Origin: an uncultured delta proteobacterium
GTDB taxonomy: Bacteria > Myxococcota > Myxococcia > Myxococcales > Myxococcaceae
Assembly: GCA_963776345.1 (NCBI GenBank)
Contig: CAVZMH010000022.1
Coordinates: 352,001-416,000, forward strand
Direction of reading: 5' to 3'
Length of the DNA: 64,000 bases
The translations under genes and the position numbers were made by a program. Positions 1 through 64,000 of the stretch are shown here, piece after piece. The stretch's first letter is position 1. Every line of letters begins with the position of its first letter. The notes beneath the pieces were generated by a model, which saw only the letters and a program-made list of their open reading frames with translations, had not been told where the DNA came from and did not search any database.

Positions 1-1861
1 CCTTCACCGGCGACGGGCGGTTGATGAAGGTGCCGTCGCCGAGCTCGCCGTCCTGGTTGTATCCCCAGGCCCAGACCGTCCCGTCGGATCGGAGCGCCAG
101 CACCCATCGGCCCGAGGTGGAGAGGCTGACCGCCTGGTTGAATCCGTTGGCCGCCGGGGTCGACCTGTCGGCGGTCGTTCCATTGCCGAGCACGCCATCG
201 GCATTCGCGCCGTTGGCCAGCACGCTCCCTGCGTCGATCACCAGGAGGAAGGTGTCCGAGCCCGCAGCGTTGCTCACGCCGTCCGAGATCAGGATCGGCG
301 AGGACCTCCCGAGCACATCGGTGTAGAGCTTCGCCGTTGCGGCGAGCGCGGTGGGGGTAAGCGCGCCCGCGAACTGAGCCACCCCTGCGGTGAACACCGT
401 GCCGCCCCAGGCGAAGGCGGTGTTCACGTTCCCCTGAGCATCCTTCTTCCGGGCGTACGACCGGCCGAAGGCCGTGAGGAGGTCCGAGATACCGGAGAGC
501 CCGGGGACCTGAAACGGCGTGCTCTTGAGGGTGGGAGTTCCGTCGCCGAGCTGCCCGAACGAGTTGTTCCCCCACGCCCACACCGTCCCGTCCGACTTGA
601 GCGCCAGGGTGTGGTTCCTCGCCACCGAGATCGCGCCGATCCCGGCGACGACGAGCACCTGGGCCGGCGTCGAGTCCCCGGTGCTGCCGCCGTTCGTGCC
701 CCGGCCGAGTTCGCCGGAGTTGTTGAGTCCCCAGGCCCACACCGTCCCGTCGTCACGGAGCGCGACGGAGAAACTGTCGCTGGCGGCGATGTCCACGAAG
801 TGCCCGGTCAGGGCGACCTTCACCGGCACGAGCTGCGTCTGTGCACCCGCCGCGGGAAGTGGGGCGCCCCAGGCCCAGACGCTCCCGTCCGCGGCCAGCG
901 CGAGCGAATGGTAGTGACCGGCAGAGACCCGGGTGATCGCTGGGAGGCCCGGCACTTGGACCGCGGACAACCGGTTGGCGGCAGTGGTGCCATCGCCGAG
1001 CTGGTGCTGGTCGTTTCGCCCCCAGGCCCACACGCTGCCGTCGCTCTTCACCGCGAGCCCGTGGTGCCAGCCTGCGGAGACCTGGATGACTCCCCCTGGG
1101 CTGGACACTCCGAGCAGCGCCGCATCGGAGGTGCTGTCGGAGCCGGGCACCCCGGCCAGCGAGACGATGGCCCGGAACCGCATGCCGTTGTCGCCCGCCG
1201 CGGCCGCCGGGGTGGTGTAGGTCCCCTGGGTCGCGCCGGCGATGGCGGCCCAGGTCGCCCCCTGGTCGCGCGACGATTCCCAGGCGTAGGACAGCGTGCC
1301 GCCGGTCTGTGGCACGGCGCTGACCGAGAAGGTCGCCGTCTGACCGGGGCTCACCGTCTGATCCTGTGGCTGCGCCACGATCAGCGGAGGGAGAACAGCG
1401 ACCACCAGGGGGAAGGAGAAGCTGGAGATCTCCCCGGTGATGGTGGAGCCGCTCACCGTCGCCCCGCTGACCTGCGTCCAGCCCGTCTGCCGGAACCCGT
1501 TCTTGAAGAGCATGATCCGCGCGCCAGACGGGACGCGGGCCGGATTGAAGGGGAGGGTCAGGGTCACGGGCTTGCCGAAGGTCGTCCCGTGCGGGGTGAG
1601 CGCGAAGACGTCCCCCACCGCGACCAGGTCAGCGACGGTGGGCAGTGCGGCGGCGCCGGTACCGTCCTTGGTCACCTGGACGTCGACCGACGAGGAGAGG
1701 GCGCCGGGCGGGATCACCACCCTGGCGCCCTCGGCGCTGGTCACCGTCCCCCCGGCAGGGCCGATTCCCTTGTCGGAGGGGGGAGGGGAGCTGCTGCCGC
1801 AGCCGACCAGCAGGACCGCCACCGCCCAGAGAGCCGCCGGCCTCCGCTTCAGGATGTTCAC
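1..1861 (-). CDS. Lipoprotein with ZU5-like, Ig-like and RCC1/BLIP-II repeat domains (3' end runs off the window)
   Basis: Not in the ORF track because it has no stop in the window. My translation from GTG 1861 (GGAGG RBS): MNILKRRPAALWAVAVLLVGC lipobox, then IGPAGGTV..VVIPPGAL..LTPHGTTFGKPVTLTLP (ZU5-like), AQPQDQTVSPGQTATFSV (Ig-like) and repeated DG[ST]VWAWGxNxxGxLGDG. The frame holds to base 2. Confidence 0.85.
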   Translation of the reverse strand, partial: MNILKRRPAALWAVAVLLVGCGSSSPPPSDKGIGPAGGTVTSAEGARVVIPPGALSSSVDVQVTKDGTGAAALPTVADLVAVGDVFALTPHGTTFGKPVTLTLPFNPARVPSGARIMLFKNGFRQTGWTQVSGATVSGSTITGEISSFSFPLVVAVLPPLIVAQPQDQTVSPGQTATFSVSAVPQTGGTLSYAWESSRDQGATWAAIAGATQGTYTTPAAAAGDNGMRFRAIVSLAGVPGSDSTSDAALLGVSSPGGVIQVSAGWHHGLAVKSDGSVWAWGRNDQHQLGDGTTAANRLSAVQVPGLPAITRVSAGHYHSLALAADGSVWAWGAPLPAAGAQTQLVPVKVALTGHFVDIAASDSFSVALRDDGTVWAWGLNNSGELGRGTNGGSTGDSTPAQVLVVAGIGAISVARNHTLALKSDGTVWAWGNNSFGQLGDGTPTLKSTPFQVPGLSGISDLLTAFGRSYARKKDAQGNVNTAFAWGGTVFTAGVAQFAGALTPTALAATAKLYTDVLGRSSPILISDGVSNAAGSDTFLLVIDAGSVLANGANADGVLGNGTTADRSTPAANGFNQAVSLSTSGRWVLALRSDGTVWAWGYNQDGELGDGTFINRPSPVK

Positions 1862-1890
1862 GATTGTTACCTCCGGAGATGCGGTCGCGC

Positions 1891-3972
1891 TCACTTGCAG
1901 CTCACCGTGACCTTGAAGTTGTCGAGCCCGCTCTGGTGGTCGATGAGGGTGGTGACGGTGCTGGAGATCGCGACGAGGTAGCCGACCTGAATCGGCGTGC
2001 CGGTCTCCAGGTCGAGCGGGCCCGGCGCCGAGCCGTTCACCAGGACGAAGTCCGCTGCGGTGAGCCCCTGGTACGAGACCCTCCCCCAGCTCCCGGCGGG
2101 GCCGGCCGCGCCCCGGGTGGTCCGGTAGAGTTGTCCGTCCTGGAGGAGCGCGAGGAAGTACGCGTTGGCCGCGAAGCCATCGACGCCCGAGATGTCGAAG
2201 CTGGCGTCGATGCCGCTGATGGCGCCTTGCGTGCGCGGGTCGAAGACGGCCGCAGTCAGGAGATTCTGATGGAGGAGGATGCCCACGCCGGCGAGGTGGT
2301 TCGCCACCCACCGGTACTCGCCCGGGACGCCGCCGGTGAGGCGCTGCTCGGCGTGCGCGGAGGCGGAGATGCCTGCGGTCGTTCCAGCCGCCAGCGCATC
2401 GGTCCAGTCCGCCGGGGCGAAGGTGTGGTCTTCGAAGACGACCTGTGGAGTCGGGCGGCACGCCGGTGGCGTGACGTGGACCACGGTCGACCCCGAGATC
2501 GATCCGTCCTGCACGCTCGTCGCGGTGATCGTGTAGTCGCCTGGGACCGGGGCGGTGAAGGTGACGCCCCCGCCGATCGCGGGTGTGATCGAGCCGCCGG
2601 CGGGGGTGGAGCTCCAGGCCACCCCCGACAGGTAGTTCCCCCGTCCGAGGACGGTGGCGGTCACGGTGGTCCACGAGGTCACCGGGAAGGTGTCCGGGGA
2701 AGCCCGGAGCTCGACCTGGAGCACAGTGCCTCCGGGAACCGCGGTGAAGTCGAAGTGGACGGCCGAGGTCTGCGCTCCCACCACCGTGAACGACCGGGAG
2801 CTCGAGTCGAGGAGCGTCTGGTTGCCGTCCTCCAGGATGCCGATGAGGTCGTAGGTGCCGGGCACCACCGCGGTGAAGGTGGTCCGCCCGAGGTCGCAGC
2901 GCGGCTCGCCGAGGCCGGACGGATAGGAGATCGACACGTGTTCCGCTCCAACCGCCGCGCACGGATCAGGCGTCGCTGGCGGCGCCACTCCATTCACCGT
3001 CCAGGTCACCTCGAGCGTGCCGATCGAGTTGACGTCGAAGACGAACGGGAATGCCACGTCGAGCAACGATCCAGGCTCGAGGAGACGGAGCTGGCCCGAG
3101 TCGACCAGCCCCGCGCTCGAGCCGTCGTCGCGGACGGCGTGCGCCTTGACCGTGTAGGTGTGGAAGCTCGGAAGATCGAGGAGTTTCGCTTGCCCCCACG
3201 TGCAGGGGAACTCCTCCGAGCGGACGAGCGTGAACTGGTCGAAGACGTCCACCTGCACCTTCTGGGTCCTGAGCGCGGAGCACGCCCGGTCGTCCGGGGG
3301 AAGGCCGTCCAGCGTCCAGGTGACGTCGATTTCGCCGAAGACGTGCAGGTCGAGGTGGACGGTCGTCCGCGTCCCCGGAGTCACGGTCGCAGTGGTGGAC
3401 TCGACCTGACAGGTGCCACCCAGGTTCGCGAAGCACTGGGTATCGGTCCGCAACGGTTCCGCGGTGACGGTGTGCTGCCCGGGATTGAGCTCGTCGACCT
3501 CGAGGTGGCCCACGGCGCAGCCCTGGGCGAACGGGTTCTGCCTATCCACCGACACCAGCACGTTGCCGACCTCGGCTCCGGCGCAACCGGCGTCGAGGCC
3601 CTGCGAGCCGACGGTCCAGACGATGTCCAGCGAGCCGGCGTCAGGGTTGGGGCCCGGCCCCGTGTGCACGTAGCAGTGGAGGTCGGTGCCGCAGTATCCG
3701 CCGGCGCAGTCGGAGTCGTGGAGACAGTAGGCGCAGATCGACTGCGGCACGACCCTGCAGTGCCCACCAGGGTCGAGCTGTCCGGCTGGGCAGTCCTGCG
3801 TGAGGCACTGCAGGTTGCCGCGGCACTCTCTCTTGTCGACACACCCCGCACCGACGTCCCCCGTCGCGTCGCGGACGTCGTCCGGATTGCAGCCGTGGGC
3901 CAGCGCAGCGACACAGGCGAGCGCGCAGGTGGTTGCCAGCAAGGAGCCCCGACGGTGAATCGACCTTTGCAT
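1891..3972 (-). CDS. Cys-rich multidomain lipoprotein (beta-sandwich/Ig-like domains)
   Basis: 693 aa ORF with signal peptide ending LAHGC, a Cys-rich N-terminal region and Thr/Val-rich beta-strand segments; AGGAG RBS. Confidence 0.75.
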   Translation of the reverse strand: MQRSIHRRGSLLATTCALACVAALAHGCNPDDVRDATGDVGAGCVDKRECRGNLQCLTQDCPAGQLDPGGHCRVVPQSICAYCLHDSDCAGGYCGTDLHCYVHTGPGPNPDAGSLDIVWTVGSQGLDAGCAGAEVGNVLVSVDRQNPFAQGCAVGHLEVDELNPGQHTVTAEPLRTDTQCFANLGGTCQVESTTATVTPGTRTTVHLDLHVFGEIDVTWTLDGLPPDDRACSALRTQKVQVDVFDQFTLVRSEEFPCTWGQAKLLDLPSFHTYTVKAHAVRDDGSSAGLVDSGQLRLLEPGSLLDVAFPFVFDVNSIGTLEVTWTVNGVAPPATPDPCAAVGAEHVSISYPSGLGEPRCDLGRTTFTAVVPGTYDLIGILEDGNQTLLDSSSRSFTVVGAQTSAVHFDFTAVPGGTVLQVELRASPDTFPVTSWTTVTATVLGRGNYLSGVAWSSTPAGGSITPAIGGGVTFTAPVPGDYTITATSVQDGSISGSTVVHVTPPACRPTPQVVFEDHTFAPADWTDALAAGTTAGISASAHAEQRLTGGVPGEYRWVANHLAGVGILLHQNLLTAAVFDPRTQGAISGIDASFDISGVDGFAANAYFLALLQDGQLYRTTRGAAGPAGSWGRVSYQGLTAADFVLVNGSAPGPLDLETGTPIQVGYLVAISSTVTTLIDHQSGLDNFKVTVSCK

Positions 3973-4052
3973 GGCCTGGCACTCCTCGCTCCGAGCAACC
4001 TGGGGAGTGACGCAGCCGAGGCCTGGTTCTGCTCAACCGGACGCGTCCCACG

Positions 4053-4109
4053 CTCCCACGCCGGTCTCACCCCGGGACCACCAGTCCGCGCCGTCTGGAA
4101 TCCGGGTCG
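4053..4109 (+). repeat. Copy 1 of a ~60-bp imperfect direct repeat (copy 2 at 8118-8178)
   Basis: Exact 21-mer CGCCGTCTGGAATCCGGGTCG at 4089-4109 and 8158-8178; similarity extends 5' (CTCCC[A/G]CGCCGGTCTC[A/G]CCC...). Confidence 0.85.
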
Positions 4110-4172
4110 GGCGACACCCCGGGGAGGCCATTCCGGCGCAGCGGCGCGTCCCTCATGCGCCACGGCCCCGGG

Positions 4173-5585
4173 TCACCTCGCTGCGTGCGGCAAGGGTGGT
4201 CCGGGAAGGCCGGCGGACAGTCCGAGCCGCGCAAGCAGAGCCTGGAAACCGGGCTCGTCACGGAGGTTGGCCATCGTCGGGTCCACCCGCATCGCCAACG
4301 CGGCAGGCTCGTGCCGGGCGCACGCCTCCTCGAGGTGGGTGAGCGCCTGCTCCTTCCGTCCGAGCAGGGACTCGATCTGCGCGAGCGAGTAAGCCCCGGC
4401 GGAACCCTTCTCGTAACGGGCCAGGCGCCTGAGGCGGAGCCGTTCCAGCAGGGCCGGAGGGCCGCCGTCCGTCATCGCCGCTTCCTCCTCGGCGACCGCG
4501 GCCAGCGAGTCCGGGTCACGGAGCAGCTCGGCGAAACGCCGGCCCTCCACCAGGTACATCTGGTACTCCGCCCGGTTGAAGTGCATGTCCGCCAGGTACC
4601 GATGCGGTGAGACCAGGTCAGGCTCCGTGCGCGCGAGGCGGGCCAGAAGCTCCAGCCCCTCGCCCTGCTGACCGGCGGCATAGAGGATGAGGCCACGGTC
4701 GGCGACGATCGAGGCCGAGGTGGGCTCGAGCTCCTGTGCCCGGCCGATCTCCTCGAGCGCCTCCGCGTGCCGGCCGAGGAGCATCAGGGAGGTGGCGAAC
4801 CAGTGGTGGGCCTCGGCGTCGCGGGAGTCGAGGGCGATCGCTTTCCGGAACTCCCGCTCGGCGGCCGGCACGTCGAAGCTCCAGTTGAACGCGGCGAAGG
4901 CCAGCGAACGGTGGCCCAGCGACGAGTCGGGGTCGAGCTCCACCGCCTTCTGCGCGGCGGCGATGGCCCGCGGGAAAGCCTCGCTGTCCGGCATCAGCGA
5001 GTACTCACGCAGCAGGTTGTAGGAGTCGGCCAGACCGGCGTAGGCCGGCGCGAAGCGTGGGTCGCGCTCGATGAGGTGGGTGAAGCAGTCCACCGCCTCC
5101 TGGAGCCGCTCGGCGGTGCGCTTGCTCCAGGCATAGCGACATTCAAGATACGCGCGGGCGATCTCGGGATCCGCGCCGTGGAGGGGACGAGCGCCGCTTG
5201 ATCGAGGACTCGCGCCGGCGACCCACAGCAGTCCGGCGGTTCCGAGGACGAGGATCAGCAGGACCAGAAGGATGCCTGGACGCCAAGGCTGCGGTGATGT
5301 CTCGACCGAGCTGCTCGCCGGGGGCGAAGCGGGGGCCACCGGCGCCGGCTCGGGCATCCTCGGCGGCTCGGCCTCGAGCGCGTTGTGCTCCAGCCAGCGG
5401 CGCAGCTCGTGGGCGTAGGCGTAGACCCCGCTCCGGCCCTTGCCCGGGATGCGATGCACGGGCAGCGCGCGTTCCTTCTCCCAGCGCTTGACGGTGCGTG
5501 GATCGCGACGAAAGAACGCCGCGATCTCCTTCCACGAGTCGAGCCGTCGATCATCCTCGGCGCCGACACCCGCTCGCGGATCCAT
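4173..5585 (-). CDS. Membrane-anchored regulator: N-terminal HTH, one TM helix, TPR repeats
   Basis: RRLDSWKEIAAFFRRDPRTVKRWEKERALPVHR (HTH), ILLVLLILVLGTAGLLWV (TM), TPR repeats (FAPAYAGLADSY, AEREFRKAIALD). Start placed at ATG 5585. Confidence 0.85.
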   Translation of the reverse strand: MDPRAGVGAEDDRRLDSWKEIAAFFRRDPRTVKRWEKERALPVHRIPGKGRSGVYAYAHELRRWLEHNALEAEPPRMPEPAPVAPASPPASSSVETSPQPWRPGILLVLLILVLGTAGLLWVAGASPRSSGARPLHGADPEIARAYLECRYAWSKRTAERLQEAVDCFTHLIERDPRFAPAYAGLADSYNLLREYSLMPDSEAFPRAIAAAQKAVELDPDSSLGHRSLAFAAFNWSFDVPAAEREFRKAIALDSRDAEAHHWFATSLMLLGRHAEALEEIGRAQELEPTSASIVADRGLILYAAGQQGEGLELLARLARTEPDLVSPHRYLADMHFNRAEYQMYLVEGRRFAELLRDPDSLAAVAEEEAAMTDGGPPALLERLRLRRLARYEKGSAGAYSLAQIESLLGRKEQALTHLEEACARHEPAALAMRVDPTMANLRDEPGFQALLARLGLSAGLPGPPLPHAAR

Positions 5586-5953
5586 GGCGTCCCTTCGCTC
5601 CCTGTCTACCCGCGCCCTCGCGACGGGGCAAGGCGCAGCGGGATCTCGCGGGGCAGCACGGGGCACGAGGGGATCCGTACTCGCTCGCCGCCAAGAGGCC
5701 CGTGTACGCCGTGTTTCTCCGACTCGGGAAGCATCCGCCGTTCGATGGCGGGAAGGGAGACCCCTCGATGTTTCGCGTTCGCGCCGGATCGCTGGCGCCG
5801 GGACCCACGGACGGACTGGTTCCCAGCAGCAGCAACCCATTCACTGAGGCCACGGTGTTGCTCGGGGCTCCCATGCTCCTGCCGCCGGCGCGCCTCGGAG
5901 GCAGGGGCCGACAGGGACTGGGGACGAATGACACCGGAATGTGGAGGTGGACG

Positions 5954-6376
5954 ATGAAGGCTCTGACGGCGTTCGCGGCTCTGGCAATGGTGCTGGGTTG
6001 TGGCAGCAGCAGCGGGACGGACGGCGGCGGGAACCCGAATGACGGCGGTACCAAGAGCGATGGTGGCACCTCGAGCGATGCAGGCTCCGGTGGATACCTC
6101 ATCGGCGGGACCCTCCTCACCGCGGGCGCGTCCAGCCTCGTGCTCGCCACGCCTGGCGAGCCCAACCTGACCATCCCGAACAGCTATGAACCGCCCTTTG
6201 CATTCGCGAATCGGGTGCCGACTGGCACGGCCTACAACGTCACCATCTTCCGTCAGCCACAGTCGCCCCCGTGCACCGGCGTCTGCACCTGCGTCATCCT
6301 GGACGGTGGCGTGGGCATCGTCGGAAACGCCGACGTGACCAGCGTCCTGGTGGCGTGTGCGATCCAGTTGCCCTGA
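5954..6376 (+). CDS. Small lipoprotein (DGG-rich linker, short beta domain)
   Basis: GGAGG RBS, MKALTAFAALAMVLGC lipobox, then FAFANRVPTGTAYNVTIFRQP..C..C..GVGIVGNADVTSVLVAC. Confidence 0.75.
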   Translation: MKALTAFAALAMVLGCGSSSGTDGGGNPNDGGTKSDGGTSSDAGSGGYLIGGTLLTAGASSLVLATPGEPNLTIPNSYEPPFAFANRVPTGTAYNVTIFRQPQSPPCTGVCTCVILDGGVGIVGNADVTSVLVACAIQLP

Positions 6377-6608
6377 GTTCGCTTCCGGCCAGCGCCTGGT
6401 GCTGCTGACGCGGCCCCGGACCGGTCAGGCGGTTGCCGCCGGCTGACGCCGGGCGCTCCTTCGGCGCGGCGAGGCTGGGAAGGTCCGGTGCAGGCACGGT
6501 TCTTCGCCGGTGCGACGCGCCCAACGTGCGTGCTCTCCGCCGATGGGACTCCCTGCGCTCCGGACCCACATCGGTCCACGCGCCAGAGCGACGGTACAGT
6601 TCTGGTCC

Positions 6609-8072
6609 GTGACCTCGCTCCGCGTGCTCGTGCTGCTCATGGCGCTCGGGGCACGATCGAGCTGGGCGACGACCTACCCCGTCGGTCCGTCCAGGAGCTG
6701 GAAGTCACCGTGCGCCCTCGCGGCCGGAGTCGCTCTCCAGCCCGGGGACGTGGTGGAGGTCGACCCGGGGACGTACACGGATGCCTGTCAGCTGAAGGCC
6801 TCCGGCACCGAGGCCGCACCGATCATCCTCCGTGGCGTTCCCGGGCCCCGGCCGGTGTTCGACGCCGTGGGCCTGGACCTCTCCGGAGCCGGCTCGGTGC
6901 CCCGGGCCATCTTCCAGCTCACCGGGGGCAGCCACTGGCTCGTGCAGCACCTCGAGCTGAAGAACGCCGCCAACGCCTCGAACAACGGCGCGGCGTTCCG
7001 GTTGACCGCGGGCTCGCTCGACGTCGTCATCGAGGACGTCTCGGTCCACGACTGCCAGGACGGGTTCATGTCGGATGGGCCCGCGACCCTGACCGTCCGT
7101 TCGAGCGAGGTGTTCCACAACGGGGCAGGGGACGGCTACTCGCACAACTTCTACGTCCAGGGGCAGTCCATCGTCCTGGTCGGCAACCACATCCATGATT
7201 CGGTCGGCGGGCAGAACGTGAAGGTGCGCTCCCACGATGCCTTCATCGCCTACAACCTGATCGAGAACGCCGGGAACTACGAGATCGATCTCATCCAGGG
7301 ACCGCTCACCGACGCGGCGAACGCGAACGCCGCGCTGGTCGGGAACGTCGTCATCCGCCCCGCGAGCTCTGGGAACAACAGCCAGGTGATTCTCTGGGGC
7401 TCGGACGATCCTGCGGCCGCCGGACGGAACGGGAGCCTCTTCGCGATCAACAACACCTTCATCCTCGCCCATCCCTCGAATCGCCTCTTTCACGCCATCC
7501 AGCCGGCCGCGGGGAGTCAGATCCACCTGGTCAACAGCATCGTCCAGGCGACGGTCGGTGGCACGGGGCTCGCCGCCGACAGCACCACCGCGGCCATCCT
7601 CGTGGGGAGCAAAGACTGGATCTCCAGCCAGGTCACGACGGCTGGCACGCTGTCGGGCACCCTGACCGGGTCCAGCCCGGGATTCGTCAGCACCTCGGAC
7701 CTGCACCTCGCGCCGGATTCGCCCGCCATCGGCGCGGGGCTCGTTGGCGCGACATTCGTCGATGGGTCGGGAGCGACCGTGAGCGGGGTCCCCGATCAGG
7801 AGTTCGTCCTTCCGCTCGGAACCCGCCCGAGAGCTGCCGCGTCGGCCCTGGACCTCGGCGCCTTCGGGTTCTCCTCGGCGAGCGACGCAGGGACGGCGGA
7901 TGCCGGGCCGGGCGATGCCGGAGTGGACGCCGGCGGCGGGACTGCGCCGCCCGGGGATGGTTCGCTGCAGGACGTGACGGGCAGCTGCTCCACGACGGCG
8001 AGCGGCGCCCCGGCGCTCTGGCTGGCGATCGTCGTGGTGCTCGCAGTCCGACGCCGCTCAGTGAACAGCTGA
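6609..8072 (+). CDS. Secreted right-handed parallel beta-helix (pectin lyase-like) protein with MYXO-CTERM-type tail
   Basis: LQPGDVVEVDPGTY, Asn-rich PbH1-like repeats (HNFYV, GNHIHD, YNLIEN), DAG linker, then GSCSTT-APALWLAIVVVLAVRRR. Start uncertain (6510-6639). Confidence 0.8.
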   Translation: MTSLRVLVLLMALGARSSWATTYPVGPSRSWKSPCALAAGVALQPGDVVEVDPGTYTDACQLKASGTEAAPIILRGVPGPRPVFDAVGLDLSGAGSVPRAIFQLTGGSHWLVQHLELKNAANASNNGAAFRLTAGSLDVVIEDVSVHDCQDGFMSDGPATLTVRSSEVFHNGAGDGYSHNFYVQGQSIVLVGNHIHDSVGGQNVKVRSHDAFIAYNLIENAGNYEIDLIQGPLTDAANANAALVGNVVIRPASSGNNSQVILWGSDDPAAAGRNGSLFAINNTFILAHPSNRLFHAIQPAAGSQIHLVNSIVQATVGGTGLAADSTTAAILVGSKDWISSQVTTAGTLSGTLTGSSPGFVSTSDLHLAPDSPAIGAGLVGATFVDGSGATVSGVPDQEFVLPLGTRPRAAASALDLGAFGFSSASDAGTADAGPGDAGVDAGGGTAPPGDGSLQDVTGSCSTTASGAPALWLAIVVVLAVRRRSVNS

Positions 8073-8117
8073 CCGTCCCCTCGCGTTGGGCCGGCGAGGG
8101 GCAGGGCCCGTCGTGCA

Positions 8118-8178
8118 CTCCCGCGCCGGTCTCGCCCACGGGGCCGCGCCGTCCGCCCGCCGTCTGGAATCCGGGTCG
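8118..8178 (+). repeat. Copy 2 of the ~60-bp direct repeat, immediately upstream of uvrD/pcrA
   Basis: Aligns to 4053-4109 with a few transitions and small indels. Confidence 0.85.
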
Positions 8179-8204
8179 CAGGGATGCGAGGGTGCCCGGC
8201 TCCG

Positions 8205-10478
8205 ATGTCCGGGCCCGCGCCGCTCCAGTCTGCTGACCAGCTCCTCGAGGACCTCAACCCACCCCAGCGCGAGGCCGTGCTCCACGGGGAAGGCCCGCTC
8301 CTGGTCCTCGCCGGCGCCGGCTCGGGGAAGACCCGGGTCATCACCCGGCGCGTCGCCCATCTGGTCCTCGCCGGCCGGGTCGCGCCCTGGCGCATCCTCG
8401 CCGTCACCTTCACCAACAAGGCCGCGCGCGAGATGCGCGAGCGGCTCGGCGTGCTGCTCGGCCCCTGGGCTACAGAGCTGAACGTGGCCACCTTCCACTC
8501 CGCCGCGGCCACCATCCTCCGGCGGGAGGCGGAGAAGGTCGGCCTCACCCGCTCCTTCGTCATCTACGACGACACCGACCAGCTCCAGCTGGTGAAGCGG
8601 GCGATGCGCGAGGAGCGCGTGGATCCGGTGCTCAACCCGCGCGACGTGGCCCGGCGCATCGACGTGGAGAAGAACGCCGGCCGCGGCCCGGACGTGGAGC
8701 GCGTGTCGCCCGACGACTACCGCGGCCTCGCCGTCCAGCGGGCCTACCGCGCGTACCAGAAGCTCCTCCGGGCGGCGAACGCGGTGGACTTCGGGGACCT
8801 GCTCCTCCTCCTGGTCGAGCTGCTCCGGAAGGATCCCCAGACGCTGGAGAAGTACCGGGCCCGCTTCCAGCACGTGCTGGTCGACGAGTTCCAGGACACC
8901 AACCCGGTCCAGTACGAGCTGCTGCAGCAGCTCGCCCCGCCGCCCGGGGCAAATCTGGTGGTGGTGGGTGACGACGACCAGTCCATCTACCGCTGGCGCG
9001 GCGCCGAGGTGAGCAACATCCTCCAGTTCCCCGATCTGTACCGCGGCGCCTGGGTGGTGAAGCTCGAGCAGAACTACCGGAGCGACGGGAACATCCTAGA
9101 CGCCGCCAACGCGGTCATCGCCCAGAACCGCCGGCGGATGCCCAAGCGGCTCTGGACGGAGAGACCCAAGGGCGAGCTCCTGCACCTCCTGATCTCCCGC
9201 GACGAGCGCGAGGAGGCGCACGAGGTGGCCCGGCGCATCCACGCCCTCCACCGGGAGGACTTCGTCTCCTACGAGCAGATGGCCGTCTTCTACCGGGTGA
9301 ACGCGCAGAGCCGGGTGCTGGAGGAGGCGCTGCGGCTCGCCCGCGTGCCGTACACCCTGGTCAGCGGTCGCAGCTTCTACGAGCGGGCGGAGATCAAGGA
9401 TGCGGCCTCGTACCTGAGGCTCATGGCCAACCCGCGCTCGGACGCGGACCTGCTCCGCATCGTCAACGTCCCGGCCCGCGCCATCGGCGACACCACCCAG
9501 GAGCGGCTGAGCGCCTGGGCCGCCGAGCAGGGCATCTCCATGTGGGAGGCGCTGGACCAGGTGGAGTCCATCCCCACGCTGCAGGCCGCAGCGCAGAAGC
9601 GGCTCCGGGGCTTTCGTGCGCTGATGGAGCCGCTGGTGCAGTTCGCGGTCGAGGCGCCCTCGGCCGCCGCGGCGCTGGAGCGGATGCTTCAAGACACGCG
9701 ACTGGTCGAGTCGCTGATGGAGGCGGGGGACGACGAGTCGCTCGGCCGGGCGGAGAACCTGCGCGAGTTTGTGGGCGCGGCGCAGGAGTTCGACCTCCAG
9801 CGGGCCGCCCGTCCGCCGCCCGGGCCAGACGCGCTCGAGGCCGAGGCCCCCCCGCTCCAGGCGTTCCTCGAGCAGATCAGCCTGGTGGCCGAGGCCGACG
9901 CCGAGGCCGGCGAGGGACGCGTGTCGCTGATGACCTTGCACGCGGCCAAGGGCCTTGAGTTCGACGCGGTCTTCATCCCCGGGATGGAGGACGGCGTCTT
10001 CCCCCACCAGCGCGCGCTCGACGAGCTCGGCGACGACGAGGAGATGGGGGAGGAGCGGCGCCTCTGCTACGTGGGCTTCACCCGCGCGCGAAAGCGTCTA
10101 TTGGTGTCGCTGGCCCAGGCCCGCTCGCTCTTCGGCGAGCTGCGGTTCAATCCACCGTCGCGCTTCCTCCGCGAGGTGCCGAAGGAGCTCTTCGACTTCC
10201 AGCCCGAGCTCCGGGCCCCCCCACCGGAGACCTCGTACGGTCGCACCGAGCGCCGCCCGCGCCCCGACGAGACCGGCCCGCGCATCGACCGGAGCTACGC
10301 CCAGGAGGCGGCGTACATGGAGGACGGCTCGGTCATCGGGATGCGGGTGCGCCACGCACAGTTCGGCGAGGGCGAGGTGATGGCCTGCGACGGCTCGGGC
10401 CCGAACGCCAAGCTCACCGTGCGCTTCCGCACGGTTGGGCTGAAGCGGGTCATCGCCCGCTTCCTCCAGCCCGCCTGA
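8205..10478 (+). CDS. pcrA: ATP-dependent DNA helicase UvrD/PcrA (SF1A)
   Basis: LNPPQREAV, AGAGSGKT, VTFTNKAA, VDEFQD, VGDDDQSIY, LEQNYRS, TLHAAKGLEF, EERRLCYV and a C-terminal Tudor-like GMRVRHAQFGEG. Confidence 0.95.
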   Translation: MSGPAPLQSADQLLEDLNPPQREAVLHGEGPLLVLAGAGSGKTRVITRRVAHLVLAGRVAPWRILAVTFTNKAAREMRERLGVLLGPWATELNVATFHSAAATILRREAEKVGLTRSFVIYDDTDQLQLVKRAMREERVDPVLNPRDVARRIDVEKNAGRGPDVERVSPDDYRGLAVQRAYRAYQKLLRAANAVDFGDLLLLLVELLRKDPQTLEKYRARFQHVLVDEFQDTNPVQYELLQQLAPPPGANLVVVGDDDQSIYRWRGAEVSNILQFPDLYRGAWVVKLEQNYRSDGNILDAANAVIAQNRRRMPKRLWTERPKGELLHLLISRDEREEAHEVARRIHALHREDFVSYEQMAVFYRVNAQSRVLEEALRLARVPYTLVSGRSFYERAEIKDAASYLRLMANPRSDADLLRIVNVPARAIGDTTQERLSAWAAEQGISMWEALDQVESIPTLQAAAQKRLRGFRALMEPLVQFAVEAPSAAAALERMLQDTRLVESLMEAGDDESLGRAENLREFVGAAQEFDLQRAARPPPGPDALEAEAPPLQAFLEQISLVAEADAEAGEGRVSLMTLHAAKGLEFDAVFIPGMEDGVFPHQRALDELGDDEEMGEERRLCYVGFTRARKRLLVSLAQARSLFGELRFNPPSRFLREVPKELFDFQPELRAPPPETSYGRTERRPRPDETGPRIDRSYAQEAAYMEDGSVIGMRVRHAQFGEGEVMACDGSGPNAKLTVRFRTVGLKRVIARFLQPA

Positions 10479-10501
10479 CGCGCGCTTCACCCGCCCGTGC
10501 T

Positions 10502-10957
10502 ATGAGTGACGGTGAAGTCGCTTCCGTGCTCCCCACGCACTCCCGTGTGGTGGCGGCCGGAGCGAGGATCGCCGACATGACCGAAGTGACACGACCCAGC
10601 GTCGCCTGCAGCCCTCTCACGCCCGGGGACCTGGGGCTCAAGGTGCTCCTCTGCGAGAACGCGGACGGAAGCGCCGGCGAGGTCTCGTTCCTCCCGATCG
10701 CCGCCTGGGTCACCCTGACCGAGTCCGAGGATGGAGCGGAGGGGACGACGCCGCCGACGTCCTGGACCTGGGAGCCGGTGGTGGTCTTCGAGCACGCGCT
10801 GTGCCTGGCTCGCACCGTCCCTCACTACCGCGGGACGGTGGCCAAGGACGTGATCGGAAAGGTCGCCCTCGGCCTGGTGAAGTCTCGCTTCGTCGCCGCG
10901 CGGGACCAGCGGCGCTCGCACAGCCCTATCTGGACGAGCAACAGCAAGAGCTTCTGA
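10502..10957 (+). CDS. Hypothetical protein
   Basis: 151 aa ORF with GC3-biased codons filling the gap between pcrA and LysR; no motif recognised; the start could be the internal MTEVTR. Confidence 0.55.
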   Translation: MSDGEVASVLPTHSRVVAAGARIADMTEVTRPSVACSPLTPGDLGLKVLLCENADGSAGEVSFLPIAAWVTLTESEDGAEGTTPPTSWTWEPVVVFEHALCLARTVPHYRGTVAKDVIGKVALGLVKSRFVAARDQRRSHSPIWTSNSKSF

Positions 10958-10979
10958 GCAGCTCGCTCCGGAGGTCGGC

Positions 10980-11885
10980 TCAGCCTTCGAGGGGGCTGGC
11001 CGGCCTCCCGCACCACAGCTCGGCGTCACGGCGGAACAGCTCGACGAGGAAGTCCAGCGTGGCCCGCACGCGCGCGACGCGGACCAGGTCGGGGTGCGCC
11101 ACCAGGAGGATGTCACGCTCGCCGACGAGTCTCGGGGTGATCCGCGCCAGGCCTCGCTCCTGTGCGGCCGCGAAGCAGGGCAGAGGAGCGATGCCGATGC
11201 CCTCGACCGCGGCCCGCGCGACCCCGGCGATGCTGTTGCCGCGCATCACCACGTTCGGCGGCGGCTTCAGCGACCGCGCCCACCGCTCGCCCTCCACCTC
11301 GGACAGGAGGTCGGCGTAGCCGATGAGCTCGTGGCCGCTCAGGTCCTCGAGTGAGGAGAGCGGCCCCTTTCGCGCCAGGTACGCGGGCGAGGCGTAGAGC
11401 GACCACCCCGCCGTCCCGGCCTTGCGGACGATCAGCTCCGGGTCGGGAGTCGGCGCGAAGCGCACCGCCAGGTCCGCCTCGCCGCGCCGGATGTCGAGCG
11501 TCCGGTTGTCGCTGATCAGCTCGATCAGCAGCTCGGGATGGCGGCTCCGCAGCTCCGTCAGGCGCTGCGTGAAGTAGCTGATCCCGGACTCGGGGATGGT
11601 CAGCCGCACGGTTCCGGCGACCCGGCCATCCGTCCCCGCGACGCAGCGCTCGAGCGCGGCGATCTGGTCTCGGATGGATTCGGCGATGGGCAGGATGTCC
11701 TTCCCCGCCGGGGTGAGGGTGAGGCCGCCGGGCCCTCGCGCGAAGAGCCGGGTCCCCAGATCTCCCTCCAGCGCGCTCAGACGGCGGCTCACGGTGGTGT
11801 GCTCCACGGACAGCTCGCGCGCCGCCTTGGCCAGCGAACCCGACCGGGCGATGGTCAGGAAGTACCTGAGATCATTCCAGTCCAT
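10980..11885 (-). CDS. LysR family transcriptional regulator
   Basis: MDWNDLRYFLTIARSGSLAKAARELSVEHTTVSRRLSALE..LTPAG; divergent from the NmrA gene. Confidence 0.95.
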   Translation of the reverse strand: MDWNDLRYFLTIARSGSLAKAARELSVEHTTVSRRLSALEGDLGTRLFARGPGGLTLTPAGKDILPIAESIRDQIAALERCVAGTDGRVAGTVRLTIPESGISYFTQRLTELRSRHPELLIELISDNRTLDIRRGEADLAVRFAPTPDPELIVRKAGTAGWSLYASPAYLARKGPLSSLEDLSGHELIGYADLLSEVEGERWARSLKPPPNVVMRGNSIAGVARAAVEGIGIAPLPCFAAAQERGLARITPRLVGERDILLVAHPDLVRVARVRATLDFLVELFRRDAELWCGRPASPLEG

Positions 11886-12023
11886 CGGAGCCCCCCCAGA
11901 TTCGCACAACCGGTGTGCGGCGACGAGCGTTCCCGGGGACGGACGTCGACCCGTATACCCCTCGTCCACGACGAAGGCAGCGGGCGAGGTGGTCTCGTCC
12001 TGGCCTCGGAGGAGACGAAGGTC

Positions 12024-12977
12024 ATGGCATCGAAGAAGCCAGTCATCGCAGTGGTCGGCGCCACCGGCGCCCAGGGTAGCGGGCTCGTCCGGGCCATCCT
12101 CCAGGATCCGGCCCGCCGCTTCACCGCCCGGGCCATCACCCGGAAGCCCGACTCGGAGAAGGCCCGCGCGCTCGCCGCGCAGGGCGCGGAGGTGGTGGGC
12201 GCCGACGCAGGCGACGTCGCGAGCCTGGAGCGCGCGTTCGCCGGGGCGGCCGGGGCGTTCTGTGTCACCAACTTCTGGGAGCACTTCTCGGCCGAGACCG
12301 AGGTGGTCCAGGCCCGGAACATGGCCCGCGCCGCCGCCCGGGCGGACGTGCGGCACGTCATCTGGTCCACGCTCGAGGACACCCGGAAGCTCGTCCCGCT
12401 CTCCGACCCGCGGATGCCGACCCTGATGGGCCGCTACAAGGTGCCGCACTTCGACGGCAAGGGAGAGGCGGACGCGGTCTTCGCCGAGGAGAAGGCGCCC
12501 ACCACGCTGCTGCGCACCTCGTTCTACTGGGACAACCTCATCCACTTCGGCATGGGCCCGAAGAAGGACGCGTCCGGACAGCTGGTCCTGGCCCTGCCGA
12601 TGGGCGACAAGAAGCTGTCGGGCATCGCCGCCGAGGACATCGGCCCCTGCGCCTTCGGGGTCTTCGTGCGCGGGCCGGAGACGATCGGCCGGACCCTCGG
12701 CATCGCCGGCGAGCACCTGACCGGCGCGCAGATGGCGGCCGAGCTCTCCACCGCGCTCGGGCAACCGGTGCGCTACCAGTCGATGCCGTTCGAGGCCTAC
12801 CGCAAGCTCGGCTTCCCCGGCGCCGACGACCTGGGGAACATGTTCCAGTACTACCACGACTTCGAGCGCGAGTTCTGCGCCGCGCGTCCGCTGGAGCAGG
12901 CGCGCGCGCTGTACCCGGGGCTGCAGACCTTCCGGCAGTGGCTCGCGCGCCACGCGAAGCAGATTCCCCTGAGCTGA
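12024..12977 (+). CDS. NmrA/HSCARG family NAD(P)-binding protein
   Basis: IAVVGATGAQGSGL, VTNFWEH, YKVPHFDGK. Confidence 0.9.
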   Translation: MASKKPVIAVVGATGAQGSGLVRAILQDPARRFTARAITRKPDSEKARALAAQGAEVVGADAGDVASLERAFAGAAGAFCVTNFWEHFSAETEVVQARNMARAAARADVRHVIWSTLEDTRKLVPLSDPRMPTLMGRYKVPHFDGKGEADAVFAEEKAPTTLLRTSFYWDNLIHFGMGPKKDASGQLVLALPMGDKKLSGIAAEDIGPCAFGVFVRGPETIGRTLGIAGEHLTGAQMAAELSTALGQPVRYQSMPFEAYRKLGFPGADDLGNMFQYYHDFEREFCAARPLEQARALYPGLQTFRQWLARHAKQIPLS

Positions 12978-12981
12978 TCCA

Positions 12982-13871
12982 GTGACCCACCACCTCGAGA
13001 CAGGGCGCCACCTCGCCGGGGTGGACGCCAGGGGCCGTCGTCTGCCCGCGAGCCTCGCCCTGGCGCTGGCCCTCCTCGCGCTCTCGGGCGCGGCCCCGGC
13101 CTGGGCTCGCCCGCGGCAGGAGGCGCCGGCGCGCCTCGCGGGCACCGGGCTCTACGCGGACCCGGCCGCGAAGACGCTCGCCCCCGGGGTGCGGACCTGG
13201 ACGCCCCAGTATCCGCTCTCGCCGCGGGAGTCCGGGCCGTGGTGACCATCGGCCCGGGCGTCGCGCACGACCTCCCCTCGGCCGGCGACTGCGAGGCCTG
13301 CCATGCCGCGGGCCGGACGCCGGTGCTCGGGTTCTCGGCGCTGCAGCTCTCGCCCGACCGGGATCCGCTCGCCCCCCATGCCGAGGCACAGCCCGACGGC
13401 GCGCTGGACCTCCCGGGGGCGGTCCGCTCCGGGATGGTGAGGAAGCTCCCCCGCGCCCTCCTGGAGACGCCGCCCCGGGTGCACGCCTCCACCCCGGTCG
13501 CCCGCGCGGCGCTGGGTTACCTGCACGGGAACTGCGGGAGCTGCCACGACCTCCGCGGCGAGCTCGCGTCGGTCGGCCTCGACCTCGTGCAGCGGTTCGG
13601 CCCCGGCGCCGGCGGAGGCCCGGCGCTGACCGCCATCGGCGTGCCGAGCCGCTACCAGGCTCCGGGCGCGCGGGACCCGATGCTCCGCGTCGCCCCGGGC
13701 AGCCCGGAGCGGAGCGCGCTGCTCCACCGGCTCTCGAGCCGCGACCCGGCGGCGCAGATGCCTCCGCTCGGCACGCACCTCGTCGACGGCTCCGCCGTCC
13801 AGCTCGTCCGCGCCTGGATCGGCGGGCTCGAGCGCAGGCCACCCGTCTCGGCGCCGCTCGTGGAGCGCTGA
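12982..13871 (+). pseudogene. Internally deleted, frameshifted secreted diheme cytochrome c (two CxxCH)
   Basis: 5' part (signal peptide, PARLAGTGLYADP..TPQYPL) stops at 13245. The 3' part in another frame carries DCEACH, NCGSCH and QMPPLG. Junction at about 13218-13220. Confidence 0.65.
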
Positions 13872-13907
13872 CCCCGCAGTCCATCCCCCAAGCAGGAGAG
13901 AACCGCC

Positions 13908-14477
13908 ATGAAGCGCATCCTCGTCGCCCTGTCCACGCTCGCCGCCCTCACCGCCGCCGCCGAGACGCCCAGGAAGCCCGACCCGAAGCAGGTCGCCCGC
14001 GGCAAGTACTTGGTGACCATCGGCGGGTGCAACGACTGCCACACCCCGCTGAAGAACACGCCCAGCGGGCCGGCGTGGGACCAGGAGCGGATGCTCTCCG
14101 GCCATCCGGAGACCCTGAAGATGCCCACCGCCCCCGCCTCGGCCGAGCCGTGGGGGCTCGCCTTCGGGAGCACCATGACCGCGTTCGCCGGACCGTGGGG
14201 CGTCTCGTTCTCGCGCAACCTGACGCCCGACCCGGAGACCGGCCTCGGCACCTGGACCGAGAAGGACTTCATCGCCACCATCCGGAACGGCCGCCACCTC
14301 GGCCGGGGCCGCCCGCTGCTTCCGCCCATGCCCTGGTTCAACTACCGCGAGGCCACCGACGAGGACCTCAAGGCCATCTTCGCCTACCTCCGATCGATCT
14401 CCCCGGTGAAGAACCGGGTGGAGGAGCCGCGCCCACCGTCCACCGAAACGGCGTCGGCCGCACCGGCCAGTCGGTGA
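13908..14477 (+). CDS. Periplasmic c-type cytochrome (one CxxCH)
   Basis: AGGAG RBS, signal peptide, RGKYLVTIGGCNDCHTP, NLTPDPETGLG, PPMPW, DLKAIFAYL. Confidence 0.9.
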   Translation: MKRILVALSTLAALTAAAETPRKPDPKQVARGKYLVTIGGCNDCHTPLKNTPSGPAWDQERMLSGHPETLKMPTAPASAEPWGLAFGSTMTAFAGPWGVSFSRNLTPDPETGLGTWTEKDFIATIRNGRHLGRGRPLLPPMPWFNYREATDEDLKAIFAYLRSISPVKNRVEEPRPPSTETASAAPASR

Positions 14478-14601
14478 GGCGCGCGTCGACAGCACAGATG
14501 CGTGTGCCCGGGGGCGGAGCAGTCCGGGCGGAGGCGCAACCCGTGCCGCACTCCGTTTCATCGGTCCGGACGCGTCGGGTGTCTCGCCCGGGAAGGACAC
14601 G

Positions 14602-15036
14602 ATGCAGACCGAGCGTGAGTACAAGGGACGTTGCCTCTGCGGCGCCGTCGAGCTGCGGGTGGTCGGGAGGCCCGCCGCGATGGGGTTCTGCCACTGCAGC
14701 TCGTGCCGGAAGTGGTCGGCCGGGCCGGTGAGCGCCTTCACGCTCTGGCCTCCCACCGCGGTGAACATCGTCCGGGGGCTGGACCAGATCGGTTCCTTCC
14801 AGAGGACCGAGCGCAGCATCCGCAAGTGGTGCCGGAGCTGCGGTGGGCATCTGCTGACCGAGCACCCCACCTGGGGCGTGGTCTACGTCTTCGCGGCGGT
14901 GCTCGAGGCGTTTCCCTTCGATCCGATGCTGCACCTGAACTACGCCGAGACGGTGCTGTACCTCCGCGATGGGCTCCCCAAGATGAAGGACCTGCCCGCC
15001 GAGATGGGCGGCTCGGGGGTCGTCCTGCCCGAGTAG
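14602..15036 (+). CDS. GFA/CENP-V family Zn-binding protein
   Basis: GRCLCGAV, CHCSSCRK, RKWCRSCG. Confidence 0.9.
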   Translation: MQTEREYKGRCLCGAVELRVVGRPAAMGFCHCSSCRKWSAGPVSAFTLWPPTAVNIVRGLDQIGSFQRTERSIRKWCRSCGGHLLTEHPTWGVVYVFAAVLEAFPFDPMLHLNYAETVLYLRDGLPKMKDLPAEMGGSGVVLPE

Positions 15037-15119
15037 CACCGTCACGGCGCTCCGGGACGCGTGGGCAGAGCGGAAGGAGAGGATGCGCTCCGGCCCCACG
15101 CTGGTTAGAGCGGGCGGCC

Positions 15120-15776
15120 ATGCCTTGGGCCGACTCTGGGCTGTTCGACGCCACGACGTTCGGGACGTACCTCGGCGCCGCGGCCGCGCTGGTCGCCGCG
15201 CCCGGTCCGGGGCAGGCGCTGGTCATGGCCCGTACGCTCCAGGGCGGGTTGCGGGCCGGGCTGCTCACCAGCGTGGGTCTCAACCTCGGGACGCTGGCGC
15301 ACACGGTGGCCGCGGCCCTCGGCCTCTCGGCGCTGCTGCTCGCCTCGGCCACGGCGTTCACCGCGGTGAAGCTGGTGGGCGCGGTGTATCTGGTGTTGCT
15401 CGGGACGCGGATGATCGCCGGGACCCTCGGCGACCGGCCGGTGGCGGCGCCGGACCGCGCCGGGACCGGGGCGCCGCGGGTGCAGAGCTCGCGCCTCCTG
15501 GCGCACGGCGCACTGACCGGCTTGCTCAACCCCAAGGTCGCGGTCTTCTTCCTCGCTTTTCTCCCGCAGTTCGTGCGGCCGGAGCGAGGCCGGGTCTTCC
15601 TCCAGTTCGCGGTGCTGGGCCTGGTGCTGGCGACGCTCGGCGTCCTGGGAGACTCGCTGGTCGCCATCCTCGCCGCGCGCACCGGCCGGAGGGTGACCGC
15701 CGGCGCCTGGCGGGAGCGCATCACCGGGGGCGTGCTCGTCGCCCTCGGCGTCCGGCTGGCCTTCATCCGCCGCTAG
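15120..15776 (+). CDS. LysE/RhtB family translocator
   Basis: APGPG, KLVGAVYL, LLNPKVAVFFLAFLPQF. Confidence 0.9.
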   Translation: MPWADSGLFDATTFGTYLGAAAALVAAPGPGQALVMARTLQGGLRAGLLTSVGLNLGTLAHTVAAALGLSALLLASATAFTAVKLVGAVYLVLLGTRMIAGTLGDRPVAAPDRAGTGAPRVQSSRLLAHGALTGLLNPKVAVFFLAFLPQFVRPERGRVFLQFAVLGLVLATLGVLGDSLVAILAARTGRRVTAGAWRERITGGVLVALGVRLAFIRR

Positions 15777-15783
15777 GGCCGGC

Positions 15784-18700
15784 TCACGGCGTCACGGTCA
15801 CCGGCATCAGGTTGTCCTCCGGGAGGCGATCGATCAGCTCGTCGAGGGGGTCGATCCCGGCCCGCGCCGGAAGCCGGTCGGTCACCAGGGTGACAGTGGT
15901 CCGCGGGCCGTCGAGCTTCCGTGGCTCGAGCGCCAGCGCCTCTCCCTTGTCGTCCAGCACCCCCACTGGGATCCAGTCGTGCACCGGGACCTCGTGCTCC
16001 GTGCCCAGCGCGTCCGCCTGGACCTTCCGCGTTTCCAGCTCCAGCGTGACGTCGTACCGGCCGTCGCCGCGCTTCCTCGCCTGGGCGGAGACGACGCGGT
16101 TCTCGTAGAGAGTGATCTGCTCGAACTGGTCGGTGAGGTAGTACTGGAACCGCTCCGGTGTGTGCCGTCTGAGCGCCGCGAGCAGGACGCGCGAGGTGGG
16201 GTACGGGGGGCCGCGGTCGCCGTACTCCTCCACCACCTCCCGGAGCGCCCGGTTCACCGCGTCCTCGCCGATGAGGTCCTGGAGCGCGTACATCACCAGG
16301 CTCCCCTTGGAGTAGTGGATGTAGCCCTGGTCCTCCACCCGCAGCAGAGGGAGCTCCTTCTTCCGCTCCGCGCTGCGTCCCGAGAGGTAGCGATCCAGCT
16401 CGTAGCGCAGGAAGCGCCGCATGACCTGCGGCCCGTAGGCGTGCTTCATCACCATCAGCGAGGAGTACTGGGCCAGGGTCTCCACCAGCACCGTCATCCC
16501 CTGGGCGTCCGCGCTGAGCACCTGATGCCCCCACCAGTGGTGAGCGACCTCGTGGGCGGTGACGTAGAGCGGGTAGTCGATGGCGTCTGGCCGGCCCTTC
16601 TCCACCTCGGCGATGAAGCCGATGGACTCCGAGAAGGGGATGGTGCTGGAGAACGACTCGGCGAACGTCGCGTAGCCGGGGAACTCGACGATGCGGAGCA
16701 CCGGGTGCTTGTACGGCCCGAACGCCCGGGTGAAGTAGTCCAGCGAGTCCTTCATTCCGCGGCGCATGCTGGCCAGGTCGTAGGTGTGCTCCGGGTGGTG
16801 GGCGATCTCCAGCGCGACGCCGTTCCAGCGGTCGTGCTCCACCACGTAGCGGGCGGAGAGGAAGGCCAGGTAGTGGAAGATCGGCCGGTCCTCCACGAAG
16901 TGGAAGTAGCGGCGGCCTCCCTCGACCCACTCCCGCTCCAGCGAGCCCGGGGCGATGACCCGCTGATCCGCGCTGGTGCTGACCGTGGCCTCGAACTGGA
17001 TCCGGTCCGCGTCGTGGGTGATGTAGTTGTTGGCCGGGGCGGCCGGGTCGTCGAGGTCGAGCGCGCGCTCCCGGGGACCGAGACCGTGCTTGCGCCGCGC
17101 CTCGTCGTCCGACAGCTCCTTCTGGGGAAAGTAGCCGAGCCCGGGCAGGTACTCGCCGTCGATGAAGGTGCCGTTCTCCACGATGCGGGTGTCGCTCCCC
17201 TCGTTCTCGAATCCGGGGTTGGCGTAGGTGAGGTGGTAGGCGAGCTCGGTCGTCGCGCCCGGGGCGAGCGGCCGGGGCAACCGGAAGGCGTGCAGGCCGG
17301 CCTCCCGGTCGGAGACCAGCTGCTCCTGTCCGCCCGGGAAGCTCAGGGCCCGGATGGTGGCTCGCGGGTTCAGGCGAACCACGAGCTCGTCGATCGGCTG
17401 TCCGGTGCGGTTGGTCAGCGTGTCCACCCCGTCGATCTCCACCCGCCGCTCGGCCGGGAAGATGTCCACCCGGGTCTTCACCGCCGTGACGCGGGGCTGG
17501 GGAAGGGCGCCGAAGCGCTGCTTGTAGCGCCGCTCGTACTGCGCCTGGGCTTCCTCGCGCGAGGAGCGGGTCTGGTACTCGTTGCGGAGGTTGGTGTTCC
17601 AGAAGATGAAGGCGCCCGAGCCCACGGCGATGGCGAGCGCCGCCCCGAGCACGGTCGCGGTCCTCCGGTCGAGGCGGGCGCGCGCCTGCTGCCAGCGCTC
17701 ACGGAAGGTCTGCGGCGTGCCCCGGACCCAGAAGAGGGACGCCGCCACGGCGAGCGCCAGGGCGATGGCAACCCAGTAGAGCTCGAACCAGAAGAGCGGA
17801 GCGACGAAGTGCCCGTACCCGTTCATGTCCGAGTAGGGGTGCGCGGGGACGCTGGCGTAGCGGAGCAGGTGGTGCTCCACGCCCAGCACCGGGAGGAGCA
17901 GCGAGAGCGCCAGGAAGGCCACCATGGCGAAGTGGCCCAGGTACTTCTGGTCGACCAGCACGTGCACCAGCACCGCCAGCGAGCAGAGGCAGGCGAAGAG
18001 GACGAAGGAGATCCCGTACAGCGAGCGGAGGTAGAGCCCGAGCTCGAAGTGGAAGAAGCCCTTGGCGGCCTGGATGGTGACGCCCGCCGCGACGACCACC
18101 AGGAGGAGCAGACCCACGATCGCCACCAGCGCGGCGAGCTTCGAGGCCACCACCGCCGAGCGGGGGGTGGGGAGCGCGTCGTAGATCTGCCCCATTCCGG
18201 CGTCGCGCTCCCGCCACACCAGCTCCCCGGCGTAGAGCGTGAGCACCACCAGGATGAAGATGGCGAACGAGCCGGCCACGATGGAGAGCACCTGGCGGGT
18301 CACCGGGTAGGTCGGCGTGCCGTACAGCTTGCCGATGTCCGGAGCCGTGGAGGCGATGAACAGCACGCCCGCCAGGACGATGACCCCGAAGAAGACGCTC
18401 TTCACCGTCTCGCGGAGCTGCAGCCCCACCAGCGCCCGGAACACCCCCCGGGTCGCCCGGGGCGAGAAGTCGAGCCGGGCGCGGGGGATGCTCGGCGGGG
18501 CGCCGCGCTGCTCGGGCTCCTCCACCGCCGGTCGCGACGCGGGCGCGCTGGCGATCGAGAAGGAGAACCGCCGGTAGGTGAAGGCGAGGAGCGACAGCGC
18601 CACGCCGGTCCAGAGCAGGCGGTTCCAGAGGAAGTCCCCCCGCAGCCCGAGGAGCCGGGTGTTCTTCTCGGCGATGGACCAGTAGTGGGTCACGCTGTCG

Positions 18701-19365
18701 ATGGCCATGAGCCCGAACGGATCCACCAGCGCCGCCACGGTCCGCCGCTCGACGTCGCCGGTCAGGTTGACCCCGATGAGGTAGCCGAGCAGCGCCACCA
18801 CCGCGCCCACGTAAACCGGGAGCATGCGCCGGGTGAGCACGGCCAGGGCGAAGAAGACCGAGGCCATCAGCAGGATGTCGGGGATGAGCACCAGGAGGTA
18901 CGGGACCGCGTAGGCCGCGAGCCGCTGGGGGCCCACCCGCGAGGCCGGCATCCAGGGGAGGATCGAGGCGAGCCACGCCCCGAGCCCGATACCCAGGGAC
19001 AGGACCAGCATCACCCCGAGCGCGCCGAGGAAGCGGCCGCCCAGGTACTCGGCCCGGGTGATGGGGCGGGTGAAGAGCAGCGGGGTGGTGTTGGCGTCGA
19101 TGTCCTGGTGGGTGGCGCGGCCGGCGATCGCGGCGTTGACCACCACGGTGAAGCTGGCGATCAGCGTCATCAGCATCGCCAGCGACCAGGGCGAGTTGAT
19201 GTTCACCTTGCCGCCGGTCCCGAAGTCGACGGTGGATCCGGGGATGGCCCCGCCCGCGGCGAGGATGAAGAACGCGGCGAGGACCAGGAAGACCGCGAAG
19301 TAGACGTAGGTCGAGATCCTCCGCAGCCGCTGGTGGAGCTCGAAGCCGGCGATCGCCAGGAGCAT
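15784..19365 (-). CDS. ABC-2 type permease fused to an M1-family (gluzincin) aminopeptidase domain
   Basis: Two hydrophobic permease repeats in the N-terminal half; HEVAHHWWG, downstream Glu in VETLAQY, YIHYSKG. Confidence 0.9.
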   Translation of the reverse strand: MLLAIAGFELHQRLRRISTYVYFAVFLVLAAFFILAAGGAIPGSTVDFGTGGKVNINSPWSLAMLMTLIASFTVVVNAAIAGRATHQDIDANTTPLLFTRPITRAEYLGGRFLGALGVMLVLSLGIGLGAWLASILPWMPASRVGPQRLAAYAVPYLLVLIPDILLMASVFFALAVLTRRMLPVYVGAVVALLGYLIGVNLTGDVERRTVAALVDPFGLMAIDSVTHYWSIAEKNTRLLGLRGDFLWNRLLWTGVALSLLAFTYRRFSFSIASAPASRPAVEEPEQRGAPPSIPRARLDFSPRATRGVFRALVGLQLRETVKSVFFGVIVLAGVLFIASTAPDIGKLYGTPTYPVTRQVLSIVAGSFAIFILVVLTLYAGELVWRERDAGMGQIYDALPTPRSAVVASKLAALVAIVGLLLLVVVAAGVTIQAAKGFFHFELGLYLRSLYGISFVLFACLCSLAVLVHVLVDQKYLGHFAMVAFLALSLLLPVLGVEHHLLRYASVPAHPYSDMNGYGHFVAPLFWFELYWVAIALALAVAASLFWVRGTPQTFRERWQQARARLDRRTATVLGAALAIAVGSGAFIFWNTNLRNEYQTRSSREEAQAQYERRYKQRFGALPQPRVTAVKTRVDIFPAERRVEIDGVDTLTNRTGQPIDELVVRLNPRATIRALSFPGGQEQLVSDREAGLHAFRLPRPLAPGATTELAYHLTYANPGFENEGSDTRIVENGTFIDGEYLPGLGYFPQKELSDDEARRKHGLGPRERALDLDDPAAPANNYITHDADRIQFEATVSTSADQRVIAPGSLEREWVEGGRRYFHFVEDRPIFHYLAFLSARYVVEHDRWNGVALEIAHHPEHTYDLASMRRGMKDSLDYFTRAFGPYKHPVLRIVEFPGYATFAESFSSTIPFSESIGFIAEVEKGRPDAIDYPLYVTAHEVAHHWWGHQVLSADAQGMTVLVETLAQYSSLMVMKHAYGPQVMRRFLRYELDRYLSGRSAERKKELPLLRVEDQGYIHYSKGSLVMYALQDLIGEDAVNRALREVVEEYGDRGPPYPTSRVLLAALRRHTPERFQYYLTDQFEQITLYENRVVSAQARKRGDGRYDVTLELETRKVQADALGTEHEVPVHDWIPVGVLDDKGEALALEPRKLDGPRTTVTLVTDRLPARAGIDPLDELIDRLPEDNLMPVTVTP

Positions 19366-20256
19366 TCAGGCCGCCCTGGAGCGTGCGTCCGCCCCGCGTC
19401 GGACGGCGAAGTACACGTCCTCCAGCTCCGGCTCCGCCGGCCCGAAGCCGGGACCGGGCGCACCGTCGGCGAGGACGCGGACCCGCGTCCGTCCGCCCAC
19501 CAGCCGGGTGGAGATGAGCTGGAGCGACTCGCCCAGACGCGCCACCTCGGACTTCTCCACCGTGCGCTCCCACAGTCGTCCGCGCAGTCCGGCGATGGCC
19601 TCCGCGGGTTGCTGGACCAGCCGGAGCTCGCCCTGGTGCATGATCGCCATCCGGCTGCAGAGGTCGGCGACGTCGCTCACGATGTGGGTCGAGAGCAGGA
19701 CGATGACGCTCTCGCTGATCTCCGAGAGCAGGTCGTGGAAACGCACCCGCTCCTCGGGGTCGAGCCCGGCGGTGGGCTCGTCGACGATGAGCAGCCGGGG
19801 TTCCCCGATGAGCGCCTGGGCGATGCCGAAGCGCTGCTTCATCCCGCCGGAGAACGTGCCCAGCGCCCGGTGGCGCGCGTCCCAGAGGTTGGTCCGGTGG
19901 AGGAGCGCCTCCACCGTCGCGCGCCGGAGCGCACGGTCGGCGAGCCCCTTCAGCCGGGCGAGGTGGTCGAGCAGGTCGATGGCCTTCACCTTCGGGTAGA
20001 CCCCGAACTCCTGGGGCAGGTACCCCAGGAGCTTCCGCACCGAGTGCTTGTCCCGGAGCAGGTCGAGGTCGCCGAGGCGAGCCGACCCGGTGTCGGGGTC
20101 CTGCAGCGTGGCCAGGGTGCGCATCAGCGTCGACTTGCCCGCGCCGTTGGGCCCTAGCAGGCCGAACATCCCCGGACCGACGGTGAGGGTGACGTCCCGG
20201 AGCGCCTGGACTCCGTTGGGGTACCTCTTGGAGAGGTTCTCGATGACGAGGTTCAT
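19366..20256 (-). CDS. ABC transporter ATP-binding protein
   Basis: GPNGAGKS, FSGGMKQR, LIVDEP; its stop abuts the permease ATG. Confidence 0.95.
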   Translation of the reverse strand: MNLVIENLSKRYPNGVQALRDVTLTVGPGMFGLLGPNGAGKSTLMRTLATLQDPDTGSARLGDLDLLRDKHSVRKLLGYLPQEFGVYPKVKAIDLLDHLARLKGLADRALRRATVEALLHRTNLWDARHRALGTFSGGMKQRFGIAQALIGEPRLLIVDEPTAGLDPEERVRFHDLLSEISESVIVLLSTHIVSDVADLCSRMAIMHQGELRLVQQPAEAIAGLRGRLWERTVEKSEVARLGESLQLISTRLVGGRTRVRVLADGAPGPGFGPAEPELEDVYFAVRRGADARSRAA

Positions 20257-20359
20257 CCGGCGGAGGACGCCAGACCGCCTGCTCCATTGCCAGCCATCCC
20301 CGTGGTGATCGTCGGGAAGTCGGGAGCCTTCCGGGGGGCCGGGAGGCCCGACTGCAGCG

Positions 20360-21418
20360 TCAGCGGAACCGGAACCCGAGCACCCGCCCGTCGGACGCGA
20401 GCACCCAGGCCACGTTGCCGTGCACCAGCGGCCGGGTGCGGAGCGCGCTGTCCACCCGCGCCGTCGCCGGCGAGCCGGGGCGGGCGAGGTCGATGGCCAG
20501 GAGCCGTCCCTCGCGCCCGGCCGTCGGGACGAGCACCCGGTCCTGCCACTCGGCCACGCCGCCCAGGAGGGGCGCCGGGAGCGACGCGCGCCAGGGCGGC
20601 TGCTCGCCGCGCGCATCGATGCCCAGGAGCGAGTGGTCCTCGAGCCCGACCCAGACCCGGCCCAGCGCGACCGTGGGCGGCGAGACGATGCGCTGGCCCA
20701 CCGGCACCACCCGCCGCTGCGCGCCTGTCCGCAGGTCCAGCACCAGGAGCCGGCCGGCCTGCTCGGCGGTCCAGAGCCGGTCGCCGTCGAGCACCGCCCC
20801 GGTGGCCTCGCGCACCGGCGCCTTCCAGCGGAGCGAACCGTCGTCGCCGGAGAGCAGCAGCAGCGCGGCAGGCCCGATGGCCAGCACGCCTCCCTCGAGC
20901 GCGACCAGCCCCCGGGGAGGAGCGCGGGGGCGTACGCCGAGCGAGGCGTTCCACCCTCGCCGGAGCGGCATGCCACCGCCGCGTGCCGGGAACGAGCGCA
21001 GCTCGCCCTCACGTCCGAGCAGCAGGAGCCGCGTCCCGACCGCGGCGAGCGCCGCCACCGCCGGTTGCTCGCCCGCCCGCCAGCGCTCGTGCCCGGTGTC
21101 GGCGTCGAGCGCCACCAGCGTGTCCCCGCCGGTCACCGCTCCCACCACGCCGTCGTCGGTGACCACCAGCGGGAGCTCGATCTCTCCGCCGGTCTCCACC
21201 GTCCACAGCGCCCGGCCGGCGGCGTCGAGGCGGATGACCCGGCCGGCGTCGTTGCCGAAGACCGCGCCGTCGCCGAGCGGGGTGAGCCCGGTGCGGCTCG
21301 GAGCGTCGCCCGAGGCGGTGAACACCGGCAGGAGCGGCGAGCTGCACGCTCCAAGCAGGAGGGCGGCGAGGACGACCAGGGAGCGGGCGGCCGGCGCTGG
21401 CGGAGCCACTGCCGCCAC
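20360..21418 (-). CDS. PQQ-like beta-propeller lipoprotein (BamB-like fold)
   Basis: LLGAC lipobox; repeated ALDADTGxxRW-type blades. Confidence 0.8.
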   Translation of the reverse strand: MAAVAPPAPAARSLVVLAALLLGACSSPLLPVFTASGDAPSRTGLTPLGDGAVFGNDAGRVIRLDAAGRALWTVETGGEIELPLVVTDDGVVGAVTGGDTLVALDADTGHERWRAGEQPAVAALAAVGTRLLLLGREGELRSFPARGGGMPLRRGWNASLGVRPRAPPRGLVALEGGVLAIGPAALLLLSGDDGSLRWKAPVREATGAVLDGDRLWTAEQAGRLLVLDLRTGAQRRVVPVGQRIVSPPTVALGRVWVGLEDHSLLGIDARGEQPPWRASLPAPLLGGVAEWQDRVLVPTAGREGRLLAIDLARPGSPATARVDSALRTRPLVHGNVAWVLASDGRVLGFRFR

Positions 21419-21434
21419 GCTAGACCAGAAGGCG

Positions 21435-21656
21435 ATGAGTGGCCGCGGTCCAGGACTGACGCTGATGATTCTGGGGGTGGGCCTGATCGTGGCCGGGCTC
21501 CTGGTCTGGTCCGGGGGCCTGTCCTGGTTCGGGCGGCTGCCGGGTGACGTGCGCTGGGAGGGCGACCACTCCCGCGTGTACCTGCCGATCGTCTCGATGA
21601 TCCTGGTCTCGCTGGCGCTCTCGGTGCTGGCGTGGATCTTCCGCGGCCAGCGCTAG
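21435..21656 (+). CDS. DUF2905 family small membrane protein
   Basis: Two TM helices around WFGRLPGD..RVYLPIVSM. Confidence 0.85.
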   Translation: MSGRGPGLTLMILGVGLIVAGLLVWSGGLSWFGRLPGDVRWEGDHSRVYLPIVSMILVSLALSVLAWIFRGQR

Positions 21657-21671
21657 CAGCCGCCCTGGGGC

Positions 21672-22901
21672 TCAGGCCACCTTCATCCCCTTGGGAATCA
21701 CCACCACGCCCCCGGAGGTGACGTGGAAGCGCCGGCGGTCCTCGGCCTCGTCGTAGCCGATGGTCATCCCCGCGGGGATCTCCACGTTCTTGTCCACGAC
21801 CGCGCGCCGGATGCGGCAGCGCCGTCCGACGGTGACGTTCTCGAAGAGGATGCTCTCGCTCACCTCGGAGAACGAGTTGATGCGCACCTTGGGGCTGAGC
21901 ACGCTCCGGTGCACGTGGCCGCCGGAGATGATGCAGCCGTCGCAGACCAGGCTGTCGGTGGCGTAGCCGACGCGCTCGTTCTCCTCGTCGTTGAAGACGA
22001 ACTTCGCCGGCGGGTACGAGCGGTTCTGGGTGTAGATGGGCCAGCGGTCGTTGTAGAGGTTGAACACCGGGTCCACCCCCACCAGGTCCAGGTTGGCCTG
22101 GTAGTAGACGTCGATGTTCCCCACGTCGCGCCAGTAGCCGCGCTCCTTGGGCTCCTGGCCGGGGTAGCTGTTCTGCGCGAAGTCGTACACGAAGACGCGC
22201 GAGTGCCTGTACAGCTCGCTGATGATGCTCTTGCCGAAGTCGTGTGCGCTCCGGTCGTTGGCCGCGTCGCGGACGACCTCCTGCACCAGCGTCTCGGTCT
22301 CGAAGAGGTAGTTGCCCATCGAGGCCAGGCACATCCGGGGATTCCCGGGCATGGGCGGGGGGTGCTTCGGCTTTTCTAAGAAACCCTGCATCCGGCCGTC
22401 GGGCGCCACGTCGATGATGCCGAAGTCCCGGCCCTCCTCGATGGGCACCGGGATGGCGGCCACGGTGCAGTCCGCCTTCTGCGTCAGGTGGTACTCGAGC
22501 ATCCTCGACACGTCCATCCGGTAGACGTGGTCCGCGCCGAAGACGAAGATCTCATCCGGCTCCTCGTCGGTGATGAGGTTCAGGTTCTGGTAGATGGCGT
22601 CCGCGCTGCCCTTGTACCAGTCGAGCCCGGTCCGCATCTGCGCCGGCACCACGTCGACGAACTGGCCCAGGAAGCTGCTCAGCCGCCAGGCCCTCGAGAG
22701 GTGGTTGTTGAGCGAGTCGGACTTGTACTGGGTGAGCACCTTCATCTTCAGCACACCCGAGTTGGCGAAGTTCGACAGGCAGAAGTCGATGATCCGGTAG
22801 CGGCCGCCGAAGGGGACCGCCGGCTTGGCCCGCTCGCGGGTGAGCGGCTCGAGCCGGGTTCCGGCGCCCCCGGCCAGGATCATCGCCAGCGTCTTGCCCA
22901 T
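21672..22901 (-). CDS. glgC: Glucose-1-phosphate adenylyltransferase
   Basis: [49 protein letters not shown]. Confidence 0.97.
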
Positions 22902-23026
22902 CGCTCGTCCCATTTAGACACGGGAGCACACGGTGTCGAGGAGGGGGCCGGATGTGACGCCCCCGGGGATCGACCCTTCGGTCCGTGGCGGTCCGGCGAC
23001 CGCTTTGCCTAGAGTCCCCGGCCGCC

Positions 23027-23668
23027 ATGGACGTGCCCCAGCCTGAACCGGCCCCCGGAACCCTGAGCCGCCGGTCCGTCATCAAGCGCGGCCTGCTCGG
23101 GGGCGCCTTGCTCGCCGCGGGGGGCGCCGGCTTCCTCGCGCTCCGGGGCGGCGCCCTGGTGCCCCTTCCGCCCGACGGGCTCCTGGTCTTCACCCCGTCC
23201 CAGTTCGCGGTGCTCGACGCGGTGGCCCGGCGCATGGTGCGGCCCCGCACCGGTTGGCCGACGGTGGACCAGATCGGGGTGGCCCGGGCGGCGGACCGCA
23301 TCGCGGCGCGGGTCGAGCCGAGCGCGCAGAAGGAGCTGCGCCAGCTCCTCGGCCTGTTCGAGAACGGGCTCGCCGGGTTCCTCTTCGGCGGCCGCACCCG
23401 GCCCTTCACCCGCCTGGAGGGTGAGGATCAGGACCGCGTCCTCGCCGAGTGGCGGGACAGCCGGCTGGCCGTGCGGCGCACCGGCCACGCCGCGCTGCGC
23501 ACCCTGGTGCTCGCCGGTTACTACCAGTCGCCGAGCATCTGGCCCGCGGTGGGCTACTCGGGGCCGCCGGGCATCTTCGCCGACGCGGCCTCCCAGCCCG
23601 AGTGGCGGGGCGGGGACCAGCCCCGCCCCGACGGCAACGGCGTCTGGCACGGGGAGGCGCTGCCATGA
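23027..23668 (+). CDS. Tat-signal partner of the GMC oxidoreductase (gluconate 2-dehydrogenase subunit-3-like / LaoB-like)
   Basis: SRRSVIK twin-arginine signal; FTRLEGEDQDRVLAEW, YY..IWPAVGYSGP; ATGA overlap with the GMC gene. Confidence 0.8.
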   Translation: MDVPQPEPAPGTLSRRSVIKRGLLGGALLAAGGAGFLALRGGALVPLPPDGLLVFTPSQFAVLDAVARRMVRPRTGWPTVDQIGVARAADRIAARVEPSAQKELRQLLGLFENGLAGFLFGGRTRPFTRLEGEDQDRVLAEWRDSRLAVRRTGHAALRTLVLAGYYQSPSIWPAVGYSGPPGIFADAASQPEWRGGDQPRPDGNGVWHGEALP

Positions 23669-25224
23669 GCGCGCCCGGGCGAATCCTGACCGGCCGCGAC
23701 CACCCCGTGAACACCACCCTGCACTGTGACGTGGTGGTGGTGGGCTCGGGGGCCGGCGGCTCGGTTCTCGCCGAGCGGCTCACCGCGCGCGGCCTCGAGG
23801 TCATCCTGCTGGAGGAGGGCGGGTACTGGACGCGCCACAGCTTCGACGGGCGCGAGGACCACTCGTACCCGCGGCTGTACCAGGAGATGGGCAACCGGGC
23901 GACCGACGACCAATCGGTGCTCATCCTCCAGGGCCGGAGCGTGGGCGGCGGCACCACCGTGAACTGGTGCACCTCGTTCCGCACCCCGCGCGAGGTGCTC
24001 GAGCGCTGGCGCGACCAGCACGGGGTGAAGGGGCTCACCGAGGAGGCGCTGGTCCCCCACTGGGAGGCCATCGAGAAGCGGCTCCACATCGCGGAGTGGC
24101 CGCTGGAGCGGATGAACGCCAACAACCGCGTGCTCTGGGACGGGTGCGGAAAGCTCGGGTACGCGCGCGGGCTGGTCCGGCGCAACGTGAACAACTGCGC
24201 CGACCTCGGCTACTGCGGCCTGGGCTGTCCGCTCGACGCCAAGATGTCGATGCTGGTGACGCTCATCCCCGACGCGGTGGAGAAGGGGCTGACGGTGCAG
24301 GCCAACGCCTCCGTCCGCCGGATCCTCCTGGGGAGCCGGCGGGTGGGCGGCGTCGAGGCGATGCTGCTCGACCCCGAGACGGACCGGCCGACGGGCGTCA
24401 CCCTCACGGTGAAGGCGAAGACGGTGGCGGTGTGCGGCGGGGCCATCAACTCGCCGGCGCTGCTGCTCCGGTCGGAGCTCGACGGCAACGGGAACGTGGG
24501 GAAGCGTTTCTTCCTCCACCCGGTGGTCATCATGAGCGCGCTGATGCCCGAGCCGGTGGTGCCCTGGAGCGGCGCGCCGCAGGCGGCCTACTCGCGGCAC
24601 TTCAGCGAGCGCGGTGCGGGCAAGGTGGGTTTCCTGCTCGAGGTCCCGCCGATCATGCCGCTCATCGCGGCGACGGTGTTCCCCGGCATCGGCGAGCAGC
24701 ACCAGGCGCTGATGGAGCAGCTCGCGTACATCCAGAGCACCATCGCCATCTGCCACGACGGGTTTCTCCCGGACGACGTGGGCGGGACGGTGAAGCTCCG
24801 GGACCCCCAGGAACGGCGGGTCTCCATCGACTACCCGCTCCGGCCGTTCCACTTCGAGGCCTTCCGCGCGGCGTGCAAGGAGATGGCCCGCATCCAGTTC
24901 GCGGCGGGGGCCCGAGAGGTGCGCTCGCTCCATTCGGCCCCGGTGCGGATCCAGAAGGCGGCGGACATCGACGCCGCGCTCGACGCCGCCCCCTGGGAGC
25001 CGGGCCGGGTGCGAGTGGCCACCGCGCACCAGATGGGTGGCTGCGCGATGGGCGGGGACCCGCGGACGTCGGTGGTGGACAGCACGCTCCGCTACCACGG
25101 GCTGGACAACCTCTTCGTGGTGGACGGCTCGGTGTTTCCGACGTCGCTGGGGGTCAACCCCCAGGAGACCATCTTCGGGCTCGCCCGCTGGGCGAGCCAG
25201 TTCGTCGCCGCGGCGACCGCCTGA
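23665..25224 (+). CDS. GMC family oxidoreductase (long-chain alcohol oxidase-like)
   Basis: DVVVVGSGAGG, VGGGTTVN, CGLGCP, AHQMGGC, DGSVFPTSLGVNP. Confidence 0.9.
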   Translation: MSAPGRILTGRDHPVNTTLHCDVVVVGSGAGGSVLAERLTARGLEVILLEEGGYWTRHSFDGREDHSYPRLYQEMGNRATDDQSVLILQGRSVGGGTTVNWCTSFRTPREVLERWRDQHGVKGLTEEALVPHWEAIEKRLHIAEWPLERMNANNRVLWDGCGKLGYARGLVRRNVNNCADLGYCGLGCPLDAKMSMLVTLIPDAVEKGLTVQANASVRRILLGSRRVGGVEAMLLDPETDRPTGVTLTVKAKTVAVCGGAINSPALLLRSELDGNGNVGKRFFLHPVVIMSALMPEPVVPWSGAPQAAYSRHFSERGAGKVGFLLEVPPIMPLIAATVFPGIGEQHQALMEQLAYIQSTIAICHDGFLPDDVGGTVKLRDPQERRVSIDYPLRPFHFEAFRAACKEMARIQFAAGAREVRSLHSAPVRIQKAADIDAALDAAPWEPGRVRVATAHQMGGCAMGGDPRTSVVDSTLRYHGLDNLFVVDGSVFPTSLGVNPQETIFGLARWASQFVAAATA

Positions 25225-25238
25225 GCCCTGGATAAGGA

Positions 25239-25280
25239 CCGAGGCCCGGGAGCGGTCGCGGTCGCTCCGCCGGGCCTCGG
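25239..25280. terminator. Stem-loop between convergent genes
   Basis: CCGAGGCCCGG..GGAGCG / CGCTCC..CCGGGCCTCGG inverted repeat; no clear U-tract. Confidence 0.55.
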
Positions 25281-25422
25281 GTTCGGCCGTCGCCGGCCGC
25301 TCTTCTCAAGAAATGGGGTCCCGGAGTCGCGGCGGTCTCCCCACGAGTCAGAGCGCAGGAGGGGCCCATGCGCTCGAATCCGCCACGCCCCCGGGAGTCC
25401 CCCCGAGGTTCCCGCTCTCCGT

Positions 25423-25599
25423 TCAGGCCCTCGGTCCGCCCACCTGGGCGGTGTGGTTGGAGTAGTTGTCGATCAGCGCGGCGCTCGCGCCCACGTAGCC
25501 GGCGACCAGCAGCGCGCCGCTGAGGATGAAGGGGATGGGGCTCCACCGGCGGGCGGAGCGGAACAGCTGGGGATTGGGGTTGGTGGTCTCGGGCTTCAT
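25423..25599 (-). CDS. Small single-TM protein, paralogue 1 (58 aa)
   Basis: GGAGG RBS; MKPETTNPNPQLFRSARRWSPIPFILSGALLVAGYVGASAALIDNYSNHTAQVGGPRA; sigma54 promoter upstream. Confidence 0.75.
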   Translation of the reverse strand: MKPETTNPNPQLFRSARRWSPIPFILSGALLVAGYVGASAALIDNYSNHTAQVGGPRA

Positions 25600-25637
25600 G
25601 GCGTCCTCCGTCAGGTGTCTCGATGAGGCTGGGACAT

Positions 25638-25653
25638 TGCACCGGCGGTGCCA
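25638..25653 (-). promoter_or_regulatory. sigma54 -24/-12 promoter of paralogue 1
   Basis: Minus strand TGGCACCGCCGGTGCA (GG-N10-GC). Confidence 0.75.
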
Positions 25654-25717
25654 GCCCGGCTCGACCCCGCCGGCCCCGGAGTTCCGGGCGGTTGTCGGCT
25701 CCCCGGTCGTGCAGGGC

Positions 25718-25768
25718 ATTGCGCAGCGTGTGACAAGGCTCCGCCCGGATGTCGCGTCCGGTGCAACG
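25718..25768. promoter_or_regulatory. Candidate EBP enhancer (paired imperfect palindromes) for paralogue 1
   Basis: ATTGC-N7-GTGAC (25718-25734) and GTCGC-N7-GCAAC (25751-25767); 25747-25768 matches 26185-26206 at 19 of 22 positions. Confidence 0.55.
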
Positions 25769-25880
25769 TGCCCGTTTGCGGGACGGGCGGTGTGCGCATC
25801 CGGCCCGCTCGCGGAAAGCACGACGGCCCGGGACGTCCATCGTCCCGGGCCGCCGGGTGTTGCCTGCCGCCGCCTCGCGC

Positions 25881-26051
25881 TCAGGCGATCTGGTCGACGC
25901 TCGAGGGGACCACCGAGTAGTCGCGGATCATCACCGCGGCGCCACAGAAGTACCCGAGCACCACGAGGATTCCCACGAGGAGCCCATGCGAGCGACGGCG
26001 AGAGGTCTGGAAGATGTTGGAAACGGACTCGGTCTGGGGACTCATCGTCAT
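25881..26051 (-). CDS. Small single-TM protein, paralogue 2 (56 aa)
   Basis: GGAGGAG RBS; MTMSPQTESVSNIFQTSRRRSHGLLVGILVVLGYFCGAAVMIRDYSVVPSSVDQIA (start could be 26045). Confidence 0.72.
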   Translation of the reverse strand: MTMSPQTESVSNIFQTSRRRSHGLLVGILVVLGYFCGAAVMIRDYSVVPSSVDQIA

Positions 26052-26087
26052 CTCTCCTCCGGCGGCATGCCGGCGCCGCGCTGCCTG

Positions 26088-26103
26088 TGCAGCGCTCGTG
26101 CCG
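26088..26103 (-). promoter_or_regulatory. sigma54 -24/-12 promoter of paralogue 2
   Basis: Minus strand CGGCACGAGCGCTGCA (GG-N10-GC). Confidence 0.7.
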
Positions 26104-26156
26104 GGCGCGGCGCGGCGTGGTTGCGGGCGCTTACGGGCTGAGCGCACACCGCCACC

Positions 26157-26206
26157 CGTGCAACCGCGGTCACGCCTGTGCCGTGGATGGTGCGTCCGGC
26201 GCAACG
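26157..26206. promoter_or_regulatory. Candidate EBP enhancer for paralogue 2
   Basis: GGATGGTGCGTCCGGCGCAACG (26185-26206) plus a weaker CGTGC-N7-GTCAC (26157-26173). Confidence 0.5.
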
Positions 26207-26223
26207 GCGCCGGCCCGCTCGGG

Positions 26224-27639
26224 TCAATCCCGGACGTGGTGCCGCTTGATGAGCCGGTAGAGGTGCACCCGGTCGATGTCGGCCGAGGCCGCCGCCTGGG
26301 ACACCTTGCCGCCGTGCAGCTGGAGAAGCGCCTCGACGTACTGCCGCTCGAAGGCGTCGAGGGCCCGCCGGCGGGCTTCCGGATAGGGCACCCGGGGGTC
26401 GATGGTGTTCGGCGCGTCGTCGGCCGGACGTCCCGTCTCCTCGCCCTCGCCCGGGAGCAACGTTTCTTGAAGCACCACGCAGCGCTCGAGGTGGTTCCGC
26501 AGCTCCCGGATGTTCCCCGGCCACGCGGAGCGCTGCAGCTGGGCGATGAAGGGCGGATCCACCAGGGTGGCCTTCACCCGCGCGTCGGCGCCGAGCCCGC
26601 TGAGGAGCTTGTCGACGATCAGCGGGATGTCCTCGGCCCGCTGGCGCAGAGCAGGGAGGGGGATCTTCACCACTGCCAGACGGAAGTAGAGGTCCGACCG
26701 GAAGCGGCCGGCGTTCACCTCCGCGCGGAGGTCGCGGTTGGTGGCGGTGATGATGCGCACGTCCACCGGGGTGTAGGTGTTGCTCCCGAGCTTCCGGATC
26801 TCCCGCGCCTCGAGAACCCGCAGCATCTTCGGCTGGAGCTCGACCGGAAGCTCGCCGATCTCGTCGAGGAACACCGTGCCGCCCCGCGCCTCCTCGAAGA
26901 CGCCCACCCGCCGGTTGACCGCCCCGGTGAAGGCGCCCTTCTCGTGCCCGAACAGCTCGGACTCGAGCAGGTTGGGCGGGAGCGCGCCGCAGTCCACCAC
27001 CAGGAAGTGGTGTTCGCGCCGGCTCGACTGGCGGTGGATGGACTCGGCCGCCTGGCTCTTCCCGGTGCCGGTCTCGCCCTCGAGGAGCACGGTGGAGTCG
27101 GACGCCGCGGCACGCTCCATCAGGGCGAAGCTCATCCGCGCGGCCACCGAGGTGCCCACCAGCGAGCCGAAGCGAGGGAGCTCCGAGAGCTGCAGCTTGG
27201 TCTTCTCTCCGGAGAGCTCGAAGCGGAGCACCACCCGCCCGAGCTGGAGCAGACTCCCGTTGCGGACCGCCGCCTCCTTCACCAGCACGCCGTCGACCAC
27301 GGTGCCGTTCCGGCTCGCCAGGTCCTTGGCCCAGACGCCCTTGTCGTCGACCAGGAGCTCGCAGTGGAAACGGGACACCGTCCGCTCGTCGAGCAGGACG
27401 TCGTTGAGCGGGTGACTCCCGATGGAGGTTCGCTCGCCGGCGGACTCGAAGCTCTGGCCCGCGCCGGCACCTTCCACCACCCGCAGCCGGAAGCGGCGCA
27501 CGTCCGGAGGGCCGGCAGACCGGCCTCCGATTCCGTACGTCGCCGTCGCGTGCGCGTCCCGCTCCGCCGACGGTGGAGAGTCGACGCTGTTCGGCTCCTC
27601 GGGGATTTCCCGACTCTTCTCGCGCCCTGGCATCCGCAT
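26224..27639 (-). CDS. FHA-domain sigma54-dependent enhancer-binding protein (FHA-AAA+-Fis HTH)
   Basis: FHA (IGSHP, VSRFH, DLASRNGT), Walker A GETGTGKS, ESELFGHEKGAFTGA, FLDEIGE, FRSDLYFRL, WPGNIREL, C-terminal HTH. Start approximate. Confidence 0.95.
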   Translation of the reverse strand: MRMPGREKSREIPEEPNSVDSPPSAERDAHATATYGIGGRSAGPPDVRRFRLRVVEGAGAGQSFESAGERTSIGSHPLNDVLLDERTVSRFHCELLVDDKGVWAKDLASRNGTVVDGVLVKEAAVRNGSLLQLGRVVLRFELSGEKTKLQLSELPRFGSLVGTSVAARMSFALMERAAASDSTVLLEGETGTGKSQAAESIHRQSSRREHHFLVVDCGALPPNLLESELFGHEKGAFTGAVNRRVGVFEEARGGTVFLDEIGELPVELQPKMLRVLEAREIRKLGSNTYTPVDVRIITATNRDLRAEVNAGRFRSDLYFRLAVVKIPLPALRQRAEDIPLIVDKLLSGLGADARVKATLVDPPFIAQLQRSAWPGNIRELRNHLERCVVLQETLLPGEGEETGRPADDAPNTIDPRVPYPEARRRALDAFERQYVEALLQLHGGKVSQAAASADIDRVHLYRLIKRHHVRD

Positions 27640-27667
27640 CCGCGAACCTACTCCCGAAGGCGACGCC

Positions 27668-27716
27668 TTGACCGGCCGCGCAACAGCGGATCCCGCTCCG
27701 TGGCGCCGACCGCAAC
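27668..27716. promoter_or_regulatory. Candidate EBP enhancer for paralogue 3, in the divergent EBP/paralogue-3 gap
   Basis: TTGAC-N7-GCAAC (27668-27684) and GTGGC-N7-GCAAC (27700-27716), 32 bp apart. Confidence 0.45.
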
Positions 27717-27767
27717 GCGGGCGACGTAAGACCCAAGTGAATTCAAGGAGATGGAGTCCGTTCGGGC

Positions 27768-27783
27768 TGGCCTCAGGGGTGCA
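27768..27783 (+). promoter_or_regulatory. sigma54 -24/-12 promoter of paralogue 3
   Basis: TGGCCTCAGGGGTGCA (GG-N10-GC). Confidence 0.65.
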
Positions 27784-27841
27784 ATCCGATCCTGGCGTGG
27801 CCGGCGACGAACGCTGGCCTCCCCTTCGACCGGAGACCGCC

Positions 27842-28018
27842 ATGAAGACCTCGCAGACCTCGCTCAAGTCCTTCGAACAGATCGCCCGCAGCCGTGGCCT
27901 GGGCACGCTCGCCGTCGGCGGGCTGCTGATCGCCTTCTGGCTCGGTGGGCACGGCGCGCTCTACAGCGCCTACCGCGTCACCCGCTCCCACGCGCCGGTG
28001 GTGGTCGAGGCGGAGTGA
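27842..28018 (+). CDS. Small single-TM protein, paralogue 3 (58 aa, most divergent)
   Basis: GGAG RBS; MKTSQTSLKSFEQIARSRGLGTLAVGGLLIAFWLGGHGALYSAYRVTRSHAPVVVEAE. Confidence 0.72.
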   Translation: MKTSQTSLKSFEQIARSRGLGTLAVGGLLIAFWLGGHGALYSAYRVTRSHAPVVVEAE

Positions 28019-28027
28019 GGACGAGAG

Positions 28028-28060
28028 AGGGGCGTCGACCGGGACCCGGTCGAAGCCCTT
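28028..28060. terminator. Stem-loop between convergent paralogues 3 and 4
   Basis: GGGC-G-TCGACCGG gac CCGGTCGA-A-GCCC. Confidence 0.6.
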
Positions 28061-28079
28061 CGACCCATGGGCACCGGAC

Positions 28080-28259
28080 CTACCTCGAGTGCACCAGGAT
28101 GGTCGTCTCTCCCGCGAGCGGCGGCAGGGAAGACCGGGAGAAGTCCTGCATCAGCGCCGCGGAGAGCAGGAAGTACGCGAGGATCAGCGCTCCGCCGAGC
28201 AGCAGCCCGGACTCGCCGAAGACCGCGGAGCGGGGTGCATCGAAGAGCTGTGGCTGCAT
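28080..28259 (-). CDS. Small single-TM protein, paralogue 4 (59 aa)
   Basis: GGGGAG RBS; MQPQLFDAPRSAVFGESGLLLGGALILAYFLLSAALMQDFSRSSLPPLAGETTILVHSR. Confidence 0.72.
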   Translation of the reverse strand: MQPQLFDAPRSAVFGESGLLLGGALILAYFLLSAALMQDFSRSSLPPLAGETTILVHSR

Positions 28260-28305
28260 GATGGTCTCCCCTCGGCGCGCATCCGCCGGTGCGGCGCCTG
28301 GCGAC

Positions 28306-28321
28306 TGCACCGCGAGTGCCA
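28306..28321 (-). promoter_or_regulatory. sigma54 -24/-12 promoter of paralogue 4
   Basis: Minus strand TGGCACTCGCGGTGCA (GG-N10-GC). Confidence 0.75.
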
Positions 28322-28412
28322 GAGACCCGGGCCCTCGGACACCCGGGCCTGAGGCAGACCGCGCGGCGTGCCGAGAGGTGCGGATGGAGCGGGGCGAGGC
28401 GACCTCTCGCGC

Positions 28413-29456
28413 TCAGCTCCGTCGCAGGCTCGCGAGCCGCCCCTTCGTCCCGGGCCACTGCCGCTCGGGCATCCGCGAGAGCAGATCCAGCACCGTGTCC
28501 TGGAGCGTCTCCTGGGGATCCCGCGCCACGAAGCCCAGCTCGCGCTCGGCCTTCCGGGCGTCCAGCCAGAACCAGTGCTCGCCGATGTCCACGCTCGCGG
28601 CGTCCAGCGCCGGCTCGCGTCCGCGGGCCTCGGCCAGCTTCTCCAGCAGCTTCGCCCCGGCGACGTTGACCTTCGAGGGAAGCCGCAGCCGCGGCGCGGG
28701 GACGCCGGAGATGCGCTCCAGCCGGCCGAAGAACTCGGACATCGACATGTTCACGCCGAGGAGGTGCTTTCCCCCCACCTCGCCCCGCTCCAGCGCGGCG
28801 ACGAACGCCTCGGCCGCGTCGCGCACGTCGACGAAGCTGATTCCCCCGCCGGGCATCGCCGGCAGGTCCCGCTGGAGGAACTTCATCACCGTCCAGGTCG
28901 AGGACAGCCGCTCGTCGCCGGGCCCGAGCAGCAGGCTCGGGTTGAGCACCACCACCGGGGGGCCGTGCTTCCTCGTGAACTCGAGGACCAGCCGCTCCTC
29001 GTAGATCTTCGAGAGGTAGTACGGCCAGCGCCCGACGACGTCGATCGGCGGGAGGTCCTCCTCGGTCGCCACCCGCTCGGTGCGCGACACGGCGACGGTC
29101 CCGCTGGTGGACGCGAGGACCAGCCGCTGCAGGCCTCCCCGCGCCCGGACCTCCTCCAGAAGCCCGCGGGTGCCGGCCACGTGCAGCCGGTACATCGCCG
29201 GCCCGTCCGCGGGGTCGAAGGAGACCATCCCCGCGAGGTGGTACAGCACGTCCACCCCGGCCAGCGCCCGCTTCACCGCGGCGCGGTCGCCGAGGTCGCC
29301 CTGCACGAACTCGCCGTGCGACAGGAGCTCCGCCGCCGGCGCGTTGCGACCCAGCATCCGCACCCGGTGCCCCGCGGCCGCGAGGAGAGGAACGACGGCC
29401 TTCCCCAGGAATCCGGTGGCCCCGGTGACCAGGATGCTCCGTGGCGTCCCGCTCAC
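28413..29456 (-). CDS. NAD-dependent epimerase/dehydratase (extended SDR), ElbE-like by position
   Basis: ILVTGATGFLG, YYLSK (YxxxK); translationally coupled behind the elbD-like gene. Confidence 0.85.
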   Translation of the reverse strand: MSGTPRSILVTGATGFLGKAVVPLLAAAGHRVRMLGRNAPAAELLSHGEFVQGDLGDRAAVKRALAGVDVLYHLAGMVSFDPADGPAMYRLHVAGTRGLLEEVRARGGLQRLVLASTSGTVAVSRTERVATEEDLPPIDVVGRWPYYLSKIYEERLVLEFTRKHGPPVVVLNPSLLLGPGDERLSSTWTVMKFLQRDLPAMPGGGISFVDVRDAAEAFVAALERGEVGGKHLLGVNMSMSEFFGRLERISGVPAPRLRLPSKVNVAGAKLLEKLAEARGREPALDAASVDIGEHWFWLDARKAERELGFVARDPQETLQDTVLDLLSRMPERQWPGTKGRLASLRRS

Positions 29457-32400
29457 CGCGGGCCTCCGCCGGAGCTCCGGCGGGGCCGGGCCGGCGCCGG
29501 CGCCAGCTCCACGTCAGGCTCGAGCCAGAACACGCCGCCCTCTCGCAGCCGTCTGACCGCCTCCTCGGCGATGCGGGTCACCAGCCGGTAGCTCTCGCTC
29601 CGGGCGAGGCCCTGGGCGCGGCGCCGCAGCTCGGCGATGCCCAGCGCGGGGCCGATGCGCACCTGGATCTCGGTCTGCTTCGGAATCATGCTGCCCTTGG
29701 GCAGCGCCTCGTACGCGCCGTGGATGTGGATGGGCAGGATGTCCACCCCGTACGTCAGCGCGAGGTAGCCGAGCGTCGGGTAGAACTCACGCATCTGCCC
29801 GTCGGGAGAGCGCGTCCCCTCGGGGAAGAGCAAGAGATGATACCCGTGCTGGAGCGCGTCCCCCGCCAGCCGCAGCGACTCGCGCAGGCTCCCGTGCCTG
29901 TCCATGGGGATGAGGTTGGTGAAGTTCTCGAACCAGGCCCGCTTGAGCGGAGTGTCGAAGAAGTAGTCGCGCGCGGCGAGCGAGGCCATGCGCCCGCCCT
30001 GCTCCCCCAGCGCGTACTTCACCAGCCCCATGTCCAGGTGCGAGCTGTGGTTGGCGATGACCAGGAAGTTCCTGCTCTGCGGGACATAGGCCTTGCCCGA
30101 GACATCCACCTTGAAGACGCCCCCGAACGTCGCCTTCTGCCAGAGGTCGAGCAGCGAGCGCCCCAGCGTGGCGACCGGGGCCGGCACCGGGATCTCCCGG
30201 CTGCCCGGCTCGACCTCGGTGCGCGCGGGCTGCAGGCGCTCGGCGGGCTCGGCCAGGCGCCGCGCCGCGGAGCCGAGCAGCCGCGCCAGGTCCTTCACCG
30301 TCTCCACCCCGGAGAGGTCACCCGCCTCGGGGAGCGCGATGCCCGCCGACTCGAGCGCCACCGACAGCTCGGTCAGCATCAGCGAGTCGAATCCGAGGTC
30401 CGCCGCGAGCCGTGACTCGGGCCGCACCTCGCTCGCCGGCTTGCCGATGACCTCGGCCACCAGGCGCTGGAGCCAGTCGGTGGAGCTGCCGTGGGCGGCG
30501 GGACGCGCCTTCTCCCCGGAGGCGGCGAGCTTCTCCAGCCTCCGCAGCTCGTCCATCACCGGCTTGCGCTTCACTTTCCGGGTGCTGGTCTTCGGCAGCT
30601 CGCCGTCCCAGAAGCGCAGGATCTTGATCCGCCGGTGGAACGGCAGCTCGGAGGAGATCCGGCGGAAGTGCTCCTCGAGCTCGGTCCGCACCTCCTCGCG
30701 GCGCCGCTCGCCGTACTCCGGCACGCAGAGGCAGGCCACCGTCTCGCCGCCGGCCTCGTCCGGGAGCCCCACCACCGAGAGCTCCTTCACCGAGCGGTGG
30801 TCCCCGTAGAGCTCCTCCAGCTCGTCGGGGTACACGTTCTTCCCGTTGGCGTCGATGATGACGTCCTTCTTGCGGCCCACCAGGTACAGCTGGCCGTCGG
30901 CGTCCAGCCGGCCGAGGTCGCCGGTGTGGAGCCAGCCATCGCGGAGGCTCGCCTCGGTGGCCTCGCGGTCGGCGAAGTAGCCGGCCATCACGTTGGGCCC
31001 GCGGGCGCACACCTCGCCGATGCCCTCGTTGTCCGGGCCGTCGATGCGCAGCTCGATGCCCGGCAGCGCCTTGCCCACGCTCCCCGGCACGCGCTTGTTG
31101 TCCGGCGCCTGCACGCTGAGCACCGGCGCCGCCTCGGTGAGGCCATAGCCCTCCGCCAGGTCGAAGCCCAGCTGGTGGAAGGCCTTGTGCACCTCGTCCG
31201 GGAGCGCCGAGCCGCCGGAGACCAGGAACTTGATCCGCCCGCCGAACTTCCTGTGCACCGGCCAGAACAGCAGCTTGCCCAGGTTGACGTTCTTCCGGTT
31301 CCGCAGCGAGCCGTGCGCGGACATCAGCGCCCGCATCGCCTGCTCGACGATGGCCGGCTTGGCCGCCAGCTCCTGGGTCACCTTCCGGTGGAACAGCGTC
31401 CACAGCGCCGGCACGCCGATCATCGCGGTCACGTGTCCGGACTCGAGCACCTCGCCCAGCCGGTCGGTGGTGAGCTCGTCGAGGTACGTCACCTCGGCCC
31501 CCCGGCTGAACGGAGTGAGGAGCCCGGCGGAGAACTCGAAAGTGTGGTGAAGCGGCAGGACGGAGAGCAGCCCGTCCCCCACCCCGAAGTCGAACGAGGC
31601 GGCGAGCTTCGGGACCAGCGATGCGAAGTTCCGGTGGGTGAGCATCACGCCCTTGGGCGTGCCGGTGGTTCCCGAGGTGAAGATGAGCGAGGCCACGTCA
31701 TCCGGTGCGGCGCTCTTCCGCACCGCGCCGACGCGCCCGGGCTGCCCCGGGTCCCCCTCCATCGCCTGCGCCAGCGTGGCCAGGCTCGCCTCCAGCGACT
31801 GCTCGGACAGCGTGCGCCACAGGCCGGCGAGGTCGTGCGCCGCGTCCTCGGAGAGCAGCACCACCCGGGCCTGGCTCCGGCGGACGATGGCCACGACCTC
31901 TGTCTCCATAGAGGCCGGGTCGACGGGGACGACGGTGGCGCCCGCGCGGAGGATGCCGAAGTAGGCGATGGGCCACTCGGGGCGGTTCTCGGAGATGAGC
32001 AGCACCCGATCGCCAGGCTTCACCCCGGTGCGAAGCAGGAAGCTCCCCACCCTCGCCGCCCAGCGGTGGACCTCGCCGTAGGTGAAGCGCTCCTCGCGGT
32101 CGTCCTCCACCCGCCGGAAGGCCACCCGGTGCCGGTGGGCGTGCACCGCGGCGTCGAACAGCTCGAGCAGGTCGCGGTGGGCGTGAATCGCCTTGCGCCG
32201 CTCGCGCTCCTCCTCGAACCCGGGGAAGACCCACTTCTCCAGCCCCGGCAGGTGCACCTCGAGGAAGTAGCGCCGCCAGTCGATCCCCTGCGGGTCCCAC
32301 GGAATCTTCGCCGCGTCCTCCGGCTCCATCGCGGCGTAGAGCGCGCGGGTGTTGTCGCAGCGAAAGACGTACCGGTTCTCCCAGAGGAAGGGCAGGAAGA

Positions 32401-33853
32401 GGTCGATCAGCGACGAGAGCGAGGAGGCCTGCTCTTCCACCCGCTCCAGCTGGTCCTTGGCCCTGTCCAGGAAAGCCGAGACCCGCGGCGCCCCCCAGCG
32501 TGGCCCGTGGTCCTCGATGCCCTGCCTCAGCAGCCGCGCACCGGTGACGAAGAGCGGGGCAGAGCGGGTGAGGAAGGTCCGCTTGGAGACCGGCTGGGGC
32601 TCCATCCGGCTCTTGATGTCGTTGAGCAGCGCGCTCCCGGTCTCCTTCTCCCGGAAGAACTTGCGCCGGTAGAGCCCCACCAGCTCCACCGATCGCGCGG
32701 CGTAGAACGGGTTCTGGTCCCCGGAGGCCTGCTGGTACACCCGCCGCTCCGGGTGGGTCAGCGCCCGCGCGGTGATGGCGATCAGCGAGCCGGCCACCAG
32801 GTCCACCGGGATGATGTCCAGGATGGCGCGCTCGCCGGCGGGCACCAGGCGGTGGCCCTTCAGGCCGGCGAACGCCAGGGGCGCCGAGGTGGTGAAGCCC
32901 TCGTTCCACCCGGGGAAGGGGTAGCGCAGCGCGCTCTCCACGATGGTCGGGCGGACGATGGCGTACGCGAGGTCCGGCGTGCCGGCGATGACCTGCTCGC
33001 CGAGCGACTTGGTGTAGGTGTAGGTGTTGGGCCAGCCCCAGCTCCGGGCGCGGTCCATCCCCGCGTCGGTGAGCTTCCGGGTGAGCCAGAGCTTCCGCTC
33101 GCGGCCGACGGCCAGGCGGAGCGTCTTCTCGTCGCGCCCGTCGCGCCCCTCCTCCTCGAGCCGCTCGATGGCGTGGGCCCGGAACTCGGAAGTGAGCGCG
33201 TGGTCCTCGGCCTGCTCGCGCAGCCGCTTCACCAGCCGGGCGGCGTCATCGAGCTCGTTCTGCAGGGAGAAGTCACGTCCGTCCAGGTCGCCCTTCCGGG
33301 GGAAGTAGCCGACGATCTCCTCATCCTCGAAGACCAGCCCGCTCCGGTTGCCGGCGACGAACGCGGTGGAGATGTGCACCAGCGGGACGTTCAGTCGCCG
33401 GCACAGCTCGACCGCGTTCCGGACCCCGTAGGTGTTGATCTTCAGCCCGACCTCGAGCGGCGGGTTGAATGAGACCAGGCCCGCGCAGTTGACGACCACG
33501 TCCACCTGGCCGGCGAGCGCCTGGAGCTCCTCGGCGGAGAGGCCGAACAGCGGGTCGGTGATGTCGCCGTCGAGCACCCTGCAGCGCGCCTGGACGAAGG
33601 CCTCGGCCCGCTCGTCCCCGTGGTGGTCCCGGAGCGGCTGGAACGGCTCGCTCCGGACGACCTTCTCCAGGAAGCGGGCCTCGGCGCTGGTGGCCGAGCC
33701 GCGCCGGACCAGGACCCAGACCCGGCCCAGCACCTCCCCGTAGCGGTGGAGGAGCATCGAGAGGGTGACCTTGCCCAGGAAGCCGGTGCAGCCGGTGAGG
33801 AGGATGCGCTTGCCGGCGAGGGCGTCGGACACCGAGAGCACGGGTGATTCCAT
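29453..33853 (-). CDS. elbD: Multifunctional fatty acyl reductase - acyl-CoA synthetase - ACP - acyltransferase (ElbD-type ether lipid biosynthesis enzyme)
   Basis: FAR: TGCTGFLGK, WPNTYTYTK, IVRPTIV. Adenylation: FTSGTTGTPKG, GYGLTE, WLHTGDLG. ACP: DLGFDSL. PlsC: NHSSHLD, FPEGTRS. Same domain order as M. xanthus ElbD. Confidence 0.88.
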   Translation of the reverse strand: MESPVLSVSDALAGKRILLTGCTGFLGKVTLSMLLHRYGEVLGRVWVLVRRGSATSAEARFLEKVVRSEPFQPLRDHHGDERAEAFVQARCRVLDGDITDPLFGLSAEELQALAGQVDVVVNCAGLVSFNPPLEVGLKINTYGVRNAVELCRRLNVPLVHISTAFVAGNRSGLVFEDEEIVGYFPRKGDLDGRDFSLQNELDDAARLVKRLREQAEDHALTSEFRAHAIERLEEEGRDGRDEKTLRLAVGRERKLWLTRKLTDAGMDRARSWGWPNTYTYTKSLGEQVIAGTPDLAYAIVRPTIVESALRYPFPGWNEGFTTSAPLAFAGLKGHRLVPAGERAILDIIPVDLVAGSLIAITARALTHPERRVYQQASGDQNPFYAARSVELVGLYRRKFFREKETGSALLNDIKSRMEPQPVSKRTFLTRSAPLFVTGARLLRQGIEDHGPRWGAPRVSAFLDRAKDQLERVEEQASSLSSLIDLFLPFLWENRYVFRCDNTRALYAAMEPEDAAKIPWDPQGIDWRRYFLEVHLPGLEKWVFPGFEEERERRKAIHAHRDLLELFDAAVHAHRHRVAFRRVEDDREERFTYGEVHRWAARVGSFLLRTGVKPGDRVLLISENRPEWPIAYFGILRAGATVVPVDPASMETEVVAIVRRSQARVVLLSEDAAHDLAGLWRTLSEQSLEASLATLAQAMEGDPGQPGRVGAVRKSAAPDDVASLIFTSGTTGTPKGVMLTHRNFASLVPKLAASFDFGVGDGLLSVLPLHHTFEFSAGLLTPFSRGAEVTYLDELTTDRLGEVLESGHVTAMIGVPALWTLFHRKVTQELAAKPAIVEQAMRALMSAHGSLRNRKNVNLGKLLFWPVHRKFGGRIKFLVSGGSALPDEVHKAFHQLGFDLAEGYGLTEAAPVLSVQAPDNKRVPGSVGKALPGIELRIDGPDNEGIGEVCARGPNVMAGYFADREATEASLRDGWLHTGDLGRLDADGQLYLVGRKKDVIIDANGKNVYPDELEELYGDHRSVKELSVVGLPDEAGGETVACLCVPEYGERRREEVRTELEEHFRRISSELPFHRRIKILRFWDGELPKTSTRKVKRKPVMDELRRLEKLAASGEKARPAAHGSSTDWLQRLVAEVIGKPASEVRPESRLAADLGFDSLMLTELSVALESAGIALPEAGDLSGVETVKDLARLLGSAARRLAEPAERLQPARTEVEPGSREIPVPAPVATLGRSLLDLWQKATFGGVFKVDVSGKAYVPQSRNFLVIANHSSHLDMGLVKYALGEQGGRMASLAARDYFFDTPLKRAWFENFTNLIPMDRHGSLRESLRLAGDALQHGYHLLLFPEGTRSPDGQMREFYPTLGYLALTYGVDILPIHIHGAYEALPKGSMIPKQTEIQVRIGPALGIAELRRRAQGLARSESYRLVTRIAEEAVRRLREGGVFWLEPDVELAPAPARPRRSSGGGPR

Positions 33854-33964
33854 GGGTTCGAGGATGTGACTATCACCGGCGGCGGCCCCGGGGTGAAGCC
33901 CGGAGCGCCGCGGCGCGTCGCTCGTGGTTCGGGGGGGCGGGCCTGCGACATCCATGGGCTAGGC

Positions 33965-34175
33965 TCGGGCGCGACCGGCTACACCTCCTCGTACCGTACC
34001 AGCTGGGCTCGCCGGCGAGCGGCGTGCTCTGGGGCGTTCTGCCCCACATGCACACCAAGGGGCGGCGGGTGACGGTGAAGGCCGGGGACAGCTGCCTGGT
34101 CGACATCCCGTCGTGGGACTTCCACTGGCAGCAGGCGTACCTCTTCTCCACGCCGGTGCCGATCACCGTCGGGAC
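33965..34175 (+). pseudogene. Fragment of a copper type II (DBH/PHM-like) monooxygenase C-terminal domain
   Basis: GVLPHMHTKG..CLVDIPSWDFHWQQAYLFSTPV; no start, no C-terminal end, and a 5-bp tandem duplication CGTAC at 33990-33999. Confidence 0.65.
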
Positions 34176-34214
34176 GCAGCCCTTCGGCCCGCCGGCCTCG
34201 CTCCGCCGCCGGGC

Positions 34215-35002
34215 TCACCAGACCCGGCAGGCGCCGGCCCGCGCCATCGGCTTCCCCGCCGGGCAGCTGAACGCCTCGCGGAACTCGGGCTGGTTCGACA
34301 TCACGTGGTTCACCCGGTACTCGTGCAGCGAGTGGGGGTTGGTCCGGACGATCACCCGCGCGAACTCGGGGCGGATGGCCTGGCACCAGGAGAAGGCGTT
34401 CCCGGCGAAGAAGCGCTGGCGCGCCGTCAACTCCCGCCCTGGTCCACCATCAGGACGGTGGTCTGCGCGTCGGTGAAGTCGGGAGTCGACCCGAATCCGA
34501 AGAGCGCGGCGTCGGTGCCGTTGTTGCCCATCTCCGCGGCGCCGGGCAGCGCGAGGTGGAGCACGGCGATCTCCCGCGCCAGGTCGCGCTTGTCCTTCAG
34601 CCGGCTGATGCGGTCGAGGTCCGGCTTGATCGGGGAGAGCCCGGCCCGCTCGATGCCGGGCTCGTCCATGCAGGCGGCCCAGGCGTCGCCGATGAGGCGC
34701 TGGTTGGGGGAGCGGCCCGGGTCCGGCCGGGCAGCGTCGTCGAGCGTCTGGCGGAGGAGGTCCTTGCTCCAGAGGTTCAGCGGCGAGCTGGTGCCCCAGG
34801 CCACCTCCTCGGCGGGGATGGGATTGGCCCCCAGCCACCTCGAGCAGGTGAAGGCGTAGAAGTCGATGCAGGGGTCCTTGCTCCAGTCGAGGAGCGAGGC
34901 GTCGAACTGCGAGGGCTGCGGTGACTCGAGCGCGGCCGCCCGGGCGGCGGGAACGGCGGCGAGCGCGGTGAGGATCAAGACTCGGCACAGGCTGGGTCCC
35001 AC
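34215..35002 (-). pseudogene. M13 (neprilysin/ECE-like) metallopeptidase with a large internal deletion
   Basis: N-terminus (signal peptide, DPCIDFYAFTC, AACMDEPGIE, DQGG) joined out of frame at about 34433 to the extreme C-terminus (QRFF..WC..TNPHS..RVN..SNQPEFREAFSC..CRVW); HExxH is missing. Confidence 0.85.
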
Positions 35003-35160
35003 GGGGTCCTCCCTCGGCAGATCCGCGCCGGCTTACCCGTGCCCGAGCTCGGGGACTGGCGCCGCGCAGCGAACGGTCCGGCGCGGGACCGGGGAGGACG
35101 GTACCGGCCGGCGCGCGCCTCTCGCCGACCGCGGTCACCGCTCGGAGCTGAGCCCGGGCC

Positions 35161-37701
35161 TCAGCCCGTCGCCGCCTCGCCGGTCGAGGGCACCGGCTCC
35201 TCGGCGGGGCGCTGTCGCCGACGCCGCCAGAGCTGCGCCGCAGGTAGGACCAGGAGCGCGGCGAGCAAGCACGCCGCCTCGCCGATCACCGCGGTGAGGC
35301 CCAGGCTCCTGACGCCGAAGTTGAGCGAGCGCGTCAGCGCCAGGTAGCCGAGCAGGGTGGTCAGGCTGCAGAGGACCACCGCCCCCCCGGTCCGCCGCAG
35401 CGTCTCCAGCGGATCTCTCAGCTCGAGGTCTCGCTGCACGATGTTCACCGCGTAGTCCACGCCGATGCCGAAGGTGACCGGCAGGGCGATGAAGTTGAGG
35501 AAGTTCAGCTTGACCTTCCAGAGCGCGAGGATGCCCACGGTCCAGAACACGCCGACCAGCAGCGAGAGGATGACCCGGGTCATCGAGCGCCATCGCCGGA
35601 AGCTCAGGGCGACGATGCACAGGGTGGCGATGATGGACACCACGAGCGCCCGGGGGATGTCCTTCAGGATCGCGCTCCACATGTCGGCGTAGATGACCGC
35701 ACGCCCCGAGCCGCGGATCTCGCTTCCGTCGGGGAGGATGGTGCTCCGGTACCCGTCCGCCCAGCGCAGGAGGTAGTGCGCGTCCGAGGTGACGTCGCCT
35801 TCGCCGTCGATGGGGCTGATGTAGAGGATCCGCCCGCGGGTCCCGTCCTTCTCGGTGAAGGGCCGGGCGATGGCGTCGGGCAGCTCGGCGATCCCGAAGG
35901 GCTTCAGGTCCTCCGGGGGCAGGTACGGCTCGACCTTCTCCCAGTCCGGGACCAGCCCCAGCCGGTGCGCCTTCAGGATGCGCCGCCGGAGCTGCATCAG
36001 GATCGGGATCTTGGCCTGCTGATCCCGGGGCACGAAGTCCTCGAGGGTGTGCACTGCCTTGAACGGCTTCGCATCGGCCGGCGCGGCATCCCGGCGGGCC
36101 TCGAGCGCGGCCTTGAGCGGCGCCACCTGGTCCAGCCGGTCGGTCATCACCGCCATCCCGTTCACACCGACGAAGCCGGTGATCCCCAGCGCGACGTGGA
36201 AGAGCCGGTGCACCTCGGAGACCGCCTGCCGGTCGCTCTGGATCTTGTTGGTGTCGTACTCCATCGGGTCGGAGCGGACGTAGAAGACCGTGAGCACGGC
36301 GCCGACGATGGCCAGCAGGCCGCCGACCAGGGTGATGGCCCGCGGCGCGCTGGCGACGATGGCGGCGAAGGGCCGTCCGAAGGGGACGCCCTCGCCCTGC
36401 ACCCGCAGCGCCCGCCGCCACCAGGAGACGCGCTCGAGCGGGACGATGCGCTCCATCAAGAGCAAGATCGGGGGGAGCGAGAGGAAGGCCGCCGCCCAGC
36501 AGAGCAGCATCCCGAGCCCCCCGATCCAGCCGAACTCGCGGAAGCCCTTGAACTCGGTGACCACCAGCGCGCCGTAGGCGGCCGAGGCGGTCGCGGCGGC
36601 GGTCAGGGTCGGCCGCCAGGTGTGGCGCATCGCCTCGACGATCGCCGCCTCGGCAGGTGTCCCCTTCCCCCGCTCCTCGATGTAGCGGGCCATGAGGAGG
36701 ATGGAGAAGTTGATGCCGTTGCCGGCGATGATGGTGAACAGGAAGCCGGTGGCGAGGTTGAGGCGACCGATGAGCAGCTCGGTCAGGGCGAAGGTCCAGG
36801 CGACCCCGATGCCGATCCCCAGGCCCATCGAGACGACGGTCCGGATTCGCAGGTAATAGACGAACACGATGCCGAGGATCAGCAGCGTCCCGGCGAGGCC
36901 CACCTCGGTGAGGTCGCGGTTGATCAGCCGGTACTCCGAGAGGCCGATGATCAGATCGCCACTGAGGTCGAACCGGGCCGCCGGATCGAAGGACCGGAGG
37001 TTCACCCGCCGGACGACCTCGGAGACGCGGGCCACCGCCTCCTCCGCCTGCTTGAAGTCGGCGCCCACCACGCCGCTGCGGATGAGGATGACCGCGGTCT
37101 TGCCGTCGGCGCTCTGGTAGTGCCCGTCGCCCGGGAACTTCCGCTCGTCCTCGGGCTTCACCCCCAGCCCGGCCTTCAGCGAGTCCGGAGCGATGGGTGG
37201 CGGCGGGGCCTCGTCCAGGTCGAGCTGCAGCCCGCTGCGCTTCCCGACCTCGTAGGCGTAGCGGGCCTCCACGTCGTCGCGGAGCTTCCTCAGGGTGGCG
37301 AGGTCCGTGTAGAGGCCGGTGCGAGGCCGGACGAAGGCCAGCGCGTCGTGGACCCCGTTCTCCACCTGCCCCACCCAGGGCGGCCCGATGGCCGCCAGGG
37401 CGGGGACCAGCGCGTCGGAGGCCCGCCGCAGCCCGGCCGGGTCCTGCCCCTCGAGCACCACGAAGATGGTGGAGAGGCTCGAGGTGCGGGCGGAGACCCG
37501 GCGGAGCTCGAGGACGCTCGGCCGCGACTCGGGCAGGAGGCTCTCGAAGCCGGTCTCGAGCCTCAGCCGGGTGGCGAGGACGATCGAGACCGCCGTCAGG
37601 ACGGCAATCGCCGAGAGGACCTGGACCGGGCGCCGGAGCTGCCAATCGATGAGGCGACCCAGGACCCGCTGGAGCGGGGACCTCGCGGGTGGCGAGCTCA
37701 C
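35161..37701 (-). CDS. MMPL/RND family lipid transporter (HpnN-like)
   Basis: Two-fold TM + periplasmic repeat; AGNGINFSI and FGIGVDYAV motifs. Confidence 0.9.
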   Translation of the reverse strand: MSSPPARSPLQRVLGRLIDWQLRRPVQVLSAIAVLTAVSIVLATRLRLETGFESLLPESRPSVLELRRVSARTSSLSTIFVVLEGQDPAGLRRASDALVPALAAIGPPWVGQVENGVHDALAFVRPRTGLYTDLATLRKLRDDVEARYAYEVGKRSGLQLDLDEAPPPPIAPDSLKAGLGVKPEDERKFPGDGHYQSADGKTAVILIRSGVVGADFKQAEEAVARVSEVVRRVNLRSFDPAARFDLSGDLIIGLSEYRLINRDLTEVGLAGTLLILGIVFVYYLRIRTVVSMGLGIGIGVAWTFALTELLIGRLNLATGFLFTIIAGNGINFSILLMARYIEERGKGTPAEAAIVEAMRHTWRPTLTAAATASAAYGALVVTEFKGFREFGWIGGLGMLLCWAAAFLSLPPILLLMERIVPLERVSWWRRALRVQGEGVPFGRPFAAIVASAPRAITLVGGLLAIVGAVLTVFYVRSDPMEYDTNKIQSDRQAVSEVHRLFHVALGITGFVGVNGMAVMTDRLDQVAPLKAALEARRDAAPADAKPFKAVHTLEDFVPRDQQAKIPILMQLRRRILKAHRLGLVPDWEKVEPYLPPEDLKPFGIAELPDAIARPFTEKDGTRGRILYISPIDGEGDVTSDAHYLLRWADGYRSTILPDGSEIRGSGRAVIYADMWSAILKDIPRALVVSIIATLCIVALSFRRWRSMTRVILSLLVGVFWTVGILALWKVKLNFLNFIALPVTFGIGVDYAVNIVQRDLELRDPLETLRRTGGAVVLCSLTTLLGYLALTRSLNFGVRSLGLTAVIGEAACLLAALLVLPAAQLWRRRRQRPAEEPVPSTGEAATG

Positions 37702-39215
37702 TCGGCCCGCCCGCGGGGCAGGCAGGCCCAGAAGTGGTAGTTCTGCACCACCACCCCGGCGCGCTCCACGGCCAGGGTACGGAGAGGCCTGCAGTCACGG
37801 TCCGGCAGCAACGTCGCGGGGTCCTGGTGGTAGTGGTCGTCGTGGATGTACAGCACCGGAGACCCCGGTGGCGGATCGCGGCGTCCGAGAAAGTCGAATT
37901 CGGTCCTCCGCTGCCCCGGACAGTAGACGGGTGGGCGATCGTCCAGCGCGGTGAGGATGTGCGCGCAGAGCGCGTACTGGCAGCTCGCCACCACCGTGCC
38001 CGGACCGAGCGAGGGCGCCGTCCGACCCACCTCGGCCTGGAGCGCGCTCCAGCCGTTCATCTCGTTGAAGAAGTCCCGGTCGGGGTCGTAGGCGCCGGCA
38101 GGGAGGAGCCGGCGCAGGGCGGGGTCCTGGGAGTGGGCATAGACGGCCGCGACGCCGATCACCGCCACCGCGAGGCAGGCCGCGATGTACCACCGGAGCC
38201 ACGCCGAGAGGTGCTCCCATCGCTCGTCCAGCACTCCGCCGCCCGCGACGACCAGCGGGATGTAGCCCACCATCGTCCAGTGGGACTCGGCGTCTCGGAC
38301 CCGCATCATCATGATCAGGAAGAAGAGCAGGACCGGCCAGCTGGCGAGCGTGAGGAACCGGAACCGGTCGTCCCGGCGCGAGCGACGGATGCAGATCGCC
38401 AGGACGACCATCAGGCCGGGGAAGATCAGCGGATGGAACGGCACGAGCTGGCCCACGATGGCCTGCCCCGCGTTGAGGGCGAGCGCCGCGACGTCGGTGG
38501 AGCCCCTGCGCTCCACGAAGTGGAGGACCAGCGAGGGCCACCCGCGCTGGTGGTTCCAGATCAGCACCGGGAGCGCGACTCCGAGGCTCACCAGGCTGCC
38601 GAGGTAGAGCGAGGGACGGCGGAGCCAGCGTCGACCCCGTGGCGAGACCAGGACGTAGAGGAGCCCGACCCCGAGGAGGAGCACGCCCGAGTACTTGGCG
38701 AGGAACGCCAGACCGGCCACCAGGCCCGCGGCGAGCGGGCGCCACGCCTCGTCGTGCTCCCGCATTCCGTCGAGCAGCAGCAGCCCGAGCACCCACAGCG
38801 GCGCCAGAGGGGCCTCGGGATTCAGCGCGTAGCTCGAGCCGAAGAAGACCGGGATGGCGGTGACGATGACCACCGCCAGGAAGCCGGCGCGCGGCGAGAA
38901 GAGACGTTGCCCCAGGCGGTACACCAGAACGCCGAACAGCGCCGCGCAGACCACGGGTCCCGACCGGACCGCCAGCGGCCCGTGCGAGAACTGCGTGGTC
39001 AACCAGGTCATCCAGGCGACCAGCGGTGGATGGTCGTAGTAGCTCAGGGACGGGAAGCGCGACCAGACGTAGTAGTAGGCCTCGCCGTTGGCGATCCCGG
39101 TGGTGGAGACGAACAGCAGCCGGACCAGCGTGGCCCCGGCGATCAGCGCCGCGGTCCGCGCGTCCCATTGCCGCACGTCCTCGGGCACCCCGACGCCGAC
39201 AATCGCGTCAGTCAT
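37698..39215 (-). CDS. GT-C glycosyltransferase, ArnT/PMT-like (family 39/83)
   Basis: EAYY..SLSYYDHPP, GLAFLAKY, PVLIWN; multiple TM helices; coupled to the MMPL gene. Confidence 0.85.
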   Translation of the reverse strand: MTDAIVGVGVPEDVRQWDARTAALIAGATLVRLLFVSTTGIANGEAYYYVWSRFPSLSYYDHPPLVAWMTWLTTQFSHGPLAVRSGPVVCAALFGVLVYRLGQRLFSPRAGFLAVVIVTAIPVFFGSSYALNPEAPLAPLWVLGLLLLDGMREHDEAWRPLAAGLVAGLAFLAKYSGVLLLGVGLLYVLVSPRGRRWLRRPSLYLGSLVSLGVALPVLIWNHQRGWPSLVLHFVERRGSTDVAALALNAGQAIVGQLVPFHPLIFPGLMVVLAICIRRSRRDDRFRFLTLASWPVLLFFLIMMMRVRDAESHWTMVGYIPLVVAGGGVLDERWEHLSAWLRWYIAACLAVAVIGVAAVYAHSQDPALRRLLPAGAYDPDRDFFNEMNGWSALQAEVGRTAPSLGPGTVVASCQYALCAHILTALDDRPPVYCPGQRRTEFDFLGRRDPPPGSPVLYIHDDHYHQDPATLLPDRDCRPLRTLAVERAGVVVQNYHFWACLPRGRAE

Positions 39216-39224
39216 GCAGCGCGC

Positions 39225-39881
39225 TCACCACTCGACCACGAAGTCCGCGTAGTCGGCCTCGGCCGGGGTCTGTGAGTTGTCCCCGTCGGTCATCAGCCCG
39301 ATGGCCACGAAGTCGGGCACGTCCTCCAGCCTTCCGCCGTAGTGCTTCACGAACTCCCTCCTCGGGTCGACCGCGTACGAGTTCCAGACGTCGAGCGGTC
39401 CGCCCACCTGCACCAGGATCGTGTCCCGGTCGAAGAACCACCCGCGCGCCGACTGGCAGGAGGTCCCCACGGTGCCGACCGTGCTCCAGACGTACTTGAT
39501 CACCATGAGCTTCAACCCGGCCTTGAAGGCCAGGAACACCGAGGCGGCGGCGTCGGAGGCGCCCGGCCCGCAGTCGTTCGCGTCCCGGGGGAGCGAGTGG
39601 ACCCGCCAGCGCCAGCTCACCGAGGTGACCGTGTGCCGGGCCTGCTCCGGGACCGTGGCCTTCAGCACCACATTGCCCAGCCCCGGCCGGTAGACGGCCC
39701 GGATCAGCGGCACCCCGTCCTCGGCGCCCACCGAGTAGTAGTTCACCGGACCGGAGTCCTCCTTGAACACGCTGAAGGCCGCCGGGGCGATGACTGTGCG
39801 GTGCCGGGCCTCCGGCGCGGGCGCGGTTCCGTCGCCGCTCGAGGCGAGGGCCAGGAGCAAGAGAGCCGTCGAGAGGGACAT
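39225..39881 (-). CDS. DUF3047 family secreted protein
   Basis: Signal peptide, SWRWRV, IKYVWS, IGLMTDGDN. Confidence 0.8.
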   Translation of the reverse strand: MSLSTALLLLALASSGDGTAPAPEARHRTVIAPAAFSVFKEDSGPVNYYSVGAEDGVPLIRAVYRPGLGNVVLKATVPEQARHTVTSVSWRWRVHSLPRDANDCGPGASDAAASVFLAFKAGLKLMVIKYVWSTVGTVGTSCQSARGWFFDRDTILVQVGGPLDVWNSYAVDPRREFVKHYGGRLEDVPDFVAIGLMTDGDNSQTPAEADYADFVVEW

Positions 39882-39933
39882 GATCGTGGCGCGCACTTGA
39901 CGGCACTCCACGGGCGCGTGTCAAAAGCTTCGC

Positions 39934-41847
39934 GTGGACGTTTCCCCTCTCGAGAGCACCCAGCCGTCGTCGCCAGCCGGTGGGGTGGACCGCGCGACGC
40001 TGGCCCTGGCCGAGGCCATCATCCCGGGGACCAGCACCATCCCCGGCGCCGACGACACGACGGTGCGCGAGGTCGCCGCGCTGGTCGCCCGGCTGTCGCC
40101 GAGGCTGGCCACCGCCTGGACTGCCGCCCACCGTGCGCTCGACGCCGCCGCCCGCCTGCGCACCGGCCGCCCCTTCCACGCCCTCTCCGCGGCCCGCCAG
40201 GAGGCGCTGCTCACGCGGTGGGAGCGCGACCCGCTGCTCAAGATTCCGCTGTCCGTCCTGTCGAGCGTCTACAAGGTCGTCCACTTCGACTCCCCGCACG
40301 TGCAGCGGGCGATGGGGGCGAGGCCCAGGCCGCCCCTTCCGGTCACCGAGCCGCACTGGGCCCGGCAGGTTCACTCCGCCAGCTCGTGGACCGGCGGCGA
40401 CGTCGAGTGCGACGTGGTGGTCATGGGGACCGGCGCGGGCGGGGCAGTGGTGGGGTACGAGCTCGCCGCGCGCGGCCATGCGGTGGTCTTCGTCGAGGAG
40501 GGGCAGCTCTACCACCGGCACAGCTTCGACGGCAGCACGGTGCGCGCCTACGAGCGCTTCTACCGGCCGGCCTTCGCGGTGGGCAACGCGACCTTCCCGG
40601 TCTTCGTCGGGCGGATGGTCGGTGGCTCGACGGGGGTGAACGGCGGCACCGCCTTCCGGACTCCCTCCTGGGTCCTGGACCGCTGGTGCGAGGAGATGGG
40701 GACCGACGCCTTCGAGCCGTCCCGGATGGCTCGCTACTTCGACCAGGTGGAGGCGCACCTCGAGGTGGGCCCGTCCTCTCGCCGCCACGTGGGGCCCATC
40801 GCCGACGTCATGCAGCGTGGGTGCGATGCGCTCGGCTGGAAGCACGGCCAGCTCCTCAGGAACGCGCCGGGGTGCGAGGCGTCCGGCTTCTGCCACGTCG
40901 GTTGCCGGAGCGACGCCCGGCGCAGCACCAACCTCTCCTACGTCCCGCCGGCGCTGGAGCGGGGCGCCCTGCTCTTCACCGGGCTGAAGGCCGACCGGGT
41001 GGTGGTGGAGAGCGGGCGCGCGACGGGCATCGAGGGCCGCGCGCCGAACGGGGCGCGGATCCGCGTGCGCGCCAGGGCGGTCATCCTGGCGGGTGGGACG
41101 ATCCCCACGCCGCTGTTCCTCATGGCGCAGAACCTCGCCAACGCGAGCGGCCAGGTCGGACGGAACCTCACCCTCCACCCGAGCTGCGTGGCGCTGGGCC
41201 TCTTCGACGAGGAGATCCGCGGCTTCGACCACATCCCCCAGGGGTACGGGTCTGAGGAGTTCCTCCGCGAGGGCCTGCTGCTGGTCGCGGCGCAGGCGAC
41301 CCACAACGCAATGCCGAGCATGTTCGCCTCGGTCGGCCGCCGGCTCATGGAGCCGCTGGCCCAGCTCCGTCACGCGGCCGGCGTCGGGCCGCTCGCCGCG
41401 GACGCCACGCGCAACGGCCGGGTGTGGAGGGAGTTCCGGGGGCTCCCGGTCATTCGCTACACGGTCACCCCGGCGGACGTCGCCCGTCTCAAGCGCGGCC
41501 TCGAGCTGTCGATGGAGATGCTGGTCGCGGCGGGAGCTCGCCGCCTGTACCCCGGCGTCCTCGGGGTCGGGAGCCTGGAGCCGCGCCGCGGGCTGGACGC
41601 CTTCCGGAAGCGGGAGGTGTCGGCATCCGACATGGCGCTGGTCAGCTACCATCCGCTGGGGACCTGCCAGATGGGCACCGACCGGCGCACCAGCGTGGTG
41701 GGGATCGATCACCAGTGCCACGACGTCCCCGGGCTGTTCATCGTCGACGGCAGCACGGTGCGCGGACCCCTCGGGGTCAACCCCCAGCTCACCATCATGG
41801 CGATCGCCGCCCGCGCGGCCGACCAGATCTCACCGCAGCTCGGGTGA
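39934..41847 (+). CDS. GMC oxidoreductase with a fused N-terminal partner-like domain
   Basis: N-terminal LAEAIIP..RPFHALSAARQEALLTRW; then DVVVMGTGAGG, VGGSTGVN, CHVGC, YHPLGTC, LGVNPQLTI. Confidence 0.88.
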   Translation: MDVSPLESTQPSSPAGGVDRATLALAEAIIPGTSTIPGADDTTVREVAALVARLSPRLATAWTAAHRALDAAARLRTGRPFHALSAARQEALLTRWERDPLLKIPLSVLSSVYKVVHFDSPHVQRAMGARPRPPLPVTEPHWARQVHSASSWTGGDVECDVVVMGTGAGGAVVGYELAARGHAVVFVEEGQLYHRHSFDGSTVRAYERFYRPAFAVGNATFPVFVGRMVGGSTGVNGGTAFRTPSWVLDRWCEEMGTDAFEPSRMARYFDQVEAHLEVGPSSRRHVGPIADVMQRGCDALGWKHGQLLRNAPGCEASGFCHVGCRSDARRSTNLSYVPPALERGALLFTGLKADRVVVESGRATGIEGRAPNGARIRVRARAVILAGGTIPTPLFLMAQNLANASGQVGRNLTLHPSCVALGLFDEEIRGFDHIPQGYGSEEFLREGLLLVAAQATHNAMPSMFASVGRRLMEPLAQLRHAAGVGPLAADATRNGRVWREFRGLPVIRYTVTPADVARLKRGLELSMEMLVAAGARRLYPGVLGVGSLEPRRGLDAFRKREVSASDMALVSYHPLGTCQMGTDRRTSVVGIDHQCHDVPGLFIVDGSTVRGPLGVNPQLTIMAIAARAADQISPQLG

Positions 41848-43455
41848 GCGCCGCTTCCGGAAGAACGCCCGCAGCGTCCGCATCCGGCGCCGCAGGAGGC
41901 CGGGCAGCTTCCAGGCGCCCCCCAGGCGGTTGCCCTGGAGATCCGCCAGGACGTCCCCCAGCTCGACCAGCGTCTGGTCGTACGGCATCCAGAAGAGCTC
42001 GGGCGCCCGCCGGCGATCGACCACCAGCGTCCGCGGCCGGACGAAGGTGGCCAGGGCGAAGGCGCTGTTGGCGACGCCGAACCCCGTGGCCCGGGTCCCG
42101 GACCAGGGGAGGCTCGGGATCGCGCCGGTGAACGCGTGGTTGTTGATGCTCACCACCCCGTAGTCCAGCCGCTCCGCCAGGCGCTGGCCGCGGTCGAGGT
42201 CGCTGGTCCAGATGGACGCGCCGAGCCCGTAGCGGAGCTGGTTGGCCGCCCGGATGGCCTCCGCCGGCCCGTCCACCCGGATGATGGCCAGCACCGGACC
42301 GAAGGTCTCGTCGCGCACCACCGACATCGTGTCGTTGCAGTGGTCGAGGAGCGTGGGCGCGAACCAGAGCCCCTCGCCGAGCGGGGCGCCGCCCGAGACC
42401 ACCGTCGCCCCGCGCGCCCTGGCGTCCTCGACGTGCTGCTTCACCAGGCGGAACTGGCGCTCGTTGGCCAGCGGCGCGACGTCGGTCGAGGCTCCATGGC
42501 CGGGTCCGACCCGCAGCCGGGTCCACACCTCGCGCATCCGGGCGACGAACGCCTCGGCCACCGGGCGCTCCACGTAGACGATCTCGATCGCCCCGCAGGC
42601 CTGGCCGGCGTTGCTCAGCGCCCAGTGGGTGATCCCGGCGACCGTGCGCTCCAGGTCGCAGTCGGCAAAGACGAGGGCCGGGTCCTTCCCGCCCATCTCC
42701 GCGCTGCAGGGGATGCCCAGCTCGGCGCAACGGACCGAGACCAGGCGTCCGGTCGCCGTCGAGCCGGTGAAGACACAGGCGTCCGGCCTCGCGTCGAGCA
42801 GGGCCGCGCCGACCTCGCCGCCACCGACCGCGACCTGCACCACGCCCGCCGGCAGGCGTCCGGCGAGCAGCTCGGCGAACCAGCTGCTCGAGCGTGGCGA
42901 GTACTCGCTCGGCTTGAGGATGATGCTGTTGCCGGCCATCAGCGCCGGGAAGACCGAGCGGTACAGGCCGGCGGCCGGGTAGTTCCAGGGGGCGATGATG
43001 GCGACGACCCCCCGGGGGACGGCCTCCACGTAGGCCCGTTTCCCCGGGAAACTCAAGGGGTTGAGCCGGACCCTTCGCCGCTCGAGCACGGGGCCGAGCA
43101 CACGGGCCCAGCCCTTCACCGCGTCCAGCGGGCCGAGCGCCTCGTTGAAGAGCGCCTCCGCCTCGACCTTGCCGACCTCCTCGGCGACGAGCGCCATGAG
43201 CTCCTGACGGCGCTGGAGCATCTCGCGCGCGGCCGCCAGCAGGCACGCCACCCGCTCGGACAGGGGGGTATGCCCCCAGGCCTCCTGGGCATCCCGGGCG
43301 CGGGCCATCCGGGCCACGAGCGGCTCCCCGGGCGTGGCCTGGACCGCGGCCACCGCGCGCTGCTCGCGGCCGGGGATGTGCCCGAGCGCCCCCCCGGGCG
43401 CGTGCGTCCCTTCACGGGCCACGGGCTCGGTCAGGGGCGGATCGGACGGCGGCAT
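41830..43455 (-). CDS. Aldehyde dehydrogenase
   Basis: IAPWNYP, LKPSE, FTGS, EMGGKDP, NAGQAC, ETFGP; 3' end overlaps the convergent GMC gene. Confidence 0.93.
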   Translation of the reverse strand: MPPSDPPLTEPVAREGTHAPGGALGHIPGREQRAVAAVQATPGEPLVARMARARDAQEAWGHTPLSERVACLLAAAREMLQRRQELMALVAEEVGKVEAEALFNEALGPLDAVKGWARVLGPVLERRRVRLNPLSFPGKRAYVEAVPRGVVAIIAPWNYPAAGLYRSVFPALMAGNSIILKPSEYSPRSSSWFAELLAGRLPAGVVQVAVGGGEVGAALLDARPDACVFTGSTATGRLVSVRCAELGIPCSAEMGGKDPALVFADCDLERTVAGITHWALSNAGQACGAIEIVYVERPVAEAFVARMREVWTRLRVGPGHGASTDVAPLANERQFRLVKQHVEDARARGATVVSGGAPLGEGLWFAPTLLDHCNDTMSVVRDETFGPVLAIIRVDGPAEAIRAANQLRYGLGASIWTSDLDRGQRLAERLDYGVVSINNHAFTGAIPSLPWSGTRATGFGVANSAFALATFVRPRTLVVDRRRAPELFWMPYDQTLVELGDVLADLQGNRLGGAWKLPGLLRRRMRTLRAFFRKRRSPELR

Positions 43456-43588
43456 CGAAAGGGAGGGTGGGGCAGGGTAGGGCGACTCTCTTAACACGCT
43501 CCGCGTTGGCCCTAGGGAGTACGCGGGCCAGGCCAGCTTGGCCGTTGCCAGAGGGGTCGTCGGATGTTACGCAGCCCCGCGTCATTTC

Positions 43589-45169
43589 ATGAAAGTTCGT
43601 CGCGGCGGAGCGGTCATCGGCCCGCTGGCCTGGACGGCGGCAAGGGCACGGGTCGGGGCCTGGAACCGCGTCGCCAGCGGTCGTGACCGGCTACGAGAGG
43701 TCCAGATCGGTGCACTGAGGCAGAACTGTCGGGCGGCTGCCCGGACGGAGTTCGGCCGTGCGCACCGGCTCGCCGAGGTCTCCACCCACGCCGAGTTCCA
43801 GGAGCGCGTGCCGCTGCGAACCTATGCCGACTTCGAGCCCTACCTCGAGCGCATGCGCCACGGCGCGCGGGACGTGCTCTGGCCGGGGTTGATCCGGTAC
43901 TTCGGTCAGTCCTCCGGCAGCTCCCAGACGCTCTCCCAGCACAAGTTCCTGCCCATCTCCGATCAGCAGATCCGGTGGCAGCAGAAGGCCGCGTTCGACG
44001 TGGTGGTCCAGTACGTCACGCACGTCGGACACGCCCGGTTCCTGGGGGGCTTCACCCTCGGGCTCTTCCCGCCCTCCACGCTGAAGCCGGACGGCGCGGT
44101 GAACACCACCAACAACCCGGGGTTGATGCAGCGGAACGTGCCCTGGCCGGTCCGGGACGGGGTCCTGCCCAGGGCAGACCTCCGTGACATCCAGGACTAC
44201 GATGAAAAGCTGGAGAGGATGGCGGCGGCCTACCTGGACCACGACGTCCGGGCCCTCTCGGGGACCACCTGCTGGTTCTCGGTGTTCTTCGACAAGCTGC
44301 TCCGGGCCGCCCGGGCGCGTGGGCGCCCGGTGAGCACCGTCTCCGAGCTGTGGCCGAACCTCGAGGTGCTCTTCGGAGGCGGAATCAACGCCGAGCCCTA
44401 CCGGCCGGTGATCGAGAAGCGCGTCGGTCGACCGGTGGTCATCATGGACAACTACAACGCCACCGAGGGCGGCATCTTCGCGGTCACCGATCGCATCGGC
44501 GAGCCGGGGATGCTGGTGGTCCCCGACCGGGGCGTGTTCTTCGAGTTCGTCGCCGCCTCCGAGCACGGCAAGCCCGGCGCGCGCCGGCTGGCCCTCTGGG
44601 AGGTGGAGCCGGGGGTCGACTACTCCATCGCGGTGAGCACCTCCTCGGGCCTCTTCGGCTACCTGATCGGGGACCTGGTGCAGTTCCAGAGCGTCTTCCC
44701 GCACCGGATGGAGTTCGTGGGCCGGACCTCGGGCGTGCTCTCGCTGACCCAGGAGCTGACCTCCTTCGTGGAGATCGAGCGCGCCATGGAGGCCGCCGTC
44801 CGTGCGGCTGGGTGCTCGGTGGTGGAGTTCTCGGCGGGGGCCGAGGTGGGAGTCGGCGGCACCGGCAAGGGCCGCTACCAGCTCTTCGTCGAGTTCGACC
44901 AGCCGCCGGCGGACCCGCACCGCTTCACCACCGCCTTCGACGAGAGCCTCTGCGCACAGAACCGCGTCTACCGGGAGCACCGGGCCGCGGACGTGGCCAT
45001 CCTCCCCCCGGCGCTCTTCGCCCTGCCGCCCGGGGGGGCCCGCCGCTTCATGGAGGACATTGGCCGGAGAAGCCCGCAGCAGAAGTTTCCGAGGGTGGTC
45101 GAGAATTCTAAGCGGGACATCCTCGCAAAATATGCCACATTGATCGAGTTACCCTGGGAGCGTGCATGA
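43589..45169 (+). CDS. GH3 family acyl-adenylate/amide-forming ligase
   Basis: AARTEFGR..FQERVPLRTYADF, SSGSS P-loop, YNATEG, YLIGD, KFPR. Confidence 0.88.
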   Translation: MKVRRGGAVIGPLAWTAARARVGAWNRVASGRDRLREVQIGALRQNCRAAARTEFGRAHRLAEVSTHAEFQERVPLRTYADFEPYLERMRHGARDVLWPGLIRYFGQSSGSSQTLSQHKFLPISDQQIRWQQKAAFDVVVQYVTHVGHARFLGGFTLGLFPPSTLKPDGAVNTTNNPGLMQRNVPWPVRDGVLPRADLRDIQDYDEKLERMAAAYLDHDVRALSGTTCWFSVFFDKLLRAARARGRPVSTVSELWPNLEVLFGGGINAEPYRPVIEKRVGRPVVIMDNYNATEGGIFAVTDRIGEPGMLVVPDRGVFFEFVAASEHGKPGARRLALWEVEPGVDYSIAVSTSSGLFGYLIGDLVQFQSVFPHRMEFVGRTSGVLSLTQELTSFVEIERAMEAAVRAAGCSVVEFSAGAEVGVGGTGKGRYQLFVEFDQPPADPHRFTTAFDESLCAQNRVYREHRAADVAILPPALFALPPGGARRFMEDIGRRSPQQKFPRVVENSKRDILAKYATLIELPWERA

Positions 45170-46366
45170 GCCGGTTGGGAGTCTGCTTCGTCGGCGCGGG
45201 TGGAGCCGTGGCCAGCACGGTGATCGCGGGCGTCGCCCTGATGAAGCGAGGGCTCGCTCCACGCATCGGGATGGTGACCGAAACCGGGTTGCCCCAGACT
45301 CTCGGTTGCGCGCCGCTCGATAGCCTGGTGTTCGGCGGCTGGGACCTCCGGGACACGAACATCTTCGAGGCCGCGCTCCGCGAGCGCATCGTCCCCGCGG
45401 AGCTGCTGCGGAAGGTCGAGCCGGAGCTGCGGGCGATCAAGCCGTGGCCCGGCGTGGTCTCCCCGAAGTTCCTGGGGACCGCCGATGCGAGCCACGTGGT
45501 CCCCGCCGCCAGCCACCGGGAGGAGCTGGAGATCCTCACCCGCAACGTGAAGGACTTCAAGGCGGCCAACAAGCTCGACCGGCTGATCATCGTGAACCTC
45601 GGCTCGACCGAGCGGCACGCCGAGGTCTCCGACGTGCACCGCACCGTCGCGGCCTTCGAGGCCGGCCTGCAGCGCAGCGACGAACGCATCAGCCCGGCGA
45701 TGAAGTACCTGTACCTCGCCTGCAAGCTGGGAGCGGCCCACGTCAACTTCACCCCCAGCCTGACCAAGGTCCCGGCGCTGGAGGCCCTGGCGGAGAGCTC
45801 GGGCATCCCCATCACCGGTGAGGACGGGAAGACGGGCCAGACGCTCCTCAAGACCGCGCTCGCTCCGGCGTTCGCCGTCCGGCAGCTCAAGGTCGAGGGG
45901 TGGTTCTCCACCAACATCCTGGGCAACAACGACGGCCGGGTGCTCGACGATCCGGAGAGCAACAAGACCAAGGTCGCGAGCAAGCTCTCGGTGCTGGACG
46001 AGATCCTCGGCTACGAGGTGTCCGACCACCAGGTGCACATCAACTACTACCGCCCGCGCGGGGACGAGAAGGAGGCCTGGGACAACATCGACGTGCTGGG
46101 CTTCCTCGGCGAGCGGATGCAGATCAAGAGTCAACTTCCTCTGCAAGGACTCGATCCTCGCCGCCCCGCTGGTGGTCGATCTGGTACGCCTGATGGACGT
46201 CGCCCAGCGCTGCGGGGAGCGCGGCATCCAGCGTCAGTTCTCGCTCTTCTTCAAGGCGCCCTACCACCGGGAGGGCGAGCGCGCGGTGAACGACCTGTTC
46301 AAGCAGAACACCCTCCTCCACGAGTGGGTGGAGAAGGTCGTCCGCCGCGTTCGCGCTGCGGTCTAG
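45166..46366 (+). CDS. ino1: myo-Inositol-1(3)-phosphate synthase, with one +1 frameshift at about 46129
   Basis: GAGGAVAST, FGGWD, DGKTGQTLLK, NILGNNDG, DEKEAWD; MQIK|VNFLCKDSILAAPL continues in the next frame after an extra A (AAG A GTC). Confidence 0.88.
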
Positions 46367-46367
46367 C

Positions 46368-47678
46368 GTGCGGTCGCTGGCGATCCACGGCGGCAGCCCG
46401 GCCGTCCCGGCGGGCGCCCACGTCCGCTGGCCGGTGCTCGGGGACGAGGAGCGAACGGCGCTGCTGGGCGTGCTGGAGCGCGGCGTCCTCTCCGGGCAGC
46501 TCGCTCCCGAGGTCCGGGGGCTGGAACGGGAGTTCGCCGCCTTCGTCGGATCGCGCCACTGCCTCGCCACCAACAGCGGCACCTCGGCGCTCCACCTCGC
46601 CCTGATCGGGGCGGGGGTGAAGCCCGGCGACGAGGTCATCGTCCCGGCGTTCACCTTCGTGGCGACGGCGATGGCCGTGCTGCACCAGGGTGCGGTTCCG
46701 GTGTTCGTGGACGTCGAGCCGAATACTTTTGGTCTGGACCCCGCGCGGCTGGAGGCGGCCATCACCCCGCGCACCCGGGCGGTGGTCCCGGTCCACCTCC
46801 ACGGGGTGCCCTGCGAGCTGCAGGCGGTGGTGGACATCGCCGCGCGCCACGGGCTCGTCGTGGTCGAGGACTCCGCCCAGGCGATCGGCGCCCGGTACCG
46901 GGGACGGGCCGCCGGAACGATCGGCCAGTCCGGGTGCTTCAGCCTCCAGTCCTCGAAGAGCGTGACCTGTGGCGAGGGCGGCCTGCTGGTCACCGACGAC
47001 GAGGCCGTCTACCGGCGGGCCCACAGCGCCCGCATGTTCGGCGAGGACAGCCGCCCCGAGGACGAGGCCAGCTACGACCTCACCCACGCCCTCGACGGGA
47101 ACCGCGCCTACGACTCGGCGGCGGTGGGATGGAACTACCGCACCGGCGAGCTGTCGGCGGCGGTGGCCCGGGCGCAGCTCCGCCGCCTGCCGCAGTGGAA
47201 CGCCGGCGCGCTGGAGAACGCCCGGCTCCTGACCCGGCGACTGCGCGAGCTGCCCGGCGTGACCCCGCCCATGGTTCCGGAGGACCGCGAGCCGGCCTTC
47301 CACAAGTACCGCGTGCAGCTCGACGCGACGAAGCTCGGCCTGGACGCGCCGCCGGTGGCGGTGCGTGACGCCATGCTCCGCGCGCTCCGCGCCGAGGGCT
47401 GCGAGGTGGTGCTGTGGCAGAGCCGGCCCGTCCCCGGGCAGACGCTGTTCCAGCGCATGGAGGCGGAGGCCGCCGCTCGCCCGGCGCAGGGCCGCGTCAG
47501 CTACGACCTCGCGCAGTACCCCCAGACCCGGGCGATCCTCGACCGTTCGCTCTGCCTCTTCTCGCAGACCTACCCCATCGCGCCGCAGCCGCGGGCGCTG
47601 GTGGAGGTGTACGCCGAGGCCTTCGCCCAGGTGTGGCTGCGGCTGCCCGAGGTGCTCTCGACGTCGAGGGCCGGATGA
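46368..47678 (+). CDS. DegT/DnrJ/EryC1/StrS PLP-dependent aminotransferase
   Basis: LAIHGGSP..WP, NSGTSALH, EDSAQA, FSLQSSKSVTCGEGG, GWNYR. Confidence 0.93.
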   Translation: MRSLAIHGGSPAVPAGAHVRWPVLGDEERTALLGVLERGVLSGQLAPEVRGLEREFAAFVGSRHCLATNSGTSALHLALIGAGVKPGDEVIVPAFTFVATAMAVLHQGAVPVFVDVEPNTFGLDPARLEAAITPRTRAVVPVHLHGVPCELQAVVDIAARHGLVVVEDSAQAIGARYRGRAAGTIGQSGCFSLQSSKSVTCGEGGLLVTDDEAVYRRAHSARMFGEDSRPEDEASYDLTHALDGNRAYDSAAVGWNYRTGELSAAVARAQLRRLPQWNAGALENARLLTRRLRELPGVTPPMVPEDREPAFHKYRVQLDATKLGLDAPPVAVRDAMLRALRAEGCEVVLWQSRPVPGQTLFQRMEAEAAARPAQGRVSYDLAQYPQTRAILDRSLCLFSQTYPIAPQPRALVEVYAEAFAQVWLRLPEVLSTSRAG

Positions 47679-48667
47679 ACCTCCGCGGACCGGGGTTCTT
47701 CGGACGGCCGCTCGTCCGGCTCGCCTGCGCCGTCGCCGGCACCGCCGTGCTCGCCCTCTCGGTGTGGGCCGCCGGCGCCCAGGAGGTGCTCCAGCGCCTC
47801 GGGGCGAGCGCCCACGCCCTGCCGATGCTCGCCGCGCTCGAGGCCGCGATGGTGGCCTGCAGCACGCTCGCCCTGCGAGCCCTCTACGGCGCGAGCGCGG
47901 CGCAGGTCTCCGCCCGTCAGTGGTTGCGGGTGGGCGCGGCCGGCTATGCCGTCGGCCTCGTGCTGCCGATGGGCCGGGGCTCGGGCGAGGCCGCCCGTGC
48001 GCTTCTCCTCAGCCGGAGCGCCGGCGGAGCACGGGCGGCGGTCGCCGCAGTGCAGATGCAGGGCGTGGTGCTCCTGTCCACCGCGGCGTTCGTGGTGCCG
48101 CTGCTCGTCGCCACGCTGGCGCTGCTCGGGCCGGGCGCGACCGCGGGGCTCGTCCTGGCCAACGGCGTGGTGGCGGGCGTGCTCGGGGCGAGCATCCTCC
48201 TCCTCCGCCAGCGCGCCAGCCCGGGGCGGTTCCTCGGGGGGCTGAGCAAGCGCCTCCACCGCTTCGGCGCCGCCTTCGACGACGCCGCCGGCGCGTCCAG
48301 GGCCGACCTCCTCCGGTCGCTGGCCTGGGAGACCGCCGGCCGGGTGGCGCAAGCGGTCCAGTGCGGCGTCGCCCTGGCCGCCATCGGCCACCCCTCCGGC
48401 CTCGTCCGGGTGCTGGTCACCCGCGGAATGCTGATGGTGGGAAGCGCGCTGGGGGACCTCATCCCCGGACAGCTCGGCGCCACCGAGGCCACGCTGGTGG
48501 TGGGCGCCGAGGCCCTGGCGCTGACGGCGGCGAGCGCCGCCTCGCTCGCCCTGCTCATCCACGGGGCGCAGATCCTCCTCGGCCTCCTGTGCACCGCGGT
48601 GGCCTCCGCTCTCCCCGGTCTCGCCCCGACCGCGGCCGCCGCGGATTCACGCGTCGAATGGCGCTGA
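47675..48667 (+). CDS. Lysylphosphatidylglycerol-synthase TM domain (flippase-like) membrane protein
   Basis: Multi-TM; LPMGRGSGE..R and IPGQLGATE motifs. Confidence 0.75.
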   Translation: MNLRGPGFFGRPLVRLACAVAGTAVLALSVWAAGAQEVLQRLGASAHALPMLAALEAAMVACSTLALRALYGASAAQVSARQWLRVGAAGYAVGLVLPMGRGSGEAARALLLSRSAGGARAAVAAVQMQGVVLLSTAAFVVPLLVATLALLGPGATAGLVLANGVVAGVLGASILLLRQRASPGRFLGGLSKRLHRFGAAFDDAAGASRADLLRSLAWETAGRVAQAVQCGVALAAIGHPSGLVRVLVTRGMLMVGSALGDLIPGQLGATEATLVVGAEALALTAASAASLALLIHGAQILLGLLCTAVASALPGLAPTAAAADSRVEWR

Positions 48668-49575
48668 TCCCCCGCATCGTCGTAGGCACCTCGCGCCTGG
48701 GCAGCATCCTCCCCGATGGGCTCGCCCCGGGGTCCAGCCGGGAGAAGGAGCTCCGGTACCTGGACGCGCTGGTGGAGGCGGGGTGCACGGCCTTCGACCT
48801 CGCGGCCTCGTACCAGCTCGGCGGGACCGAACGTCTCCTCGGACGCTGGATGGCCTCGCGCCGCCTCCGGGAGCGGCTCTTCCTGGTCGGAAAGGGCGGC
48901 CACCCCTACCCGGGCATCCGTCCCAACCGGCTCGGCGCGACGGCGCTCTCCCGGGACCTCGAGGCCAGCCTGCGCCGGCTCCGGGTCGAGCGGCTGGACC
49001 TCTACCTCCTCCATCGAGACTCCCCCGGTGCGCCGCTCGAGCCCATCGTCGAGACGCTCGGCGCCGCCCTCCGCTCGGGGAAGATCCAGGCCTGGGGCGT
49101 GTCGAACTGGAGCATCCCCCGCATCCAGGCCCTCGAGGCGGCGGCGCGGCAGGGGGGGCTTCCGCCGATGGCCGCCACGAGCCCCCACTACTCGCTCGTC
49201 GACTGGGTGCGCCCGCCCTGGACCGGCTCGGTGAGCATCGCCGGGCCTGCGAACCGCGAGGCGCGGGCGTTCCACCAGCGCACGCAGCTTCACGTGCTGG
49301 CGTGGGCTCCGCTCGGCTCTGGGTTCCTGACCTCCGAGCGGGTCCGGGGAGGCAGTTACGGCAGTCCCGGGAACGTCGCCCGGAGGGAACGGGCGCGGGC
49401 GCTGGCCAGGGAGCGTGGCTGCACCCCGGCGCAGGTTGCCCTGGCCTACCTCTTCAGCCAGCCCTTCCCCGTGTCCGCGGTGGTCGCCGCCAGCACCGTG
49501 GAGAAGATGCGCCGGAACCTCGAGGCGGGCACGATGCGGCTGTCCGCGGACGAGGTCCAGGCGCTCGAGGGGTAG
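48658..49575 (+). CDS. Aldo/keto reductase
   Basis: FDLAASY, SLRRLRVERLDLYLLH, GKIQAWGVSN, AWAPLGSG, TPAQVALA. Confidence 0.9.
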   Translation: MALIPRIVVGTSRLGSILPDGLAPGSSREKELRYLDALVEAGCTAFDLAASYQLGGTERLLGRWMASRRLRERLFLVGKGGHPYPGIRPNRLGATALSRDLEASLRRLRVERLDLYLLHRDSPGAPLEPIVETLGAALRSGKIQAWGVSNWSIPRIQALEAAARQGGLPPMAATSPHYSLVDWVRPPWTGSVSIAGPANREARAFHQRTQLHVLAWAPLGSGFLTSERVRGGSYGSPGNVARRERARALARERGCTPAQVALAYLFSQPFPVSAVVAASTVEKMRRNLEAGTMRLSADEVQALEG

Positions 49576-49584
49576 ACAGGATCG

Positions 49585-51246
49585 ATGGAGGTCATCGAGA
49601 GAGCCGAGGGGTGGGATGCGATCGTCGTGGGCTCGGGCGCCACGGGCGGGGTCGCCGCGCTGAAGCTCACCCGGGCGGGCCTGCGCGTCCTGGTGCTCGA
49701 GGCCGGCGCGCCGGTCGTGCGCCGGCGGGACCACGGCTCGTTCCTGACCAATGGCTGCAAGCAGCTCTACCGGCACCTGGTCTCGCACCGCCAGGAGGTC
49801 CAGAAGAGCCACCCCACCTACTGGGCGACCAACCCCGACTTCTTCGTCGACGACGTGGACAACCCTTACACCACGCCGCCCGACAAGCCGTTCCGGTGGA
49901 TACGCTCGCGGCGGGTGGGGGGGCGCTCGCTGGTCTGGGACGCGGTGACGCCGCGCTTCTCCGACTTCGACTTCAAGGCGGCGAGCCGGGATGGCTTCGG
50001 GCCGGACTGGCCCATCACCCACGCCGACCTCGCTCCCCACTACTCGGAGCTGGAGCGCCTGCTCGGGGTCCACGGCTCGCGGGAGGGGCTGCCGCAGCTC
50101 CCCGACGGCGAGTTCCGCGAAGCGCGGCCGATGACGCCCGCGGAGCGCCTCTTCAAGGAGCGCGTGGAGCGGGTGTTCCCCGAGCGCCGGGTCATCATCT
50201 CCCGGGGCCTGTTCGCCCGGAGGCCTCCCGAGCGGGGCGAGACGCTCTCGCGCATCTCCAGCCCCGCGACGACGCTCCGCGCCGCCGGGGAGACCGGCCG
50301 GTTGACCCTGCGGAGCGGGGCGGTCGTCGCCCACGTCCTCGTCGACCGTGACGGCACGCGCGCCACGGGGGTGGAGTTCGTGGACACGGCGACCGGTCGG
50401 ACCGAGGAGGCGCGGGCCAGGCTGGTGTTCCTCTGCGCGTCCACGCTGGAGAGCGTGCGCATCCTCATGAACTCCAGAAGTGCCGCGCACCCCGAGGGGA
50501 TCGGCGCGTCCTCCGGAGTGCTCGGGCGCTACGTGATGGACCACAGCGCCGGCAACGTCTACTTCTACCTGCCGGACGTCCCGGACACCGGCGGGCCCTA
50601 CGAGCTGCTGGGCAGCGACAGCATCATGATCCCCCGCTACCAGAACCTCGGGTCGACGCGGGAGCCGTACCTGCGCGGCTTCGGCCTGTGGGGAGGCATC
50701 CAGCGGCTGCCGGTGCCCAACTTCCTCCGGCGGCACAGGGACGTGGCCTTCGGATTCCTCTGCGCGCGCTCGGAGACGTTGCCCCACCGCGACAACCGCA
50801 TGGAGATCGACCCCACGCTGAAGGACGCCTGGGGCATCCCCGCGGCGCACATCGTCTGCGAGTGGAAGGACGAGGACCTGGTCCTGGCCCGCGCGGCCCG
50901 GGCCGCGGCGAGGGAGATCGTCGAGGCCGGCGGTGGGCGGTGCGCCGAGGTGACCGAGCTCTTCCACACCCCGTTCGTCACCGGCCACATCCAGAAGATG
51001 CAGAAGGAGTGGACGCTCTCCACGCCGGGGATGTTCGTCCACGAGGTCGGGGGCGCGCGCATGGGCACCGACGCGAGGAGCTCGGTGCTCGACCCGACCT
51101 GCCGCTCCTGGGACGTCGGGAACCTCTACCTCACCGACGGCGCCTGCTGGCCCACGTCCGGGTGGCAGAACCCCACGCTCACCGAGATGGCCGTCACCGC
51201 GCGCGCCTGTGACCACGCGGTCGCCACGCTCCGGGGTGATGGCTGA
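49585..51246 (+). CDS. GMC oxidoreductase (sugar/glycoside oxidase-like subgroup)
   Basis: DAIVVGSGATGG, VGGRSLVW, DWPI, HEVGGARMG, QNPTLT. Confidence 0.9.
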   Translation: MEVIERAEGWDAIVVGSGATGGVAALKLTRAGLRVLVLEAGAPVVRRRDHGSFLTNGCKQLYRHLVSHRQEVQKSHPTYWATNPDFFVDDVDNPYTTPPDKPFRWIRSRRVGGRSLVWDAVTPRFSDFDFKAASRDGFGPDWPITHADLAPHYSELERLLGVHGSREGLPQLPDGEFREARPMTPAERLFKERVERVFPERRVIISRGLFARRPPERGETLSRISSPATTLRAAGETGRLTLRSGAVVAHVLVDRDGTRATGVEFVDTATGRTEEARARLVFLCASTLESVRILMNSRSAAHPEGIGASSGVLGRYVMDHSAGNVYFYLPDVPDTGGPYELLGSDSIMIPRYQNLGSTREPYLRGFGLWGGIQRLPVPNFLRRHRDVAFGFLCARSETLPHRDNRMEIDPTLKDAWGIPAAHIVCEWKDEDLVLARAARAAAREIVEAGGGRCAEVTELFHTPFVTGHIQKMQKEWTLSTPGMFVHEVGGARMGTDARSSVLDPTCRSWDVGNLYLTDGACWPTSGWQNPTLTEMAVTARACDHAVATLRGDG

Positions 51247-52764
51247 CTAGCGCGGCGCCGCCGAGCGGGCCGGCGCATCGGCGAACGCCCAGAACCGGGC
51301 CCGGAACCAGGCGAGGAACACCAGGACGCTCAGGAGCGTGGTCGCGCCCCAGGGAATGAGGAGCGGCACTGACCGGGGCAGCGCGACCGAGAACTCGGGC
51401 AGGACGGCGAAGCCGACGGCCCACACCCACCAGCGCCGCCACGCCGGCGGGCAGCTCAGGCCGAAGAAGGGCAGCGCGACCAGCAGGTACCAGGACTGGA
51501 ACCTCGGGCTGCCGAGCGTCACCACCGCCACGACGAATGCCCCGGTGGCCAGCGCCAGCCGCTCCTCGTCGAGCCGGCGGAGCAGCCCGAGCCCGAGCGG
51601 GAGGATGGCGGCCAGGGCGAGGAGCGTCGCGAGGACCTGGGCGGCCCGGGTCGCCCGGGCGCGGGCCTGCTGCTGGCGCGCGTCGAAGGTCTCGACCAGC
51701 CGGTCCAGGTTGAGCCTGCCGCTGGCGAACGCACCGGCCACGGTGCCGGCCACGTCGACCAGCGTGCCGCCTGGCACCATGGTGCTCGTGGCGAGGCCGC
51801 GCAGCTGTCCGCGCACCGTGCCGGGGCCGTGCCAGAAGGGGGCATAGGCGAGGGCGGCGGCTGCGCCGAGGCACAGCGCGAGGAGCGCCCCCCTCCGGAC
51901 CCGCTGCGCCCAGCCGCTCGTCCCCGAGAGCCAGAACCAGGGGAAGGCGAGGCCGAAGTTGAGCTTGCCGAGCACGGCCAGCGACCAGGCCATGCCCGCG
52001 CCGACCCGGGGTGCCCGCCGGCGCAGCAGCAGGCCTGCGGTGATGAGGAGGGCGCCCAACAGGTCGGGGTGCAGCTGTCCCGGCCCCTCGACCAGGAACA
52101 GCGGGTTCAGCCAGATCATCGCGTGGAACGCCGGTCGATCGGGGACGGCACGCAGCGAGATCTCGAAGAGCGCCACCAGGGGCACGAGCCAGGCCAGCTT
52201 GAGCCAGGCCTCGGCGCGGTAGGGGTTGGCGCCGCCGAGCACGCTGGGCCAGGCCGCGAGGAGGGTGATCGGGCCATACGGGCTCGGGCTCTCTCGCCAG
52301 CGGATGCCGATCCACGAGAACCACACGCTCTCGGGGTACGCCATGGCCGAGCTGTAGACGTCCTTGCCGCGGCTGCTGAGATCCGCCTGGGCGAGGAGGC
52401 TGAAGAGGTCGTTGCTCAGGAGCGGCAGCATCCCCACCACGGCGAGGAGACCCAGGTAGAACAGCCGGCGCGGGCGCCCGGGCGGGTCGGCGAGCATCCT
52501 GCCCCACCCGGTGACGGCCAGCGCCCACCCGAGGCACATGGCGAGGAGCAGCAGCGTCCCGGCCGCCTGCGACGGGTAGTGCTCGTCCACCTTTGGCGAG
52601 CCCGTCACGAGGCAGCGGGCCCAGGAGCAGAGCGTGAGGATGGACAGGCCCGCCAGCCATCGAATCGCCGCGGCCCGGGACGAGAGGCGGGGCCCGAGGT
52701 CTTCCGGGCCGGACTCGGGCACGAGGGGCGCGCGCGGCGGGAGTTGCTCCACGGGAGTGCTCAT
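51247..52764 (-). CDS. GT-C polyprenol-phosphate-sugar-dependent glycosyltransferase (MptA/MptB-like)
   Basis: PLLSNDLFS, W..SPYGP, WLNPL..HPD, SWY; about 12 TM helices. Confidence 0.75.
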   Translation of the reverse strand: MSTPVEQLPPRAPLVPESGPEDLGPRLSSRAAAIRWLAGLSILTLCSWARCLVTGSPKVDEHYPSQAAGTLLLLAMCLGWALAVTGWGRMLADPPGRPRRLFYLGLLAVVGMLPLLSNDLFSLLAQADLSSRGKDVYSSAMAYPESVWFSWIGIRWRESPSPYGPITLLAAWPSVLGGANPYRAEAWLKLAWLVPLVALFEISLRAVPDRPAFHAMIWLNPLFLVEGPGQLHPDLLGALLITAGLLLRRRAPRVGAGMAWSLAVLGKLNFGLAFPWFWLSGTSGWAQRVRRGALLALCLGAAAALAYAPFWHGPGTVRGQLRGLATSTMVPGGTLVDVAGTVAGAFASGRLNLDRLVETFDARQQQARARATRAAQVLATLLALAAILPLGLGLLRRLDEERLALATGAFVVAVVTLGSPRFQSWYLLVALPFFGLSCPPAWRRWWVWAVGFAVLPEFSVALPRSVPLLIPWGATTLLSVLVFLAWFRARFWAFADAPARSAAPR

Positions 52765-52837
52765 CGCGCCGAGGGCAGAGTCCCGGGAGCCCGGTCGTGC
52801 GCCGAGGGCAGGAGCGAGGCGGCGCAGGCCGTGGCGC

Positions 52838-53434
52838 TCATGTCCCGAGCACGGTGTCGAACACCACCGCTGCCCGCGGGTCTCCCGAGCCGTCGAGGAC
52901 GACCGGCCGGATGAGCCGCCGGTCCGCGAGGATCGGGTCCTTCGAGAAGTTGTGGTCCGGATCACCAGCGAACGCCGGATCGGTGGCGAAGTAGAGCTGG
53001 GTGACGAGCACCTTCCGGCCCGGCGCGCTCACCCGGTAGTGGATGTGCTGGGCGACGCGCTCCGGGTAGTGCCCGGGCATGAGGGTCTGGAAGCGGTACG
53101 TCCCGTCCGCGGCGGCGACGAGGCGGGAGCGGTAGCGGTAGCCCTCGAGGTCGTAGATGCCGCGCCCGTCCGCGTGCCACACCTCGACGGTGGCCCCGGA
53201 GAGCGGCTTGCCGGAGGAGTCCATCACCTTGCCGCTCACCACCAGCGGCAGACCCGGGTCGCCGGGCACGATGAGGTTGGCCGAGGTCGGCGCGCCCGGC
53301 TTGTAGAACGGGCCCAGCGCGTTCTCGGGCGTGAGGGGCAGCGGGGCCGCGGCAGAGCCGAGCGCAGGCGCGGCGACCATGGCCACGCCCAGGGACAGAC
53401 CGGCTTCGACCAGCTCGCGGCGAGTCAGGGACAC
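52838..53434 (-). CDS. Tat-exported intradiol ring-cleavage dioxygenase-like protein
   Basis: TRRELV signal; GPFY, VEVWHADGRGIY, PGHY, HIHY, TQLYF. Confidence 0.85.
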   Translation of the reverse strand: MSLTRRELVEAGLSLGVAMVAAPALGSAAAPLPLTPENALGPFYKPGAPTSANLIVPGDPGLPLVVSGKVMDSSGKPLSGATVEVWHADGRGIYDLEGYRYRSRLVAAADGTYRFQTLMPGHYPERVAQHIHYRVSAPGRKVLVTQLYFATDPAFAGDPDHNFSKDPILADRRLIRPVVLDGSGDPRAAVVFDTVLGT

Positions 53435-53520
53435 GGGCGGGCAGCCTAGCGGCGACGCCCGGTCACGCCTAGCGCATCCTCGGTCCCCCGGGGGGTTCGT
53501 GCGGCGCGTCGAGGAACCGC

Positions 53521-54171
53521 TCAGGCCGGCGAGCGGGTCAGCACGACGTGCGTCGCGGCCTCCGAGGGGACGTGCTCGGTGCGCCGGAAGCCGAGCTCGA
53601 GGAGGTCGATGCCCGAGAGGAGGTGCTCTCCCCTCCCCAGGAGGACCGGCGAGAGGGCGAGGTGGACGAGATCGACGAGCCCTGCGCGAAGGTACTGGCG
53701 GATCGTCGACACCCCGCCTCCCAGACGCACGTCCTGGGCCCCCGCCGCGTCGCGCGCCCGCTCGAGCGCCTCGTGGATTCCCCCGGTGACGAAGTGAAAC
53801 GTCGTCCCGCCCTTCATCTTGATCGAGGGCCGCGGGTGATGGGTGAGCACGAAGGCCGGGACGTGGTACGGCGGCTCGTCACCCCACCATCCCTTCCACG
53901 CCTCGTCGGGCCAGGCGCCCCGGATCGGGCCGAACATGTTCCGCCCGAGGATCCAGGCGCCGACGTTCTCGAAGCCTCGGGCCGCGAAGTCGTCGTCGAT
54001 CCCGGTGGTGCCGTCGCCCGGTCCGAACATGCGCCGGAAGGTGCGGGTCGGGAACACCCAGGCGTGCAGCGTCTCACCGCCGACGCCGAGGGGGTGGTCG
54101 AGATCCTGGCCGGGACCGGCGCCGAATCCGTCGATCGAGATCCCGAAGCCGTGAACTCGCAATCGAGACAT
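53521..54171 (-). CDS. Dihydrofolate reductase/RibD C-terminal domain protein
   Basis: ISIDGF, ILGRNMF, FVLTH, LGGG, PVLLGRG. Confidence 0.9.
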   Translation of the reverse strand: MSRLRVHGFGISIDGFGAGPGQDLDHPLGVGGETLHAWVFPTRTFRRMFGPGDGTTGIDDDFAARGFENVGAWILGRNMFGPIRGAWPDEAWKGWWGDEPPYHVPAFVLTHHPRPSIKMKGGTTFHFVTGGIHEALERARDAAGAQDVRLGGGVSTIRQYLRAGLVDLVHLALSPVLLGRGEHLLSGIDLLELGFRRTEHVPSEAATHVVLTRSPA

Positions 54172-54715
54172 GACGCTCCTCCCAGGAGAGTGGACTGCCG
54201 ATGCCGGGAAGAATCATCGGTGATGCCCCCCCGCCGTGCCTCACCCGGCCTCGAGCGTCATCCCCACCCGCTGGCAGAGCGCATCGAAGGCGGCCGACAT
54301 CTCCTCCATGGCCTCCCGGCCACCCGCCAGCGTGAGAAGCAGACGCGCGCACTCCGGTGCGCACTCGGTCTGGTTCCAGCTGGCCCGGCGCTTCCTGGAG
54401 GACGCGAGCGCTTTCCGTCCGTCTGATCGCGACCGCTGCGCCTCGCCTTCGATCCTTCGCCGTCGCCCGCGTCGAGGCGCCGGGCAGCGGGACGTCGGGC
54501 CCGCGCCGCGACGCACCCGGTCGCACCGTCGAAAGCCCCGGGAATCACGGCGCCTTCTGCCCCGAGCCCACGGCGATCGCGCCGGCATGTCCGGATTTCG
54601 TCCCGTTTCTCGTGAGGAGTACAGGGCGCCTCCGGCGCTCATCGGCCGGATCTGATTGCGGAGACGCGCTCGGGCGTCGGCCGGACTTCACCCCGATGCC
54701 GGGGGAGGACTGCAC

Positions 54716-56188
54716 ATGGGTCGGCGCCACGAGGGCTTCGGGTGTCTGTTGTCGGCGTTCATCGTTCTGGGAGCAGGGTGTGGCGCCGACGAGCGCGGCG
54801 CGGGCGGTGGAGGCCCGTCCGCGCCTTCGGGCACGGCGGCGCTCAGCGCTGCGCGAGCGGCGTCGAGCGAGGCGCTGGTCCCGAACCGCTTCGGCTTTTC
54901 CCGCACCATCAACGCCGCCGGCGGTCCGCTGCAGGACCCGGCGAACCCCTTCTTCCAGTCGCTGGGGACGAACGGGCGGGCGTGCAGCAGCTGTCACGTC
55001 CCGGAGGCCGGGATGACCATCACCCCGGACGTGGTGCAGCGGCGGTTCCGGCAGACCGCCGGACTCGACCCGCTCTTCCGCGCCGTGGACGGCTCCACGT
55101 CCCCGATGGCCGATCTGTCGACCTTCTTCGCACGGCGGCAGGCATTCGGACTGTTGCTGGACCGGGCCCTCATCCGGGTGGGTCTGGGCATCCCGGGCAC
55201 CGCGGAGTTCGAGCTGATCGCGGTGGAGGATCCCTACGGGTTCGCCAGCGCCAAGGAGCTCTCGCTCTTCCGCCGGCCGCTCCCGTCGACCAACCTTCGG
55301 TTCCTGAGCACCGTGATGTGGGACGGCCGGGAGACCTTCCGGGACGCGACGTCGTCCACCGGATTCGCCGCGCTCCACTTCGACCTGGCCGACCAGTCCA
55401 ACGCGGCGACCCTCGGGCACGCCCAGGCGGCCGCGCCGCTCGCCGACGCGCAGCGGGAGGCCATCGTCGGTTTCGAGATGCAGCTCTTCACCGCCCAGAC
55501 CTGGGACCGGCGCGCCGGATCGCTCGAGCTCGGCGGGGCGCAGGGCGGACCCGCGGCCCTGGTCACCGAGGAGTTCTACTTCGGGATCAACGATCCGCTG
55601 GGCGGCGATCCCACGGGCCGGACCTTCGATCCGACGGCGATGACGCTCTTCGACGCCTGGGCCGGCGCGAGCAGCGACGAGTACGCGGGAGGCCGGGCCA
55701 GCGCCCGAGCCGCGATCGCCAGGGGGCAGGAGATCTTCAACCACAAGCCGATCTCCATCGTCGGAGTCTCCGGGCTCAACGACGACCTCGGGCTGGCGAC
55801 CATCCCCGGGACCTGCACCACCTGCCACGATGCGCCGAACGCCGGCGACCACTCGGTTCCCGCGCCGCTGCGGATCGGCACCGATGTGCCCGACCCGGTG
55901 GGCGGCCTCGACGTCTCGCGGCTGCCGGTCTACACGCTCCGGAACCTTGTCACCGGCGAGCTGAAGACCACCACCGACCCCGGACGCGCGCTGGTCACCG
56001 GGAAGTGGAAGGACGTCGGCCGCTTCAAGGGGCCCATCCTCCGCGGGGTCGCCGCCCGGGCGCCCTACTTCCACAACGGCTCGGCGGCCACGCTCGAGGA
56101 CGTGATCCAGTTCTACGACGCGCGTTTCGGCCTCAGTCTGACCCCGCAGGAGAAGTCCGACCTCCTGGCCTTCCTCGCCGCGCTGTAG
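54716..56188 (+). CDS. Diheme cytochrome c peroxidase/MauG-like lipoprotein
   Basis: GGAGG RBS, GAGC lipobox, CSSCH and CTTCH, MWDGR, PYFHNGSAATLEDVIQFY. Confidence 0.85.
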   Translation: MGRRHEGFGCLLSAFIVLGAGCGADERGAGGGGPSAPSGTAALSAARAASSEALVPNRFGFSRTINAAGGPLQDPANPFFQSLGTNGRACSSCHVPEAGMTITPDVVQRRFRQTAGLDPLFRAVDGSTSPMADLSTFFARRQAFGLLLDRALIRVGLGIPGTAEFELIAVEDPYGFASAKELSLFRRPLPSTNLRFLSTVMWDGRETFRDATSSTGFAALHFDLADQSNAATLGHAQAAAPLADAQREAIVGFEMQLFTAQTWDRRAGSLELGGAQGGPAALVTEEFYFGINDPLGGDPTGRTFDPTAMTLFDAWAGASSDEYAGGRASARAAIARGQEIFNHKPISIVGVSGLNDDLGLATIPGTCTTCHDAPNAGDHSVPAPLRIGTDVPDPVGGLDVSRLPVYTLRNLVTGELKTTTDPGRALVTGKWKDVGRFKGPILRGVAARAPYFHNGSAATLEDVIQFYDARFGLSLTPQEKSDLLAFLAAL

Positions 56189-56257
56189 CGAGGTGCGTCA
56201 CCCGAGTCCATTCGTACTCACGGTGCATGCCGCCCGGCACCGTGAGAAATTGCTCGG

Positions 56258-56767
56258 GTGGACCACGCCGACGAGCTGCTCCCGCTCCTCTACGACGAGC
56301 TCCGGCGGCTCGCGCGTGCCCGCCTCTCGGGGGGGGGCCGGAACGTCATCCTCGACACCACGGCCCTGGTGCACGAGTCCTTCCTGCGGCTGCAGAAGGC
56401 CGGTCACCTCGAGCTCAAGGACCGCGATCACTTCCTCGCCTACGCCGCGTCGACCATGCGCTCCATCGTCGTCGACTCGATTCGCCGGCGCCAGGCGGAG
56501 CGACACGGGGGCGACGTAGTCCATGTCACGCTCGGGACCGCGGCGGCCTCCGAGCTGGGCGCCTCCGAGGAGGAGATCCTCGAGGTGCATGACGCGCTCG
56601 GGCTGCTGACCAAGGTGAATGCACGGCTCGCCCAGGTGGTGGAGATGCGCTACTTCCTCGGCCTCACCGACGAGGAGATCGGCGCGGCGCTCGGTACGAC
56701 CGATCGCACGGTCCGGCGCGACTGGGAGCGCGCGCGGCTGCTTCTCGGGGGCATGATGGGACGCTGA
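56258..56767 (+). CDS. ECF sigma factor of the kinase-associated type
   Basis: LLPLLYDELRRLA, LDTTALVHESFLRL, VVEMRYFLGL, RTVRRDWERAR. Confidence 0.9.
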   Translation: MDHADELLPLLYDELRRLARARLSGGGRNVILDTTALVHESFLRLQKAGHLELKDRDHFLAYAASTMRSIVVDSIRRRQAERHGGDVVHVTLGTAAASELGASEEEILEVHDALGLLTKVNARLAQVVEMRYFLGLTDEEIGAALGTTDRTVRRDWERARLLLGGMMGR

Positions 56768-56770
56768 GCG

Positions 56771-59705
56771 ATGGGCCCCCCGGTGAACATCGACCCGCAG
56801 GTCTGGCAGCGAATCGACGTGCTGCTCTCCGAGGCGCTGACCTTGCCGGAGCACGAGCGGGAGAGGTGGCTCTCCGGGCTGCCGCAGGAGGATCAGCCCC
56901 TCGCCTCGAGCCTGCGCTCCATCCTCTCCCGGTCGGGCACCACCGACGGCTTCATGCGAAACCCGGTTTCACCCGCGGACCTGGCGGCGGCAGGAGAGGC
57001 CGGCTCACTGGAGCAGGCAGGGACACTGGTCGGCCCGTACCGCCTGCTCCGTGCGCTCGGCGCGGGCGGCATGGGGCAGGTGTGGCTCGCGGAGCGGGTG
57101 GACGGGACCATCCAGCGGCAGGTGGCGGTCAAGCTGCCCGGACCGGCTGGGCGCCGGGGATGGCCGAACGCCTTCAGCAGGAACGCGACGCGCTCGCCGC
57201 GCTGGAGCACCCGCACATCGCGCGGCTCTACGACGCCGGAGCGACCGAGGCCGGGCGGCCGTACATCGCGATGGAGTACGTGGACGGCGTTCCCATCGAC
57301 GCGTACGCCGCCACGCACGCGCTGACGTCCGCGACCGGCTCGCCCTCTTCCTCCAGGTCGCGGGCGCTGTGTCCTACGCGCACGCCCGGCTGGTCGTGCA
57401 CCGCGACCTCAAGCCCTCCAACATCCTCGTCTCGACCTCGCAGGGGGTGCGGCTGCTCGACTTCGGGGCGGCGAAGCTCCTGCGCGAGGAGGGGCCGGGA
57501 GAGTCGGAGCTGACGCGGGAGCTCGGGCCCGCGCTCTCGCCCGACTACGCCTCGCCGGAGCAGATCCGCGGCGAGCGGGTCACGGTCGCCACCGACGTCT
57601 ACTCGCTCGGGGTCGTGCTCTACGAGCTCCTGACCGGACAGCGCCCGTATCGTCTTCCGCGCACGTCCTGGGCTGCGCTGGTCGAGGCGGTGTCGAAGGT
57701 GGAGGTCCCTCCGGCCAGCACCCGCGTCGCGGACGACCCCAAGCTGGCGCGCGCTCTCCGGGGCGATCTCGACGCGGTCCTGGGGAAGGCGCTCCGAGGA
57801 CCGGTGAGCGAGCGGTACGCGAGCGTGCAGGCCTTCGCCGACGACGTCTCGCGCTACCTCTCCGGCGAGCCGGTGCTCGCCAAGGACCAGGGCGTCGGCG
57901 AGCGGGCGTGGAAGTTCGTCCGCCGGCACGCGATCGCCGTGGCCACGGCGGCCACCGTCACCTTGCTCGTCGGGGCCGCGAGCGGCGTGGCCCTGTGGCA
58001 GGCCCGGGTGGCGCGGGCCGAGGCCGAGCGGGCCGCCCGGGTGAAGCAGTTCATCGCCTCCATCCTCACCCGCGCGACTCCGAATACCGGGGTGGGCGGG
58101 GTGGTGACCGCGTCGGACCTCCTCACCGCGGCTGCGGATCGGATCGAAACCGAGCTGTCCGCCGAGCCAGGGGTGGCGGCCGAGCTCGGGGTCATCGTGG
58201 CGCAGAGCTTCGACGGTCTCGGTGAGCTCGCGAAGGCGGAGCCCGTGCTCCGGGCTGCGGTCCCCCGGGCCGAGGCGACGCTCGGCCGCACGCATCCGCT
58301 CACCTTGCAGGCCAAGACGACCCTCGCGGATGCCGTGGTGCTGCACGACGTCCCCGGAGCCCTGGCGATCATCGAGGAGGTCGTCCCCGAGGCGATTCGA
58401 GGGTTGCCGAGGACCGCCGAGCAGGCGGTCAACGGGCTTGCGGAGAAGGCCTACGTGCTGGCCAAGCTCAACCGCGCCGAGGAGTCCTATGCGGCGCTTC
58501 GCGAGAGCGCCCGTCTGGCCGAGAAGCACTTTGGCCCGCTGGACGAGCGCACCATCCACACCCTCGGCGCCCTGGCGAATACCCACGGGCGCTTCGGGGA
58601 CCGGGTGAACGACCTGGCCGTGGCCTCCGACGCCGTCGAGCGTGCTCGCCGTGCCTTCGGTGCGCAGCGCCCGCACAACACGCTCATCATCACCGAGCGG
58701 TTCTACGCCGAGGCGCTCCGGGACAACGACCGGGCCGCCGAATCCGCCGCTATCCTCCGGACCGTGCTCGCCGACCAGGAGCGGCTCGATGCCGCGGAGA
58801 CCACCCGGGTGCGCGACGCGAAGCTCCAGCTCGGCGTCGCGCTCTATCTCAGCGGGCGCCTCGAGGAAGGAATCGCCCTGGTTAGGGAGGCGGTTGCGCT
58901 CGAGCGGAAGCAGAACCCCGCCGAGTCCGATGACCGGCGTGGGTTCGGGATGGCGCTGGCCGCGGGGCTCGGCCTCGCGCAGCGAACGGAGGAGTGGAGG
59001 ATCGTGGAGGAGGAGCTCGCCGGGCTGGTCGCCCGGCTCGGCCAAGAGCCACACCGGTCCGGGGTCATCCGGCGTGCGCGGAGGGCGCGCCTCCTAGCGC
59101 TCGTGGGAGACTCGGCCGGCGCGCAGGCGCTCGCGAGGGAGGCGGAATCGATGGCCAGCCCCTCCGAGGAGGCAGCCCGGGTTGAGGCGGCGGTGGTGGC
59201 CGCGCTCGATGACCGGTTGCAGCTGCGGTTCCCGACGGCGCTCGAGCGGATCGAGCGCACGGTGCGCGAGCACAAGCTGGAGTCGCTGCCACGGAGGATC
59301 CAGGCGGGGGTCGCAGCGGAGCTCGGCACGGTCCGGCTCGAGCTCGGTGACCTTTCCGGCGCTGAGACGGAGTTCCTCCGGTGCCGGGAGCTGTTCGTGC
59401 AGGCGCAGGTCGAGCCCTCGATCCAGGTCACGCCGTGCCTCGTCGGGGCGGCGCGGGTCCAGCTCCATGCCGGGCGGTTTGTCGAGGCGGAACGGCTGCT
59501 CCTGCCGCTCGCGGCGTCGTGGGAGGAAGTGAACCCTGACGGTCCCGGGCGGGGCGAGGTCCTGCACTGGCTCGCTCGCGCCGAGCAGGGCGTGGGGAAG
59601 GGAGCCGCCGCCCGCCGCGATGCCCAGCTCGCGGATGCGCTCCTCCGTCGGTCGAAGCTGCCGGCCCTCCGCCGACTCGCGGACCCCAGGCTCACCACGC
59701 GGTGA
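56771..59705 (+). CDS. Membrane Ser/Thr protein kinase with C-terminal TPR-like region; two single-base frameshifts (about 57138 and 57324)
   Basis: LGAGGMGQV and VAVK (frame 1); LEHPHIARLYD and MEYV (frame 2); HRDLKPSN, DFG, YASPE, TM and helical repeats (frame 3). Confidence 0.88.
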
Positions 59706-59714
59706 ACGCCGTCC

Positions 59715-60845
59715 TCAGGCTCCGCACCAGCGCCGGCCGAGCTCCGTGTAGAGCTCCGTGGTCTCCTCGATGCGCCGGACCTCGGCGTACTCGTCCGTCT
59801 GGTGCGCCTGGACCAGCTCGCCGGGCCCGAGGATGACCGTGGGGATGCCGCCGAACGCCGGGGTGAGGATGCTGGCATCGGTGAAGTAGGGCGCGCTGGC
59901 CGGCGCGGGGCGTCGTCCCTGCCGGCGCTGCACCAGGTCGAGGACCTGCTCGATGAACGGGTCGCGCTCGTCGGTGCGCACGCCCGGGACGTCCACCCGG
60001 GAGCTCAGCTCCACCTCCGCGCCGAGCGCCCGGGCCAGGTCCTCGCGCACCTGGGCGTGGCGCTGGGCCGGAACGGTGCGGATGTCGATGCCGATGACCG
60101 CCTCGTCGGGAACGGAGTTCACGTTCAGCCCGCCCCGGATGGTGCCCACGTTCAGGGTGGGCCGGCCGAGCAGCGGGTCCGGCGGCACGTCGAAGCGGAA
60201 CGACTCGAGCGCCGCCACCGCGCGCGCGGCGCGGTAGATGGCGTTCACCCCGCGCTCGGGCATCGACCCGTGCGCGGTCACTCCCCGGGTCCGGGCCTCC
60301 AGCCACAGCGCGCCCTTGTGGCCCACCAGCGGCTGTCCGTCGGTCGGCTCACCCACCACCATCGCCCCGGCGATGCCGAGGGCTCCGGCGGTCCGGGCGA
60401 GGTGGGCCGCACCCTCGCACCCCGTCTCTTCCCCGGCGACGAAGACCAGGGTCAGCCCGGCCTTCCGCAGCGTCCCGGTCCGGACCAGGTCCAGCGCCGC
60501 GCAGGCCAGGGCGGCGATGCCACTCTTCATGTCGCTCGACCCCCGGCCGTAGAGCCGGCCGGCGTCCGTCTCCCCGGCGAACGGGTTCCGGGTCCAGGGA
60601 GTCGCGCCGAGCGGCACCGTGTCGATGTGACCGGCGAAGCACAGCGGCGCTCCGCTGCCACCGGGGGCGCGCGCCACCAGGCTGGCCCGCCCGGGGGCGA
60701 ACTCGTGGAGCCGCACCGAGAACCCTCCGCCCTCGAGCAGCTCGGCGAGGAACCGCGCACAGTCCAGCTCGGGGCTGGTGGGGTTGATGGTGTCGAACCG
60801 GACGAGCTGCTGGGTCAGCGTCACCGGGTCCACGCTCGAGCTCAT
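59715..60845 (-). CDS. M20 family metallohydrolase (ArgE/DapE-like)
   Basis: AGHIDTVP, GRGSSDMK, AGEE, GEPT, AHGS, AHQTDE. Confidence 0.92.
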   Translation of the reverse strand: MSSSVDPVTLTQQLVRFDTINPTSPELDCARFLAELLEGGGFSVRLHEFAPGRASLVARAPGGSGAPLCFAGHIDTVPLGATPWTRNPFAGETDAGRLYGRGSSDMKSGIAALACAALDLVRTGTLRKAGLTLVFVAGEETGCEGAAHLARTAGALGIAGAMVVGEPTDGQPLVGHKGALWLEARTRGVTAHGSMPERGVNAIYRAARAVAALESFRFDVPPDPLLGRPTLNVGTIRGGLNVNSVPDEAVIGIDIRTVPAQRHAQVREDLARALGAEVELSSRVDVPGVRTDERDPFIEQVLDLVQRRQGRRPAPASAPYFTDASILTPAFGGIPTVILGPGELVQAHQTDEYAEVRRIEETTELYTELGRRWCGA

Positions 60846-61585
60846 CGCCTCACCTCCGTTCCGCCGCCTCCGAAGTAGGCCGCGTGCATCTGCGGATCGG
60901 CGCGCAGCTCGGCCGCGGTTCCCTCGGTCACCACCCGTCCCTTGGCGAGCACGTACCCCCGGGTGGCGATGCCCAGGGTCTGGTGCACGTTCTGCTCCAC
61001 CAGGAAGATGGTCACCCCCGCCTGGTGGATCCGCTGGAGGACGGCGAAGGTCTCCTGCACCAGCCGTGGGGACAGGCCCAGCGACGGCTCGTCCACCAGG
61101 AGGAGGCGGGGCGCGGACATCAGGCCCCGTCCGATGGAGACCATGGCCTGCTCGCCGCCCGACATCGTCCCCGCGAGCTGCGCCCGCCGCTCGGCGAGCT
61201 GGGGAAAGGTCGCGAACACCTGCTCCAGCCGCCGGGCCACGACCTCGGGCCGGCGCTCGTCGTGGGCGGCCACCAGCAGATTCTCCAGCACCGAGAGCCT
61301 GGGAAACACCCGGCGCCCCTCCGGGATGCAGCCGATGCCGAGGCGGACGATGTGGTGGGTCGGCAGCCGGGTGAGCTCGGTCCCGCGGAAGGCGATCCGG
61401 CCGCTCCGGGGCGGGGTCAGGCCGAGGATGGACCGGATGAGCGTGGTCTTCCCCGAGCCGTTCGAGCCGAGCAGGCAGGTGATGGAGCCGGGCTCGATCC
61501 GGAGCGACACGTCCTGCAGCACGTCCGCCCGGTCGTAGCCGGTGAAGACGTGCTCGATGACCAGCGCCTCGTCCGGCCCCGTCAT
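60842..61585 (-). CDS. livF: Branched-chain amino acid ABC transporter ATPase (LivF-like)
   Basis: GSNGSGKT, PEGRRVF, MSGGEQ, DEPSLGL, VEQN. Confidence 0.88.
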   Translation of the reverse strand: MTGPDEALVIEHVFTGYDRADVLQDVSLRIEPGSITCLLGSNGSGKTTLIRSILGLTPPRSGRIAFRGTELTRLPTHHIVRLGIGCIPEGRRVFPRLSVLENLLVAAHDERRPEVVARRLEQVFATFPQLAERRAQLAGTMSGGEQAMVSIGRGLMSAPRLLLVDEPSLGLSPRLVQETFAVLQRIHQAGVTIFLVEQNVHQTLGIATRGYVLAKGRVVTEGTAAELRADPQMHAAYFGGGGTEVRR

Positions 61586-62364
61586 GTCAGCCCCAGGTAG
61601 GCCCGTCGGACCTCGGCATCCGTGGACACCTCGGCGAAGGTGCCCTCGCAGAGCTTCTTGCCGTAGTTGAGCACGACGCACCGGTCGGTGACCCGCTCGA
61701 TGACCGACATCTCGTGCTCGATGAGGACGATGGTCAGGTCCCCGAACCGCCGTCGGACCTCGAGGATGTCGTCCATCAGCCGGGTGGTCTCCTCGGCGGT
61801 CATCCCGGCGGAGGGCTCGTCGAGGAGCAGCAGCCGGGGGCGGCTCATCAGCGCCCGGCAGATCTCCACCCGCCGGCGGTCGATCATCGCCACCCCCAGC
61901 ACCGGCTCGAACAGGCGCCGCGCCAGGGGTGGGTCGAAGATCTCCAGCAGCTCCCGGGCGGCGGTGGCGGTGGCGTCCGCCTGCTCCCGCAGGGCCTGGC
62001 GGCGCAGCAGGTTGAACGCCAGACCGTGGTCCAGCCGCTGGTGCGCTCCGATCGCCAGGTTGTCGAAGATGGAGAGCTCCAGGCAGAGCCGCGAGCGCTG
62101 GAAGGTGCGGGTGATGCCGGCGCGGTAGATCGCCTGGGGCGTGGCGCGGGCGAGGGACGTTCCGGCGAAGAGGATCTCGCCCTGGGTCGGCGGGAACAGC
62201 CCGGTGAGGACGTTGAAGAACGTGGTCTTCCCCGAGCCATTGGGCCCGATCAGTCCCAGGAGCTCTCCCCGCCGGACCTCGAGGTCCAGCCCCGCGAGCG
62301 CCACCAGGCCCCCGAAGTGGCGGGTGAGCCGGTGACAGACCAGCAGCGCCTCCGGCACGCTCAT
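61582..62364 (-). CDS. livG: Branched-chain amino acid ABC transporter ATPase (LivG-like)
   Basis: FGGLVAL, GPNGSGKT, RTFQ, DEPSAG, IEHEM, VRRAYLG. Confidence 0.88.
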   Translation of the reverse strand: MSVPEALLVCHRLTRHFGGLVALAGLDLEVRRGELLGLIGPNGSGKTTFFNVLTGLFPPTQGEILFAGTSLARATPQAIYRAGITRTFQRSRLCLELSIFDNLAIGAHQRLDHGLAFNLLRRQALREQADATATAARELLEIFDPPLARRLFEPVLGVAMIDRRRVEICRALMSRPRLLLLDEPSAGMTAEETTRLMDDILEVRRRFGDLTIVLIEHEMSVIERVTDRCVVLNYGKKLCEGTFAEVSTDAEVRRAYLGLT

Positions 62365-63512
62365 GCGGCGAGGCTCCCGAAGGGACGCCGGGCGATGCGG
62401 CGGATGAGCCCGGTCGGGCGAAGCACCAGGACCAGCACCACCAGCACCGAGAAGAGGAGGTACCGGTACTCCTGGATGGGCTGGAGCTTCTCCGGGAGCC
62501 AGATGACGATCAGCGCGGCCACCGCCAGCCCGGCGAGGTTCCCCAGCCCCCCGAGCAGGAGGATGGATACCAGCACCAGCGACTCCTGGAAGGTGAAGTT
62601 GTTGGGGGCGATGAAGCCCACCATCATCGCCGACAGGCCGCCGGCGACGCCGATGATGGCGTTGCCCAGCGTGAACGCGGCGATCTTCCAGCGTCCGATG
62701 GAGATCCCGAAGCAGGCCGCGGCGGTCTCGTCCAGCCGGACCGCGTCGAGCGCCACGCCGATCCACGAGCGCTCCACGCCCCGGACGAGCCACACCGCGA
62801 GCAGCGCCAGCGCCACCGCCGCGAGGCAGTAGAAGGCGTAGCCGGAGACTTCCACCCCGTGGAGCTGCCGGTCGTCGTTGAAGCTCGCGCCGAGGAGCCG
62901 GAGACCGCCGAGCTTGAGGCCCTGCGGTCCGCCCAGCGTCTCGTTGACCTCGAGGAAGGTCCGGAACAGCAGCCCGAAGGCGATGGTGATCAGCGCCGCG
63001 TAGTGCCCCCGCGTCCGGAGCAGGGGGAGGAGGAGCAGCGAGCCGACGGCGGCGGCCACGGCGCCGCTGGCGAGCAGCACCAGCAGATGCGGGGTCGCCC
63101 CGTGGCCGAGCACCGCGGCGGTGTAGCCGCCCACCCCGAAGAAGGCGGCGCCGGCGAAGTTGGGGACGCCAGCGTCCGCGAGCTGCACGTGCAGCCCGAG
63201 ACAGGCCACCAGGACGAGCAGCGCCCGGGCCATGAGCAACAGCACGAAGGGGTCGTCGTGGAAGACGCCGATCAACGCCACCGCGGCGAAGGCCAGGGCG
63301 ATCAGCACCGCCCGCTCGCCTGCGGCCTGGACCAGCCGGGGGAGCACCTTGCTTCGCAGGCCCCCGGCCACCACCACCACGGCGCCGGCCAGGACCAGGC
63401 CCACCGTCTTCTCCGACTCGGCGGCGAGGAACCCGTAGAGGAGGAGCCCGGCGACGGCGGCGATCGCCGTCGCGGACAGCGCCGCTCGCGCCCCGGCCTG
63501 CGCCGCTCTCAT
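62361..63512 (-). CDS. livM: Branched-chain amino acid ABC permease (LivM-like)
   Basis: FFGVGGY, LRTRGHYAALITIAF, GGPQG, LGGLG. Confidence 0.88.
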   Translation of the reverse strand: MRAAQAGARAALSATAIAAVAGLLLYGFLAAESEKTVGLVLAGAVVVVAGGLRSKVLPRLVQAAGERAVLIALAFAAVALIGVFHDDPFVLLLMARALLVLVACLGLHVQLADAGVPNFAGAAFFGVGGYTAAVLGHGATPHLLVLLASGAVAAAVGSLLLLPLLRTRGHYAALITIAFGLLFRTFLEVNETLGGPQGLKLGGLRLLGASFNDDRQLHGVEVSGYAFYCLAAVALALLAVWLVRGVERSWIGVALDAVRLDETAAACFGISIGRWKIAAFTLGNAIIGVAGGLSAMMVGFIAPNNFTFQESLVLVSILLLGGLGNLAGLAVAALIVIWLPEKLQPIQEYRYLLFSVLVVLVLVLRPTGLIRRIARRPFGSLAA

Positions 63513-64000
63513 ACCCGCTCGCCCAGCTCTTCCCCGATGAGGCCGGTGGGCTTCCAGGTCATGAGGAGGATGACCACCGCGAAGGCGAACACGTCCTTGT
63601 AGGCGGAGGCGAATGGCATCACGACGGCGCCCAGCGTCTGGAGCCCGGCGAAGAGGAAGCCGCCGAGGACGGCGCCGGTGAAGCTGCCCAGCCCGCCGAG
63701 CACCGCGGCGCTGAACCCGATGACCCCCAGCAGCAGCCCGGAGCCGAAGTTGATCTCGTTGTAGTACAGGCCGTTCATCACCCCGGCGAAGGCTGCCAGC
63801 GCCGAGCCGATGGCGAAGGTGAGGAGCACCACTCGCCGGAAGTCGATGCCCATGGTACGGGCGGTCTCCTCGTCCTGGGCCACCGCGCGGATGGCCAGTC
63901 CCAGGCGGGTGCGCCGGAGCAGCAGGGAGAGGCCGAGGACCAGCACCACCCCGGCGAGGAGCATCAGGAGGTTGTCCACCCGCAGGTTGAAGCGTCCCAT
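63509..64000 (-). CDS. livH: Branched-chain amino acid ABC permease (LivH-like), 5' end outside the window
   Basis: TRLGLAIRAVAQD, AAVLGGLGS, KPTGLIGE. Confidence 0.88.
   Translation of the reverse strand: MGRFNLRVDNLLMLLAGVVLVLGLSLLLRRTRLGLAIRAVAQDEETARTMGIDFRRVVLLTFAIGSALAAFAGVMNGLYYNEINFGSGLLLGVIGFSAAVLGGLGSFTGAVLGGFLFAGLQTLGAVVMPFASAYKDVFAFAVVILLMTWKPTGLIGEELGERV

Follow-up and report, generated by a model that had tools for sequence, protein, structure and literature searches.

The locus

Within the 64 kb window (the whole stretch of DNA analysed), four short genes, A to D, surround the gene for an FHA-domain enhancer-binding protein (EBP), as the first-pass annotation of this DNA had proposed (Table 1). 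FHA, sigma54 AAA+ and Fis HTH domains were found in the EBP together with Walker A/B and GAFTGA motifs. The four ORFs were confirmed at the coordinates given there, with lengths of 58, 56, 58 and 59 aa, and a GGAG-type Shine-Dalgarno sequence stands before each of them; for B, the length of the orthologues points to the second ATG as the probable start. The -24/-12 boxes described upstream are also present, 38, 36, 58 and 46 nt before A, B, C and D. Hairpins had been placed at the convergent ends and do occur there (z -2.42 and -2.08), but a search for U-tailed terminators at these ends and after B had no result. Ether-lipid elbD/elbE-like genes adjoin the locus.

Table 1. Coordinates of the genes and predicted elements at the locus
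Feature	Position	Strand	Remarks
Microprotein A	25423..25599	-	58 aa; most conserved copy; dN/dS 0.26 (11 orthologues); AF2 helix 22-49
Microprotein B	25881..26051	-	56 aa, probably 54 aa (ATG 26045); dN/dS 0.70, the weakest
Microprotein C	27842..28018	+	58 aa; conserved W-x-G-G-H-G-A-L-Y; dN/dS 0.45; AF2 helix 3-50
Microprotein D	28080..28259	-	59 aa; most diverged; dN/dS 0.47; box without operator
FHA-AAA+-HTH EBP	26224..27639	-	about 471 aa; Thr-bearing N-terminal extension; FHA with GS, SRFH, NG
-24/-12 box of A	25638..25653	-	GG-N9-TGCA pattern
-24/-12 box of B	26088..26103	-	GG-N9-TGCA pattern
-24/-12 box of C	27768..27783	+	GG-N9-TGCA pattern
-24/-12 box of D	28306..28321	-	GG-N9-TGCA pattern
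Operator site 1 of A	25717..25735	-	81 bp from box
Operator site 2 of A	25750..25768	-	114 bp from box
Operator site 1 of B	26156..26174	-	70 bp from box; weak score here
Operator site 2 of B	26188..26206	-	102 bp from box
Operator site 1 of C	27699..27717	+	68 bp from box
Operator site 2 of C	27667..27685	+	100 bp from box; 28 bp upstream of EBP start codon
AT-rich element separating the C operator from its box	27740..27754	+	conserved
Hairpin after B	25810..25870	-	strong, likely transcript end; z -4.41, 0/200 shuffles
Hairpin between convergent C and D	28027..28061	.	z -2.08
Hairpin between convergent GMC oxidoreductase gene and A	25239..25280	.	z -2.42

A conserved family of microproteins

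By comparison of sequences, A to D are real, conserved and paralogous microprotein genes. The reading frame is preserved in all full-length orthologues, with codon position 2 varying least, GC3 is 0.95, 0.86, 0.93 and 0.90 for A, B, C and D, dN/dS ranges from 0.26 to 0.70 across the four, and many copies of the family are already listed by gene callers as hypothetical proteins. Paralogy was examined by holding out each type in turn and running the profile of the remaining types on 63,943 six-frame segments. The held-out type outranked all decoys in every case (E 7.6e-8 for A, 3.6e-6 for B, 3.3e-3 for C and 0.16 for D), which agrees with the relationship first read from the four peptides, D being linked most weakly.

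The profile of A to D, searched in relatives as had been suggested, found homologues in 12 of 12 congeneric genomes and in none of 48 other genomes. Weak matches within long ORFs of other genera were counted as noise. Each genome of the source genus (g1) holds 3-10 members; a tree separates the types and leaves their branching order open. D is missing from the locus in one genome (G010) and is skipped in a metagenome contig. The first reading had not recognised the family and no known family was matched here either: Pfam, NCBIfam, PHROGs, PDB sequences and Rfam gave chance-level matches only for the microproteins, with no Pfam or NCBIfam match among 54 family members, and DWORF, Blr, COX14, a lysis protein and a quorum-sensing peptide, all matched at chance level, were rejected as identities. 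In the ESM Atlas, A retrieved a single unnamed 58-aa cluster at 0.92, which may be the family of A itself. An E copy of the family retrieved nothing at 0.9, and both outcomes lie below the recognition line.

Promoter boxes and a shared operator

The distance from GG to GC in the boxes is 10 nt and is conserved, as in -24/-12 geometry, and GG-N9-TGCA is kept in 44 of the 45 A to D copies of relatives although the spacer varies. The pattern YGGCM-N7-TGCA occurs four times in the window, an ordinary number (about three are expected from shuffles), but all four matches stand directly upstream of the four ORFs, which is not chance. Compared with the sigma54 consensus TGGCACG-N4-TTGC(T/A) (PMC9765219), the -24 half fits well whereas the -12 half reads [CGA]TGCA and not TTGC[AT]. 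The earlier assignment of these boxes to sigma54 is strengthened, at the level of prediction, by their conservation and by the phased operators before A, B and C.

Footprinting of the upstream sequences revealed this operator, a shared pseudo-palindrome with the ideal form TGTTGC-N7-GCAACA, many of whose sites come in pairs with a spacing of about 32 bp and which is phased from the box with a period of 10.8 bp. With matrices and thresholds of our own choice, and in relatives that are not independent of each other, 18 promoters outside the training set carried 31 sites at 57-58, 69-70, 89-91, 100-104 and 114 bp from the box (period 10.8, R 0.76, 0 of 2000 random sets), and such a site was found at 10 of 488 random positions. 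Paired and phased sites of this kind are, on the face of the sequence, the geometry of a bEBP enhancer. No operator was found upstream of D, although its box is present. The position of the second site of C makes autoregulation of the EBP possible, and the AT-rich element downstream of the operator resembles an IHF site.

The FHA-type activator

The FHA domain of the EBP keeps the SxxH and NG motifs as SRFH and RNGT but has GS where the canonical GR is expected, and among the 107 relatives matched by the FHA pattern (13 of 120 were unmatched and lie outside this count) 101 have S at the second position and 6 have F. Since the GR arginine belongs to the canonical phosphothreonine-binding FHA motif (10.64898/2026.01.23.701218) and is replaced in all 107, phosphothreonine binding, which the first-pass annotation had taken over from FHA domains in general, is not simply transferable to this protein. 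Its further proposal of gating by a kinase stands as a suggestion, for which a conserved threonine in the N-terminal extension and the kinase neighbours of homologues speak. A T-x-x-hydrophobic motif is present in this extension in 89 of 94 EBP relatives (no null was run), and the best PDB matches of the EBP N-terminus are GarA/OdhI (E 3.5e-11). Pkinase genes accompany the EBP in 12 of 16 loci of more distant homologues, and a strict kinase motif, which undercounts, was present in 5 of 80 mostly distant EBP loci; in g1, the EBP had no visible kinase gene as a neighbour. The genome encodes 26 Hanks-type kinases, 17 of them with a strong hydrophobic segment.

The EBP occurs at 71% identity or above in 13 of 13 g1 genomes and in 8 of 8 genomes of a second genus (g64), and it is in these two genera that an EBP orthologue and boxed peptides were seen together; the next homologues, among the matches listed, are 58-66% identical. 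In the g64 loci read, a boxed, operator-bearing peptide again follows the EBP. Several loci of more distant EBP homologues have operator and box before secreted-type proteins, which ties the operator to this EBP subfamily. The genome holds 28 full sigma54 activator domains, 27 besides that of the adjacent EBP, and in a comparison of 23 activators the HTH closest to its own reached 49% identity. From linkage and co-occurrence, we infer that the operator is probably bound by the adjacent EBP and not by the other activators. The rpoN gene was not found in the source assembly. As the adjoining lptB is missing too and all 4 relatives tested, among them 2 of 2 congeners, have rpoN, this is probably an assembly gap.

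A probable regulon of microproteins

When box and operator were sought together genome-wide, they were found before 8 of 108 small hydrophobic ORFs and before none of the 3,331 others, of which 697 are small and 2,634 large, with filters that removed two lipoprotein-like matches and one family member; five of the eight are independent of training. The scan adds three more members of the family of A to D (family I) and a second, signal-peptide-like family (family II), which resembles a signal peptide followed by a conserved exported tail and whose homology to family I is not supported (hhalign probability at most 29%). Both are microprotein families without earlier description. The set is thus wider than the local mini-regulon first proposed, as the pair of elements recurs before microprotein genes at other places in the genome, and the activator likely controls a predicted gene set made up almost entirely of microproteins. 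Two other candidates were set aside: an ORF that certain relatives carry in divergent orientation to D, which has no forward box, was found in 3 of 12 congeners and was not counted, and a 42-aa C14 ORF with no convincing relative and one weak match (E 0.02) in 12.

Predicted architecture of the products

Identity among orthologues peaks in the juxtamembrane helix, the membrane helix and the xxY motif (0.88-0.94 in A, 0.71-0.82 in C) and is lower in the tail (0.72 and 0.53, respectively); tails of different paralogues have 0-27% in common. The membrane helix, predicted to be the only one in each product, is Gly-rich, and amphipathicity of the juxtamembrane helix is clear for A only and marginal for B. 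The basic N-terminal layout first attributed to all four does not extend to D, whose N-terminus has one positive and two negative charges and is not net basic. We dropped the idea that the Thr-rich N-termini of the microproteins act in the manner of GarA, as the Thr spacing varies and D is without it.

Known classes of exported peptide were compared with these features. Type IV and Flp pilins are cut at a class III site that has Glu at +5; no Glu column exists in the hydrophobic stretch here and no pilin profile matched among the 54 members. Tat signals carry an S/T-R-R-x-F-L-K-like motif; here polar residues come after RR, which C, D and most E copies do not keep. The pilin and Tat readings were rejected on these motifs. 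Pre-peptides cut by the Sec signal peptidase I have small residues at -3 and -1 and a mature part that starts polar. Family I has small residues at all of positions -4 to 0 before a hydrophobic-L-hydrophobic-x-x-Y motif and is hydrophobic afterwards.

Proposed mechanism and alternatives

As a whole, our explanation, which we put forward tentatively, is that the neighbouring FHA-type activator switches on microproteins that bind and tune other membrane proteins. Its steps differ in strength. Very probably, sigma54 polymerase would sit on the boxes and a bEBP, at paired TGTTGC-N7-GCAACA-like sites, would loop to it. For gating of the EBP by Ser/Thr phosphorylation the chances seem even; the simplest form would be GarA-style, the conserved threonine of the extension (T-x-x-aromatic) being read by the non-canonical FHA pocket. 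The predicted topology of the products is N-in/C-out; they would consist of a short juxtamembrane helix and a membrane helix rich in Gly, with a Tyr at the interface, and each paralogue may, at a little under even chances, pack against a membrane partner through that helix. Membrane Ser/Thr kinases, with MgrB-like feedback, would be the likeliest partners, though we consider even this identification unlikely.

Two alternatives concern the genes themselves or their regulator. The dN/dS of B (0.70) would suit sigma54-driven RNAs or chance frames that are not translated, yet frame, length, Shine-Dalgarno sequence, GC3 and codon-position pattern are conserved in orthologues and gene callers list many copies as hypothetical proteins, so that this reading is hardly credible. 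It is quite improbable that the genes and boxes, though real, answer to a different EBP, or that the motifs serve another regulator, with the neighbouring EBP as a bystander: the 28 activator domains, the missing rpoN, the non-consensus -12 half and the lack of an operator before D would allow it, but two genera retain the linkage, operators lie beside the start of the EBP, the operator recurs near distant homologues of the EBP and the next HTH is 49% identical (23 compared).

Since conservation is highest in the membrane helix, we favour modulators of membrane proteins over exported peptides, envelope-stress effectors or toxins, as a preference held with reserve. It is unlikely, though no other alternative is more plausible, that the ORFs are pre-peptides whose hydrophobic part serves as signal sequence or as substrate of an intramembrane protease, and from which a peptide of 17-25 residues is released for signalling between cells and feeds back through receptor kinases in an autoinducing circuit on sigma54. 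The small residues at -4 to 0 before the xxY motif, the co-regulated family II and the 72% conserved tail of A point that way; against it, the small residues extend beyond -3 and -1, the three residues past the putative cut are hydrophobic, nothing but the extreme N-terminus is less conserved than the tail, which differs between paralogues without sign of relationship, and AF2 gives one helix through the cut site. Somewhat less likely again are Psp-like effectors of envelope stress that would self-assemble in or coat the inner membrane and keep its integrity or proton gradient with no single partner. The logic of PspF, sigma54 and small membrane proteins (PMC2763126, PMC3068692) is the same, the family is multicopy with a Gly-rich helix and elbD/elbE-like genes adjoin, but no PspA/B/C/G homology appeared in the family searches, conservation specific to each paralogue suggests specific surfaces, and the three g64 loci compared showed no elbDE next to the EBP. 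Inducible membrane toxins or cell-wall inhibitors, like type I toxins or lysis proteins and serving dormancy, sporulation or programmed lysis, are improbable: size, single helix and copy number would fit, as would a weak PDB likeness to lysis protein 9nu8_B (E 0.5-0.65) and a holin PHROG match in 1 of 54 members (E 0.007), yet these lysis-protein and holin matches are all at chance level, no Rfam antitoxin matched, and the 5' leaders are predicted to be short, with 5 of 6 folding no better than their shuffled counterparts. Beyond single products, a regulon run by one FHA-type sigma54 activator and consisting almost wholly of microproteins, from at least two unrelated multicopy families, family I membrane-anchored and family II exported, might conceivably serve peptide feedback or cell-cell signalling through Ser/Thr receptor kinases in a Gram-negative bacterium, a role we regard as doubtful.

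Comparison with known systems

Myxobacterial FHA-domain EBPs are reportedly the subject of Jelsbak et al. 2005. MXAN_4899 is mentioned among them (PMC11980068). The EBP studied here shares with them the FHA-AAA+-HTH layout, sigma54-type promoters and kinase neighbours in homologous loci, but its subfamily has GS for GR and its apparent targets in g1 and g64 are mostly microproteins; the operator also differs from the Nla28 half-site CT(C/G)CG(C/G)AG (PMC9765219). Like the Psp regulon (PspF, pspABCDE, pspG), the locus joins a sigma54 activator gene to targets that include small membrane proteins, but there is no sequence relation, PspF lacks an FHA domain and is held by PspA, and here the paralogues are many and monocistronic. 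MgrB, AcrZ, KdpF and YoaI (PMC12648545) are likewise single helices of about 50-60 aa and outputs of signalling systems, and MgrB feeds back on its kinase; they show no homology to the present family, which reaches 10 copies per genome in what would be a Ser/Thr and not a His kinase setting, and the passages of that source on small membrane regulators name no sigma54 or myxobacterial case. With the GarA/OdhI switch, the EBP has in common, besides the PDB match, an unstructured extension in which a conserved Thr precedes an aromatic residue by three positions, but GarA retains GR and is a stand-alone enzyme inhibitor, whereas in the EBP the module forms part of an activator and has another residue in place of the Arg. 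The microproteins resemble type I toxins and single-gene lysis proteins in size, single helix and multiple copies, and differ in that no match was significant, no antisense RNA was found with Rfam and control would lie at the level of transcription.

An entire regulon can hide beneath annotation size limits. If it is true that the microproteins tune or signal through Ser/Thr kinases, this would help to explain how the many eukaryote-like kinases of myxobacteria are wired to sigma54 transcription. A precise predicted operator is now given for a widespread subfamily of myxobacterial FHA-EBPs, and the 58-66% identical homologues sit in complete genomes of other genera, so that cultivable strains offer access to both operator binding and the gating by kinases.

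Conservation and paralogy of family I

We define here two undescribed microprotein families: family I, which contains the four ORFs A to D of the window (56-59 aa), and family II. Sequence comparison gives good support for a real regulon under the control of sigma54 and an enhancer-binding protein (EBP), of a known regulatory kind but in a new variant. The four ORFs lie where the first-pass annotation placed them, each with an SD and a GC3 of 0.86-0.95, the -24/-12 sigma54-type elements (boxes) quoted for them are present 36-58 nt 5' of their starts, and an FHA-AAA+-HTH activator was confirmed between B and C. The number of YGGCM-N7-TGCA matches in the window is by itself ordinary (4 vs about 3 expected); each is directly upstream of one of A to D.

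Positions of the features discussed (window, or contigs of the source genome G000 unless stated)
Feature	Sequence	Positions	Strand
Microprotein ORF A	window	25423-25599	-
Microprotein ORF B	window	25881-26051	-
EBP (start at 27639 probable)	window	26224-27639	-
Microprotein ORF C	window	27842-28018	+
Microprotein ORF D	window	28080-28259	-
elbE- and elbD-like genes	window	28413-33955	-
60-aa ORF divergent from D (congener)	L021	5182-5361	
Further family I copy	C16	146619-146795	
Further family I copy	C1	204810-204989	
Further family I copy	C15	402063-402239	
Further family I copy	C3	162413-162595	
Family II member, 76 aa (L203)	C16	354973-355203	
Family II member, 83 aa (L203)	C16	355589-355840	
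42-aa hydrophobic ORF	C14	113531-113656	-
Lipoprotein-like ORF, with box and operator	C17	76170-76680	+
Box and two operators, 307-aa lipoprotein-like ORF	C15	614896	-
Stretch resembling rpoN 3' end	C19	255194-255262	

That A to D are real genes is borne out by their four-sequence profile, which matches 12/12 congeneric genomes (genus g1) and 0/48 others. Frame and length are kept in full-length orthologues, codon position 2 is the least variable, and dN/dS is 0.26 for A, 0.70 for B, 0.45 for C and 0.47 for D vs 0.11 for the EBP, with two over-long copies trimmed or omitted and dS lowered by the high GC3. For paralogy, one type was held out and a profile of the rest was run on 63,943 six-frame segments: every type outranks all decoys, with strong support for A and B, modest support for C (E-value 0.003 vs 0.008 for the best decoy) and weak support for D (0.16). 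Profile-profile links reach 97% for A-B, 95% for B-D, and 96% and 87% for C and A with E, a further type elsewhere in the genome, but only 5% for C-D.

Wherever contigs of congeners reach, the order A-B-EBP-C-D is kept, flanked by glgC/GMC and elbE/elbD-like genes; close homologues carry the source label Myxococcaceae, and soil and peat metagenome contigs hold near-identical DNA. The ether lipid genes adjoining D (epimerase; reductase-ligase-ACP-acyltransferase), conserved in g1, are labelled after the domain description and domain order in PMC9131029. Another single-helix ORF, divergent from D in 3/12 congeners (L021, L208, L209), has no sigma54 box in its own direction.

Genomes of g1 hold 3-10 matches to family I, and the family occurs in 8/8 genomes of g64; weaker relatives without the box occur in genera g5 (5/5), g6 (14/23) and g57 (3/3). 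In a phylum sample, 16/114 genomes within the taxonomic family were matched vs 2/186 outside, the latter two weakly and inside long ORFs. A broad search gave 42 cluster representatives, and Pfam, NCBIfam, PHROG and PDB searches gave no family fitting these peptides. Distant family I-like peptides (L080, L081, L082, L083) occur in g5, g6, g56 and g57, several of these with a Cys-x-x-x-Cys tail, and also in g17; those that were read lack the box, and three have an upstream CGTA element, which may be an ECF-type promoter. At three g64 loci (L072, L075, L078) the family I gene adjoins a ParA-like ATPase cluster, which we take to resemble pomXYZ.

Promoters and operators

The sigma54 promoters proposed for the four ORFs hold as regards the box, which is present at all four and is kept as GG-N9-TGCA, with a drifting spacer, in 44/45 A-D copies of relatives. 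An operator accompanies A, B and C only: in the upstream DNA alignment a pseudo-palindrome, ideally TGTTGC-N7-GCAACA, is conserved before these three and was not found before D. We scanned the source genome with matrices that had been trained on nothing but the boxes of relatives and the A/B/C operators. The top ranks went to A, C, a small protein of 76 aa, B, one lipoprotein-like gene, one E copy, a further lipoprotein-like gene, an ORF of 42 aa and a further E copy. Outside operator training, 31 sites in 18 promoters, mutually related and chosen by score, not phase, lie at distances from the box of 57-58, 69-70, 89-91, 100-104 and 114 bp, with a period of 10.8 bp (R 0.76; 0/2000 random sets). 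Paired sites are about 32 bp apart, and 10/488 random positions carry such a site. The operators of A, B and C are putative enhancers of these promoters.

Of the ORFs that have an SD and a high GC3, 8/108 small hydrophobic, 0/697 other small and 0/2,634 large ones are marked by both box and operator at self-set thresholds; three of the eight are A, B and C, and the filters excluded two lipoprotein-like matches and one E copy. The outputs, first described as local, are therefore not confined to the locus. Box and operator also precede the further family I copies on C16, C1 and C15, the first two being near-duplicates, upstream DNA included.

The 42-aa ORF on C14, likewise with box and operator, has no convincing relative. 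The C17 lipoprotein-like ORF is apparently frameshifted and is flanked by what we take to be genes for an RNase Z-like and a CHASE2-like protein; a similar position in g64 (L057) holds a family I peptide, then a small lipoprotein. The 307-aa ORF on C15, with a kinase fragment after it, lies in a region of lower GC3 that also has integrase- and transposase-like ORFs.

Two of the eight marked ORFs belong to family II, which is multicopy and found in 12/12 congeners. Of the 25 g1 copies listed, 17 have box and operator upstream, in most cases at 89 bp; of the others, 5 were not assessable (upstream DNA cut off), 2 fell just under the line and 1 failed. The N-terminus is signal-peptide-like, A-x-A closes the hydrophobic part, polar residues come next, and the C-terminal tail motif is conserved. 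There is no Pfam match, and homology to family I is not established.

Proposed assignment of the activator

Because the genome has 28 full sigma54 activator domains, we can only infer that this EBP drives the boxed peptides. At ≥71% identity it occurs in the two genera that have boxed peptides, g1 and g64 (next homologues listed, 58-66%), EBP and peptide stay together in g64, and the EBP start is flanked by operators. Near more distant EBP homologues (L133, L134, L172, L244, L245), genes of secreted type are preceded by the same operator and box; no microprotein was found in these loci. The assembly yielded no rpoN, present in 4/4 relatives tested; lptB is absent along with it, which points to an assembly gap. 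An isolated 69-bp stretch on C19 resembles the rpoN 3' end, and genome G007 has a second, partial rpoN match.

The FHA-EBP class is reportedly known from M. xanthus through Jelsbak et al. in 2005. The peptide promoters, driven by an FHA-EBP, would work like a standard sigma54 enhancer unit, two papers giving the sigma54 consensus together with tandem EBP sites (PMC9765219) or with the richness of Myxococcota in EBPs (PMC12316311). MXAN_4899 is an FHA-EBP of M. xanthus (PMC11980068), and PspF comes nearest in logic to the EBP-microprotein regulon. The open-licence texts searched, without supplements, give no account of the peptides, of their operator or of a sigma54 regulon dominated by microproteins; operator tables elsewhere could bear on this.

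Proposed role of the products

In agreement with the membrane location first suggested, hydropathy (19-residue means 1.5-2.6) and AF2 (helix 22-49 in A, 3-50 in C) predict one membrane helix, and basic residues ahead of it, D excepted, suggest an N-in orientation. Across 53 representatives, a few of them mis-anchored in the alignment, a conserved Phe and the terminal Tyr stand at a near-fixed distance from each other, Gly recurs at fixed positions, and small residues form a run near the outer end. Conservation is highest in this core and lower in the tail, which makes a binding surface within the membrane more likely than a tail that is released. We tentatively read the products as modulators of membrane proteins, a role we rate just short of an even chance. 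The likeliest target would be membrane Ser/Thr kinases under feedback, by analogy only with MgrB and PhoQ, a model for small-protein feedback on a kinase (PMC12648545); 17/26 kinases of the genome have a strong hydrophobic segment. The products could instead be Psp-like envelope effectors, toxins or exported signal peptides; family II lends weight to the last of these.

The phosphothreonine binding first cited for FHA domains need not hold for this one. The domain aligns best with GarA/OdhI and retains SxxH and NG, but GS replaces GR, as in 101/107 matched relatives (GF in the other six). According to a preprint (10.64898/2026.01.23.701218), the conserved motifs are GR, SXXH and NG, and phosphothreonine is recognised by Arg and Ser, so canonical binding is not established here. 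Against kinase gating, the g1 locus showed no kinase gene, and a strict kinase motif was met at only 5/80 mostly distant EBP loci. In its favour, a Pkinase gene lies in 12/16 loci of the 58-66% identical homologues, and T-x-x-hydrophobic is present in 89/94 EBP relatives (a count with no null set), as in GarA, within an N-terminal extension that varies elsewhere.
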